A stretch of DNA of 64,000 nt from Laetmonice hystrix (Eukaryota). Within the stretch, counting starts at the first letter, position 1. Every line of letters begins with the position of its first letter. The translations under genes and the position numbers were made by a program. The notes beneath the pieces were generated by a model that worked only from the letters and a program-made list of their open reading frames with translations, searched no databases and was not told where the DNA came from. Shown piece by piece: positions 1 to 64,000 of this stretch. Where the stretch lies: assembly GCA_965235115.1 (NCBI GenBank), contig OZ249437.1:10974001-11038000 (forward strand). Reading direction: 5' to 3'.

Positions 1-1894
1 ATAGACAATTGGTGCTTTGTTTACTACGTCGTCCCCCTGCGTCAGTGTCTAAGATGGCCCCCTTCACACGTCCTGGGTAGTCATCCATCTTTGAGATCCA
101 ATTAGGACTTGACTCAATTTGCACACAAATAACACTGTTTGCTATATAACACTATGCCTGTAAATGGAAGTCTGGCATTGTTCTTTTTCTGTGTTCAAAT
201 CTAATCGTTCCGACACACAATTCATTGATAATCTAATATACGTGTGGAGGCTTTTTAAGCACAAAAACTGAACTGTTCATTTAGATATAGAAAAAAAGTG
301 TTGTTTGTTACTAATTTTCTACATTCCCAATGCATTTTTCTTCTGGTTAGGTGCTGCGAGTTTGGAAGGCCGACTTTGCCTGCCGTTTGCCTGCCTTCCA
401 AGCATTAATTCCATCCAACTAGTCCTCCATACTGTGAACTCATAGCAGGAAATGTGTGCTCTTAGCCAACACGAGCAGCAGTATGGCCAGCCATGATTTT
501 ATCATTCAGCGTCTGTCGCGTGGAATTTTTCAAACATACCTCGGGGCTAAGTAAAGGATTTTACGTTGGCAGATTCGCACGAGCAAACTGGGCTAAATCA
601 GATTGTGTTTGTTCCCGTAGCCTGTGCTGGGCTGACAGTGGCGCGCGGCACAGGGTTGATGAGCGTGAAGCCGGCTCGCTGGGCGGGCCTCCTGTCTTGT
701 CTCTGACATCAGTGTGGTGAACAGCTGAGAAACTTTAAATTGTCATCCGTCCATAATAGTTCCCTCCAGGTATGGATCATTGAAATCGCTGCTTTTAATT
801 AGCACCGCCATTAGCATATTAATTAAAGAAAACAGGCACCAGATGGGAGTGGCACATCAAGCGCAAAGTTTCTGAACTTTACGTTTTTCTCCACAACAGC
901 TGTTGAACTATGGGATAAGCCCTGGCTCTGACGATAGGGACCTTGCTTAGTATTGTAAGTGAGGTGACAGTCAAAAAAAGATAGGCAGCACAACATGCTT
1001 GTAGGCATCAGCTCTCAAACAATAGCGGGTTAAGGTACAGCTTGTCAACAATCCATTATGCCACCCTGAGATGATGCAACGTGTAAGTGGCTGCTGGTAA
1101 CAACTTATTATCATTTTCCTGAAAATCTTTAGCAGAAAATTACCACGCAAAACACAAAAAATGTCATAAATCAGTTACTCTTAAAGATGTTAAGGATTTT
1201 TTTTACGTGGTAAATAATTTATACGTATCTTTAAGACAAGATGCTTGTCGAAAGAAACGACTTACAACGTCTGTTTTAATGCCCTTCAGGGTGGATTTGT
1301 CATATCTTCTTTAGTTAAACTTCTTCATGTGCTTCTCGGCAGGTTCTTCAAGCCACCCCCTGGCAGATATCACTACCTTATATAGAGATCGGGTGTGCAC
1401 TAACAACTACACCTCACACAGAATTAGACTTCTCAGCTTACCGTATAATTCCATACATGCCCACGGAGCTGGGGATGGAGGAAGTTTTAAGTCACCTTTT
1501 CTCTCTCTGGTTCTTATGTAAGTCCATTTAACAAATATAAGGATTAACATTCAAAAGCCCTTAGCTCTTTGCTCATGAGACCTCCAAAGAGAGACTTCCC
1601 TTGAATGAACATTCTGCGGGAAGTCCTATATTAAAAAAGTAGCAAACTTTTTTTACAACTCTTCATAAGGTGATTATGACTGTATAATGCCAGTGTATTT
1701 TATACGGTAATGTGTTGTAAACTTTACGAACTAGTTTAGGCGTTTTTCTTTTTAAAAAAATATTTTGGACGGGGTTAAATGACGAAATTCAGTTATTGTC
1801 AGACTTGAGACACTGAGAAGAGAGTTGCATTCTCTGTGCTGGCCCACACTCTGTCTGACCTAGTCACCCGGGCCTTGTTGGTTCGTTTCACGGG

Positions 1895-4800
1895 GTCACA
1901 ATTTCTTCCTGTCCACTTCAATACGGGCAACACAAAATATCAGCCTCGACCATTGTGGCACGATTCAGTGTTCTCAACCGGCATTCGAACCAAGTCAACT
2001 GTACTCAAGATGCAGGATTCAACATGATTCAAACTATACTGTCTATAGTACAAGTTGTGCGGTTTGTGAATGGGTGGAAAAATATCATATGGTCTGCCTA
2101 GGCGAGGTACAATGTGGATGCTACCTTCTTTATGGACACAACACAATGCTGTCATTGTCTGGGGGGAATGGATGAACGGAGAATTGAGAAAGGATGATAG
2201 ACTTGGGTCTCACTTCCTACGTGTCGGAGGATATCTTATAAAGCTCATCAAAAAAAGGCAAGACTGTCACATTTGTGCTCATCTGTAAAACTTTTGTCGA
2301 TCTAATCTTCAATCTTTGAATGACAACAAACTCGGTCTGAGGACCATTCATCCATTTTAGACCTTTTTGTTGGTATCAGTTGGGAAACAAATTCCAAATT
2401 TGTACCAAGTGACCCAGCTTGAGACGGTTTCTATTCTAAAGCCCTGCCACTCTATTCTGAATACTTATCTTAATTCGTACTGCCAAATAATAAGTCTCAA
2501 TCTGATTTTTTAAAAACCCATCAATACTCAGCCCATTCCCTGTCTTTGAAGGTGCTGCTGGTATTGATGACAGGAACCCAATGGGTAGCAAGGCTAGAGT
2601 TTGTGTAAAGTCCGGTCTATACTCTGTCCCTGCTCCCCCACTGTGACACGGCTGTGGCTGACAGCGTCACAACCCAACTTCACGGGGGAGGTCATTTTTC
2701 TTACTGAGGCTTCTCTTGGTCCTGGAGGTCGCCAACAGTCTATACTGCCTCCCCCAGCGAGTACGAGATGATGACAACTCAAGTACACACCGACAGCAAG
2801 CTCCATCTGCCCGACTTTTCCTACCTGTGTCATTCCCTGCTGGTTGTAAAGAAAGCGGTAGATAAACGGTAAAAAGGGGCAAAGACTTTCCGACCCAGCC
2901 AGGTTGGCGCTTTCACTGCTGTTAAACAGTGATTTGTCACAATTCTGGCGACAAGGGTCTTCTGATCTACGAGAACTCACGTTGTGACAATCCACCCGTT
3001 AATGATGACACAGACACTGGGTATATCAACAAACACAACAAATGACCAGTCTGATGACAACACACCAAAGAAATTCTAAAATTCATTAAAACAGATAAAA
3101 CACTCCGGCATCTGTAGGCCTACCTTGATTTGTCGTGGGCGGATTGTGAATTCTCATCAATTGTATAGGCCTACTGTACGATTCAAGACGTGATCTTTAG
3201 TTAAGATTTCATGTTCAGCTATTGCTCTTTCTAAAATATAATAATAATACATCTTTATTACATACATATATGAAAGCTCTATTATTAAGTCAATTAAAGC
3301 AGGATGTCTCCTTTTATGAATTACCAAAATAACAGCAGGCTTTTGTTAGAAATGATGGGGATGCGAGATTTAATTTAAAGATACCCGATTGCCTTGAAGC
3401 TACTACTTTTATAACAATGTTTGAAAACTAACTTTAATTAGCTGCTGCTCACCCCACTCCGCCCCGACTAAAAATAAAAGTAAAACGTCCCCGATGTCTA
3501 TCTTGACTTATTATAAACCTTTTTATTCGAAATAGAGATAAAATAGATAAAACCTTACTTTTCCTTGCTTTACCCTATACCCTGAAGGTAGAGGAGTGGT
3601 AGTAGGCGGGATGACAGGGGTTTAAGTGTTGGGCCCCTAGCACAGATGTACATACAGTATAGCTGTCATGAAGACCTCAGTTCTATATTTCTCACGAATG
3701 AAGTCAGTCCGTCAGTGAGACAGGCCTTGAGCAGTGGTAGAGGATAGGGAGAGAGGGAGAGAGAGAGAGAGCTGGCATTGCTCGCTGCCCGAGGGGTGCC
3801 TCGAACACTATGTTTATGCTGCACATTAGAAGGTGACGATCGTGTTAGACGGTTAGTGAGAGACATGGTCCATCGGGCCTGCGGCAGGTAACACTTTCTA
3901 CCGCCGCCACCTCTAAGTGTGGGCCCGCGGGACTAGGTCACAGTGATACCGTCTAGACTTGGAGCCCCGTACATCCAACTTCGATTAGACCTGTCAAAGA
4001 CCTACTTTGATTCGAACCAACACCACACCTCCCAAAATAGCAACACGAGTGTTTTCGAAGAAAATCTGTTTAAATCAGAAAAGGAGGGCAGGTTAAATAT
4101 GTGAAAGAATAATGAATCTTAATTTGGGATTACTCGACTTTCAGGCCCATGGTATATCGGTATATCATGGTACATGATTCTTTTTCAGATATACCTTAAA
4201 GAAGCTCATTAAAGGTGCTATTCGTGAACAAAAATTCAATTTTTTTATTTTTAATTTTGTTGACGTTTATGTGATCCCACCTATCATGGAAATAGATTCA
4301 CAACGAAGGAAATCAAAATTTTTCATGGATAACGGCACAAATGGGGCTCTCCCAGAAGGCCTGTGGAGACCCTGACACGCCCCACCATAGGAAATGGCTC
4401 TATCTCGGTGCGCACCGAGATAGGTTTCAAATGCTGCACACAAACTAATAGAAGGTTTATCAGGCCAATGGTATCGGTAGGAATTGTTTCTAGTACTATG
4501 TGCACAATGTATGATAGGAGAAATGCCATTCTGTGCGAGACGAATAGCACCTTTAAAAGCATCAGAACATCTTTCTTTGCAAACGTCATTATAACCCTTG
4601 TTTTGATTTCTCAAGGCATTCCCTTGAAAATGCAAGTAGGGGCCTACCAAAGGACCCTTTATATAAAACAGGATAATTTTTAAAATGTATGTACAATACG
4701 TGTACATATGCACTTACCTATATAGGCATAATTCGCATTTCTGGGACTTTTGCCTTGCGGGAGTTCATTTGTCGACAGGAGAAGATGAGAATCAGCCCTT

Positions 4801-7800
4801 CTCTAAACCACACGTTCTGCGAACTCAAAGTCTAGAGTTCCGATCAGTTTCACCTGTCGAACGGTACCAGCTCAGGCCATTGCACTTCCGGTATATGCTG
4901 CTCTCTGCAATAGCAAGTCCGGTTGAATAAGGAATCGGGATAAAAATGATGGCATGACGTTCTTTGCTAACGTAAATCACAGACACTTAGGTAAAGGGAG
5001 TTATTCCAAGGAAGAGTGGGAATGCGGGGAGACGGAGGGGGTGGGTGGAGGGGGTAAGGAGGGGGGGGGGGCAAAAGGCAGCCCACCTGGTCGCATGCTT
5101 GCCATGTTCTCAACAACGGCCCTCAATTCTAATGCACTGCACACACGAGTAAAACCTTTGTCTAAGGACCGGGGTTGTTTTGACAGCGCTAAAGCAGGCA
5201 TGGGGAACATTTATTTAAACTACGATTTTCCAGCAATTGAAAGATCTTAGACATTATCGTAATCCCCTGCTGCGCAGTGATCACGATTTCTTGAGCTGAG
5301 CTTCTAGTTGGCAGATCTGATTGTTGTTAAATTGTTTGAAAATGGACAAAAGTTCAGAGAACTTGGAAATTCAGAGACTATGCCCACACAAAGAATTTTG
5401 CTAACCTCTTTGAGCAGTATCCAAGTGTTGCCTGCCATGGGTTTCCACGTCAGGTGCTATAGCTTTACACCCCAAACGTAAGCAGTTATAAAGGAGCACA
5501 TTGCCCACTTATCTTGGTGTCTAAGCATGCTTGCACGAATCAGGGCAATTATCGCTGCCCTATGCCATATAGCACACTTCAAAATTGACTTTTGCGTGTC
5601 TGAAACCTCTGAAAACACCACATGCTCACACCAAAGGGGTGTGGAACCTGACACCATCGCCTTTGTTGGTTTGTAGATTTTATGTTCAATTATAAAACCG
5701 TATAATCTTGCTGACAAAGGACGTGTGTCGGCGCATGGCGTAATCGACGCGTAGCGGCGGCCACACTGTCAGCACCAATTCTTGGCCACCACTCTCAAAT
5801 TTACATCATATTCATAATTACATTGATTTTAATTGCAAAGTCAGTTTCGCACACCAACCTATATTTACTTCTGTGTCCTGAAATAATATACGTTGTGTTC
5901 ATCAAAATTCCAATTAATTTAAAAATAACAACATCTTAAATGTAATACCTCAAAGTTGAAGAAATTTAAAGCAGACATTTACGATCCGTACTAAGTATGT
6001 TTTGCATTAACAACACGTAAGGGAAAATTTAATTTATAATTTTATTATTCATGCTATTCACTATAACAGTATCATTAAGACGTCTTATGCAGGACCGATA
6101 TCGTTTCCCGTCATTTTGCATTAATTCCGTATTATCTCTTTTGATAGTCGAATAAAAATATTGTAAATTAAATATCATGCGTAGCATTCTGAAATACAAT
6201 ATTTAAAGCAGACTTTACTAAGAATAACTTATGCCATTCGATTAATGTGATGGTCTGTCATTAGTATCACCTTGATGAATATTGTAAGAAATTGGTCAAT
6301 TAAACTTACAACTTTAAAAAGGCCACCCTCAAACTGCATCACCCGCATGCATATTAATACATGTACCAATAATTACGTTGTCCAAAAAAGCTTAGTTCGT
6401 CTGCCGGCCACAGGAGGCAGCACCATATAGGGCCCTCGCAAATCTGCCTGCGTTTTCCATAAGACGAATGATTAAATTGGAGCAAATTCCATGAGCAATT
6501 CGGCAAATGGAGGCAGGCAACAATGGAAGTGTGCCACGAAACCCAACACTACTCTTGTAATGCCCAATAATCATGGCGAATAACTCTTGATATAAGATCA
6601 TTACACTTTTCATGTCTGTGACTGGAAGAAGATCATTAATTTGATACCACGTTCGGGTTACCTAATCACAGGCAGGGCAGCCATTTGTCCATTGTTGGAG
6701 TGCTGTCCGGCTGAAAGCCTGAAATCTGAGTCAGTATCCAAATAGATTACTGATGTCGCCATCGCTGCGTCCGAAGCTCTGAAACGTTAAGTAGCCAGTT
6801 CAGTAAATGCCGCAATCTGCATCCAATACCGCACAGCTCGCCCAAACAGGGCTCTTTTGTTTTGGGGCCGTGTTTTGCCATGAATGTCAAACCACAATTT
6901 TTGGGTGATAATCTGACAAAGTAATTAGTTTTTTCTGCCTTTCACACCTGCCATGATCAGCTCTCAGTAATGGATCGAACCTGAACCAATCGGTTGAGGC
7001 TAGAGTTAACGCAGCAAGGTAATATGAGTATTTAGTGCTTGAATCTGTCACCACCGAGACAAGTCAATGAGGGCTTTCACACCTACTCTTCTGGAACAGC
7101 TGAACTTTTAATTTATCTGCACCACTCTCTGTGCTCTGACCGATTGGCCCAGCCATTTTTTTCTATATTTGACTGGGACGCACGTATAGTATTGCCAAAA
7201 GTAAAAGTTGTGATTAGAAGTTTACTTAATCATATATAGCCCTCTATACTAACCTCTTTATCAAGTAATAGAGTAATAATTTCACCTTCTTCTTATTGTT
7301 ATTATATTAGTGAATATACCTTCTCATTTCTTTTTTAACATCTCAATTATTTTTACCAATAAATAGATTCTTTCTATCTACAAAGGGCAATCTATTAATG
7401 TAGTATTACGGTGTCGGCGGCATAGCCTCTGAAAGTGTCAATCTGGCCTAAAATAAGAACCAATTATTTAGTTACCTCTACAGCAAATCAAAGGGTGTCA
7501 TATTTGCTTGAATGTGAAAAGTAACAATTTGCCAAGCAGACGCCTAGCGCCATGACACTTAATGTCTCTCAAGAAAAGACACTAAATTAACAACGGGGAT
7601 ATATTATAAGTAAGGTCAGAATTACCCCCCCCCCCCCGGAATATTAATTATGTCAACTTAAAAAGACTCTGACCCTCTCTGGGCTTACCCACGACCACAT
7701 CATTCCATGTCACCTCAGACTTGAGAAGAAATCGCATCAAGTTACGACCAGGTTGTATGCGAGAACATCATCAGAGTAAGACGATACCCTCTACCAACTT

Positions 7801-10800
7801 CTGAATGTAGAATTGTAATCCCCTTGGGCTTACAAATTACCGTCATGTAGAGGGGCACTGACCGTGGACAAGGAATTCATAACAATGTGTACGTTCTGCC
7901 AGTCCCTTTTACCCTTGGCGGTCGCCATAACAACAGCCCATTTCTAAATCCCCATCCTCTCATAGAAACCATCCAGGTAGACAACAGACAATTGCCCGGC
8001 TTAATTTTTTTTTCATGTTTTGATACCAAATAATACTAATGACACTGATTGCTTCAGATGTGGCCCATTTTCTGTAATCTCATTCCTGATTAGATGCTTT
8101 CAAATTATTCAATCCGGAAACTTTAGCCGAAATCAAGGTCCAACTTTGCGGGAGCGCACAAAAGTGGCTTTGGTTTTTGTGGTTGGTTTTGATTTCATCT
8201 CACCGCACCAATTTGTATGCTGATACTTAATGACGGGTCAGCCAACTTCCTGACGAATTACGCTCACAATCTTACGACTCAATCCCAGAGCAGCATCACA
8301 GGTCCTTAATTCCTCTCTGTGTCCGCGTTTTTCATCCACCTTTAATTTCCAACAAGAGCAAATTAATAAGTACATCAAGGAACCACCATCTAATTGATGG
8401 GTGATGCTTTGTCTTCGGCTGCAACTTTTCTTGTGAAGCGGCAGTAATTTGGCGCGGAATCCGGGCCGTATTGTGAGAGAGTACTTTCATGTGTAGCATG
8501 GTCAGGCCGTGTGTACCTGAGAGAAAGACCACATCAAACGACATATAGAGAGCTGTAGCTAGTAGAGGTAAACCACAACCACACCCGAACACGGATGTTA
8601 AGTGTGGCCCTTGGGTAGAGTGTATCAATAGCGAGTCCTTAAATCTGCGCACCACAAGCTCGGCTTTACGTGAGCCTGTATATAAAAGAAAGGCAGACGA
8701 CCAAAGGAGAAGCGCCAATCACAATTAGAGTACATGGAACTTCCATCATCACAGCAGTCTTATCCGCCATCATCTATTGCATGTTTAACCCTTGGAACAC
8801 CGGCGTAGGCTATATATGCTCCAAGTAATCCTGATCACTCAAAATAGGAAGATTCTGAGTATATAAACTTCCCAGATATTTAACATATCTTACAGACGCA
8901 GTGTTTCATGTTTACCAACGCTTGTGACCGATCAGGAGATGATGGTCTCTCTGTGACCTCTCAGTATGAATCAGCATCCCCTAACTACAGATGGGCACAC
9001 GAGATAGTTGACGTACTCTGATCATGATCCACCCATTGTCCATACAGACCACCAGCTTTTTGAGATGATAACTCAATCCCGTTCTCCATGGCAGAAATGA
9101 CCAGGTCAACGACAGCGACTAACCGAATTATCATGATCCAACAGACAAAAAGTGACTTGAAACCCCCTTCAGTTTCGGGTCACCGTGGCCATGTCATTAG
9201 CAGCTGCCAACTGGACCCCCTGTCGACCCTGCAAGTGTTCGAGCCACCCGGCAGGCCTATCCGATTCGAAAATCACATAATTATAGATCAATTCAAAAAC
9301 AAAGCCTTCAAGGGTGGAGCGGCCACCGTGGTTGTTGTCCACAAAGCTTGTCATTTACGGCATAAAATATGTGCCGGTGTGGCCCGGTAGCTGGTCAGGC
9401 TCTCGGCCTTGACCTCCGCTATTGTCGACTGACCCCGGGGCCAGCTGCGATTGTCAAGGTCACTGACTTGGAAACACGGGTCGTGGTCTGTACCGTGAAT
9501 GATTCTATAAACGAGAGGTCTCGATCAGCACCACGGGTGGGTTTTAAAAAAATATAGTAATTACTGAGCTTTATGATAAACTACAGGATCTACACAGCAA
9601 TATTCAAGGATCGTGTGTATATAAGATGTAGGCTACTGTGCCTTCAAATATAGCAGTCGCAATACAGTAGGCCCTAAGTTGTTGAAATCCACCTTTCAAT
9701 GCCTTCCCTTTCCCTCAATCATATGGTCCCATGGGTTATCTTGTACCTACATGTATAATGCACAACTCGCATTTGAAAAATTGTTTATTTTTTTTATAAT
9801 GCCAAGCGCCGCTGAAAAAGATTTCAGTTCCTCATATAGGCCTACAAAATGGGGGTTCTTATTCTATTAAATTGGGTCGTTAGGGACTAACTACAATCTG
9901 GAACAGTGCATTTTTAGCGAGCTGCTGTCAAGTGAAATAAAGGAGCAAGCGTGAAGATTTACAGGTGGGTTTTCAAACAAACACCTGGACACTTAATGAA
10001 TGTTTGAGGGGTGGGCACCACCACCCCAGTCTGGTACTCCCACCACCCCATCAGTCCACCCGTCGGTCGGTGCGGGCGGCCGCCAGTCTGTCCACCCGTC
10101 CGTCGTCCAGCCGACCGTCCTATACCAGCGGTACAGGAGCGCCACCACAGCCCACCGCCCTCCTCAATGGGAGCCCCCAGCCTGGCATGTGCTGGGGGGC
10201 GGGGGGTGTCAGGGGGGGACAAAAAACCGGGCCACGATTGATGTGACCCATCACTCAGATGTGTCTTTGGCGAGGTAAGATCAAACGACCCGTGCACCTG
10301 ATACCGGCCGAGTTTATCTACTTCACGGATACCTTCTCGACAAGAGTCCCAGGTGTGGGACAATTAATTCCTTGCCATTACAATTTGCAGGTACCTGCAC
10401 CATGCTATTACCTAAAGAACTTCCTGATCACCGCCTTCGGGCTTTACATCACTTCTAAATAGCCTCCCACAAATGTAATGCTAATTTCAAATGACAAATC
10501 TTTAAATCAAAATAAATTCCTCATAAAATGTTAGAATATGTATATACAAGTCATGTGTAGTTTGAAATTATGGAAACGCCATCGGCTTGAAACGATATCT
10601 GATTCCGGTAAGGGCAGAACGAAAACGCGTTTCCATATGAGAAGTGCTACTCGGGAAAACGAATGACTTTCTTGTGAAACGTGTAATTTAGGATCCCAAG
10701 TTTAGACAGGCAGTTTATTTTCATTATTGTGATGTGGTAGTTTGTCATGCTAACAGAGGAAGATCTATACAGTAAGTGATACGGCAAGTTACGGGCTGAA

Positions 10801-13800
10801 GACTCTCTAGGCTCCTTACAGAACATCATTTACCTTTAGCCATCCGGTTGAAGGCAGTCCTTCGCCGGCAATAATGTACTTTCTAAATTAGCTTTCCTTC
10901 TCAACGACAACACTATTATTACAGAAAACCTGACACCAACTCTGAGCCACTATCAGATAACGCAAACGCTTCATTCCTCTCTTTGCAATTTATTCCAATC
11001 CTGATCGCCGAGATAAGATGCAACAAAAAACCTTCATGCCCTGCCTCAAAGTCGACAAGACAAAAGTCCGGATTTCAAGTCGGTTGCTTGCACTGATCTA
11101 TGCCAGGACAAATGATGGACCTGGCCTGCGACCCATTACAGAAGGCAGGCCAAATAAATTGTCATTAATCTCTGTTGTGACACCCGGAATGGACTGGCAA
11201 CTGAATGGTATACAATAGAGGGAGGGTAAATTTACAGGGCACGTTGGTGGACGCTGGTCAAACTGCACCTATTTGGTTTACATAGGCCATTGTCCCAGTC
11301 GGCCCATGCATTGCAATGGCCACTTCATTTAAACATTCATAGCCCTTGACTCGGACCAAACTTTTCAAACCTGATCGTCTGTGACCTGGACTTAGATTTT
11401 CTTACCACTCATTTTTCTTTCCCAAGCATGATTTTACATCTCAAGTGACAGTAGTATGTTTTTCATCCCAATTATTATGTCCCTGACTTATGATGCATTC
11501 GGAGCCCACGCCAAGGTCCTTGTGCCTGACCGAGGAGATTCGAGATAAGTTTTTAGTTCGCAGTCTGAGGGACATATAAATTGCTCCCCAGTTTCAAAAC
11601 TTCTACACTACCGAGTAAAGATGTATAAATACCCGCTGACGGAATGTCGGTGGGGTACGTAGACTTGTGGGAGGAGAAAGCAAAGAGAAATTAATACCCT
11701 GTGAAGTGTAAAATCATCAGCCATGTGGCCTAGAGGGCCGAACTGTTGCCACTCGCAGGGAGCCCACACGGTCGGCCCTCTTGGTGTTCTCAACCAGTGA
11801 TAAATGAGTAGTGAATCCATCGTCCTGCCAACACTCTACCTATCCACCCCCACCCCAGTCTATCTCTCACCATCGTAGACATATAGCGAGACGTATACTT
11901 CTAAATGACAGCCAGCTCCAGCTACATATCGGAACCAAATCTATTGTTCAATCCATAATAAAAACGCCGACAAAAAAGTGAGACGGGGGTCTCCCGTCCT
12001 GTACTGACACTGTTACCTTTAGCGGAAGACACATCTTAATCATGAGAAATGTGCCCGGTGCTGTGTGAGGGAAGGCCTATCATCTGTTCCGGCATGTTCT
12101 CTTATCGACAGCCAGGCACCCCGTGTCCACGCACAGGCGGAATTTTGAGATCAATTGATTCACACCTGAGATGATTAAAAGGTAGCGACATAAGAAGATC
12201 GGCCCCCAAACAAACGTAGGGTGTGGGGGGTTGAAGGGTGTCCCGCGGGGGGTGGTGGGGACTCCCCCCGCCTCCCCTAGCCGGACCTTGTTGATGAGGG
12301 CGCTCAGACCGGACCCCCAGCCTGGTCTGAAATACCTATCTGAATAACTAATGATATACGTGGTGGCGCCCAGTCCGTTGGCGTGAAGCCCACATAACCA
12401 CCACCACTCTTCAATAGGTGTCAGGTGGGCTCGAAGGCCTGGGGGGTATTTGCATTGGTCATGATACATCCGATTGCACCCCTCAACCCTGGGGGTACGA
12501 ACTCTTGGTCTCCCGCTCGCTCGGAGAAAGTGTGGTGAGAGACAGAAGAAAAGACAGGGGGAGTTGGAGCCGAGACGAGAGGGTCTGACCCCTGCGGGCG
12601 GTGTCCAATAGGGGGCGTTAGTGTGCCTGAAGCCGGTTGTCTGATCGCGGGACAGCGTCACGCACAATACCCTCACCCCAACACCCCACACCCGGCCCTG
12701 CCACTGGACTGCTACTGTTCGCACACACTTTTGGCGCCTTTGGCACCTGCCCGTCGGTGGTTCACACCAAGAAACGCCAGAAATCCCCTAAAGGCCGGCA
12801 TTATCGTCGCACATGTTTGCCCTCCGCACGACTCAAAAGGCAAACATTTGGCACATATCGTGTTACCTTGTTGCACAACCCCGAGCAGGTCACACCTCGG
12901 GGGCAGAATTTGTCCAAATCTAATGGTTGCACACAGGTGATTGACCTGTTTGGTTGTCAGGTAACGAACTACCTCCCACATGGTTACCACCTGATCTACC
13001 ACCAATCTTGTATGATAGGGCTGGCAATGATGCGAAACGCATTGCATGTAGAACCCCACCCCCACTCAACCTGCTGCCGCCAGCCAAAAAAATACCACAG
13101 ACCTTGGAGGCACAAGTTGTCATCAGTAAATTATTGGGACACTGCAGGTAACGGTGTCCGGAGGTATACATCAAATCTCACCTAATCTACTCATGTGTCA
13201 TTATGCTAGAGGCATTGAGTTCATCGAAAAGAGCAAAGCATGAAATTCCTATTAGTGTTATAGTGTGCCTACAGCTAAAGCAACCATTTGACTTCGAACA
13301 TTGGCACCAGCCATGGTAGTTGTCAACTGAACATATAAAATATACACGACTCTGCCATCATCAACATTTTCTATTAGTTTTATGTGATGTTTTTGAATGT
13401 TGTTTGTGGATGGGCATTTTTGCAAAATGACCGTAACTATATTACTTGAGTAAAAATTTAAAAATGCTTTAGAACTAAAATGAACAGCAGGAGCAATTCA
13501 GGCTTCAGAATCTGATGATCTATTATTATGCTGTGAGATTTTTTTCATATGCCAGAGATTTATCATAATTTATATTTAACGATGCTTTTGTATCCTTCAC
13601 TGGCCATTTATCGAATGCTCCCGTATATGCCCTGAGGTTCTGAGGATGAAAATTTTAAATGTGTATAGGTCGTATACACGGCAGTATCCCACAATAGAGT
13701 GGTGACGTGACTTACCGGCTAAAGAGATAAAAACGCCCTAAAAAAGTGTCTTTACATGTCTTCTATACACAGAATAAAACAGAAATATGCCTTTCATGTC

Positions 13801-16800
13801 TTCAAAACAGAATACAAGACCAAAATGTCTTCATATTTCACTCAAACTAGTATTACAGTTATGAAATATTACGAAATTTTACCGGCATTCCTAAAACAGA
13901 CTAAAAGGGGTAAATAATAATGTGAGCTGCCAAGAATCCTAAAAGAAAATTCATTTAACCATTCATTTGAACGGTAAAACCAGGAAGTCGTGTTCAACAA
14001 ATTGGAAAAGAATGAATGACTTGTGACCGTCCAATAATTGATAAAAATTTGCCCATGGGAGGTTCATGTATTTGAAGGCTGATTGGAGATGACAATATTA
14101 GCGTCAAAGAAGATGGATGCGCAAACGAATGCTGGCGAATCTTCCAAATTTTAATCACGTCATAATTTGTGCAATTTGACTTCCACAAAGAGTCAACAAC
14201 AAAGCTGTTGTAAATGTCACTACGGATTATTCATGGAAAAATCGTAGCCAAAGTTTGGCAGCGAATTATCTGAGATTAAGCCGTAATTATTGGCGCCGGA
14301 GGTGTGAGTTTCAGGTGATGAAGATGGATTGGCGTCTGCCGCCCGTTGCCGATAGGTGGCGCTTCTAGTGTGTCACGGCCTGGCCCCACGACCACTCTCC
14401 CATCCCTCCATCCAATCCCATGACAGCACCGATAACTTAAGCTTAACCAGCTCAAATTTTAGTTCTCCCTCTTCCGATTTTTAAATCTTAAAAACCGTGG
14501 CTTTGAGATATCTGGCCACAGATGTTAGATATACGCGCTACCAACAGATGGGGTAATTTTACTGGACAATGGAGCCGGAGAATTAGGAAGATAGAAGTCA
14601 AGGTTCAAATGAATCACTGGGCGAAGGATCCGACCACTGAACGCAATTTAGTAGACAATGGAGACAATTATCTGCAAGGCCATTATATATCTTTTTATAT
14701 AGAATTTGTATTTGACATTCTTTTCTTTGTGAGTCGATGACAACTGTAAATAGCAAGCCATGTGTGGACTGCATGGTGCACAGGCCATCAATCATGTCAC
14801 TTCCACAGTCGTACAGATCACACAACCGGCCAAGCTTAGTAGGAGGTTTAACCGCCAACGACCCCATGCTTTACTGGTCTAATTTTGACATAAAGATACA
14901 ATGGCCGACTATTTCTGTCAAAGTTGATGGAATAATTAGTCGAAAGTATACCAGTAAAGTTTCACCACATAACAAGCCTGCCTCAGTGCATGCCAAGTCG
15001 CTAACCACGTTTTATTTCCGTTGTGTCTCTCAGGCCCGGCGAGGGTGCACGCAAGATAACATGATATGTGTGGGTCGTTGTTGTTGCCATCCATCACTTG
15101 CCCCATTGCGGTAGATACTGTATCAGTTTTGTAAAATGCTCCATTGTAAGCTAAACCCTGAATGGGACGTTGGGCGGCCACGACAGCTCCGTACCTATAC
15201 GTGGTGGGGTTATCGTTGTATCTTGTAACGTCGGACGACAACTCTATTCTAGGGTCTTTTGTCTGCGCTCCAAACCAAAACCGTCTGCCGGCACCCCGCT
15301 CATACTTCTCGTTACCGATACAATCTAACTTCCCTCCTTATTTATGTCCCCCTACTGATAAGGCAGAGACTTTTATTGCCGTTTTAAGACAACTACACCA
15401 ACCCATGATCACTCCTACGAGTGCCATTTTTCTAAAGGTTGATCACGACGTGACAACAATTCATGAGGATGAATTATAATCTAATATACGGTTGGTTGAT
15501 ATTCAACAGATTCTCAGCCTAGTCTCCGTTACTTCAGACCCGACAGGAAATTGAAACTGTCTTTTTTCCATTTTCCCCATGTTTTCCTTTTACTTAAATC
15601 TATAAGTACATGTATATATGAAAGTGTTCAATACATCCAGGGCCCGGTTCCGTATATGGTAGGCCCGAAGTCGCTGTCCTCACCTGTGCACAAGGTGATC
15701 TATATATGCAAAATAAAATTTGTAGAAACAAATGTATGGAGCGTACCGCTCTATAGTGGGGCAGACCAGTTATAGAGATATACCAAAAAGTCAAAGGGTT
15801 CACTATATCCCCAACTTGAAAATAGCTTCTACTGCGAGTATCGACCAAGTGTTTAAAATGTTGGAAGAAACTGTCCATTTCCATGGAGAAATCCATGGCA
15901 GCAGCTGCTGCGATGGGATAATTGGAGCGACAACGTTACAAGAAACAAATAAAACATGGAATCTGTCCTTTATATATATAAAAACAAATATCAACTTGAA
16001 ATCGCTATTTTTTAAATAGCAGGATCACAGTAAATATCTGCCAGCAGTGTTAATCATTCCAAAAAGCTCTATTTGTCCAACAAAAACATAGAACTTTACA
16101 GTGAAGCGCCTGCATGCATTATAGCTGAACACTAGATCTCCGAAACGTACCAACCCAGACACTTTGAGAGATACAGAGCAACTGTCAGAGACAGGCCGGG
16201 GACTGATTCCAATCACCAGGCCGAGGGATGGCCCAAACCACCATACGACAAACAACTAATTGTCAATGGCTATGTGCACATCTTCATCAGCTGCAACATT
16301 ACTGTCCCATAATATGACGAATTAATTTGCAATTGCAGCTTGAATTTCATTTAAGCTAACACAATGGTGGAAGTTGCCGGGAGACAAGTTCTGCGAGCAT
16401 GCGCCATTAGTCTGTCCCCACAAACTGTTCCTGTTTCCCGCCCACCGGGCATGCTGGGTGTCACAACAACGAAAATCCATAAAAAAACAAATTACAGTAA
16501 TATTATACACGGGGTGAAACGGTTTGGCAGGCTGGTTGTGGCTTTGCCAAGGGGCAACCCACCGAGCAACGAGGTGGTCCCAACCCCCTGTTTTTTTTCT
16601 ATCCTGGCTGGTTTGGGAGATCATGTGATTCGTCCACTGGTAATTAGACTTCCAGCCGGTCTCTGATTACTCGTTATTGTAAATTAGCGATGACAACTTA
16701 ATGTTGCCCGAGTGAAATGGCGGTGTTTCTAGGAACGAAAATCTTTTCTCGGGAGGTACTAAAGCAGCATGTTAAGGGCAAGGAGATAACTTTTTAAAAA

Positions 16801-17500
16801 TTATAGACAAGACAGGTCGAGGTATGAAGTAGGCTGCCGTTAATCAGACTGCAGCCAGGGACAGATCTATAGCTATGCACTAAAAGTTTGAAGTCCCTAC
16901 TTAGATCATGTTTTCAATATGAAAGACAGGTGTAATACAGGGCCCTCGTCCTTATAGGCAGTTGGGCTCCTGTTCGACCAGGTGAGTAAATTGAGTAAAG
17001 TAGGAGTTACTTGCACCAGGTGAGTAAATTAGTTGCATGGGTAAAGCAGGGTTTCTTGTCAACTATAGGTGGGCACATCATGGCTGCTGCAGAAGACGTA
17101 GTCCCGAACACCAACAAATGTAGACAATAGTTCAACATGACCCCTATATAAACATTCCAAGTCCATATAGCCATCCTCCCTGTGTGGTCGCGCCCGCCTC
17201 TATTAGATATATTTCATCCTCAGAAATGACAATAACTTCAGAGACTCCAACACATCCTTACTATTCAGTGTCGTCGACGGCCCAACACGTTTACAAGCTG
17301 TCGTCAAGGGACAGCCACAACTCAAGCATTCCACACTTGTCAACTTGGGTGAGCACCCTATTATGTTGACTTGGTCTCCCAAAGTTGCAGCAGGTTCTAT
17401 GCTTCGGTCGGCGCCCTTCCGACGCAAGAATGTCTCGCACAATGCCTTCTTCACTGCGAATTTGACCGGGAATCTTCCTAAATACCATTCAACAATAAAA
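1895..17500 (-). pseudogene. Possible heavily decayed extracellular multidomain gene (EGF-, F5/8C-, MAM- and TIG-like scraps)
   Basis: Scattered minus-strand, stop-interrupted fragments: CHNGRG*...WTGRNCD (1895-1965), TCDAALGLS...GP*FRLKF...KWATS (8056-8303), RIPRQITAAS (~8440-8470), VHIAIDN (~16260) and SIEP...GDQVNIIG (~17360-17410). By-eye motif resemblance only. Confidence 0.2.
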
Positions 17501-18581
17501 GCTTTAATCCGCGTCACTCCAAAACCTGAACTGTACACAAAATGGTTGTTTAATCTGGTCGAGTGCTGATGCACTGAACGCTGAATAAAATGGCTACCAT
17601 TCTTGTCGGAAGAGCTTCAGCTCGGCCTAACGAGACTCCACTTGTGGCGTCCTATTCAGGGGGTGCAAGAAAAACAGTGCACAGAGGGAGAGAGCCGATC
17701 CGCACACCTTTCTAAATGCCGCAGATTTTACAATTTTCCAGCCGAACGACCAGGTCGGCAGTTGGCTCTAAGTTCCTCAGACTTACCGTCTGCTTCTCAG
17801 CAAACACCAACAAAATTAACACCAAACGAAGACGGCCACCTGAAGAACTCTCACTGCTGTAACCTTGAAGCTCCTGTGCACTGCTCTGATCTAATTATGA
17901 AGCAATTACCTTATTCACACCATTATTTATCGTTGGCTTGACCTGCATAATAAGGTTTTGTTCCTGTTTTTATTTTGGCAGTTCCAGAAGCATCACAAAA
18001 GAAGCGGTCGAACTGCGGACTGTAAAAGTTGGGCGCTTATAATCCTAATAAGATATAAAGGAAAGGTAATTACACCCAGTCAATTGTGCGCTTTGGTCGA
18101 GTTCCCAGCCACCTGTAATGTATTTCCTTTCAGCTTACATCCGCTGCAGCTAGCTTGTTAAATATAACAAACAGGACACGGAAAACCGACAAAATCAAAC
18201 AGAAAAAACTCTTTATCCTTCACTCTACTTCAAAATTTATACCTTTACTGGCCCGTATATTTTAAATTCTTCGTTGGTAAATAAAAGGCTGCATCTGGAA
18301 TATATAAAAGGCCCCAAAACCTGCTGGGTTCAAAGTTACAGCAATGATTATATTTTCACAAACTCAGTGCCTTTACACAGTTCACATTCATCTCTTTTAT
18401 GAAACGTAAACCGACTGTAGACCGTGAGCAACCAAAAAGGAAATGAAGAAAAATCAGGCAATTCTACCCAGATGTTTCTACCCCCAATTTATTAACAAGT
18501 GACCCCAGAAATGGACTAAATACTGTGCCTTAATTCAACCCACTGTATAATTAGGCTCATTTTGACAGGTTAGCACCTAAA

Positions 18582-18737
18582 ATTGTCCGTAATGTATTTC
18601 ATTGCGCATAATGAATGGTCTGAGACTTGAATATCCGCAATCTATACGTCACTTCCGGCCCCAACTTTCCTTCACCTTCCCCGACTCTCACTCGGTCACT
18701 TTCCTCTCCGCCACACTCCGACACACACGTCTTTTAC
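18582..18737 (+). repeat. Split direct repeat A1 (156 bp)
   Basis: Identical by eye to A2 at 22730-22885. Confidence 0.95.
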
Positions 18738-18743
18738 ACTGCA

Positions 18744-19982
18744 ATGGGGCGCACAAAGAAAACGATAACACGGCGACACACACCACTCGAAGAAACCGAC
18801 GAGGAAAGCCAGCCGCAGACCCCTCGGGCTCAGCGTCGAACAACCGTCGCAAGTAATGCCGACGCAATTGGACAAGTCAGCCACAGAGTTAACAATATTG
18901 AAAGTAAGCTAACAAACATTACAGAACTTCTCACTCGACTAAGCGGCCAACTACCACCGCCTGACCACACCACTCCAGAAGCTCGTCATACTACCACACC
19001 ACCCCGACTGGAACCCGCCGACGCCTCGTCTGAACTTGGAGGAACAGCACAAGGCCAACGGGTCACCAACTCCCGCCAGCCCGACATACCAAGCACCCCG
19101 CCGGCTGACAACCGACACTGCGAAACAGCCGACAGGACCGCCCACGCCCCTCAGGCACTTTCACTACCGGAAAGGTTCACCGGCCTGGGGGCAGACGATA
19201 GGACGCTGGCTGCCCGTCATTCCTCGCCACCCAAGTCCCACCCCAGCAGACCCACAACGCACCACGAGCGCGCGGGGAACCCGCCAACCACCGTAGCACA
19301 GCTCGAGGCGGACCCAATATTAGCACGTCGCGTGGCTGACGCTCTCCACGCCGTAGTGTCCCCATTCACTACAGCTGGAAAAGGTAAGCAGTCTGGAGCA
19401 TTTCCACACCAGTTTGTGACGCGGGGACCAAAGCATGTCAAACTCGAACTTGCAGAGTGCACTATCGCCGAATATGTATGGGGTTTCACTCAAATGACGA
19501 GGCTTGTCCAGGACAATGAAACTGTAAATCTTATGAACAGACATATTGAGCAAGTTGTTAATGACGCCAGGACATATGACTGGCTATCAGTCAGGGCCTG
19601 GTCGGAAGAGGTGTGCGCGCAGATTTTCGACAAGAAGCTCTCATGGTCCAACGCATATGAAATTGACCGCCTTCAGACTCGCCTATCACACATGGGGACA
19701 CAAAACTCCACACCGCAACAGAACGATAACAATACGACCGTTAGCGTCGACATACCAGACTTTCTCAAATCTGCTAAGCCTGCACCACCTTGTCGTGCGT
19801 ATCAGCGAGGAACATGCATCCAACACTCACACCACGTTGCGAATGGATACCGTCAACTCCACGTATGCGAATTCTGCCTCTTGAAAAAGTGTTTGTTCCT
19901 TCCTCACTCTCTTAAGGTATGCCGTTCAAAAACATTCGATAGGCAGGACAACCAACCATCCTCATTGGGGTTTCCGAATTGA
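18744..19982 (+). CDS. Ngaro ORF1 (Gag-like) with C-terminal Cys/His zinc-finger region
   Basis: 412-aa ORF from the first ATG after repeat A1. Ends in CRAYQRGTC...H..CEFC...H....C, typical of DIRS/Ngaro Gag. Confidence 0.85.
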   Translation: MGRTKKTITRRHTPLEETDEESQPQTPRAQRRTTVASNADAIGQVSHRVNNIESKLTNITELLTRLSGQLPPPDHTTPEARHTTTPPRLEPADASSELGGTAQGQRVTNSRQPDIPSTPPADNRHCETADRTAHAPQALSLPERFTGLGADDRTLAARHSSPPKSHPSRPTTHHERAGNPPTTVAQLEADPILARRVADALHAVVSPFTTAGKGKQSGAFPHQFVTRGPKHVKLELAECTIAEYVWGFTQMTRLVQDNETVNLMNRHIEQVVNDARTYDWLSVRAWSEEVCAQIFDKKLSWSNAYEIDRLQTRLSHMGTQNSTPQQNDNNTTVSVDIPDFLKSAKPAPPCRAYQRGTCIQHSHHVANGYRQLHVCEFCLLKKCLFLPHSLKVCRSKTFDRQDNQPSSLGFPN

Positions 19983-22156
19983 CTGGGGAGTCCGATACTC
20001 GCCCAGGAAACCATTGTCGCTCCACCACTCCGACCGTCTCCGAGACTCTGCCCCGCACTGTAATTTCTCCGTACCACTCTATAGCAACCCTGAATACTTG
20101 TACACTGAACGAACCTCTCACCGAACCTCTGAAGACGGGGCTCTGTATCCCTCAAGGGCCCCACACTGTAATTTCTCCGTACCATTCCACAGCAACCCTG
20201 AATACTGGCACACTGAACGAACCTTTTACCGAACCTCGGAAGACGGGGCTCTGTATCCCTCAGGGATCCCACACCGCAGCCGCCACCACACTGGGCACAG
20301 TTCACCTTACACCCCGATCTACTAAAACTAAACCGCACATCGACTCCGAAATCGTTCCTAATGTACCTTACCGATTAGACTTGAATTCCCGACATTCAAA
20401 TTTTATTTCTCCACAACAGTATAGCCACTATATACATGTCATGTGGCCACGTCCCACTGAACAGGCTCTCACCGCCGCCCCCTATCATCTCCAGCTATAC
20501 CGGGACGTTCAAAAATCTGGCCTTCCTAATTATTTAGCTATTAGACGTATCGTCCCATCGGATCTTAAATTTCACAACTGGGAGAAGAACCTCACAGGCT
20601 ATATCGACTGTGAAATTATTGACTTCTTAAAGTATGGATGGCCTTCATCATATACGGGTATAACTCCTCCTACCTCATCTGCCTCTAACCACCCCAGCGC
20701 CCTCAGACATCCGTACGCCGTCGATAATTTCATCGCTAAAGAGCTAGGAAAACAAGCCCTTCTGGGACCCTTTTCATCTAACCCGTTCGACTCTTGGTTC
20801 CAGACCTCGCCCCTTATGACACGGGATAAGAAGTCTTCCATTCTAAACCATGCCTCACTAGAAAAACGCGTCATCACTGATCTCTCTTACCCTCCCGGCA
20901 ACAGCGTTAATGACGGTATCTCCAGGAACAATTTTCAAGGAACTTACAGAGCCTACACCCTTCCGACACCACTCGACCTAGCTGACATTATTCTTCAACA
21001 CGGGGTTGGCTGTTTTCTCTTTAAATCTGACCTCGAGCGCGCTTACCGTCAGCTTCGTATCGACCCACTGGACTACCCTCTTATGGGCATTCGCCATAAT
21101 GGCCGTGTGTATATTGACATCTGTCCGTCATTTGGCTGTCGATCGTCCGGCGCGGCACAGCAGCGGGTCAGTAATGCCATCTCCTTTGTCATGAAACAAC
21201 GTGGACATTTTATTCTGGCTTATGTCGACGACTTTGCAGGAGTTGCCTCTACGCACTCACAAGCACAGTTTGCTTTGGAAACTTTCGAGGCGGTATGTGA
21301 TGACTTGGGACTCAAACTGGCGCAAGGTAAAACCAGTCCCCCCGCAACCAGCATGGAATGGCTCGGCTTCACCTTCAATACCGTCGAGATGACCATAACA
21401 ATCCCTGACCACAAACTCGCCGAACTAATACATGAGGCACGAGCATGGAAAAATAAGAAATACGCCACCAGGAATGAATATCAGTCCATCGCCGGAAAAC
21501 TTAATCATCTTAGCCAAGTCATCGCCCCCGCCCGGAAGTTCATGGCGAGAATTCTTGCCGCACTGCGTCAGGCATCTCCCGATACTCCTTCTCTTGTCCC
21601 TACAGAGGTCCAGAAGGACATTCAATGGTTTATTGACTTCGCCGTTACATGCAATCGGAAGCGATTAATACTTGACGACCTTCCGGAATTCCCTATTGAG
21701 TGTGATGCCTGCCCATCCGGGGCGGGAGCCTATTCGACTTCACGGTTCTACACGTTTAAATTTCCTAGTCATTATACCTCACACTACCATATTTCACAAC
21801 TCGAAGCTATAAACGTTGTAATGGCAGTTAAAACTCTCGTTCCTCAACGCCTGGTAGCTCACACGGTCAGGGTAAAAACGGACAATATGGCCGCAATGTA
21901 TGCGCTGAACACAGGAAAAACAAAGGACCCCGTACTCGCCGCATGCGCACGTGAGCTATGGATGGTCGCAGCCACGAATCAGCTTGAAATAATGCTATAT
22001 CACCAGCCGGGGGTCGACTTAGTTCTGGCGGACGCACTAAGTCGCTACCATTTAAGCAAAGCATATGCCGACACTGCGGAGGCCCTCGTGTCACAGTACG
22101 GTCTTTCTCGCCTTATACCTGTGGAGCTAGACTGTATTTTCACATCCGAATTATGA
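19979..22156 (+). CDS. Ngaro ORF2: reverse transcriptase plus RNase H
   Basis: 725 open codons (frame open from 19943), in the -1 frame relative to ORF1. RT motifs KSDLERAYRQL, PSFGCRSSG and YVDDF. RNase H motifs ECDACPSGAG, QLEAINV, KTDNMAA and LADALSR. Confidence 0.95.
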   Translation: MTGESDTRPGNHCRSTTPTVSETLPRTVISPYHSIATLNTCTLNEPLTEPLKTGLCIPQGPHTVISPYHSTATLNTGTLNEPFTEPRKTGLCIPQGSHTAAATTLGTVHLTPRSTKTKPHIDSEIVPNVPYRLDLNSRHSNFISPQQYSHYIHVMWPRPTEQALTAAPYHLQLYRDVQKSGLPNYLAIRRIVPSDLKFHNWEKNLTGYIDCEIIDFLKYGWPSSYTGITPPTSSASNHPSALRHPYAVDNFIAKELGKQALLGPFSSNPFDSWFQTSPLMTRDKKSSILNHASLEKRVITDLSYPPGNSVNDGISRNNFQGTYRAYTLPTPLDLADIILQHGVGCFLFKSDLERAYRQLRIDPLDYPLMGIRHNGRVYIDICPSFGCRSSGAAQQRVSNAISFVMKQRGHFILAYVDDFAGVASTHSQAQFALETFEAVCDDLGLKLAQGKTSPPATSMEWLGFTFNTVEMTITIPDHKLAELIHEARAWKNKKYATRNEYQSIAGKLNHLSQVIAPARKFMARILAALRQASPDTPSLVPTEVQKDIQWFIDFAVTCNRKRLILDDLPEFPIECDACPSGAGAYSTSRFYTFKFPSHYTSHYHISQLEAINVVMAVKTLVPQRLVAHTVRVKTDNMAAMYALNTGKTKDPVLAACARELWMVAATNQLEIMLYHQPGVDLVLADALSRYHLSKAYADTAEALVSQYGLSRLIPVELDCIFTSEL

Positions 22157-22512
22157 TTATATCCTTACACTCCAACGAACTACCCTTTTCACTCAGACGT
22201 CGGCCTCATACCAGGCTGCACTCGTTTCCGGGACAAGACCAACAGATCACGTCAAGCTAAAATTTATAGCATGTTTATGTACGCTTATGACTTTCCTATC
22301 CATCACCCCCCGACCCTGGCCCCCTTGCTCTATACTCAAATTTTGGCCACTCACTCCGCCGGTCTGGCGCCCAGGCTTGCGCCCGGGTCGGTGTGCCGCA
22401 GGCGAACATAATGCGCCACGGGATGTGGTCATCGGCGGCTATTAATGCCTACGTTCCCAAGAAGCTCTACACTGCAGTCCCCGATGCTTTTACTTCAATG
22501 TTTGGCCATTAA
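22157..22512 (+). pseudogene. Tyrosine recombinase remnant with a frameshift and a large internal deletion
   Basis: N-terminal piece (...SGT / TNRSRQAKIYSMFMYAYDF...LLYTQILA) is fused out of frame at ~22347 to the C-terminal catalytic segment HSLRRSGAQACARVGVPQANIMRHGMWSSAAINAYV (22348-22512). Confidence 0.85.
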
Positions 22513-22732
22513 GAATAAAGAAACTGAAATCTCAAACGATCTTACTAACCATTAAACTCACTCCACTAAATAACCCTCTCTTTAAAAATATATTTCCCAC
22601 GAAAACCCTCATCAATGTTTTATTACCCCTCTTATCATATACCAACATTTCTTTTATTATTTTATCTGTGTCTTATAATGTCGTAATAAAACATTTTTAG
22701 TCCAAACGAATTCGGTCTCAGTCTCATTCATT
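22503..22732 (+). repeat. Split direct repeat B1 (230 bp)
   Basis: Identical by eye to B2 at offset 432. Contains the YR stop codon and AATAAA. Confidence 0.95.
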
Positions 22733-22885
22733 GTCCGTAATGTATTTCATTGCGCATAATGAATGGTCTGAGACTTGAATATCCGCAATCTATACGTCAC
22801 TTCCGGCCCCAACTTTCCTTCACCTTCCCCGACTCTCACTCGGTCACTTTCCTCTCCGCCACACTCCGACACACACGTCTTTTAC
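22730..22885 (+). repeat. Split direct repeat A2 (156 bp)
   Basis: Copy of A1 at offset 4148. Confidence 0.95.
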
Positions 22886-22934
22886 CCTCCCACCCATCCC
22901 ATATTAACTTTTCATTACCCTAAATCCCTCCCAC

Positions 22935-23164
22935 TGGCCATTAAGAATAAAGAAACTGAAATCTCAAACGATCTTACTAACCATTAAACTCACTCCACTA
23001 AATAACCCTCTCTTTAAAAATATATTTCCCACGAAAACCCTCATCAATGTTTTATTACCCCTCTTATCATATACCAACATTTCTTTTATTATTTTATCTG
23101 TGTCTTATAATGTCGTAATAAAACATTTTTAGTCCAAACGAATTCGGTCTCAGTCTCATTCATT
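22935..23164 (+). repeat. Split direct repeat B2 (230 bp)
   Basis: Copy of B1. Ends in ATT at the right boundary of the element. Confidence 0.95.
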
Positions 23165-26100
23165 ATAGAGAATCCCCTCAAGTCTTACGTAACAACATTA
23201 GGTCTCCGATTCAGAAAACGTTGTCGCACATGAATCGATTCCTTCATCTGTAATTCCTACACAACATCCCACTCACAATGATATCTAGATCATCCATTAA
23301 GTCCCCACCCCAGCTCTCATCCTTAACCCCACAACTTTATGAGCACCAATCTATACCTTTGATTCTAGCGTTAATGTTTGGCTTGACACCTGCGCGTTGT
23401 TTGCTATTAACATATATACAGCCCCGGCACCCTTTTGTGGGTACCGTGTCAAGTAGCAGTAGTACTACATTCCATTGCTATCGCCCGCCTCCCCTATAGC
23501 AACAGACACCCAGTTCGAATCAGTCAGCTCATCGCCAATCTTGTCATCTTATACAACCTATGTAAACTTGGGTGTAATCGCTCTGGCTGGAACCATTGAT
23601 TTCGTCTTCTACTCCTCCCCCCACATCACACGGTGTAATTTACACACGATGACCCTGGCCCAAGCCTTGTCTCCCGGGGCCCACCTGGACACAATGGTTA
23701 CGACCATGGACGTTCATTAATTACAAATTATACACCCGCGCTACAAATCAATGTAGATTTGGCCCAAGGTAAATAGCCCCTAAACCTCTATAGCCGGTAC
23801 GTTTTGAACAATGACCCCTGGCGACGTGTCCGGAACGTTGGTTGTCCGCCATCCAGACACCCCATTAACACGAAATCTATGTACTACTCTGACGCTATTG
23901 ACCACACCCCTCCCTCTCTCCCCTCTTCCTTCCTGCCCGCTGGTTTAATTAGTCCACAGTCTAATCGCTAAGTTAAGGTGACTGACGCCGACGTTGAAGT
24001 TTTTTCGTGCACTGACTGAGCGCGACCCCTGGTGACCCCTCCTGCATCTACCAGAGCCTACATCCTCTCCCACCGCACACACCTTAATGGAAGGCGCCGG
24101 ATATCACATGCATAAAGACATGCACTTTAATGTTGAGTTAATGCATGGAAGATAATCAAGGAAATGTACGTATTCAGTCAAAGCTGCTTACAGAGGCACA
24201 GAGAGCCGTCGTCCTCATGTACTCCCACCTGTCCCCTGTATGCAGATGTCATAGATGTTTACCGTCAAGGCTGCCTCCAGTACTAAATACAATCGATATA
24301 AATGACCCCCAGATCCTCTGAACTCTATAAAAGTTGCTTGCCATAAAAAGGTGCTTGCCGCAAAATGTATGCAGGTAAATTGATTAGGAAGTCCCCACCA
24401 ATCCGTTACGAAACGGTTAAAAAATAACTTTCTACAAGGGATGAATATTCTATAATATAAAATTACCGCATACAATAAATATGTATAGGCCCTATGACAT
24501 TTAAATTCAAGTTAATATCCATGTCTCCTTTTTGGGAAAATGTATTTAAAGCAGTAATGTTTCACTGAGACTACATTAAGAGTTAAAAGGGTTCTAAGAA
24601 CCTCATTTATGTTTATGTAGTACATAATTTTCAGTGCTATAGTGTTATACATCGGTTTGATACAAGTTTATAGTTATAGTATGCCTACTCTTTTACTAAG
24701 GAGCAATGCATGTTTATGCAGATTTATAAATCATACTGTCTCAGGAAGTTACCGAAAGATAACTACAGAAGTTATATCCATGCGATACGATGTTCCAAAC
24801 GACGAAATAAAGACATCCGTTATAGGAGTCTGACATCAAGTTTAACAAGCGTTGAATTTACTCTAAAAACCCCCAAGATCACCAAGGCCCATAACACGTT
24901 ATCAGGTGGCATTTCTCTTACCTTGTATCACTGTAGCATTTTACTCCACGCTGCTATACCCTTACTACATCGTCGTCGTCTAGACCAAGACTCACGTAAT
25001 TCATTCTCTATCGTGCTGAACTGTGCAATAACTACCGACACTGATCTACCCAATGAAACTGCTCTTATGTCTCGGCTTATGCAACGCAAGCATTGGATAC
25101 TTGTACCCTTAGTGAGTACACAAACATAGTGGAACTCTTAGGCTGGGCTTTTATATAAAGGAGTGTTTGAATAGAGCCTCACGTGAGGCAAGTTAGCAAT
25201 ACCCCTTTGGGGTACTCTAAAGCCCCAGGAACAACTCTTCAGTCGGTAGCAAGTGAGGGTAAAATGCCCGCTATCTTTACCCCTGAAGCTACCAAGCTCA
25301 CAGCTGTGTTCACCGTGACATCGACCTCCGGCAACATGAACCAGAAATTCTGTCTTGACACCCCACGTCCGAGAAAGGGAGACCCCCCCCCCCCCTCCCA
25401 ATCGCTTTCCCTATCTCTTTCCTGCCCATTCCAACGTTAGGTGATTTACTGTCCCTTGATAAATTTACCCTCAAGTCGGTCTATACTTGTTGCGTGAAAC
25501 GTGTGGCTCACTTCGTGAAATTTAACAGAGAGAAAATAAAAGAGTAAGGCAGCAATTTACTTTACATCAATTATGGATGATTTTATCCTCGTATACAAGT
25601 CCACACAATGAAACATTCTGCTGGGCTGGCGTTCGTTCCCTGGGGCATTAAAAGTAACGGTTGCCCCTTTCAATTGTCTCTGTGCCGAGACCTCAATAGG
25701 CAGGTCCCAGCTTCAGCTGGCTCACGCTCACAGTAGCATGGCATAATTTGTGATTTCTCTTCTCTCCCTGTGCAAATCTGGCTCAGAATTGTCTTGAGCC
25801 CCGAGGCCCTAAACACGTCCACAGACCTGGCTCATTTAATGGACAGGTCCCCAATTCGCTGAGAATACACAGCGACCATGGCGGTTCGCTCGACCTCTAA
25901 ATTACACATTTCAAAAAGGTTTCCCCCTCCCGCGTACGGCGTAACACCTTTCCAGCGTCCCCCGCGGCCCCAAACTCCATCCAAGTGTCACCGGTCGGGA
26001 TGCCCGCTAAACGCGACAGCCGACAAGGACGACGTTCGATGTTGTGTGTATAAACAATCTGTGCAGCGCGTTTCCAGCCCGCGGCATGGAACACAAATAT

Positions 26101-28649
26101 CTAGTTTTCTGTGCAGAATTAAAACGGCCGCCTCATCCCATATTGGAAAAATGCGGCAAAATGATGGCTTCGAAAATAGTGTTGATTCAGTCCAACCTCC
26201 ATTACAGGAATTTTATTACTTGACTCCAGCAAGCGAATCGAAATGTTTCAACCGTATAATTCTTGTTCACCTTCGTTTGGCTCCACTTAAAAAGATTGTC
26301 AACTTTGCACTGCAGTACAGAAGAGAAGGCAATCAAATCTGAAGGCCTCAACTGTGTGGGGTTCTATATTTGGTTCAGTATTTCTTTGGAAACCATGTGT
26401 CACCGGTCAGATCCATCAAAACCAATGGCAGTCTTGACAGAGTTTCTCCTTAATCACAATATGATAACGATCGAGTGTGCTTACCGGTCAATATGTACGT
26501 GTTATCATAATGAGATGAGCAATAAACTTTCAAATCTAACCATCGAGAGAGAAAAATAATCACTAACGCGTAATCTAAGGGGTATATACAATGTATGTGA
26601 AGTAAGACTTTCATGAATCCAATAGCTCTTTAATTATCAGGTGATTTTTAACGCATGTGTCACAACCTACTAAATCTCTCCTCGTGCGCCCATTAAACTC
26701 CTCTTAAATATCATAGATATCATCTCATGCCCGAGAGAGATCCTGCCTCACAAAATGGTCCAATCGCGAATTACCAAAGATTTTAAAGTCATCAACTCTA
26801 GTTTTTAATATGATCCATAAAAGTTGTCGTTTTATGTGGCATCGTATTTTTGCCATCTTCAATTCTTTTCAGGATACCGGATGTAGTCTACAAGTTAAAA
26901 GTTCACTTTTCTCTTCAATGACCATCGACATTGTTGGTTTGTACACACGGCGATTGGTCACAAGATGCTGACCCCGTGACCTCTGCAGCCCTCAGATTCC
27001 CTTTCCGTCCCCCTTGCTCCAGTGCATCAGAGGAAAATATTCATCATCCGAAGAAATCAAGTAGAAATCCAAACACAGGGGTTCATAAACGCGCCGCACG
27101 GCGCACAAAGCAAGCAGGCAAAAGCTGCAAAGCCAACACACTCTCCCGACCAGCACCTCCAAATTGAAGTTAAATTTTGTGAGCAAATCTGATTTCACTG
27201 TTCTCAGCGCCCAGGCAGATGTTGTGGTGAGAAAATTAGAGGGACCAAGTGGCCACCTCTAGTACCCAGTCGTTCCCCAGTAACACGCTCGTGACTTTCC
27301 GCTCCTACTCGGCACAAACCCTCACTTTTCTCTGCCTCTAATGACACACATATGAACGAACACGCAAGGTGAGCTTACTTAAGAAGTTACATCGACTGGC
27401 AGAAATCAGATGTGACAAGGGTACCAGACCACATCGGGTTGGCCCCAAACACCGTGAAATAGGCCAACATACGGCACAGTGTCTAACAAACCACAGAAAT
27501 TCTTCCTAAACCTGTTCGCTTGTAAGCATGCACTGAACATGGCTACAATGGTCAATGGAAGCGTGCACTTTCATTGCAATATGCGTGGCTTTTCACACAA
27601 GCTGCACAATTGGTGGTGGTAATTATAAGCAACACTTAGCACTTTCTGACAAAGGTTCGGACTCTTACTAGTACACGAAGCCTGTATAATGCCGTACACC
27701 TGGGTTAAATGACCACACCTTTCTTTCTAGACTTGGTCAACTCTTTTCATTCAGTCGAGTGTAACATGTTACTTATTGGTCATTCACTAATTGGTTCAAC
27801 CAGTGCTTGTATATAAACTACTCTATCCAAATATATCTACTGTCTCAGAAAAAGGGCAATTGCATGTCTGTACGTACATGTATTTCCTGCAAGAGGATGT
27901 ATTTTTGTCAGCACATGTTCTGTACTGACTAACTGGTGACCTGCCTCAGATTAAGTTTTTCCATGACAAAGCCGATCAGGAATCTGAAATAATCAATATG
28001 CATTACGATCAGGTTCATTATATAGTCTACTGTCTTTGCGGTTTACCAAATCAAAATGTCTTAAAGATGGGTCCTTGCTTCCATCGGTTCAAAAGGTCAT
28101 TCACTCCACCCCTGAACTGTCGAGCCGTGTATATTGTACATTAAGACTTGTATACCCTCGTTTTTCACTGGCGCTGGGACACCGACAAAAGAGAATGTAT
28201 ATTCACAGTCTCAACAGTTTCTGAACCGCTATACCAGTACGTGATAAACTCACAGAGATCAGATAGTCTGAAGATCAATACCACACAAATTTTACAACCT
28301 CTTCTATTTTGAGTTGACACTGAGAACATGGGGGGGGGGGGTGAAGTGGGCCGCGAAACCTGTTCAAATGTAGGCCCTATACTCTGCCCAAGCTCCGACT
28401 GGGGCCCAAACCGCTAACCATAATATATCACATACTGTTTGAATAGGACGGCCGGGTCAAATTGAAAATTTCTGACGTGAATCAAGTAGGCAGAGAAGGA
28501 TGGGGACTTCATTGAGCAGTCTATAAAACTGCCCTAGGCTTCATCATCTTCCACCTGATTTGCCGCTTTGACAACTGGAAGCGCGGGTACAAAGAGTGGA
28601 CACCCGGCTTTAACTCTCCCCGTCCCACTTCTGTCGACAAGGGAGCGGA

Positions 28650-28794
28650 TGGGAGCGTTCTCACAACTCCACTCCAAACCTGCCCACCGCCGACACTCGG
28701 TTAAAATAGATCGCGTTACACACACTTCAAACTCATCACATTTTGTTGTCTCAACACTTCCTTCACATAGATCATTACACATCAAACACAATTC
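28650..28794 (-). pseudogene. Degenerate PHD-finger-like fragment, possibly from a CR1/L2 LINE ORF1
   Basis: CLMCNDLCEGSVETTKCDEFEVCV...LEWSCEN resembles C-x2-C...CD-x-C-x2-W-x-H...W-x-C-x2-C, with several ligand positions mutated. Confidence 0.35.
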
Positions 28795-29279
28795 GGGTTG
28801 AGATTCAACGTCTAACGGTACTTCAACAGATGTTCATAACTGATTTTTTTATCCAAAGGGTTCATTCACTGTCCTGTTAAAATTACATTACTATACTTTC
28901 AGAATTAGGCCTACTTCCAGAATACACATGACAGAAAACAACCTAGCCTAGGCTCTGCTATATGTTTTCTTCTGTACAAATCAAGATTTGTAAAAAGAAA
29001 AGTCACCATTAATGTGTCAGGTTTTCGGCGTGACAGTTATAATTCCAGAGATGACTTTATTTATTAGAGGATATATCAGATTAAACCTTGGATAAAAGTC
29101 TTGAAACAGTTGAGTTAATGTAGAGGTTTGAATCTGAGAGGAACAGGGCGTAGGCCTACACGACGCCTCGAGCTGAACCACGACTATCCCTTTCCGTGTT
29201 TTTACGTCAAAGACCTCAAACCATTACAGGGGTCCATCTTTTTCTCAATGCACCAAGAGTTGGTCCGGCTATAATCAAA

Positions 29280-29670
29280 TTGCTACTATAAATCTGTGAT
29301 ATGGAATAATCGTCCTACTCATATCAGATGCATAAATGATATTGATGAATTCAAGTCACTAATTAAAAGGTACTATACATACTAATATGTTCTTATCAGA
29401 TAACAACCGTCCACTAGTCCACTGGTAATTATTAGATCATGTGTTATTTAATGCTTGTCAATGATACGTAATGTATCTTTAATGGTGTACTGTTTAGTGT
29501 TGTGTTCTGTAGCGTTTGTTTGTAATTATGTGTATATATAGCCTATGTTCCAGCAAATATCTCTTTAATTTATTAGTTAGTGCAGCAATGTATTCTGTGC
29601 AGGACCCCGCATTTGTAATAGCACCCAGTCGAGTGGGTACAGATTTTAATAAAAAATAAACTAAAAAAAT
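29280..29670 (+). mobile_element. 5'-truncated CR1/L2-type LINE 3' end
   Basis: WNNRPTHIRCINDIDEFKSLIKRYY from 29302 matches the WNxLP...FK C-terminus of CR1/L2 ORF2. It is followed by a T-rich 3' UTR and an A-rich tail ending ~29669. Confidence 0.65.
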
Positions 29671-31444
29671 AGAAGCGCAAATGCGGATTAAGGCCACGGG
29701 GGGCAGCACCATCTAGACACACATCGCCCTGCGAAAATTAGTGCCTGAGGCCATCACTAGGGTGCAGCACATGCTGGAGTGAGAGTCAGTATTTCTAAAC
29801 CGCATGGAGGTCAATTTCTAAATATAGGCCTAGAAGTTCAAGCTCATAATTGGTAAGATGTAGAAAGAGTTAAGGGGTTTGAAAGCTGTCTTTTGTTTCT
29901 AGACCTTTACTGTTTTTTATTAGGCCTCTAAAGCAGCGTGTTTTACCGGTACCGGGCCCAGCCCTCCAACCTTCAGTGAATGTCCCCGTTTCAAGTTTGC
30001 AGTTGAACATTCTACACTTCAGTCTAACTAGGCTTACACTGGATGGTAATGTTAGAACAGTACCCTACCTGTAGACCCTACGTATAGGCCTGGTTGAAGA
30101 TGATGTTTAAATCTATACACTGAAGGCACTATAATTATGGTGCTGTTGTTGAAACAGTTCTTAACTTACTAACAATTTATTACAGACCTTAACGAAAGAC
30201 CATAATAATCGCATGAGATACACACATATAGCCGTTCATTATACTTTACTTGTCAAACAGGCGATAGAAGGGATCAGATATTTTACAGGCGAATGTTCTT
30301 TTTTGACAACAAAATTGAAAGAATGTAGGCCTACTGGCGATTGTTTATTTATGTATTTATTATCAATGATTAAGCATACTGTATAGTTGTAAGACGTCGA
30401 GAAGGAAGATGTATATACACATGACACCACATTTTGTTACGGCGTTTAAGCCGAGTGGTATTTTCCTGAATAAAAATGATTAACCAAAAAAAAGAAGAAA
30501 AAAAGTAGACCGGAATAAGAGTTCAGATTTTATACACTAGATGGCGACACACTCTTTCATTTAGTGTTATGTTAAGCCACTAGGAGTTTATTCGGTTGCG
30601 CCACCTGTCCACCTCGTCACGAACTAGCTTTTTTAAAATTTGGACCATTCACATTGCCCATCAATATGCAACCATACCCATACCGTATAACTTATATTCC
30701 CCAAAAGGTGATCAGTTTCTCGTATAGTTTATATAGTTTTATAGTTTCTTGTATATCCACGGACATTGCAGAAAATAAACCAAAGATGGTTGCCAGAATC
30801 AAGAATTACTGGGTTCTATTCCCCAGAAACGGTCATTGTAAAGGTTGCTCTTCATCCCCGGATTTTAAAACCGCACATTTTAGTTCACGGGCCATGACTC
30901 AAAACAGCCTCAAAGAAGGCTGCCACCGCGCAAGGTAAAAAGAAAGGGCCATGAATAATTTGCTTGTCAATCTTTATTACAGTGACTGAAAATTAAACTG
31001 GACATATTTTCCCCTCAAAAAGGTACTACATGTACGTACAAGTCACTGAGAGCTGTAGTGAAAATGTTCACATAATCATATACATTTGTCATTAATGTTA
31101 TTGTCCCTTCCACTCCAGGAAAATAATTTAATTCGGTTTCTAAAACATTTCAAAGTAGAGAATATTATATTTTGTGAACGGATATCTTTTACAAAGACAA
31201 CATGCAATGCAATGAATCATGAACTTATGTGATGCGCCTGCTTCACTCATAGAAACGTCCCCTCTTCTGAAAATCAAAGTTTCAGGGCATGACAAACTTC
31301 AGCTGGTGTTTATAATTTATGTCAACTGCAACAAAACGGACTCCCGTTCAACCACCCAATGATTACATTTCAACAACTTAGAAGTTCAATCAAAACATTG
31401 GCAATGAAAGTACACCGGCTGACTGAATATTTATGTTAATATTA

Positions 31445-31756
31445 GCTTCCCGAGAATACGGACCAGCAGCTTACTGACTGCTCGCTTCCCGAGAATACGG
31501 ACCAGCAGCTTACTGACTGCTCGCTTCCCGAGAATACGGACCAGCAGCTTACTGACTGCTCGCTTCCCGAGAATACGGACCAGCAGCTTACTGACTGCTC
31601 GCTTCCCGAGAATACGGACCAGCAGCTTACTGACTGCTCGCTTCCCGAGAATACGGACCAGCAGCTTACTGACTGCTCCCTTCCCGAGAATACGGACCAG
31701 CAGCTTACTGACTGCTCGCTTCCCAAGAATACGGACCCGCAGCTTACTGACTGCTC
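31445..31756. repeat. Minisatellite, 39-bp unit x8 (GCTTCCCGAGAATACGGACCAGCAGCTTACTGACTGCTC)
   Basis: Directly visible head-to-tail copies with no spacers. Only the last two units vary. Confidence 0.97.
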
Positions 31757-32903
31757 CCTCCATCTGGCTCGCAATGACAGGAACGGATCTCAAGTTTTTA
31801 CAATAGAGAAAAGAACACAAAACTTTATCACACATGACCAGTTGTAACAAAGCCCTTTCTGAATATAGTTTTATCTTCTCTTTACCAGTCCTCGATTTGG
31901 CACGTAGAAAGCCACATATTTACCGACAGTGTTCATAGACACGATCTAGGCTGGGTATTTCCATCTGGATTTTGTACAGTTTCATTTAAACAGCAAGTCG
32001 CTGGTGTTGTTTTTTGTTTGTTTATTTGGTGTGCGTGTGTATCAGTGTGGAAACTTTTTTCGGGTTAAAGGTATTCCTACACGTACAGGTATACAATATG
32101 AAGCCCGTTAATTCCAAAGCCGAAGATAAGATCCTGGAAAAGTTGTTAGTGGACATCTGATTACAGTTCTGTACATGCAGCACACGCGCCTCGGCAACAG
32201 CCTGGGTCATAGCAAGGCGACCAGAGAAAACAGGATTATTGCAGAGAAAATAACCGACTTTACAGCAGGTAATCAGAGCAGATGAAAGGTCCTGTCGTGA
32301 TGAACATGTGACAAACGTGGTTTTCAATTTGAAACATTGTGTTGACATCCACGCGTGGTTGTAATTCTACAACCTTTGGCACGCTTCACCCACTGAACAA
32401 ATGTCAATATTCTAATGAAGGTTTTCGATTTGTCGAGATACTGATTTTGAATATAGAACTTTACACTTTACTATGATAATAGTTTTGGGGGTGCAACTTT
32501 CCTGCTGGAGTAGTTTAAATTAAAGTAAGCCTACACACTACTTTGATGGGGATTCTTAATGCTAGTCACATTTTACAAGGTTAGAGGGGCTCCAGTTTAT
32601 GTTTACACTTGGTATACAAAGTTACTACATTTACACAGCAAAACAAAGTTATGACAGGTTAATTGTATATCCTCTGTGGGATCAGAATCGAGCGCAAGCT
32701 TCGATACATTCTACTCAGACAGGTGAATTACAAAAGCATATCCGATGGATATAGAACTCTTTTTGCAATCGTAAATGATAGAAAATTTGGTATACATGTA
32801 TTCTTTTTCCTTGGCTTATCCGAGTTTTCACAGAAACGGTAACAGACGCAGCAAGATGCGTTTTGTGTTTAGGTAACTTTGCTTTAGCAAAAATAAGTCG
32901 AGT

Positions 32904-33046
32904 AGGCCATCTTTACATAATGGAGGCCAACTTTACATAATTGAGGCCATCTTTACATAATGGAGGCCAGCTTTACATAATGGAGGCCAGCTTTACATAA
33001 TGGAGGCCAGCTTTACATAATGGAGGCCAGCTTTACATAATGGAGG
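32904..33046. repeat. Minisatellite, 20-bp unit x~7 (AGGCCAGCTTTACATAATGG)
   Basis: Directly visible tandem copies. Confidence 0.95.
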
Positions 33047-34801
33047 TGATATTTCTAATATCAAGCACGGTTACAATAGACACGGCTGATCAATTCTGCC
33101 TCCAGGTCACCATACAATGTTGCCAACTGCTATTTCTTCCCAAATCTCAGATTTGCCTTGACTCAAGCTAACGTCTCATTACTTTTACTTACTACAATAC
33201 TTCCAGCTTCCAAACAATCATCATAGAACATTCGTTGTCACCTTCAATCGACAACTCGGACGCATAAATGGTTCTTTCTTGCTGTTATTTCAGTTTTAAC
33301 TTTATCTGAGCCTCATCTAGCACTGGTCCAATATTCTACAGCTCATCCAACCGGTGGCACCCGAGTCTGGTGATGCGACCAGCAGAGACACCTATCAGCG
33401 AAACTGGGAATGAGAACCGAGCTAGTGGCGCCCCCTCGCGTGTATACAAATACTTGACCTTGTGATTTGATACGACTGCACAGGTCGGACCCTCGGCGTA
33501 TACTTGGTACCATGCACAGCTCACTAAGTCTGTTCCGACTCTTTAAACAGTTCACCATCTTTCCACCACTTGCCAGTTTCAGATCTGCTTGGGGATATCA
33601 CAGACGATAGGTTTTGCAAACAAAACAGGCACGGGTTACAAAAGTGGCTACATTTCGCAGTTGTCCTAAAGTATTATTCAATAATTAATTCGCGCAAAAT
33701 GCAATATATGTTAAGCAGGGGCGGGGGGCAGCAACCAGCCACTGAGACAATCAGGACTTCTAGACTTGGAGAAAGCTGCAGGATTTCTCAGGAATACGCT
33801 CACTTCGCGTGTGTGCACTGAAGCAGAGGTACACTTTCCATGGCCACACTCGCACCCGCTGCCAAGTGATGGGAAGGCAGTGTCCTATACTTAATACACA
33901 TCATATTAATGTCTGTACATCTGACGAGAAGGGCTCAAACCCTAACACATCAACCCGGGTGGTGCTTGCTGTCCTCTACTCTTCATCTATTGCTACATAT
34001 AAAATTCACTAGACTATATAAAATTACTTTTTTTTAAAAATGTGAACTAAATGCAAACAAACCAACAAAGCCGAAGAGTTTATCTTACATGTTTTATGAT
34101 ACCTTAATGCACAGGGGCCGAGTGCCCAGTTCTCAGTCTCCGTCGCCACCAGATGAAGTTGGCACACATGTGTAAGAAAACAAAAACATTGGGCAATCTT
34201 CAGCAGTGGCACACATGGCCAACTGACTTCCAAACTTTTAATACGTCCTTACAATAACTTATGCCACTCTTATGTACATCAGGTTTGCTCAAGAGACATT
34301 CGAGCTGATGATGAATGGAAAAGACGGACAAAAATAAAGAGAGAGAGAGAGAGAAAAAGAGTGAGCCCCTTCTTGTATCAGCATCATTCTTTGCACAGTG
34401 AATAGGCTGCACAGTTTTCTTACCTTATCGCATTGCAACTCCTTAATTACTTTAATATTGACAACAAAATTGAAAACGGAGACCAACCCCCCCCCCCCCC
34501 ATATTAATCTTAATTGAGTCCATGAGATTGGTCTGTACCATTCTGATACCTTCACCGAGGAACACTTCTGGATGTAGACTCCAGGTGGTGAAATCTTGAC
34601 GATTGTGAGGTGTGTCCTCGAGTTATCTCAGTGACGCGCAGTGCAGCACTGTCTGCTATACATAATATTTGTATGGGTGTGTCTTGCTGTATGTGTGTTG
34701 TGTATGTTTGTGTGTCTGAGGACCAATTAGGTGGTACACTATTAGGGTCAGCAGAGCTGTGTAGCGGGCGCGGGCACTCACACGCGTCCCACCTCCAACC
34801 C

Positions 34802-34861
34802 TCAGTACTCTTCCTCGTCATTGGGGTCCAGACCGTCATCCTCTGGAGCTGCGAAACCATC
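34802..34861 (-). CDS. EB1: EB1 terminal coding exon (DGFAAPEDDGLDPNDEEEY*)
   Basis: TTTCAG acceptor. Acidic tail ending in the EEY CAP-Gly-binding motif and TGA. The spliced CDS totals 825 nt (274 aa). Confidence 0.93.
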   Translation of the reverse strand, partial: DGFAAPEDDGLDPNDEEEY

Positions 34862-35968
34862 CTGAAATCATTGGCCAAATCACTGTCTTTAACATCAATC
34901 AAAATTAGGGATCAATCAAGTTACACTGGGGCCCGTTTCACTAAGACTGGCGATTGCTGATTTTGGGGAATAAAATTTTAACCAAATTTGGCAACTGCGG
35001 TGAAATTTCTCAACACCGTCGCCACTGTCACAAATCTATTCTGCCATTGTCACTTGTCTAAATTGTCCTCGCTGGCACAGAGCCACATTGGATTCCTGTT
35101 GATGATCAATGATCTTTTTACAAGAACAGAAAGATAGCAGGCGAGTTTTAAAATACCTGGTATATAACGGGTCTCTTGCTTATAGCTACAGTCTAAACCC
35201 AACACCAAACAAACCCTGACTTTCGTTAGTAAATTAGGAAGTGACGATATTGAACATAATTTGAAGGACAGGTCCGGTTCTGTTCTAGGACTCTGTTTGA
35301 GGACTTTGATGCTGAAACTCATGTTATCCTGTTGTCACTCAAATAAAGTCCCAAAACAACTACAAACATCTATGAAAGTAGCAAATAGGCTATCTATTAC
35401 TAAGCCAATATTCTGTGATCTGAACTGCAGACAAAATACCACAATCCTCTCAACATAGCTGCACCTTTGGTGGTCAGGGCTCGAAGCTAGCTTGAACTCT
35501 TCCCTTGTAAATATACGGAAATTCCAAAATTTGAGACCTGGCTCATTCCAGAGATACTTCGGAAGGAAGCCGTGCATGGTTAGTATTAAAATGACGAGTT
35601 TTAGGCACATGGGTGAGGATAATCAAAAAGTGGCCACTCTCTGTGATCATTTTGAATTGTGCATTATAAGAAAGTCAAAACTTCAATATCACTCGTCTAG
35701 AAAACCTTGGTTTAGGGACATTTTTACATGTGCTTAGGCCAAAATCATTTTCTGGAATCAAACTTTTTTAAATTTCAAAATTCTAAAAATTTGACCTTTT
35801 TTGAGCTTTAACACAAAACAAATTGCCTAAAAGCAAGCATTAAAGGACAGAACCATTCAGTTCTGTTGACAGGCCATTTTCTTTTCCTTCTCCTGCCTTC
35901 TTAATCCAAGCAAGGTAGGTAGCTTAGAGCCCTGCTTTTACCGTTGTGCCATCTTCATTATCCTGTAC

Positions 35969-36121
35969 CTCTGTTGCATATAAAATATCCAGGATGTTTT
36001 TCACGACAGGAAGTTCACTGCTCTCCGTCTCTTGGCAAAGGACTTCAATGTCTCTCAACTTGCCAAAGTAGAAATCCCTTTCTTTCTCCAGGCTCTCAAC
36101 AGAGACCCGTGTCTCTTCAAG
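35969..36121 (-). CDS. EB1: EB1 exon 6, EBH domain (LEETRVSVESLEKERDFYFGKLRDIEVLCQ...LDILYATE)
   Basis: Contains the hallmark LEKERDFYFGKLR motif. CACAG acceptor, GAG|GTACA donor. 153 nt. Confidence 0.97.
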
Positions 36122-36362
36122 CTGTGCAAACAAAGAATAGCACAAGTTCAACTACAGCATATTCTTTTCCTTTCACTTATAATACAATGTACAGCTCTTA
36201 ATATTATAGTCTTCATGCTGTCGGATCAAAATCTCAACAAATTATTTTTAATTTACCACAAACGAGTCTTCTTAGACCAAATAAAAGGAAGTTTTCGGAA
36301 CGTTTTAATTTTAATTTTTAAAATTTTAATTGACAAAAAAAAGGGGGATTGTGGTAGTTCAC

Positions 36363-36487
36363 CTTTGCAGTGAGCTCCTCCACAACTTTAGGATCCCCTC
36401 CTCCTCCTCCTCCTCCCATTCGAGGTGCCGGTGGTGTTCGCGTCACACCTGCAGATGGCGATCTCTGGTTGGCTGCTGGCCTGGAGG
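36363..36487 (-). CDS. EB1: EB1 exon 5, linker to coiled-coil start (SRPAANQRSPSAGVTRTPPAPRMGGGGGGGDPKVVEELTAK)
   Basis: TTACAG acceptor, AAG|GTGAA donor. 125 nt, phase 1/0, consistent with the flanking exons. Composition is typical of the EB linker. Confidence 0.88.
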
Positions 36488-38164
36488 CTGTAACAAGAGA
36501 AAGCATGGTGATTATCAGGGGCAGGTTTTCCAGCCATTGATATATGAACAAACCAGGAATACACCATCTCCCACTGAACGGCTATCGGCACAACACTGAT
36601 TATTACACCGTCCCATGAATGGGGTCTGACTCTCCATCATCAAACCCCTTCAAACAGTCTGCGGTCAGTCATACTGTTGGAGGTCTTGTCATACGCTCGG
36701 AGAAGTTAACCAGCCACACACTTTGTACAGCCATCCCACCGAGCAGTCTACTCTCCGTTCATCACAAAATTCACTTGTAATTATATCTTCTACACTCAGA
36801 AAACTTGAGGCCTTATCTGACAATTCAAGCTGGACTCATAAATAGGTCAATTTCATGGGTTTTTATGTACAATGACTGTGCTAAGTATATTACAATAAAA
36901 GCATCTTCAATTACCCCTATAATACAAAATCTTTGCAACTGGGGCAAAAATGTGATCTGGACTGGTAAATTTACTTACAATTTTGACTACAAATATTGAA
37001 AATTTAATAAAAAATATCAAAACAGCTTCAATTTCAAATTCTGTACTCCATAGAGTGTGGTAAACCACTGATTTCCTAGCGAAGAAGAGATAATGATTTA
37101 AACCGTTTATCCTTTGAGTTCTAGAATTATCCGGCACACATAACAAAGCAGGTTACAACACTGTAGACATGCAGACTTTGGGTTTACCTATCTGGCTCCT
37201 CCCTATGTTTCCAGCAGCTTGAAAATTGGATCAAGTGAAACATAACTGATCAGTATAACTAAACTGGGTGCCATATTGGGGCTGGAACCATTTTGTCCTT
37301 CTCGTCCAAGACTGGCATACTAAAACTATGCACGCTTATATAACCTTGATTTCTAGGAGGCAGCCAGATACTCCGATTCAGTCAGCAATAACTAGAGTTC
37401 CAAAGCTGTCAGCTCAGCAAACTTTCCGCACCATTCCTGCTTCATGGCTATGTTCAAAATTCAATGTTTTAAGCCTCTTATTCATCAATTTTTTTTACTT
37501 GAGCAAGTACATTGTATCCCAGACTTTTTCCGGCACCTATGTAAAATTCCTGGATCTTTCCCGTTTTCACAGACCCATCGGGACCCTGAATACCACTCAG
37601 GATACCTGTCACAATATCCCTGCATGAACAAAAAACAGAAAAAGTGGAAACCCACCAATACGCAAAAAAAAAACAACTCATGTCTGAGAGTATGGTGACT
37701 TAACTTTTCCATAATCGGACAGAGCAAACACTTTGTACCATTAACATCAAAAATCAACTTATCTTTAAGTTCAACCAGTGAAAACGTGGGTCAAACTAGC
37801 TGAAGGTCAATCTAGGCCATAGGTCATCTCAACCTAATTCACTATTTGTGATCACTCTGTGTATTAGTGGTAATTATTTAAAACCCTTGGTTAAATCTCC
37901 AAAAAGCATTCAATGGAATCATACAACACTACAAAACTGTTTTTCACAGCAGATATAAACCATCTACATCTGATCTGTTATAAAAGTACAGCATTACACA
38001 CATTAATAAAAGGGCCAAATAACAACTGGATTTTAGTTTATAATATAGGTCACTGTTTTTCAATCTTAACGGCAAGGCAGGTCATGGATGTGGGATCTAA
38101 ACAAAGGCTGGGGTTAACGGTGGGTGGAGCTGATACACTGCTGTAAGTGTAAGGGATGAGGCCA

Positions 38165-38963
38165 ACACAGAACTGTACACAGCAAAGTGTCCATCCCCTT
38201 CAACAGCATCCTTGGTTATAGTATGGTGTGGGTGTGGACAGGTCGGGTATGGGGTCTTTTAACTGCAATAACATCAATACACAGAACTGTACACAGCAAA
38301 TTGTCCATCCCCTTCAACAGCATCCTTGGTTATAGTATGGTGTGGGTGTGGACAGGTCGGGTATGGGGTCTTTTAACTGCAATAACATCAATACACAGAA
38401 CTGTACACAGCAAAGTGTCCATCCCCTTCAACAGCATCCTTGGTTATAGTATGGTGTGGGTGTGGACAGGTCGGGTATGGGGTCTTTTAACTGCAATAAC
38501 ATCAATACACAGAACTGTACACAGCAAATTGTCCATCCCCTTCAACAGCATCCTTGGTTATAGTATGGTGTGGGTGTGGACAGGTCGGGTATGGGGTCTT
38601 TTAACTGCAATAACATCAATACACAGAACTGTACACAGCAAAGTGTCCATCCCCTTCAACAGCATCCTTGGTTATAGTATGGTGTGGGTGTGGACAGGTC
38701 GGGTATGGGGTCTTTTAACTGCAATAACATCAATACACAGAACTGTACACAGCAAAGTGTCCATCCCCTTCAACAGCATCCTTGGTTATAGTATGGTGTG
38801 GGTGTGGACAGGTCGGGTATGGGGTCTTTTAACTGCAATAACATCAATACACAGAACTGTACACAGCAAAGTGTCCATCCCCTTCAACAGCATCCTTGGT
38901 TATAGTATGGTGTGGGTGTGGACAGGTCGGGTCTGGGGTCTTTTAACTGCAATAACATCAATA
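38165..38963. repeat. Tandem repeat, 114-bp unit x7, in the EB1 intron between exons 4 and 5
   Basis: Units start at 38165, 38279, 38393, 38507, 38621, 38735 and 38849 and are nearly identical. Confidence 0.97.
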
Positions 38964-40007
38964 GCTGCATCTTAACTGATCATCATGTCAAGTTTGTCTA
39001 TTTTACGTTTCCGGATCTAAAATTGTTACTTTACATAGATTTACTCCTTCAAGACAAAGTGTCATCTTTGACCTCTTAATATCACTTCAAATACAGAAAG
39101 TAGAATTTCAAGAACTCAAAGTCAGGAACGTCACATGATGTCATTAGATAACAAATATTGAAGCCTTGTAAACCGCGGTCTGGTTGGAGCTTGCTGTAGC
39201 TTAAGTACTACGTCACCTGCTCCACTGGTGGGTCTGTGTGATTGAACTCTTGCTGACACTGCCCAAAACATACAACAATCATCATGTATCACATAACCTT
39301 CAACAACACTCCCCTCACACCAGTCACTTCACAACACGTTCCCGTCTTTACTCAGTCTCCATGATCAAAAATATCAGAGAAAAATGCATCACCAAAACCA
39401 ACTTTGTATTATTAACCCAAGAAATATTTTCAGCAGCATAAGGGTATTAATGCATTATACAGGTTGCACTTTTACATAGCAAACTGCAATGTGATGCCCA
39501 CCATTTCAAACTCGTCACTTTTTTTTCTTCACTTTCAGACTTAAAATGTAACATTTTGCTCGAATATCTTTGCACTTGGGGAAACTGAAGTCAGAACACC
39601 TTCTACTGGAGAAATTTGTAAGTAAAGACCCCCATGTAGAACTCATCAGCAGTCAGTAAGCCCATGATGGAATTACACAAACTGCTTTATTAAACGTTGT
39701 TCGCTTCAAAAGGACCATTCATTGGAACATGTCTCAACTATCAGCCAAATTGTTGTAGGATATCAAGCCTGGCTGGGGAGATTTTTCACTGGACTGAAAG
39801 ACTGGCAGCCTGCTGAATCCCAGTCTCTGAAATATGCCTCACAGCTGATAGACCCCTTTCAATACTGAAATACATGTACGATCAATTATTTTTACCACAA
39901 AATGTCTGATCATATAAGTTATAACAGATATAAATACCGGTATAATTAACTACCTAATCGATCTAACTACAAAAACTGAAAATCTGAGCCCAGCTAAGAA
40001 AAGGTAC

Positions 40008-40227
40008 CTTTTGCTGGGGCCCTGGCGGCTGGTGGGGCCGCTACTCTGTTAGTTCGGGCCATCCCCATTGGCTTTTTACTCGCACCACCCAGTGCTACGA
40101 ATCCTCGCTTCTCCTCAGGATCATAATCTGCGCCATCATAGTTTGCATCGAAGAACTTCTTGAACCACTGGACGAACTCAAAGTTGTCCTGAAAGCGTCC
40201 CTTCACCAGCCTGTCTACTGGTACAAC
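40008..40227 (-). CDS. EB1: EB1 exon 4 ([32 protein letters not shown]...RAPAK)
   Basis: CH-domain C-terminal half plus start of the linker. TGCAG acceptor, G|GTACC donor. 220 nt, phase 0/1. Confidence 0.96.
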
Positions 40228-43200
40228 CTGCAGCAGAAAAGGACTTTCATGGAAATAAATGATCATATCTTCATATCATAAATAATCAAAAGGCAAACTT
40301 CTTTATAGTTTTGTTTTCGCCAGTGCTTACACAATTCGAATTTCATATTATCATTTAATGTTCTTATTTGATTATTCATTCCATCTTCTTTAAAGAAGCA
40401 ATCGGTTACCATTTATAATAATATCAAGTCAGAGACAAATCTCTTAGATCTCCTTTTCCATCTAGAAATAACAATATATCAGGCAGAACCCTGGCACTAC
40501 AGATCTTGAGCACCTTATGGTAACGCCTTCCCTATGTAGGGTTTTAATTGTATAACACTTAGTTCTACCACTGGCACTTTGGGATCAAATTCACATACAA
40601 CGACTTACAGACTACTGACAAAATCTTCAGGTCAGACAGATAAACATGTCAAAGCCTGGTTCAGACTACATACCAATGAAAACATCACGGATATCTGGAC
40701 CCAGTTCGTAAAAAAACTTAACATCTTGTTTTTTACGAACTGGGCCACCTGGACAGGTCGTGCAGGATGCCCACGATCGTCCATCCACGAACGGGACAAA
40801 CGGGTCTGTTACTTACCAACCTGTGTTGTTCTCCATTCTACTCCCATGGCCCTCGATCAGCAGTAGCTGACTACAAAACCCCACCCTACATGAATCCACC
40901 ACCTGACGGCCACAGCCAGGCCAACTCTCAAAACATTTCTGGCCCACTGATCTCTTCAACATTTCAACTTCCAAAAGGAGATGATAAAGTGAATAAAAGC
41001 GAGGTGAGGGTTAACACAAGAGTTGTTTATCTACAAGAGAACTTGGCGGGGAAGAAAAACATAAATCACTGTCACACAATTTTGGATCACTCATTAGACT
41101 TTCTCCACCCACCCACTCCCCTTCTCCTCCCAATAAAGAAAAAAGGAAAGGATTTTATCATGCTATATGATATATCTTAATTATTTTTCAGGTTTGCTCA
41201 AGGGAAATAAGAAAAAAAGTAAAACATTGGAGAGAGAGAGGGAAAATCCATGAGAGGGTAAAAAAGAAATGACAAAAAAGGAAAGGCAGGCTCTGACTGT
41301 CTCGAACACAATGCACAGAATCTTTAACTGAACAGGCTGGCATGACACAAGCAGGTCATCTGTCCCATATCAATGACTGTCACTGGTCTGTATGTCATTA
41401 CGTGACTCATCCTCAACGTTTACAATCATCCTGCACAACACTTTATTCTGGTCTCTGACCCATCTACTGTGAACTGTAAACCGCTCTTGGCTCAATTAAT
41501 GATTTGTTTTCAAGATGCCATCAATGTTACACTGTAGATTATCTACGGGATTAAGGTCACTGCCAAAGCATTAATGCTGAAGTCAACCTCTTTTAAGCCT
41601 TACATTAAAGTAACTTAGTTAAAATCTAGAACCGACACATAATGTTAACATATATCATGCACAATGCAACGAACATGACTTCTATTTATAAATGTACTAA
41701 CTACGACATAACATACTGGCAAAACATGAAGTTGTACTCTATTAAAACCTTATGGAGCCTACAAAAGTACAATCACAAAATCTGGTTTGAGCATATATCA
41801 TGAATAGAGTACCAACAGAGTTACTACACTGCACTACTTTAGGTATGCCTGAATACTGCCGGTAGAGCTAAACAGACTACATGCACTTCAAAATCCAAGA
41901 AATGATAAAAATTTGATCAGAGGAGCATTCAAGCACGTCACAATTTTCAGGTGATTCAAGTACTGGCAGTCCTGGGGGTTATAATGCACCAAGGACAAAG
42001 TTAGCTCAGGCCGTAACTGTTTAGTAGCCGAAACATGTACATTTGTACTTTCATCACACATACTGAGCATTTTATTTTTAATTTTTTTCTTGGGGGTTTG
42101 GGGGGGGGGGGTATTTTCTTCAACTTTAGATTTTAGTCTCACAATACGCGGCCTGCAATTTAGTAGTATATTAAAGTAACTGTACGCAAGACATTGAAAT
42201 ACAATGCAATTTTTTCCATCAATCACGTGACCGAATGATAAAAATAGTTTGTCATAGTCTCACATGATATGCTAAAAATATAACTTGACATAATACAGAT
42301 AGTAATTCTAACTTTAACATCAACAACGTTAATACATTAATGGGGCAAATAAGCAAGGAGCCTTATTTTCTTTGAAAACTTTTCATAAAAAGGGAAAAGA
42401 ATATCTCAAGAATACTTAAACTGAAATAATGATGAAAAAGTTGGTGGAAAATCCTCATGCCTCTTTTTGCCAAACATAACTAGAAGGCGTCCCACCCATT
42501 GGTCACTGCCTGACAAGGTTACACAGAGTCTGGAGAGACTTCTATTGGTCAGCCACCACCACACAGCCAGCCGACGGGCTGACCAGCATACCACATTCCC
42601 GAGTCCTGGAATCACGGCCACAGACCATAGACAACCCAAGCGGGGGCCCACACACCTGATTCTAGACATGTTCAACAATATGGTTATGTTGCCTGCTCAC
42701 AGAATATCATGGAGTATTACAGCAAACAGCCACATACAACGGTTTGCCCTTTAATAAATTTCTTCATGCCACCAGGAGACTTCGTCCTAATCTGGCATAC
42801 CATACCGACTTTCATTCGATACACCGTGTCTTTAAACTTAAAATTTTTAGACTTACAATTTACAGATAGGTGCCCACAATTACGTTTTATTATTACTAAT
42901 ATTCTTTATTAATTCTGATAATTACCATAATACAAACAATGACGAGTAATGACAACTCAATCATCTTGATTATCCCGAATTGGTTTTGCTAACGTTTTCA
43001 GAATTAATCACGTCAGAATCAGATGTTTGGATCCAGTCTGGGAACTAACTGCAAGCCAAGACGTCACAAACAAAACCCTCAAACAAAACAATACGTTTAC
43101 AAAGCTACAGGGGGCGAGGATTCAGCAGCGCTTACGAAGAGATGCGAAGAACGGGAAGAGATGCGAGGAATTGGAAGAATGTGAGGAATGCCTAGAAATG

Positions 43201-43280
43201 TTGGATAAGTGACAACAGCAAGAGAATGAGACCACCAGGAAGTCGGGGCAGTGCCCCACGGATACCTGCCAACCACTCAC

Positions 43281-43387
43281 CTTGTCAATGCCCATTTTGT
43301 GAAAGGCGCCTTGTAGTACCTTGAAGTTGTTTATGAACTCGTGTTCTAATACTGTATTGAATTTCACCCTTTTTAAATTTATGGAAC
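43281..43387 (-). CDS. EB1: EB1 alternative exon 3B ([35 protein letters not shown])
   Basis: Polypyrimidine tract with TTTCAG acceptor and AAG|GTGAG donor. 107 nt, same phase and homologous position as exon 3A. Confidence 0.92.
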
Positions 43388-45651
43388 CTGAAAGTGTACA
43401 ATATACAAGAAAAGAAGAGCGTTTTTTACTGCTGGTAAGACAACTGTGGCTCAGAGTGCTGGAGTAAGCTGGAACAGACAAATGACAACAAGGATGTCTC
43501 ATCTAGTTTGCAGCCGTTACCACATCACCACCACTCGGACTTACTTGACGTCTTCCACCAGGAACTGGGCGAGGAGAACTGCGGCGGCGGTAGGGTCTGT
43601 GGACCAAGGCTTACCTATGTACAAAACGTAGATCGGTCCAGTACAGGATCAAAGGGACACCTCTGGATGTCATGGTGGCGACGTCTCCTAAAACTTCTCA
43701 TGCTTGGAGAACTTGTGAGAATCATTGCTAGGTGACAGTCGAGGTGGTGGTACCTGCCTAGTGGAGGACTCTGGTACCCGAGTGAAACTTCACTTTGTGC
43801 TGGTTCGGGGACACACCTCCTCGTAGGCCTGTGCTCCGGCCTTTGTATTGGGACCCATCTCAGAGGGCCATTCGGTATACACTTTTTCATTGACCTGGGA
43901 GTTCTCAGCCCTCGCAGTGCTACACCTCAAAGTGCCCCAATCTTCAGACCTCCCAACAGGACTTGCACAGAGAGGTACAAACCTTAGAGGTGACACTTGA
44001 CGTAACGCAAATGCTCCAGCCCTCCCAGCCAGACTTGTGGCTCTGTTGGGAAGCTAAACCTTGAATTTTCAGACTTGGTTCTGATGGCTCTGAAAGCTAC
44101 TTCCTTATCACAAGATCCATGCAGGACTACATGTGAACTACAGACACAATCTTCTCTGGCTAGGAGGCATTTCAAGGACACACTAAAGGGTCACACCATG
44201 CACTCGCTAACATCACACAATGGGAACAGCCTCTAGATATCTGCAGATGGAAACTGTAAATATCTACACTTCCTCAAATTTAACTCGAATTTAACCATGG
44301 CAAGTGCCATGGTTGCCCCCCTCACTTGGCGTGGTGCCTTCAATATTTGCAGTGTCTGAGGCAATAAAATGCTCTGGGTGCCCCAGGCTGAACGAGCACC
44401 CCACTCAGTCCACTCACGTCAAAGGGTGCTGGATCATCACCATCCTAGATTCCTAGAAAACTTGCCATGAAGTTGATGCCCCACAAACTTGCCTTGGTGC
44501 ACTTAAATTTCTGCTTAGACCTAAGGCAACACTTGCCTTGCCCTAAGATAAATTAAAATTCTCGAACTCTGAGATTAAAATCCAGGATAGCAGGAGGGAG
44601 GAGTCTGCCCAACTAATGCAGCAAATGAATTGGTTGTCAGACACAAAGAGGTCCGATATACAAGCTAAACGTATCATGCACCTTAACACATTAGTAGGCT
44701 GACATTTCATGTTAATGGGGGTGTCATGTCCGTGCTCCATTTCCTGGACCAACTGGCATGCTGCCGCTGCTGCTGCTGCTGCTTGGGTGGGGGGGGGGGG
44801 GGGGGGGTTGGAGGGAATCTGAATTTGGTCTGTCTATTGGAGGTACCGGTATTCTCATGCCATCTGCCTACTGAAGTCCCGACTACAATAATCCCATTTA
44901 TAAATTATAAGATGGTTTTGCAGGGAATTCATGAATGATTATCCCACATTTTTTAATTGATATTGAAATTTATATTCTAATTTGTTTTGCCTCTGAATTG
45001 TTATTCTTGCAGTATCTCAATCTAACAATTATTTATTTTTTTTAGATCTCCATTTACTCTTGTTATATAGATGAAGATCCTACTCCTCTTTAGAAAACCT
45101 TTCTAAAATGTCCTTCACATATGTCAGAGTAGCCTCAAAGGATGTTAACTGGGCAAGCTATAAACGGTACACAAAGTGTGTGTATTGCATACGTGAAATA
45201 TTAACGAGTGAATAGTATATATTGTGTAAAGGTTGTTGCATTTTGTGCAGTGAAACGCTAAGCTGAGTTCATCTCTAATCATGTAGGCAGTAATGAGGTC
45301 ATCATCCCATTAATTTATTTCCTGACAATTGCCATGGTAATCAGTTCCCAGAGCGGGCAGACAGATCCCTGGTGATCTATGGTATTGGGACATGAAGAAT
45401 TCAATGGATTGCTGGTCTAAAAGCTTTGTCCAAGGTAGAGTGTGGCCCAGTCGTGGTAGTGCTGTGGTTGGCAGCTAGTCACACCCATCTTCCAAATCCA
45501 TCTGACCAGGAGCGGGGATGTAGGGACCCAGGGAATAGAAGCACTCCTAAACGTGGCTACAGATGCTGAAATGATGCACCTGTATCACCTAGGGAAGAAA
45601 AGAATAGTTGCCATGGAGACTGGACACTGGCAGCACGCAGCGTTTTCTCAC

Positions 45652-45758
45652 CTTATCCACTGAACACTTCTTGAACGCCCCCTGAAGAATCTTGAAATTC
45701 TGAATGAACTCATGTTCTAATTTCGTGTCGAATTTCACCCTTTTCATTGGTAGGCATC
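45652..45758 (-). CDS. EB1: EB1 alternative exon 3A (CLPMKRVKFDTKLEHEFIQNFKILQGAFKKCSVDK)
   Basis: TTTCAG acceptor and AAG|GTGAG donor. 107 nt, phase 1/0. CH-domain residues 55-89. Confidence 0.92.
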
Positions 45759-46766
45759 CTGAAACCACACACGTATCAGACATGTCATGGACACACAATG
45801 CTTGAATCATTGGGGAAGGCAATATTCACAATGTTTCCAAGAACATTGTTCATATTGCATCAAATCCAAATCAGGAAGGTCATCCATAATTATCATATAA
45901 AGGGTCACAAGCAGCTATAAAAAAAAGTTTCTACATTACCAAAGATTCTACTCAGTGGAAGTATCAGTATTAAATAATTTTTTAATTGTTTATCACATGC
46001 AGGCGTTAATTAAATTTTGAATTAAGAACTTAACATTATCAAAGCCCAAAGACAGCACTGTCTACTGTGTCTCTACTTGGGTTTAACCACGTTCCAGTTA
46101 CCGGTATATTTGGTTATCAGAGCAATAAAAGGTTGGTCCCGGAAATATATATCTAAACAGGAAATGAAGGTTTGCTTGATTAAAAGGCTGTGGGAGAAAG
46201 ACTGGCATTGATTAACTCTTTGGTAAAACTTAATGAAACAGAAAATAATATCACTTAAAGTCCAACAGACATCAAAATTTACATGAAATTTAGTGCCAGA
46301 TCCTGATAATACATGTAATTTGTTGTTGTTTAACTTAAAGGAGCGGTTATTGTACAAGAATATGAACTGTGTGAAAGTCGTTTTAAAGACCAATTCCCCT
46401 AGTGACGTCATCAGGGGCAATGGTAAAGAATAGGGAGGAGTGAGACTGTGATGAGGCGCGGGATTCGAATTTTCAATATTTTTCTAAATTGAGAGGACTT
46501 CTCAGAAAACCTGTCAGGGATACGGTTACAACTCAAAGTGATCTATCTAGATCAGTAAAGTTACCTATGTGATGTCAGTTGCACTTTAATCACATCTGTA
46601 ATTATTTATACATCTCAAAATCAACTTTCTCATTTACTCAATAAGGACCAGCTGTAGGATTCTTTTGAAGTTCACCTGCGACTCTCTTGGGAGGATGCTA
46701 ATACTACCTGTAATCGGGACAAAATATCTGTAAATTCCCCGTAATGCCCTTCTACAAAACTAATGC

Positions 46767-46960
46767 AATGTCTACAAGAGAATCGACCATTATCTGAAAC
46801 CAACGATCATACATAGAAATGATATTCATCCCATGCCACTGTCGGCACAGACTGTGATTAGTGGTAATGTCTACGAGAGAATCGACCAATATCTGAAACC
46901 AACGACCATGTAAAAGAAGTCATCCCATGCCACTTTTGGCAGAGATTGTGATTGGTGGTG
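46767..46960. repeat. Diverged ~99-bp tandem duplication
   Basis: AATGTCTAC(A/G)AGAGAATCGACC...CATCCCATGCCACT...GTGATT(A/G)GTGGT occurs at 46767 and again at 46866. Confidence 0.8.
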
Positions 46961-48449
46961 ACGGACAACAAATTGGCTGCAGTGTTTCATGATCAATATA
47001 AATAATACGGTATACCATACTCTCAAATCCACTTTACTCTTTTGTCATTTTTACGTAAGGTTAGAAATCCTGTCAAGAAAGCAAATTCTACATCATTCAT
47101 GAGAAACAACAGTGCAAGACGTGTACAACAGAAATTGATAGCAACACTGTAGCAGATTCACCTTGTATACCAAGGGTGATCCCAGGACATTGAATGATAA
47201 AACTCTTTCAGAACATAAAGAATTGTGTATTATAGAATATAGGAAACCAATACAGGTACACTCAGATAAAGGCAATAAGTATAATAAAAATTTTACACTA
47301 AAAATATCTGTATAATAATGTGAAGCGTTTTCAAATTTCAATATGTGACATGTGTACCACTTCACAGATATAGGACGTATAAAATCATGCATGATGCTGT
47401 CAGTGAATGTACTCATTAGCATTCTCTCAATGTTCCATGATGTGTTCTTTCACCAGAGGCCGCTACTGCTAACTTTTTCTTCCTAGTCCCATTCAAATTT
47501 TATATTCTGCCAGAAGCCGTGTCAGCAGACAGAAATGTGTACTATGTCAGTGAACGGTAGACCTCTCCATCAGTAGTTCAGCTATTGACTGTTTGATACA
47601 GGATACCACAGGAACATTTTACTACCCGTGTTCAAGGTTACAAATAAAATGCTACTCTACAAGTCCAATAACTGCTCCGAATAAACAACCCCACTAAATT
47701 AAAGTTGATCCACTCCTTTGGCTTTCAACTTAACCCTCATTGTACAGTTTGTTACCAGTAAAACTAAAAGGGTTCTTTTCATCTACCGGTATCTAACAAT
47801 AACATCAATGTTCTGTATATGACCTGATAATCATAAGCCAATATGATTATATGAGAAAGGATGACCCACATACTGTTAACTATAGCATGTGGTAAAGCCA
47901 TCACACATGGCTGCAATTTCCTCTTTCCAGTGCAGGCAGACCTGGTCGGGTGTAATGATAGTACTCCAGCTGTAAGTGAGCATGGAGAAACAGTAGCCTG
48001 CTGGCCTGGCCTGGTATAACTCAGGGACTGCCCCAAGGCAACATCCAGTCGGGGTTTCAGGTTAGGGTAAGGGGCAGAGATATGGATTTTTTTTTCTTCA
48101 TCCAAATATCAGATCTACGGACTGCTGGCATCCACCCGCCCCGACCACACCCACACTCCAACACAACCCTCAGAGTTCAACAGGTGAGCCTGGCCTGACT
48201 CCCCCCACCCCCACTCCCACCTTAGCTAGAGCTCCGAGTTCAACAGGTGAGCCTGCCCCGTCTCAAGGAAGGCAGTCCACTTACATCAGGTGAGGCAGAC
48301 CTCCCTTTTACTACCTCTAGCACTGCTTTCAGTCCAGCAACACTCCTGACCAAATCATTACTGGGTCCGAACCTGGAGCAATGGAGACTTACCAGACATC
48401 AAAATAAAGTTTACTGTCTACAGACACATTGAGGCACTGCTTCAACTGG

Positions 48450-48960
48450 TACATTGGGTGGGCCAGAAAAAAACTGGAACGTTATTTTCCTGAATGTAAC
48501 TTCTATAATTTTTATACGCAATGTCTTAATATTTTGCACAATATCCTATGGTTAAGGGGCGTGGTACAAATTTCAGATAAATACGTAAAACGTCTAAAAA
48601 TGGTGCCATTTAAAAATTGCATGTCAAAAATGCCAGACCAGGGTACTTTAACAACTTTTAGGCAGGGTTGGTGCAACTGTGTCTGAATGACGTGGCATCT
48701 GTCAATCAAATGCCACCTGCCAAAACAGGCGGCCACACTCTGTTTTGACACATTTCATCAGAAACTTTCACACAGAGCAGGTTGTTTCTGAAATTTTCAG
48801 CATGGTGTTCAGTGATGATGACAGAACTGTTATTGAAGCTTGCTATCTGGAAAAGTTTGGGTTTACAACATTTGAGATTCCCTCTTGAAAAGGTCTACAA
48901 GGGTCACAAACAAAAATTCAGAGAATGAACTTAACTTTAAGGAGAAAATTCAGGAAAAGT
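48450..48960 (+). mobile_element. Tc1/mariner-type 5' remnant
   Basis: TA followed by a CATTGGGTGGGCCA-type terminus, then ATG at 48802 giving MVFSDDDRTVIEACYLEK, which resembles a mariner-like transposase N-terminus. Decays into stops and frameshifts. No right TIR found. Confidence 0.5.
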
Positions 48961-49770
48961 GGAAGAAAATTACTTGAAATTAAGTAAAAAAGTCATTCGC
49001 GTCATTCAAAAAAGAGACATGGGCTCAGTATTGTGTCCTTACACATACTTTTGTGGTAGTGGTAGTACTTTTTTCTTCTTTTTTTTATAAGTCTTTTACT
49101 AGTTTTAGATCTATGTGTCACATGAGAAGTTTTAAAGATAGATTTCGGGTTATTACGTTTTTCTGCTTAACATTTAATATAAAAATTTTGAGAGTGAACA
49201 GCTCTCCCAACATATTTCAGGAGCTTGATAAAGTCTCCAAGAGTTTTCAAATAACAAGGCCTGATTTAGACACCAAAAATCATTGATCTCCTCTGACCCT
49301 CAAAAATTGGACCCGACTAAATGATAAGAATGAAAACGTATCCTTCAGGACAGTCTGCCATGAGACTAAAACATTGATTTTACAATATCTGACATGTACA
49401 GTCGATTCTTTGAGATAGAATATCTCAATGACCCATATATTAACCTTTCAATGTCTTCTACATGTTAGGCCATAGATTTTTTAATTTTTGACAGTCCCCT
49501 TTAGGCATACCTTCATATAATGGATGCCTAGCATACCTTTATCGTCGGAATGACAAACATAATTTTCTAAACTAGGCCTCTCCTGACTATGTCTATTTAT
49601 GACAGCATCATGTGTAGATGGAACAAAAAAATCTAAACATTTAGTGAAATGCCCTTTAGTTTACCAAGTTTTTTGGATGTGACTTTCTCAGGCAGCTTAC
49701 CAGAGTAAAAATGTGCTCAAGAGGACTGTACTCTTGCATCTTCACTTACTAAATATAAAAGAGAACGTAC

Positions 49771-49809
49771 CTGGGAATAGCATGTCCATGAATTGGCAGT
49801 ATGCAGCAC
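49771..49809 (-). CDS. EB1: EB1 coding exon 2, 39-nt microexon (G-AAYCQFMDMLFP-G)
   Basis: TTTCTCTAG acceptor and G|GTACG donor. Encodes the invariant AAYCQFMDMLFP motif. Phase 1/1. Confidence 0.95.
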
Positions 49810-50549
49810 CTAGAGAAATACACACAAATTATAACATCAGTTGCTTACGGTAATTGTGGTAAACCATCAACAAATGCCAGAATTCAATATCTTGCAATGG
49901 TCACAAAGACAGTCAGCTCCTGGGGAGTAATACCTTTAAAATTACTAAAATCGAGTCCACATCAATCAGTGTGTGCCAAATACATGTACTTTTTTCAGTA
50001 CTAGACTGTAGTCTGTAGGGCTACTTAGTGAAATTTTTTACTAGCCTCTTATCTTTTCACTATGAATGTGAAATGTGACATGAGCTGCAAAACGAGCATT
50101 GCCATTGGGGGGAGTGTGTTGGAGGGGGCGTTTTCTCTTTCAGACCGGTGGGCTAGTGCAGCAAGTACTTTCACTAGCCCATGACTATTTCTACAAGACC
50201 CGGGCTTCGGGCTAACAGCCAACATCACAGACTGCATCAACACCATACAGAAAACTGTGTATTGTGTTATGCGAACCTCAGACACGTGAAGGTTGATCTT
50301 GGTTCTAAAGACAATTCAACTTTGTTACTGAATATTACAAATGTGAAAATATTTCAAGCCACCAAAAATTCAATGTCTATAACTGAAAGCCCTCCATGTT
50401 TAGCTTGGTTTGACCTTGGAAGAAGTGGGGATGGACAGAACAGTCATGGAATCAAACCTCACTACTGGCTGCTGGACTAACTAAATGAAAACCGCTAGAT
50501 CCAGGTCTTTTGGTATAAAAGATGGTATAAACCCCACTACAGATTTTAA

Positions 50550-50925
50550 CAGGGCTTGTCTTTTAAGGTGCGCAATTGCGCGCGCGCGCCATGGCGCGCC
50601 TAAAATGGGACAGAGGCGCGCAAAAAAATGCGCACCTTGCAAAAATAAAACTTGAAAATTCGCGCGCCTCGGACTACTTGTAATGTACATAATGCTAATG
50701 TGCTTGTACCCTGGCAGTAACCATGTGCCTATGGTTGATCATTAACAGAAGTCAAGACGGATGGGATGTGTGACGGTTGCGAGGATACACACTATTACAC
50801 CTCATCTGACCGAAGATTAAATTGTGCGCCTACCACATTTTAGTTGCACAAAAAAAAATGCGCGCCTACCTCTTTCAAGGCGCACAAAATTTTGTGCACC
50901 TGCTTTTTTCAAAGGACAAGCCCTG
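50550..50925. mobile_element. MITE (~376 bp) with imperfect TIRs CAGGGCTTGTC(T/C)TTT
   Basis: Inverted termini at 50550 and 50925. TTTTAA immediately flanks both sides. GCGC-rich subterminal motifs. Confidence 0.75.
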
Positions 50926-50989
50926 TTTTAAGCTGTTTTTGTAGAGCCCAGAGTTCGCAAACCTGGTTCTAAAGTAAAATGCTTATCAA

Positions 50990-51250
50990 ATTGATTGATT
51001 GATTGATTGATTGCGTTTATTCGCCATCTAACAATACATACATTCAGTAAATCGCTGTTCTATTACAAAAAGATATTTACCGTAGACGGAAAGGGATGTA
51101 AAGCCATACGTGGCTCATGAATCCCTAAAGTTCAATATTAATTCATCAACATCTACTAGTAATAATAATTCAAGACCATGAAGCAACTCCTTGCAGAGTA
51201 AAATTAGGCTGGAACAACAAAAAAGAAAACAAAAAGAAAACAAATCGAAT
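50990..51250 (-). mobile_element. Possible LINE/SINE 3' end with a (CAAT)n tail
   Basis: (ATTG)6 at 50990-51013 abuts a short unique segment. This is an architecture-only inference. Confidence 0.35.
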
Positions 51251-54200
51251 ACGTTTACGTTCATCTAAATGCCAATACACCCACCCCATGGCCCTGGGGC
51301 CTGAATTGGTTATCACCTCTGACCACCCCTGAGACCCGTTGAATACCCTTTACCTAGACCTAAGACTACTCTCACTATTCTATGACCTCTTGAGTCTTGT
51401 AAAAATGTCATTTTTAAGATGGGGTCATCTGGGTTTCCGGGAGATTTTCGACTTTTTTTTTTTTTTTTTTTTTTTGGGGGGGGGGGGGGGGGGGGAGGGA
51501 TGGCGCAGGTTTGGGGGGATAGAGTAGTGCAAAATATTTCTCCCTGGAATTTCTTTTTTTTTGGGGGGGGGGGGAGGGGAGTAGCTAATAATGGGGGGGG
51601 GGGGAGGGAAAGGGCCTGCAGGAAACCCTAGGCTGGCCATGTTGCATTTTTCACGAAAACATTTACGTTCCACCAGTTAGTCTAGTCTGTCAGGTGTATT
51701 AAATGTTTCAAATATGCAGATCATTGTCCTCTGGCCTAATGCTCTGTCACTTGACCCTCTGCATACCTCCTTCACCACGCAGAGCATGCCTAGCTGAGAG
51801 TGAATGAACGACATGGTTCAGCATGCAGAGCATATCTGGCTGAGAATGAATGAATGATATGGTTGGGAAGGCCCCCTTGAGGACACGAACAGGTCACACA
51901 GACAGAAACCAGCCTTTGTAAGCCACACCTTGATGCTCTAATTGGCGCCTCAAGGCCTTTGACTGAGAATATAATAGTCAATGCAGGAATCAACGGTTGA
52001 ACCATTATGTACACTTTTGACCTAAACTTAAGTGCATCTGAAATAGCACACCTGTAGGTAACACTCATGTTCTATATAAAGCAAATTTTTGGTCATCACC
52101 AAAACTAAATTCAACAGTACCCACAGGAATACCAGTAAAATATCAATTGTTTACTGTCCAGTTTAGCAAACCTTTCTCATCCGACTATCTTGACTGTAAG
52201 ATAAGGCTCTAAAATAGCCTAAATTATCACAGCTTGGGAGGGAGGGATGCTTCGCCCCTCTGGTACGCCAAACAAGGGCTCTGCCCTTGGTTTGACCACT
52301 ACAGTCGAAGGTGAGAACCTTCCATTAAGTTTGTATGCCAGGATAAGTTTGCTGACAAGTTGAGTCGGACAGGGGTTACCCCCGGTCCCCCTTAATGCGT
52401 TTTGAGATCTCAATCGATTTGCAACAATCTCGTTGACCATAAATTTGGGTGAAAAAAAAAAATCGGAATTCTGAGGAAAATTGGAACACGCTCATGTGTG
52501 GTAGAACCATAGACTTTTTGGCTGTCCACACTTTAAGACGCCTGCAGTGCTGCTTCTAGGAATTTCGAAAAAGGGCCGGATTCCTCACCGACTTTAAAAA
52601 AAATGCGCCCACCAGAATGTTTTGTGCCCAGGTTTGATTAATCAATTTCAGGGGGAAACCCCCATCCTTTCAATGCCTACTTTTGCTTTACCATTTTAGA
52701 CTTGTCGCATATAGACTAACTGACATCCCTAGAACCAGTGTTCCCAACTTAGAGTTTTGAGAGACGTCAGACATTTTGTCGGTCGTTGAGCAGCTGAACG
52801 TTGAGCAGCAGCAGACATTTTTGGTCCACGTCAGCAGTGTTCAATTTTTAAAGCAACGAAAAATAATTATATCACATAGGGCTGCACTGGTAGACCAATC
52901 CTATACCTTGCACCTTGGACCTCTAAAAAAATCAGAAAAAAATGATCAAAAAAGTAATCCACCGCTACTCCTCACCGGCCCTTCTCTGCCATCTTGTGCC
53001 AAGAACATGGGGTTCCCCACTTGGCAAATGACGTCACTTGTGCGTACCCCATTCCATGTGGCAGGACACCATAGAATATGGAACAAGGTGTCCAAGCAGT
53101 GACGCGGCGGCAGCAGCGACCGAGAGCTGCCAACATAGTCATTTATAGCGTTGGTCTTCGGTCTTTTCGAATTAAGGGCAGCCGACAGCCACACAACCTG
53201 GCATGCTGACTCAGTCGACAGTCCCTACCAGGGGCAGATCCAGAGACAAAAACTTGGCCTGACTGTAGCTCAGGACTGACAGTCTCAGACTGCTTAAAAC
53301 TTCCAAACGACTTGTAAAGTTGTATAGGAGGCCTGTAGATGTGTATGAAGTATACCTGGAAGTTTTACCCCTGAATAAATGGCAGCAGGGCTGTGGTTCG
53401 ACTTAGTGACGTCATTAGTCCTGGAATCCCGCTCTTTTTTGATTGGTTAATACGATGGGCGTGGCAAAAATGGCAGTCTACTCCAATATTCGTGCCTTCT
53501 ATAGAGCACACCTCTTTCTATTATCGAATTCTCTATTCTGAACAGCCTATTGGGTTCAATTTTGGGCTGAAAAGAAGCTTTAAGGTAAGAAGCACATGTA
53601 CAGACAGCTGAAAAGCTAATATTTTGCCTTTCTTTAAGGTTTTTTGGTGGGGTTGTCCGCCGGACAACCATATGGAACCTTGGTTGTCCTGAATGGTACC
53701 ACAAAGTAAAATATATGGAGACGTAATTCCAGCAAATATTAAGAGCCATTGTCTGAGAACTTCAGGCAGTTACCATTGAGGTGATAGGAAGCCCTACCTA
53801 TCACCTATTTAATGTAATAATAAAAGTCTTGGGATAAGGAACCCGCAAAGAGCACAAGGGGCCAAAAAAGGCAAAAAAATTGACTTTCAGCCATATTACA
53901 GCGCCCCCTATTGGTCATGCCAATTATATCCTAGACCGAAAATCGCTGAATTCACAGACCATCATCCATATAATAGAAATATCAAAATATAATGTTGGGA
54001 TAAAGATGGCGCAAGAAATAAAAGCCATTTGAAAATCACATTTTGGTTTTGGGCCATTTTCAGGTCTGACCTTGAATGACCTCTAGCACCCAAACGAGGC
54101 ATCGTCGGGCCGAAAAAATCTGGCATTTTTCTAGGCTTGGTACAGACATCAAATCTCCAAAGTTTCAGCAAAATTGGAGAATGTGACTATCACAGCCTGC

Positions 54201-55326
54201 CTGAACATCCCAGACAATGGCTCTTAACTTTATTTAGAGTTGTGTATTTAAAGATAAAAAAATGCCTGGTACATTCCATTGTAACTCCTTAAATGGTAAC
54301 CAGGAAGCCCAGGATTATCAGAAAATAGTAAGGAATACCATATTGACGATCTGTTATATTGTGGGCTGCGGGCTTTTTAGTGAACTGAAGCATTACCCTG
54401 GGTAGTTCTGAAGGAAAAGCAGGGGTCGATTTCGATTTAGGATTAGATTAACCCTAACCCTAACCCCTCCTCTGGTCTGTACCCTAAATTTTTTCTGGTG
54501 GAAACCCTGGTGGTACAGTACTGTTCACTACCACCTCACTTCTGAAATTATGGCTGAGGATGTCCAAGCAGGCAACCGTTTGAAAGGGTACAATTGGAAG
54601 AACCACACTTTCAAACGGCTTTTGAATAAATAGCGAGGTATTCTATGATTAGGGTGTTTAGGCCATTTTGAGAACCGCCCATTTTCTTTCTTTTTTTGAT
54701 GAAGCTGGATGCAGTGTAAAATTCTAAGATATTCAGTCTTTAAATGAAGTCTCTAGCACCAATATTAGTTGAGATATGGTCAATTTAGTGGTCAAAAAAG
54801 TAGCCCTTCGGAGGGACCACTCGGCCTATTCAAAGTAGTGGAGGCCATGGCCCCAATAATGCTGTTTTCACTGAAATCTAGAAATGGTAATTTTGACACA
54901 AAGTTTAATATCTTAAAAAGTTTTTCTCCGAATTTTATTTTGTTTTCAGAAAACAATAGGTCAAAATCTCTAGTTTCAAATCCACATGAAATCCAAAATG
55001 GAGACCAAGATGGCGGACAAAATGGCGGTCAAGATGGCGGCCATCTCAAAGACCAAACTGGTTATTTTATAATATTTATGACAACCTTTTATCTAAAGGA
55101 CTCTCCGTTGCACTGCTATATCTATGAGAATAATCCATGGTGGTCATTCCCTCGGAAAAAGCGCATCTAATCCCCTCTGGGATCCCTCAAGGTCCATTTA
55201 AATCAAAATAAAACCAAATTAACCCCTAAATCCAAGATGGCTGCCGAACTGTCCAGAAGTTGAAAAAACAGACGAAAGGAGCTGAATTACTAATAAATGT
55301 GCCTTGCATTCAATATGGTAATATAT

Positions 55327-55459
55327 TCAGCATGTCTGCCCTATTTCAAGATGTCTGCCACAATTCAAGATGGTTGCCAAAATCCAAGATGGCCGCCAAA
55401 ATCCAAGATGGCCGCCAAAATCCAAGATGGCGGCAGTTATTCAAGATGGCAGCAGTAGT
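55327..55459. repeat. 19-bp tandem array (x7) of CAAGATGGC(C/G)GC-like motifs (YY1-type consensus)
   Basis: Units start at 55327, 55346, 55365, 55384, 55403, 55422 and 55441. Further copies occur at 55005-55044 and ~55233. Confidence 0.8.
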
Positions 55460-56221
55460 CCACGATGACAAAAGTTGGCTAATATCAGACCTTGCTGACT
55501 TTTTTCAAGAGTACGAATTCGAATCACGCAATATAGCTGAACCCCCCCCCCCCCTCTCCGGCCCAGCCATAAAAAAAACATAACGATTCCTTGAAAAAGG
55601 GCAAACTTATCGTTCTAGGCAAACATTTAAATACATTCACTAATTCATACAAATAACAATGGCTAAGGACAGGACTTTAATGTACGGTCCACGAAAATGC
55701 AGCATTAACGTGTAATTTATCTGCATCCAGGATTTTTGAAAAGGGGGTGGGGTGAGGTTGGGGTCGAAAGGTACAGCGTGCCACCAGGGGAGGTGTCTAG
55801 ATACTAATAGGGTATATTCATGCAGGAAGCTTCAAGGAAAAGAAAAGGAGGTATTTCAGGGGTTACTAATTCCACTTAGGGGAAAAGGGGGCCCCTAGGT
55901 CCCCATTCTGTGACCCCCCCCTCTTCCATCTTCCCCTAGACTAGAGCTGCATCAGAATTTATTTATTAAAACTCCCAGATCTGCGCCAATAGTCGGTCCC
56001 CCCTGAGAATGGTGTTTTGTATCAAGTTTCCACATTGGTAAAGATATTCGTAAATTAGGACAATTCTATTCCCATACCACTTATACAGTAGCTTTCAAAA
56101 TGTTATTTCACAGGTATCTGCATACGTAATTTAAATTTTACTGTGTATGTAACCGAATCTAGTACAAAAATAGCACTGACCAGTGGTGTATAGCACACCA
56201 CGTGATCACCGGCAGCGCGGC

Positions 56222-56235
56222 CTGCCACCTAGTGG
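56222..56235 (-). promoter_or_regulatory. CTCF consensus motif CCACTAGGTGGCAG
   Basis: Exact match to the CTCF core consensus. Binding is not demonstrated. Confidence 0.55.
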
Positions 56236-57215
56236 ATATACTATGCAAACGTCAGCCACTGACGCGATTTGACAAACCGGGCCAGACAGGCGCTTTTCAC
56301 CTCAAAAGCCAATGGACATGAAAACGTTTCCATATCTAAAACCTATGTAATCTGAAGCTAAATTACTTCAGGTTTCTATTTCCGAGTGAGAAAAATTCCT
56401 AAATAAGCTGCAATAATTAGTATTTTTCAAATCTGTGACAGTTTCTATCATATCTCCGTTGATATTTGACCTACCGGAATTTCTCAAACGGTTCCGAGGT
56501 CGCCAGCCTGTTTTACATATGGTGACACAGTTGTATATTAATTTCATCCAATAACAGCTTTTGGCTTTTGATACTGCCAACACGTGTTTTTAGTCATGAC
56601 CCAGAAAACCCGGGCCGCCGGGCTGCTCCCGCGATGTCTGTGTGTCGCGACGGTACCGGCAACTTCTAGCCGCGATTGTGAAAAATAGTACGGAGTTGAT
56701 TGTCTTAAAAGTGCTCAGACATCAAGATTAACATGTTTTGTAGCCACCAAGCAATTTTTATAACTGACTCATCGCCCGTTATTGAGAAAGAAGCTGATCT
56801 TTGCAGTGTGTGCAGTCACAGCAGCCAAATGTCGGAAAGTCCCCTTGTTTTGGTCACGTGACTAAACACGCTACTATGATTAAATGCAAAACATAAAAAA
56901 TTTGGGTGAAAACAGTAGTTTTAGCAGAGAAATGGCATAACTTCTAGCAGGGTCACCGGAAGCCACACCCCTCCCCTCTACAAAGTTATACTGAATTTTG
57001 GTGTTCACTTTGGAGGCTGCCTGTGGCTTGATGACAGACCAATCAATGCTATTTTCATGGAAGGAATATTTATTTCGGACCTCTTTATACTATCATATAA
57101 GAAAAACGCAACGTCAGTCGAAAAATTGTGGCTCTTTAACATGCGATTACTTGTCCATCATTGGGCGCTGGATGGCACTCAATATAAGGCCTACAATTTG
57201 TATTAAAGAACTTAC

Positions 57216-57336
57216 CTGAGGACAGTTCCTCTATCTTGCTAAAACTTGATTGTAAACTCTCATTCACCCAAATCAACATTTCATGTCGACTAAGGTTGTC
57301 TGTCGTCGCACTTGTGTTATATACGTTTACAGCCAT
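57216..57336 (-). CDS. EB1: EB1/MAPRE coding exon 1 ([41 protein letters not shown])
   Basis: Near-identical to the known EB1 N-terminus. ATG at 57336. Preceded by a polypyrimidine tract and TAG acceptor (exon starts 57343). Ends at a G|GTAAG donor. 121 coding nt, phase 1. Confidence 0.97.
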
Positions 57337-58669
57337 GATGAATCTAGTAAAAGAATAAAGAAAGAACAAAATCTGAGGCAACTTCATGTAACTGCACCAC
57401 ATTTTCTGTCTAATAATACGTAAGTTGTTGATACTGCTAGGGGGGAGTGTGAGGGGACTTGACTGGATCTCGGATTACGGATAAGCGAATTGCCATGCGG
57501 GGAATGTTCTTTTTTTCACTTTCCTGCACATAGGATCCGCACACGGCCTCAGCATGTACAAAAACAACATGTCAGTGATGACCAATTGCCCCTCTCAGAT
57601 GCCCGGAAATTGCATCTCAGGGGGACATTTTTTCAAATTTTTCCGGGGGAGGGGCCTCGGACCGAGGGCTGTACCCTGCTACTTTCACTTCTGTACCCTG
57701 CTACTCCTGCCAACTTTGAGAGCCCTGCTAATAGAGGTTTTTGGTCTCCAGGTACTCAGGTGAGGATGTAGTGGGCTTTTTGAACCCACAAATTTTGCCA
57801 ATTTTATAGGGTGCGACGGATTATAGAAATTAACTGAAATCAAGCTATTTACCGAAATCAAACCGAAATCAAAGCTAAAACAATTTCTTTCGATCGTTTT
57901 TACTTTTAGCTCATCCGTTTTCTGTATAGACGACTCGGTATTTCCCCCAAAAAACACATTCCAGACATAGAAACAGGGGTGTGATGACTGTGATCAGGTG
58001 AAGGAAAAGGCTGAACTTTTTTGGGGCAGGTGTAGGAAGGGTGTCCCGTCCCTCAGTGAAAAATGTGACAATTTCATGTTTAAAATGGTGCGATCTGATG
58101 CAGTTTGGAGGTTTTATTAATGTTAATACTGGAATGATTTCCAACCATTTGCTGGCGAGTTTTGACAAATTTGGACAAGATTTACCCCCACCCACCTACA
58201 TATGAATTATAAGTCTCTCAACGGATTTGCATCAATCACAGAAGGGTAACTGTTTGATACAAAAAAGCTGGAAATCCGGCAAAAAATCACAGGCCTGGAG
58301 AAAAGATGACGAAGTCGACCCAAAAACTTGAACGCTTAGTTCCACAGTATTTAGTTCCACTGTAAACCACTAGGCCGCGCCACTGCCGCTATCCAGAGTC
58401 CGTGCTGCTGCTTCACACCGTCACCAGTAGCGTACCCAGAGGGGTGCTTAAGCACCCCCCTCAATTCTTTTTTTTTGGTGCGCTTCGTGCCCACAGCCCC
58501 CTCACAACTTGCAGCGCTGACGACGTTGGTTATTTCCAGCACCCCCCTAGGTCCAGTTTCTGAGTACCGTACGCCATATCTCCCGCTGTGACTCAAAAAG
58601 CTCAAAGTGGTTTGAATAATAATGTCACCGTGGTGGGTCAGGACACCACACTTTCAGTGGCCTTGCAGA

Positions 58670-58683
58670 CTGCCATCTAGTGG
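58670..58683 (-). promoter_or_regulatory. CTCF consensus motif CCACTAGATGGCAG
   Basis: Exact match to the CTCF core consensus. Binding is not demonstrated. Confidence 0.55.
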
Positions 58684-59047
58684 TAGGACAGTAAGGTTCG
58701 CTGGGAACCGGCAACATCAAACCAGGTTGGTTTCTTAGGCTTTACCGATTTAATTAGAAAATTTAGAGACCTCAAAGGGCACGAATATGATCATTTATGG
58801 CCAATATTATTCATTTCTTGGTGTTTCGCTGACTAATCAGCTTGATTTCGGCAAATAGCTTGATTTTCGGTAATCCGTCACACCGAATTTTATACGGCAT
58901 GCCCTGGAATTTTGAGTGCTACTAGACTCTATTAAGTCACAAGAACGTAATTAATCAGACTGAGAGATGGTTGCGAATATTGGGATCTGTCAATTGGTAG
59001 CCATGTCTTAGTGTCCTGTCCACCCCTCTCCCCCCGGTGTGCGTCCA

Positions 59048-59403
59048 TTTCGGCCGCCTGCCGGTTCGGCCGCCCGTATGGTTAACGTTAGGGTGTATAG
59101 TAGGGGCCTATATCGAAATCGGCCGCCGCTCGAAGTCGGCCGCGCGTAAATTACGGGCGGCCGTACCCGGCCAGAAGAGTTAAGGTTAAGGTTAGGCCTA
59201 GGGTTAGTGATAGTTTAGTCCCGCGGGCGGCTCCGACGGCAGAGCCGGGGGGTGCTGCGTGCAAAGCCCGATCGTCTGTAGGTTATTACGGGCGGCCGAT
59301 TTCGAGCGGCGGCCGATTGAGTGACCAGTAGCACCGCGGCAGTGACCCGCGGTGAAGCTGGTCACTACAATATACGGGCGGCCGAACTGGCAGGCGGCCG
59401 AAA
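59048..59403. mobile_element. Foldback/MITE element with nested inverted repeats
   Basis: Outer 32-bp arms at 59048-59079 and 59372-59403 (1 mismatch). Inner 33-bp arms at 59117-59149 and 59286-59318 (2 mismatches). GTTAGG-like internal repeats. Confidence 0.85.
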
Positions 59404-59659
59404 CGACTGGCGAGCCTCCCCCCCCCCCCCCCCCCCCCCCCAAAACCTGACAAGCCAGGCCAAGCCGAAGGCAAGGGGACCTCCCACGTCCGCGGCACGG
59501 ACCCGGATTCGGTGTGTGGTTTTGGTAATTAACTTTTCTCATGTCATCAAAACGTATATATTTCATTGGAGGACATTAAAGTCTACTGCTACGCTTACGT
59601 AGGTTCGTGTCTCCTTAATCTTTTTTGACGACAGTTTACTTTTTCTTGTAAATACTTAC

Positions 59660-59715
59660 GATGATCCAAAAGACGTATCCTGTCACTTGTCTGTCTGTGT
59701 GTCCACCGAGTTCAA
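59660..59715 (-). other. EB1: Probable non-coding first exon of EB1 (5' end approximate)
   Basis: Coding exon 1 begins with an acceptor, so an upstream exon is required. A perfect C|GTAAGT donor lies at 59660/59659 and a second candidate, AC|GTAAGC, at 59599/59598, both next to the PSMB2 promoter. Confidence 0.55.
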
Positions 59716-59982
59716 AATGATCACGTGCCAAGTTACGCCAATCATGATCACCAGATATAAAAGCTTCTGTACTATCATTTCATTTAAGAAGTACACACTC
59801 AATTTTTAAAATCAAACTTATCAGTGAAACATTAAGATATATTTTTTAATTTTTATTTTATATATAACTAGAAAAATACCAACTTCACGAATTTTAGAAT
59901 CTTTTAAGCGCGCCGCACCCAGAGCCCGGCGGACACACAGACAGACAGTTACACAGCAAAGAAACACAAGACCGGCGTAATC
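59661..59982. promoter_or_regulatory. Bidirectional promoter shared by EB1 (-) and PSMB2 (+)
   Basis: Divergent gene starts about 320 bp apart. E-box CACGTG near 59722, CCAAT near 59738, and an AT-rich central stretch. Confidence 0.7.
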
Positions 59983-60073
59983 ATGGAGTGTCTCATTGGA
60001 ATCAAGGGAAAGGATTTTGTCTTAGTAGCTGCAGATACGACTAGTGCAAGAAGTATAGTCAAAATGAAAGCAG
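59983..60073 (+). CDS. PSMB2: Proteasome subunit beta type-2, exon 1 (MECLIGIKGKDFVLVAADTTSARSIVKMKA-D)
   Basis: Matches the PSMB2/PRE1 N-terminus. 91 coding nt, CAG|GTAAGT donor. Confidence 0.95.
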
Positions 60074-60410
60074 GTAAGTTAAATGTCATCGCGTTGTAGG
60101 CCCAGGCCATGGTAAAGATTGTCAAATGAATGGATTGGCATCAATATTGAATAGGTATTAGGTGGGTAACACACTGTCGACAGCCACTGTCACTTACCGC
60201 TCACTGTCGCTGACCGTCACTGGCGTCAGTCACTCAGTGAGTGAGTCTCAGTCAGTGACTGACTGACACTCACTCAGTCAGAGTCAGACTCACAGACCAA
60301 GGCCGGTGGCAAGCAAAGTAGGTACATGTAGAGTCTAGATTGTAGATGTTTTTTTTTTTAAATCAGGCTCTCCACCAGCCAGGTCGAATATTAATATGAC
60401 TAAAGCCCAG

Positions 60411-60525
60411 TTTATAGTCCGTCGGCCGACCATCGCTGAACGTTTATAGTTGCAGAGATATCCAGCGATCCAGCTGTCGACCGACCGACCTCAGGTGGGG
60501 TGATGGTCGGCCGAAGTACTATAAA
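60411..60525. repeat. Short inverted-repeat element (24-bp arms) in PSMB2 intron 1
   Basis: TTTATAGTCCGTCGGCCGACCATC pairs with GATGGTCGGCCGAAGTACTATAAA (2 mismatches). Confidence 0.75.
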
Positions 60526-61274
60526 TAGCGACGTCGGAACTTGACGTTTTGGATTTGAATGCTCTGCGCCACCGAAATTAAGCTATGTTCTGTCAAGCGG
60601 CAGGCTGTAAAAACTAGTTGTATCTTTCTAAATATTCAGTTTAGCAGTCTGAAACTTTCAGACCATACTCAGTGTGTAAGATTAGCGATGCGTCCTGCGA
60701 CATGATGCATTATTTTTATGTCGGGCGCATCCAAACCTTGGACTTTTGCGCCTGTGTGATACGCCTAGGTTTGATTCCTTGTGCGTCCATGCCAGTGAGT
60801 CGGTGTACAGGCCTGCACAGGGCAGCTAGCCAGCCATCTGAGCCTGTCACAACAAGCGAGGCTGGGACCTGGCTGACGTGTGCTCAGCCGTGTCGGCGAC
60901 CGTGGTGGTAGTGGGGTGGGGGTACTGGTGTGTCTGCAGCAGGGGACTCTACCCGGGGGTCTGGCTCTTGGCCGGCAAACGGCCTGCCTTTGCACACACT
61001 CTCACCTTCCCACTCCCGGCCCAAGTGGTGCTCCACCGGCCCCTTCTGGTCACCACTATCGGTCACCACGGATTTCAGCTGCTGGGCCACTCCCAGGTCA
61101 GAAGGTGCCCGCGCCCAGGGAGGGGGGAGGCCCTCCAACAGAAAATGTTTTGGAATATAGAAGGCCATGGACCAGGGATATTTTTATCAAATCTCCAAGG
61201 GGGGACATTTGAGATTTTGGACCTTTTCTTTAAAAAAATTTGGACCTTTTTCTAAGGGGGTGGTTTAGACCTCC

Positions 61275-61470
61275 AGATATTTCACAAAAGATCCAAAATT
61301 GTGGACTTTTTTGTAGGCCACTGGGCCAGAGGTCCAGATATTTTACAAAAGATCCAAAGTTATAGACCTTTCTATCTGGCACATGGCTCAGGGGTCCATG
61401 ATATTTCACAAAGCATCCAAAATTGTGGACCTTTGTTTCTGACATATGCCTCCCAATTCTGGACCTTTTG
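61275..61470. repeat. Diverged ~62-bp tandem repeat (~3 units)
   Basis: Recurring GATATTT(C/T)ACAAA...ATCCAAA(A/G)TT...GGAC blocks. Confidence 0.7.
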
Positions 61471-61517
61471 GGGGTTGTCAAAATTCAAATTCGTAAATCT
61501 CTCTCACGATCAAATAC

Positions 61518-61666
61518 CAGGCTTTCGTTTCTGTAAATTCGTCTGACTTGTTGGAGTAGGCTGGCCTTGGAGAATTTCACGGAGCGCGATTAGTCGCGCC
61601 GGATTGCAAAAAAACCGAGCGCGATGGAGCGCGGGCGCGATCGCGCTCGTTTAAAACGAAAGCCTG
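61518..61666. repeat. Small inverted-repeat element (13-bp arms CAGGCTTTCGTTT)
   Basis: Perfect inverted 13-mers at 61518-61530 and 61654-61666. No clear TSD. Confidence 0.55.
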
Positions 61667-63835
61667 CATACTCTCCAAATGCTCCAAATATTCACCAAAT
61701 ACTCTCACAATCGCGATCTTTTCAGTAGTACAAGTACCTTCTCCAGAGATGCCACTCTTCCACTTTTTAATGGAATTCCACTTTTTCTCTCCTCCCCTCA
61801 AAAATGTTTTTTCCCCTATAAATATTACTAATAAAACTTATCTTCCTGCAATTCAAGTGTACCAGGATGTTCAGACACGGTTCTATGTGTAACTTATAAC
61901 GTTAGGCCTATATCACGTACATACTACTGGTTCCCATCCTAATGGATGGCATCTGCATCTACCCAGCCTCTCCCCGAGTGCCTGCCCCTGGCTGCCGGTA
62001 GGACGGGCTATCGAGCGCTGCCACGCCGGCTCCCCTTCAGCCCGTAGACCCGTTCCACTATTTTTCCACTTTTTAGTGGAACTTGGCAGTAGTTAACAGT
62101 CTAGCAAAATAGTGGAATACGGGCAAAACGGCTGCATGGCTGCTTGTTGCTGATTGGTCCAAAATCATTTGGATGGTTGAACCAGTGATAGGAATCCAAT
62201 CTCTCTTTAATCGTGAATGAAGACGCAATCAGCGAAAAACTTCAAGGGTTTTACTGAATTTAGCTTTATTTTCACCAGATTCGAGAAATATTTTAACGCC
62301 AGTTGTTTGCCTTGGCGCCAAGAGCATGGCTATTCTATCATGTATCCGTTCAGCACAGTGTTTTACCGTTAGTCGGTGTAACGCTATGGAGAAGTGGCGC
62401 TGTGGTCGTTAATGACTGGAGCATGGCAGGGTTACCACACAGACGTTGCATCAACGACCCCCCCCCCCCCCCCCCCCCCGTCTGCCTCTGTTATGCAGTT
62501 ATGCCCAGATGCCACAGGTGTCCGGGTGACTACTTGTAGGTGCTATTGGTGTGGTAAACCCCAGGATTCAGAGTGGCAACACATCAGAAGGACTCAGGGA
62601 TTTAGCTAGAGCGCGCCCACGCGCCATTGGCGCAAAATATTAACCAAATGTCCCCTTATTATAGCTTAGCTGCGTCATAATGTCCCACCTTGGAGGGCCT
62701 ACCTTGAGAGAGGCATGCCACCTAGTGTGATATAAAGAAGCGCCATCTATCGACTTAGTTCTCTATTACGTTATGGCCCAATCTCCCATAATGCAGAACG
62801 ATCTCTGTCTGGAGAGTGGTTATGGCCTTCACCTTCCTGCCCTAAAGACAGTTTTGTCTGGGTTGACTCATTTGTGAACACCAGTACTGTAGTATTATAT
62901 TAGGAACATGATAACAAGAACAACACATTATACAGTATTAGGCAAAACAGCAGTTGCCAGTGCTCCTCGTCAAGTGACTCAGTTGTCCCCCAAATATTAA
63001 AAATGTCCCCTAGTATTCTGGGCACGGGACATGGTGTCCCTCTTTTTCAAAATCCTGGCTTAATCCCTGAGGACTTACAGCCATCCTCAATAGGTTTATG
63101 GGGCGAGGAGATGGTCATTGTTGGCAAAAATGTATATTTTGGATTTTCCACTTTTTTTTCAAAGTGGGAGTGGCAACTCTGCTTCTCTGCTCCGGCCATT
63201 TTCACTGAGGTCGTAATAATGTCAAACGCATGCATTAAAAATTCAGGCTGCTACTTTACGTCCATATGAATGTGGGACTGTTTTCTGCTATGATTCACTG
63301 GACTGGACACTCACTTTTTTTGTGCCATGCTCTTGTGATGATCTTGTCGTCTGCTACAAGGACACGCAGGAAGGAAATTACCCGGGCCAGTAGCTTAATG
63401 TTGAGGGCTACATAATACTAGTATTACTACCACTACCAGTCTGCAAGCCTATCATGGATCCCTTCACCACTTGAGGCTAATTTTATAAGTAGTTGGGCCA
63501 CCATTTTTTTATTGACAACTTACTTACCCAAATGGGTGAACAAGTATTTCTGCTTAATGGAAAACACTGTTGGAACTAGACTTGTCATTGCATCTGTGAT
63601 AGCTTTAAAAGTAGGGGTTCTGAGGGCAATCCTGCCAACTTTCCCCGGACCATGGGGTCTAAATCCCCCCTGCAGTTATCTTTTGAGTGTGGCCATCTGT
63701 TGGTATATACGGTACATACACAAATAGTTCCAAGGTTCCACCAGCTCAACCGTTTTTTTCACAAATGATGCCACTACCCTCCCTCCCTAGGATTTCAGTA
63801 TGTTTTTCTAATATTCATAATGATTGATATTGCAG

Positions 63836-63958
63836 ACCATGATAAAATGTTCAAGATGAGTGACAAGCTGATGATGGCTGTGTGCGGTGAGTCTGGTGAC
63901 ACTGTCCAGTTTGCAGAGTACATCTCTAAGAACATTCAACTCTACAAAATGAGGAATG
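63836..63958 (+). CDS. PSMB2: PSMB2 exon 2 ([42 protein letters not shown]); the gene continues beyond the window
   Basis: Contains the hallmark [20 protein letters not shown] motif. TGCAG acceptor, G|GTGAG donor. 123 nt, phase 1/1. Confidence 0.96.
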
Positions 63959-64000
63959 GTGAGTTGTGGTATGCTTCACTAAAAGAAAATGAAAATATAC

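What the first reader, a model, noticed from the sequence alone, without database searches (positions are those of the whole stretch)
43281..45758. Mutually exclusive exon pair rewrites part of the EB1 microtubule-binding CH domain
Seen in sequence: two homologous exons 2.3 kb apart, each exactly 107 nt with identical phase (1/0), canonical splice sites and no stops. They share 23 of 35 residues, and many conserved residues use different synonymous codons (CAT/CAC, CTT/CTA, GGG/GGC, GAT/GAC and others), implying an old duplication with purifying selection on both. Because 107 is not a multiple of 3, including both or neither shifts the frame, so only one-or-the-other gives full-length EB1. Numbering aligns with human EB1. 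3A keeps K66 and K83, whereas 3B has V66 and H83 and also differs at 55-58, 64, 73, 77 and 85-87. Established knowledge: K59/K60 and K66/L67 lie on the tubulin-contacting surface of the EB CH domain, and K66 is a reported acylation site in human EB1. Inference: one gene makes two EB proteins with different plus-end tracking, a splicing-based analogue of the vertebrate EB1/EB2/EB3 paralogues. I know of no description of such an exon pair in EB genes.
Basis: partly seen in the sequence, partly recalled or inferred. Interest (0 to 1): 0.85.

Follow-up and report, generated by a model that had tools for sequence, protein, structure and literature searches.

The report
Ancient alternative exon pair in EB1
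The only EB1 (microtubule tip-tracking) gene of this invertebrate genome has two interchangeable 107-base versions of one exon of its microtubule-binding domain; the same pair occurs in annelids and molluscs, where both versions are transcribed, so it is a real and old splicing switch that public annotation already records but no paper I found describes.

Summary
A minus-strand, 7-exon, 274-aa EB1/MAPRE gene (ATG 57336, stop 34802) has two homologous 107-nt exons, 3A at 45758-45652 and 3B at 43387-43281. Both have AG/GT sites and phase 1/0. They share 23/35 residues, and 12 of 24 conserved codons differ synonymously (dS saturated, dN 0.29). Including both gives V-P-stop; skipping both shifts the frame.

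It is the only EB gene found in the 627-Mb assembly.

The same tandem 107-nt pair lies between exons 2 and 4 in two annelid-type loci, an oyster, an abalone and two rotifer-type loci. RefSeq lists equal-length isoform pairs that differ only at residues 54/55-86 in four mollusc genera checked by direct comparison; three more genera show the same two exon types. Independent oyster RNA assemblies hold both spliced forms.

The conserved difference is residue 83: always K in the upstream type, never K in the downstream type.

Junction reads for this species could not be obtained, because the single read-laying run was lost to a filter. A functional difference is untested. No paper on this was found. 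Insects instead alternate the next exon.

Verdict: a genuine, conserved mutually exclusive exon pair of moderate interest.

The parts
57216..57336 (-). EB1 coding exon 1 (ATG at 57336; 40 codons + 1 nt; donor gtaagt)
49771..49809 (-). EB1 exon 2 (39 nt, phase 1/1; ...GAAYCQFMDMLFP + first base of Gly54)
45652..45758 (-). Exon 3A, the upstream 'A-type' alternative exon (107 nt, residues 54-89, K66, K83, S86)
43388..45651 (-). 2264-nt intron between the two alternative exons (contains a (CTG)n/(G)n microsatellite near 44766-44808)
43281..43387 (-). Exon 3B, the downstream 'B-type' alternative exon (107 nt, residues 54-89, V66, H83, G86)
40008..40227 (-). EB1 exon 4 (220 nt, phase 0/1; [32 protein letters not shown]... 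and the start of the linker)
36363..36487 (-). EB1 exon 5 (125 nt, linker, Gly run)
35969..36121 (-). EB1 exon 6 (153 nt; coiled coil / EB-homology motif, Pfam PF03271, E 8e-20)
34802..34861 (-). EB1 last coding exon (DGFAAPEDDGLDPNDEEEY-stop)

Best explanation
This is a genuine, ancient pair of mutually exclusive exons in the single EB1/MAPRE gene of a protostome invertebrate. On my tree the protein falls in neither the mollusc nor the arthropod clade, and the organism is probably a lophotrochozoan.

Splicing joins exon 2 to either 3A or 3B and then to exon 4. This gives two 274-aa proteins that are identical except at 12 residues between positions 55 and 87 of the microtubule-binding CH domain. 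That the reading frame enforces exclusivity follows directly from the sequence: both exons together give a stop two codons into 3B, and neither gives a frameshift. I infer that such transcripts are removed by nonsense-mediated decay.

The duplication predates the split of this lineage, annelids and molluscs. The upstream copy (A) keeps the ancestral Lys83 and has acquired Pro57 and Ser/Thr86. The downstream copy (B) keeps ancestral-looking 57 and 85-86 but never has Lys83.

The following is inference, not shown. The two isoforms differ in how the CH domain binds or is regulated at the microtubule end. Possible causes are loss of a conserved, modifiable lysine at 83 and changes in the 55-66 loop that borders the left-hand tubulin contact. 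Cells would set the A:B ratio by regulated splicing.
For: Anatomy.

Single EB gene, and only these two exon-3 copies in 627 Mb.

Selection: dS saturated, dN 0.29; 12 of 24 conserved codons differ synonymously.

Same architecture elsewhere. Tandem 107-nt copies with AG/GT sites lie between exons 2 and 4 in L001 (unknown, annelid-like), L003 (Lamellibrachia satsuma), L005 (Crassostrea virginica), L006 (Haliotis), L004 (Brachionus plicatilis) and L002 (rotifer-like; its first copy is 113 nt).

Use of both in relatives:
- RefSeq equal-length isoform pairs differ only at residues 54/55-86 in Haliotis (3 species), Patella (2), Saccostrea (2) and C. virginica.
- Magallana gigas, Ostrea edulis and Argopecten show the same two exon types in isoforms of equal length; those pairs were compared in the exon-3 segment only.
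- Complete uninterrupted 269-aa ORFs lie on 1.6-2.0 kb Logan contigs of independent runs. The B type was on 12 contigs, including SRR8489870, ERR10659121 and ERR12311778; the A type was on SRR2002962.

Orthology of A and B across phyla:
- The genomic order is the same (A upstream) in the window, both annelid loci, the oyster and the abalone.
- Position 83 is K in 9/9 A copies, non-K in 9/9 B copies and K in 6/6 single-copy outgroup sequences. Scallop B types have Q/E83.
- In the exon tree, win_A sits with oyster and annelid A (80/90) and win_B with annelid B (89/76). The A/B labels need 2 and 4 changes against shuffled means of 7.4 and 7.5.
- Annelid orthologous copies are 84% identical in DNA; paralogous copies are 65-75%.

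Plausibility of functional tuning: small conservative CH-domain substitutions set the different tip positions of vertebrate EB2 versus EB1/EB3 (PMC6398475). Residues 59, 60, 67 and 69 contact the microtubule (PMC5584162). K66 and K83 are listed modification sites of human EB1 (PMC10470552).
Against: - There is no RNA junction evidence from this species.
- Run X4 looks transcriptome-like: it holds 0.74 of the sampled words of the 3' exon region against 0.20 of the intron-rich stretch.
- The 36-column exon tree cannot statistically exclude independent duplications: the AU test for win_A+win_B as sisters gives p = 0.26.
- The rotifer pairs do not follow the K83 rule. They may be an independent duplication or too diverged to tell.
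- Whether residue 83 touches tubulin was not established.
- The RefSeq isoforms are automatic models. Only for oysters did I confirm both forms in independent transcript assemblies.
Confidence: 0.85

Rival explanations
1. One of the two exons, most plausibly 3B with its unusual V66/H83, is an unused relic in this species, and only one isoform is made.
For: No junction reads were obtained for this organism. V66 is unique to this lineage among the copies compared.
Against: Both exons keep an open frame, the exact 107-nt length and good AG/GT sites with polypyrimidine tracts. Synonymous sites are saturated while 23/35 residues are kept, which a neutral relic would not show. 3B carries the same B-type signature (non-K83, G86) as the expressed B exons of annelids and molluscs.
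Confidence: 0.05
2. The pair mainly serves dosage control rather than protein diversity: regulated double inclusion or double skipping makes stop-containing transcripts that are degraded, which tunes EB1 level.
For: Double inclusion gives a stop within 2-5 codons in the window, both annelid loci, the oyster and the abalone. No RNA element enforcing strict exclusivity was found.
Against: Dosage control would not require both exons to keep CH-domain coding capacity and a conserved type-specific signature across phyla. Both single-inclusion mRNAs are assembled as complete ORFs in oysters. This reading can coexist with the main one as a minor side effect.
Confidence: 0.06
3. The exon pairs in different phyla arose by independent, convergent duplications of the same exon, so the window's pair is younger than it looks.
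For: The AU tests do not reject a tree with win_A and win_B as sisters (p 0.26). The rotifer pairs lack the K83/non-K83 signature. Arthropods independently duplicated the neighbouring exon, which shows the gene is prone to this.
Against: Synonymous sites between 3A and 3B are saturated. The order A-then-B and the 83/86/57 signature are shared by the window, annelids and molluscs. The best tree groups copies by type, not by species.
Confidence: 0.1

Closest known systems
RefSeq isoform pairs of mollusc EB1 ('microtubule-associated protein RP/EB family member 1(-like) isoform X1/X2' of Magallana gigas, Crassostrea virginica, Saccostrea, Ostrea edulis, Haliotis, Patella, Argopecten)
   Same: The same exon (residues 54-89) is swapped. 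The length is 107 nt, it sits between exons 2 and 4, the order is A-then-B, and the signature is K83 versus non-K83.
   Different: These are other phyla or classes, about 55-62% protein identity to the window's EB1. The introns between the copies are shorter (0.7-1.0 kb against 2.3 kb). They exist only as automatic annotation; I found no paper that discusses them.
Arthropod EB1 alternative exon 4 (insect RefSeq isoforms; gene models that string both copies together, such as Ladona fulva KAG8236852, Cyphomyrmex and Apis cerana models)
   Same: The same gene family and the same principle: alternative homologous exons rewrite part of the CH domain of a single EB1 gene.
   Different: A different exon is involved. 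The isoforms diverge from residue 90 onwards (the rest of the CH domain plus linker), the versions differ in length, and exon 3 appeared only once in the insect proteins I examined. This covers I90, K100, F105 and E106, the residues that distinguish vertebrate EB2 from EB1/EB3 (PMC6398475). The exon-3 pair does not.
Vertebrate EB1/EB2/EB3 (MAPRE1-3) paralogues
   Same: Several EB proteins with slightly different CH domains coexist, and small substitutions change their position and affinity at the microtubule tip (PMC6398475).
   Different: Vertebrates achieve this with separate genes that also differ in linker and tail. Here one gene varies 12 residues only, and the tail that recruits partners is identical in both isoforms.
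Classic tandem-duplicated mutually exclusive exons, e.g. Drosophila betaTub97EF exons 4B/4C and the MXE sets catalogued in Kassiopeia
   Same: The pair meets the published predictive criteria: neighbouring exons of similar length, sequence homology, conserved splice sites and the same reading frame (PMC3923563). Like betaTub97EF, it alters an internal segment of a conserved cytoskeletal protein (bioRxiv 10.1101/185827).
   Different: No competing RNA pairing (docking/selector) or steric constraint was detected. The only exclusivity mechanism visible in the sequence is frame incompatibility.

Membership tests
EB1/MAPRE (RP/EB) family | N-terminal calponin-homology microtubule-binding domain | tested here: met
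   Exon 3A aligns to residues 55-89 of solved EB1/EB3 CH domains at E about 1e-10. The spliced protein is about 60% identical over its full length to proteins that carry PF00307+PF03271.
EB1/MAPRE (RP/EB) family | C-terminal EB-homology motif (Pfam PF03271) after a coiled coil | tested here: met
   Exon 6 hits PF03271 at E 7.8e-20, 71 bits against a cut-off of 27. The genome-wide scan finds it only here.
EB1/MAPRE (RP/EB) family | Acidic C-terminal tail ending in EEY/F | tested here: met
   The last exon ends ...DPNDEEEY-stop.
Mutually exclusive exon cluster (tandem exon duplication type; criteria of Hatje & Kollmar, PMC3923563) | Neighbouring exons with similar length, sequence homology, conserved splice sites and the same reading frame | tested here: met
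   107 nt versus 107 nt, 65% nt and 66% aa identity, AG/GT at both, phase 1/0 at both, and no exon between them.
Mutually exclusive exon cluster (tandem exon duplication type; criteria of Hatje & Kollmar, PMC3923563) | Exactly one exon of the cluster is present in mature transcripts of this organism | not testable with these tools
The feature is met in relatives: RefSeq pairs and oyster transcript contigs of both types. Frame logic forbids productive double inclusion or double skipping.
Mutually exclusive exons governed by competing RNA pairing (Dscam / 14-3-3 type docking-selector) | Conserved intronic complementary elements next to the variable exons | tested here: not met
   Only the exons are conserved between the two annelid loci. 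The best inverted repeat touching an exon in the window (40660-40682 with 45741-45763, 23 nt, 83%) has a 12-nt perfect core, and about 3 such matches are expected by chance in 9.5 kb.

The most novel reading that the evidence does not exclude
The exon pair is a lysine-83 switch more than half a billion years old (my dating, assuming the annelid-mollusc split is that old). Annelids, molluscs and this lineage all keep one EB1 isoform with the otherwise invariant, modifiable Lys83 and one isoform that has lost it. The two would differ measurably in microtubule-end recognition or in regulation by lysine modification. Together with the arthropod exon-4 alternatives and the vertebrate EB1/2/3 genes, this would mean animals diversified the EB CH domain three times independently by three genetic routes.
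Probability: 0.35. Interest if true: 0.65.

Novelty: new member of a known kind. Interest (0 to 1): 0.5.

Why it matters
EB proteins are the hub of the microtubule plus-end network. How cells obtain EB variants with different tip behaviour has been studied almost only through the three vertebrate paralogues.

Here evolution has isolated a minimal change. The exon swap alters 8 to 14 residues, the tail stays identical, and the swap has been conserved across phyla. One position, residue 83, is always lysine in one form and never lysine in the other.

That gives a clean, directly testable handle. One can ask which CH-domain surface tunes end recognition or regulation, using A and B isoforms and reciprocal residue-83 mutants in comet assays. 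It also suggests that diversifying the EB CH domain is a recurrent need, met by splicing in spiralians and arthropods and by gene duplication in vertebrates.

There is a practical point too. Several deposited gene models (Lamellibrachia, Brachionus, many insects) wrongly string both copies into one protein.

Tried and rejected
Both sequencing-run searches returned only four runs of one study, none recorded as RNA.

2. Close relatives of the window's organism. Three protein searches gave nothing above about 63% identity (BLAST; 68% to Lamellibrachia over the trimmed tree columns). A full-length tree places the protein outside molluscs and arthropods but otherwise leaves it unresolved. The organism was not identified.

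3. Steric-hindrance exclusivity. The Lamellibrachia gene model suggested a very short intron between the copies. The genomic locus shows 278 nt, and other species have 84-2264 nt, so I rejected this.

4. Docking/selector RNA pairing. No conserved intronic block exists between the two annelid loci. The inverted repeats in the window are at chance level.

5. Statistical proof of a single origin. The AU tests on 36 columns were inconclusive.

6. K66 as the key isoform difference. Rejected as a conserved feature.

7. Literature. Four searches for EB1/MAPRE mutually exclusive or alternative CH-domain exons found nothing relevant. The zebrafish mapre1a ovary-specific exon is a different event, judged from the position of its RT-PCR primers downstream of the CH domain. 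A search for EB1 K83 found only a list of modification sites.

8. Whether residue 83 contacts tubulin. Neither Maurer 2012 nor Howes 2017 names residue 83 in the passages I searched. My guessed PMC id for Zhang 2015 was not held.

Full report
**What is in the sequence**

The finding lies in a minus-strand gene. Motif scans and reading of the splice sites give seven coding exons:
- e1 57336-57216
- e2 49809-49771
- e3A 45758-45652
- e3B 43387-43281
- e4 40227-40008
- e5 36487-36363
- e6 36121-35969
- e7 34861-34802, ending in the stop codon

. With either exon 3 the product is 274 aa. It has the EB1 hallmarks. The CH-domain segment aligns to solved EB1/EB3 structures at E about 1e-10. Exon 6 hits Pfam PF03271 at 8e-20. 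The protein ends in ...DEEEY.

It is correct in every particular. Both exons are 107 nt, follow tttcag, precede gtgag, start in phase 1 and end in phase 0. They share 70/107 bases and 23/35 residues (24/36 with the split glycine). Twelve of the 24 conserved codons differ synonymously. Nei-Gojobori dN is 0.29, and dS is saturated and undefined. Joining 3A to 3B reads ...VDK-V-P-stop, and skipping both shifts the frame. The numbering equals human EB1/EB3 numbering. A six-frame search of the whole 627-Mb assembly with 3B finds only 3B and 3A. PF03271 is found only in this gene. So there is one EB gene with exactly two versions of this exon, and no other exon of the gene is duplicated in the window.

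**RNA evidence in this species**

I could not get it. The two run searches returned four runs of one study, none labelled RNA. One of them, X4, behaves like a transcriptome: it holds 0.74 of the sampled words of the 3' exon region but only 0.20 of the intron-rich stretch. Use of both exons in this organism is therefore inferred, not shown.

**Comparative evidence: genomic loci**

An exhaustive profile search with 3B returned, as its three best hits, genomic ORFs that each contain two exon-3 copies. I fetched those contigs and the loci of named proteins. Complete EB1 genes with the same exon structure, and a tandem pair of 107-nt exons with AG/GT sites between exons 2 and 4, are present in:
- L001, an unknown annelid-like eukaryote
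- L003, the tubeworm Lamellibrachia satsuma
- L005, Crassostrea virginica
- L006, Haliotis
- L004, the rotifer Brachionus plicatilis
- L002, rotifer-like, with a first copy of 113 nt

. Double inclusion gives a stop within five codons in the annelids and molluscs.

**Comparative evidence: isoforms and transcripts**

RefSeq lists isoform pairs of identical length that differ only at residues 54/55-86, which is exactly this exon. I confirmed this by full-length comparison in three Haliotis species, two Patella, two Saccostrea and C. virginica. Magallana gigas, Ostrea edulis and Argopecten show the same two exon types in isoforms of equal length, but I compared those only in the exon-3 segment.

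For the Pacific oyster, both forms exist as complete uninterrupted 269-aa ORFs on 1.6-2.0 kb contigs assembled from independent sequencing runs. The B type is on 12 contigs, including SRR8489870, ERR10659121 and ERR12311778. The A type is on SRR2002962 and others. Because the gene has introns, these contigs are spliced mRNAs.

**Are the pairs the same pair?**

The upstream copy in the window, both annelid loci, the oyster and the abalone is of one type (A) and the downstream copy of another (B). Column by column, position 83 is Lys in all nine A copies, never Lys in the nine B copies (H, T, G or A; Q/E in scallops), and Lys in six single-copy arthropod and vertebrate-like sequences. Position 86 is S/T in A and G in B. 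Position 57 is mostly P in A and Q/N/H in B.

A maximum-likelihood tree of the 36 columns groups win_A with oyster and annelid A copies (80/90) and win_B with annelid B copies (89/76). The type labels are far more clustered than shuffled labels. However, AU tests cannot reject alternative trees. Between the two annelid loci, orthologous copies are 84% identical in DNA, paralogous ones 65-75%, and nothing intronic is conserved.

The rotifer pairs do not follow the K83 rule and may be independent. A full-length tree puts the window's protein outside both molluscs and arthropods. Its highest identity is 68%, to the annelid. An earlier unverified note on this genome calls it lophotrochozoan. I conclude that the duplication most likely predates the annelid-mollusc split. 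This is well supported but not statistically proven.

**How it works**

Shown by sequence: only one-or-the-other inclusion keeps the frame.

Inferred: mis-spliced forms are removed by nonsense-mediated decay, and the A:B ratio is set by splicing regulators.

I found no sign of steric exclusion, since the introns between the copies are 84-2264 nt. I also found no conserved docking/selector RNA pairing.

**Likely function**

The exon encodes residues 54-89. According to Howes et al. 2017, this span includes EB3 positions 59, 60, 67 and 69, which mediate microtubule contact on the left-hand side of the CH domain (PMC5584162). Those four residues are identical in 3A and 3B. The differences sit beside them (55-58, 64, 66) and at the end of the following helix (83, 85-87).

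K66 is acetylated, ubiquitylated and crotonylated in human EB1, and K83 is also a listed modification site (PMC10470552, PMC11217610).

Roth et al. 2018 showed that a handful of conservative CH-domain substitutions account for the different tip position and nucleotide-state preference of EB2 versus EB1/EB3 (PMC6398475). This makes a functional difference between A and B plausible, but it remains untested. I could not establish whether residue 83 lies near tubulin.

**Comparison with what is known**

This is a standard tandem-duplication type of mutually exclusive exon cluster and meets all sequence criteria of Hatje and Kollmar (PMC3923563). In insects the EB1 isoforms instead diverge from residue 90 onward, that is, in the next exon. 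Several deposited insect models string both versions together. Vertebrates have three genes.

Four literature searches found no description of an EB1 or MAPRE mutually exclusive exon. The zebrafish mapre1a ovary exon is a different event, judged from its RT-PCR primer positions downstream of the CH domain. The phenomenon is therefore present in public annotation but, as far as I could search, undescribed.

**Verdict**

This is a real feature and a new member of a known kind. It is moderately interesting because of its depth of conservation, the clean K83 signature, and the parallel with arthropod splicing and vertebrate paralogues.

Noticed in passing
window 38165-38963 (intron between EB1 exons 4 and 5): A minisatellite of 7.0 copies of a 114-nt unit, 99% identical. 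It is open in several frames, so it shows up as long spurious ORFs.
   Followed up: partly
window 18627-22156 (+): A retroelement with two long ORFs (451 and 725 aa). The second hits reverse transcriptase PF00078 (E 9e-12). It lies downstream of the EB1 gene on the opposite strand.
   Followed up: partly
window 31445-31756 and 32904-33046: Two further tandem arrays: 39 nt x 8 copies at 98% identity, and 20 nt x 7 copies at 95%.
   Followed up: no
window 44766-44808: A (CTG)n run followed by a long G run inside the intron between exons 3A and 3B.
   Followed up: no
window 40660-40682 and 45741-45763: A 23-nt, 83% complementary inverted repeat. One arm covers the acceptor and first 18 nt of exon 3A; the other lies in the intron upstream of exon 4. 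The perfect core is only 12 nt, which is about what chance gives in 9.5 kb.
   Followed up: partly
Proteins P0113, P0156, P0161, P0204 and RefSeq pairs P0196/P0234, P0256/P0322, P0281/P0272, P0289/P0309: Insect EB1 genes have alternative versions of the next exon (residues 90 to about 180). Many deposited gene models wrongly include both versions in tandem.
   Followed up: partly
P0166 (Lamellibrachia satsuma) and P0260 (Brachionus plicatilis); loci L003 and L004: The deposited gene models string both exon-3 copies (or one and a half) into a single protein of 320 or 321 aa. This is a mis-annotation of the alternative pair.
   Followed up: yes
L002 9973-10087 (unknown rotifer-like contig): The first exon-3 copy is 113 nt instead of 107 nt, two extra codons in the same phase.
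   Followed up: no
same genome, other windows (notes s1-313652, s1-313653, s1-310943, s1-310952, s1-319916, s1-322021, s1-306521, s1-306526): First-stage readers flagged many other candidate mutually exclusive exon pairs in this genome. If they are real, tandem exon duplication is common here.
   Followed up: no
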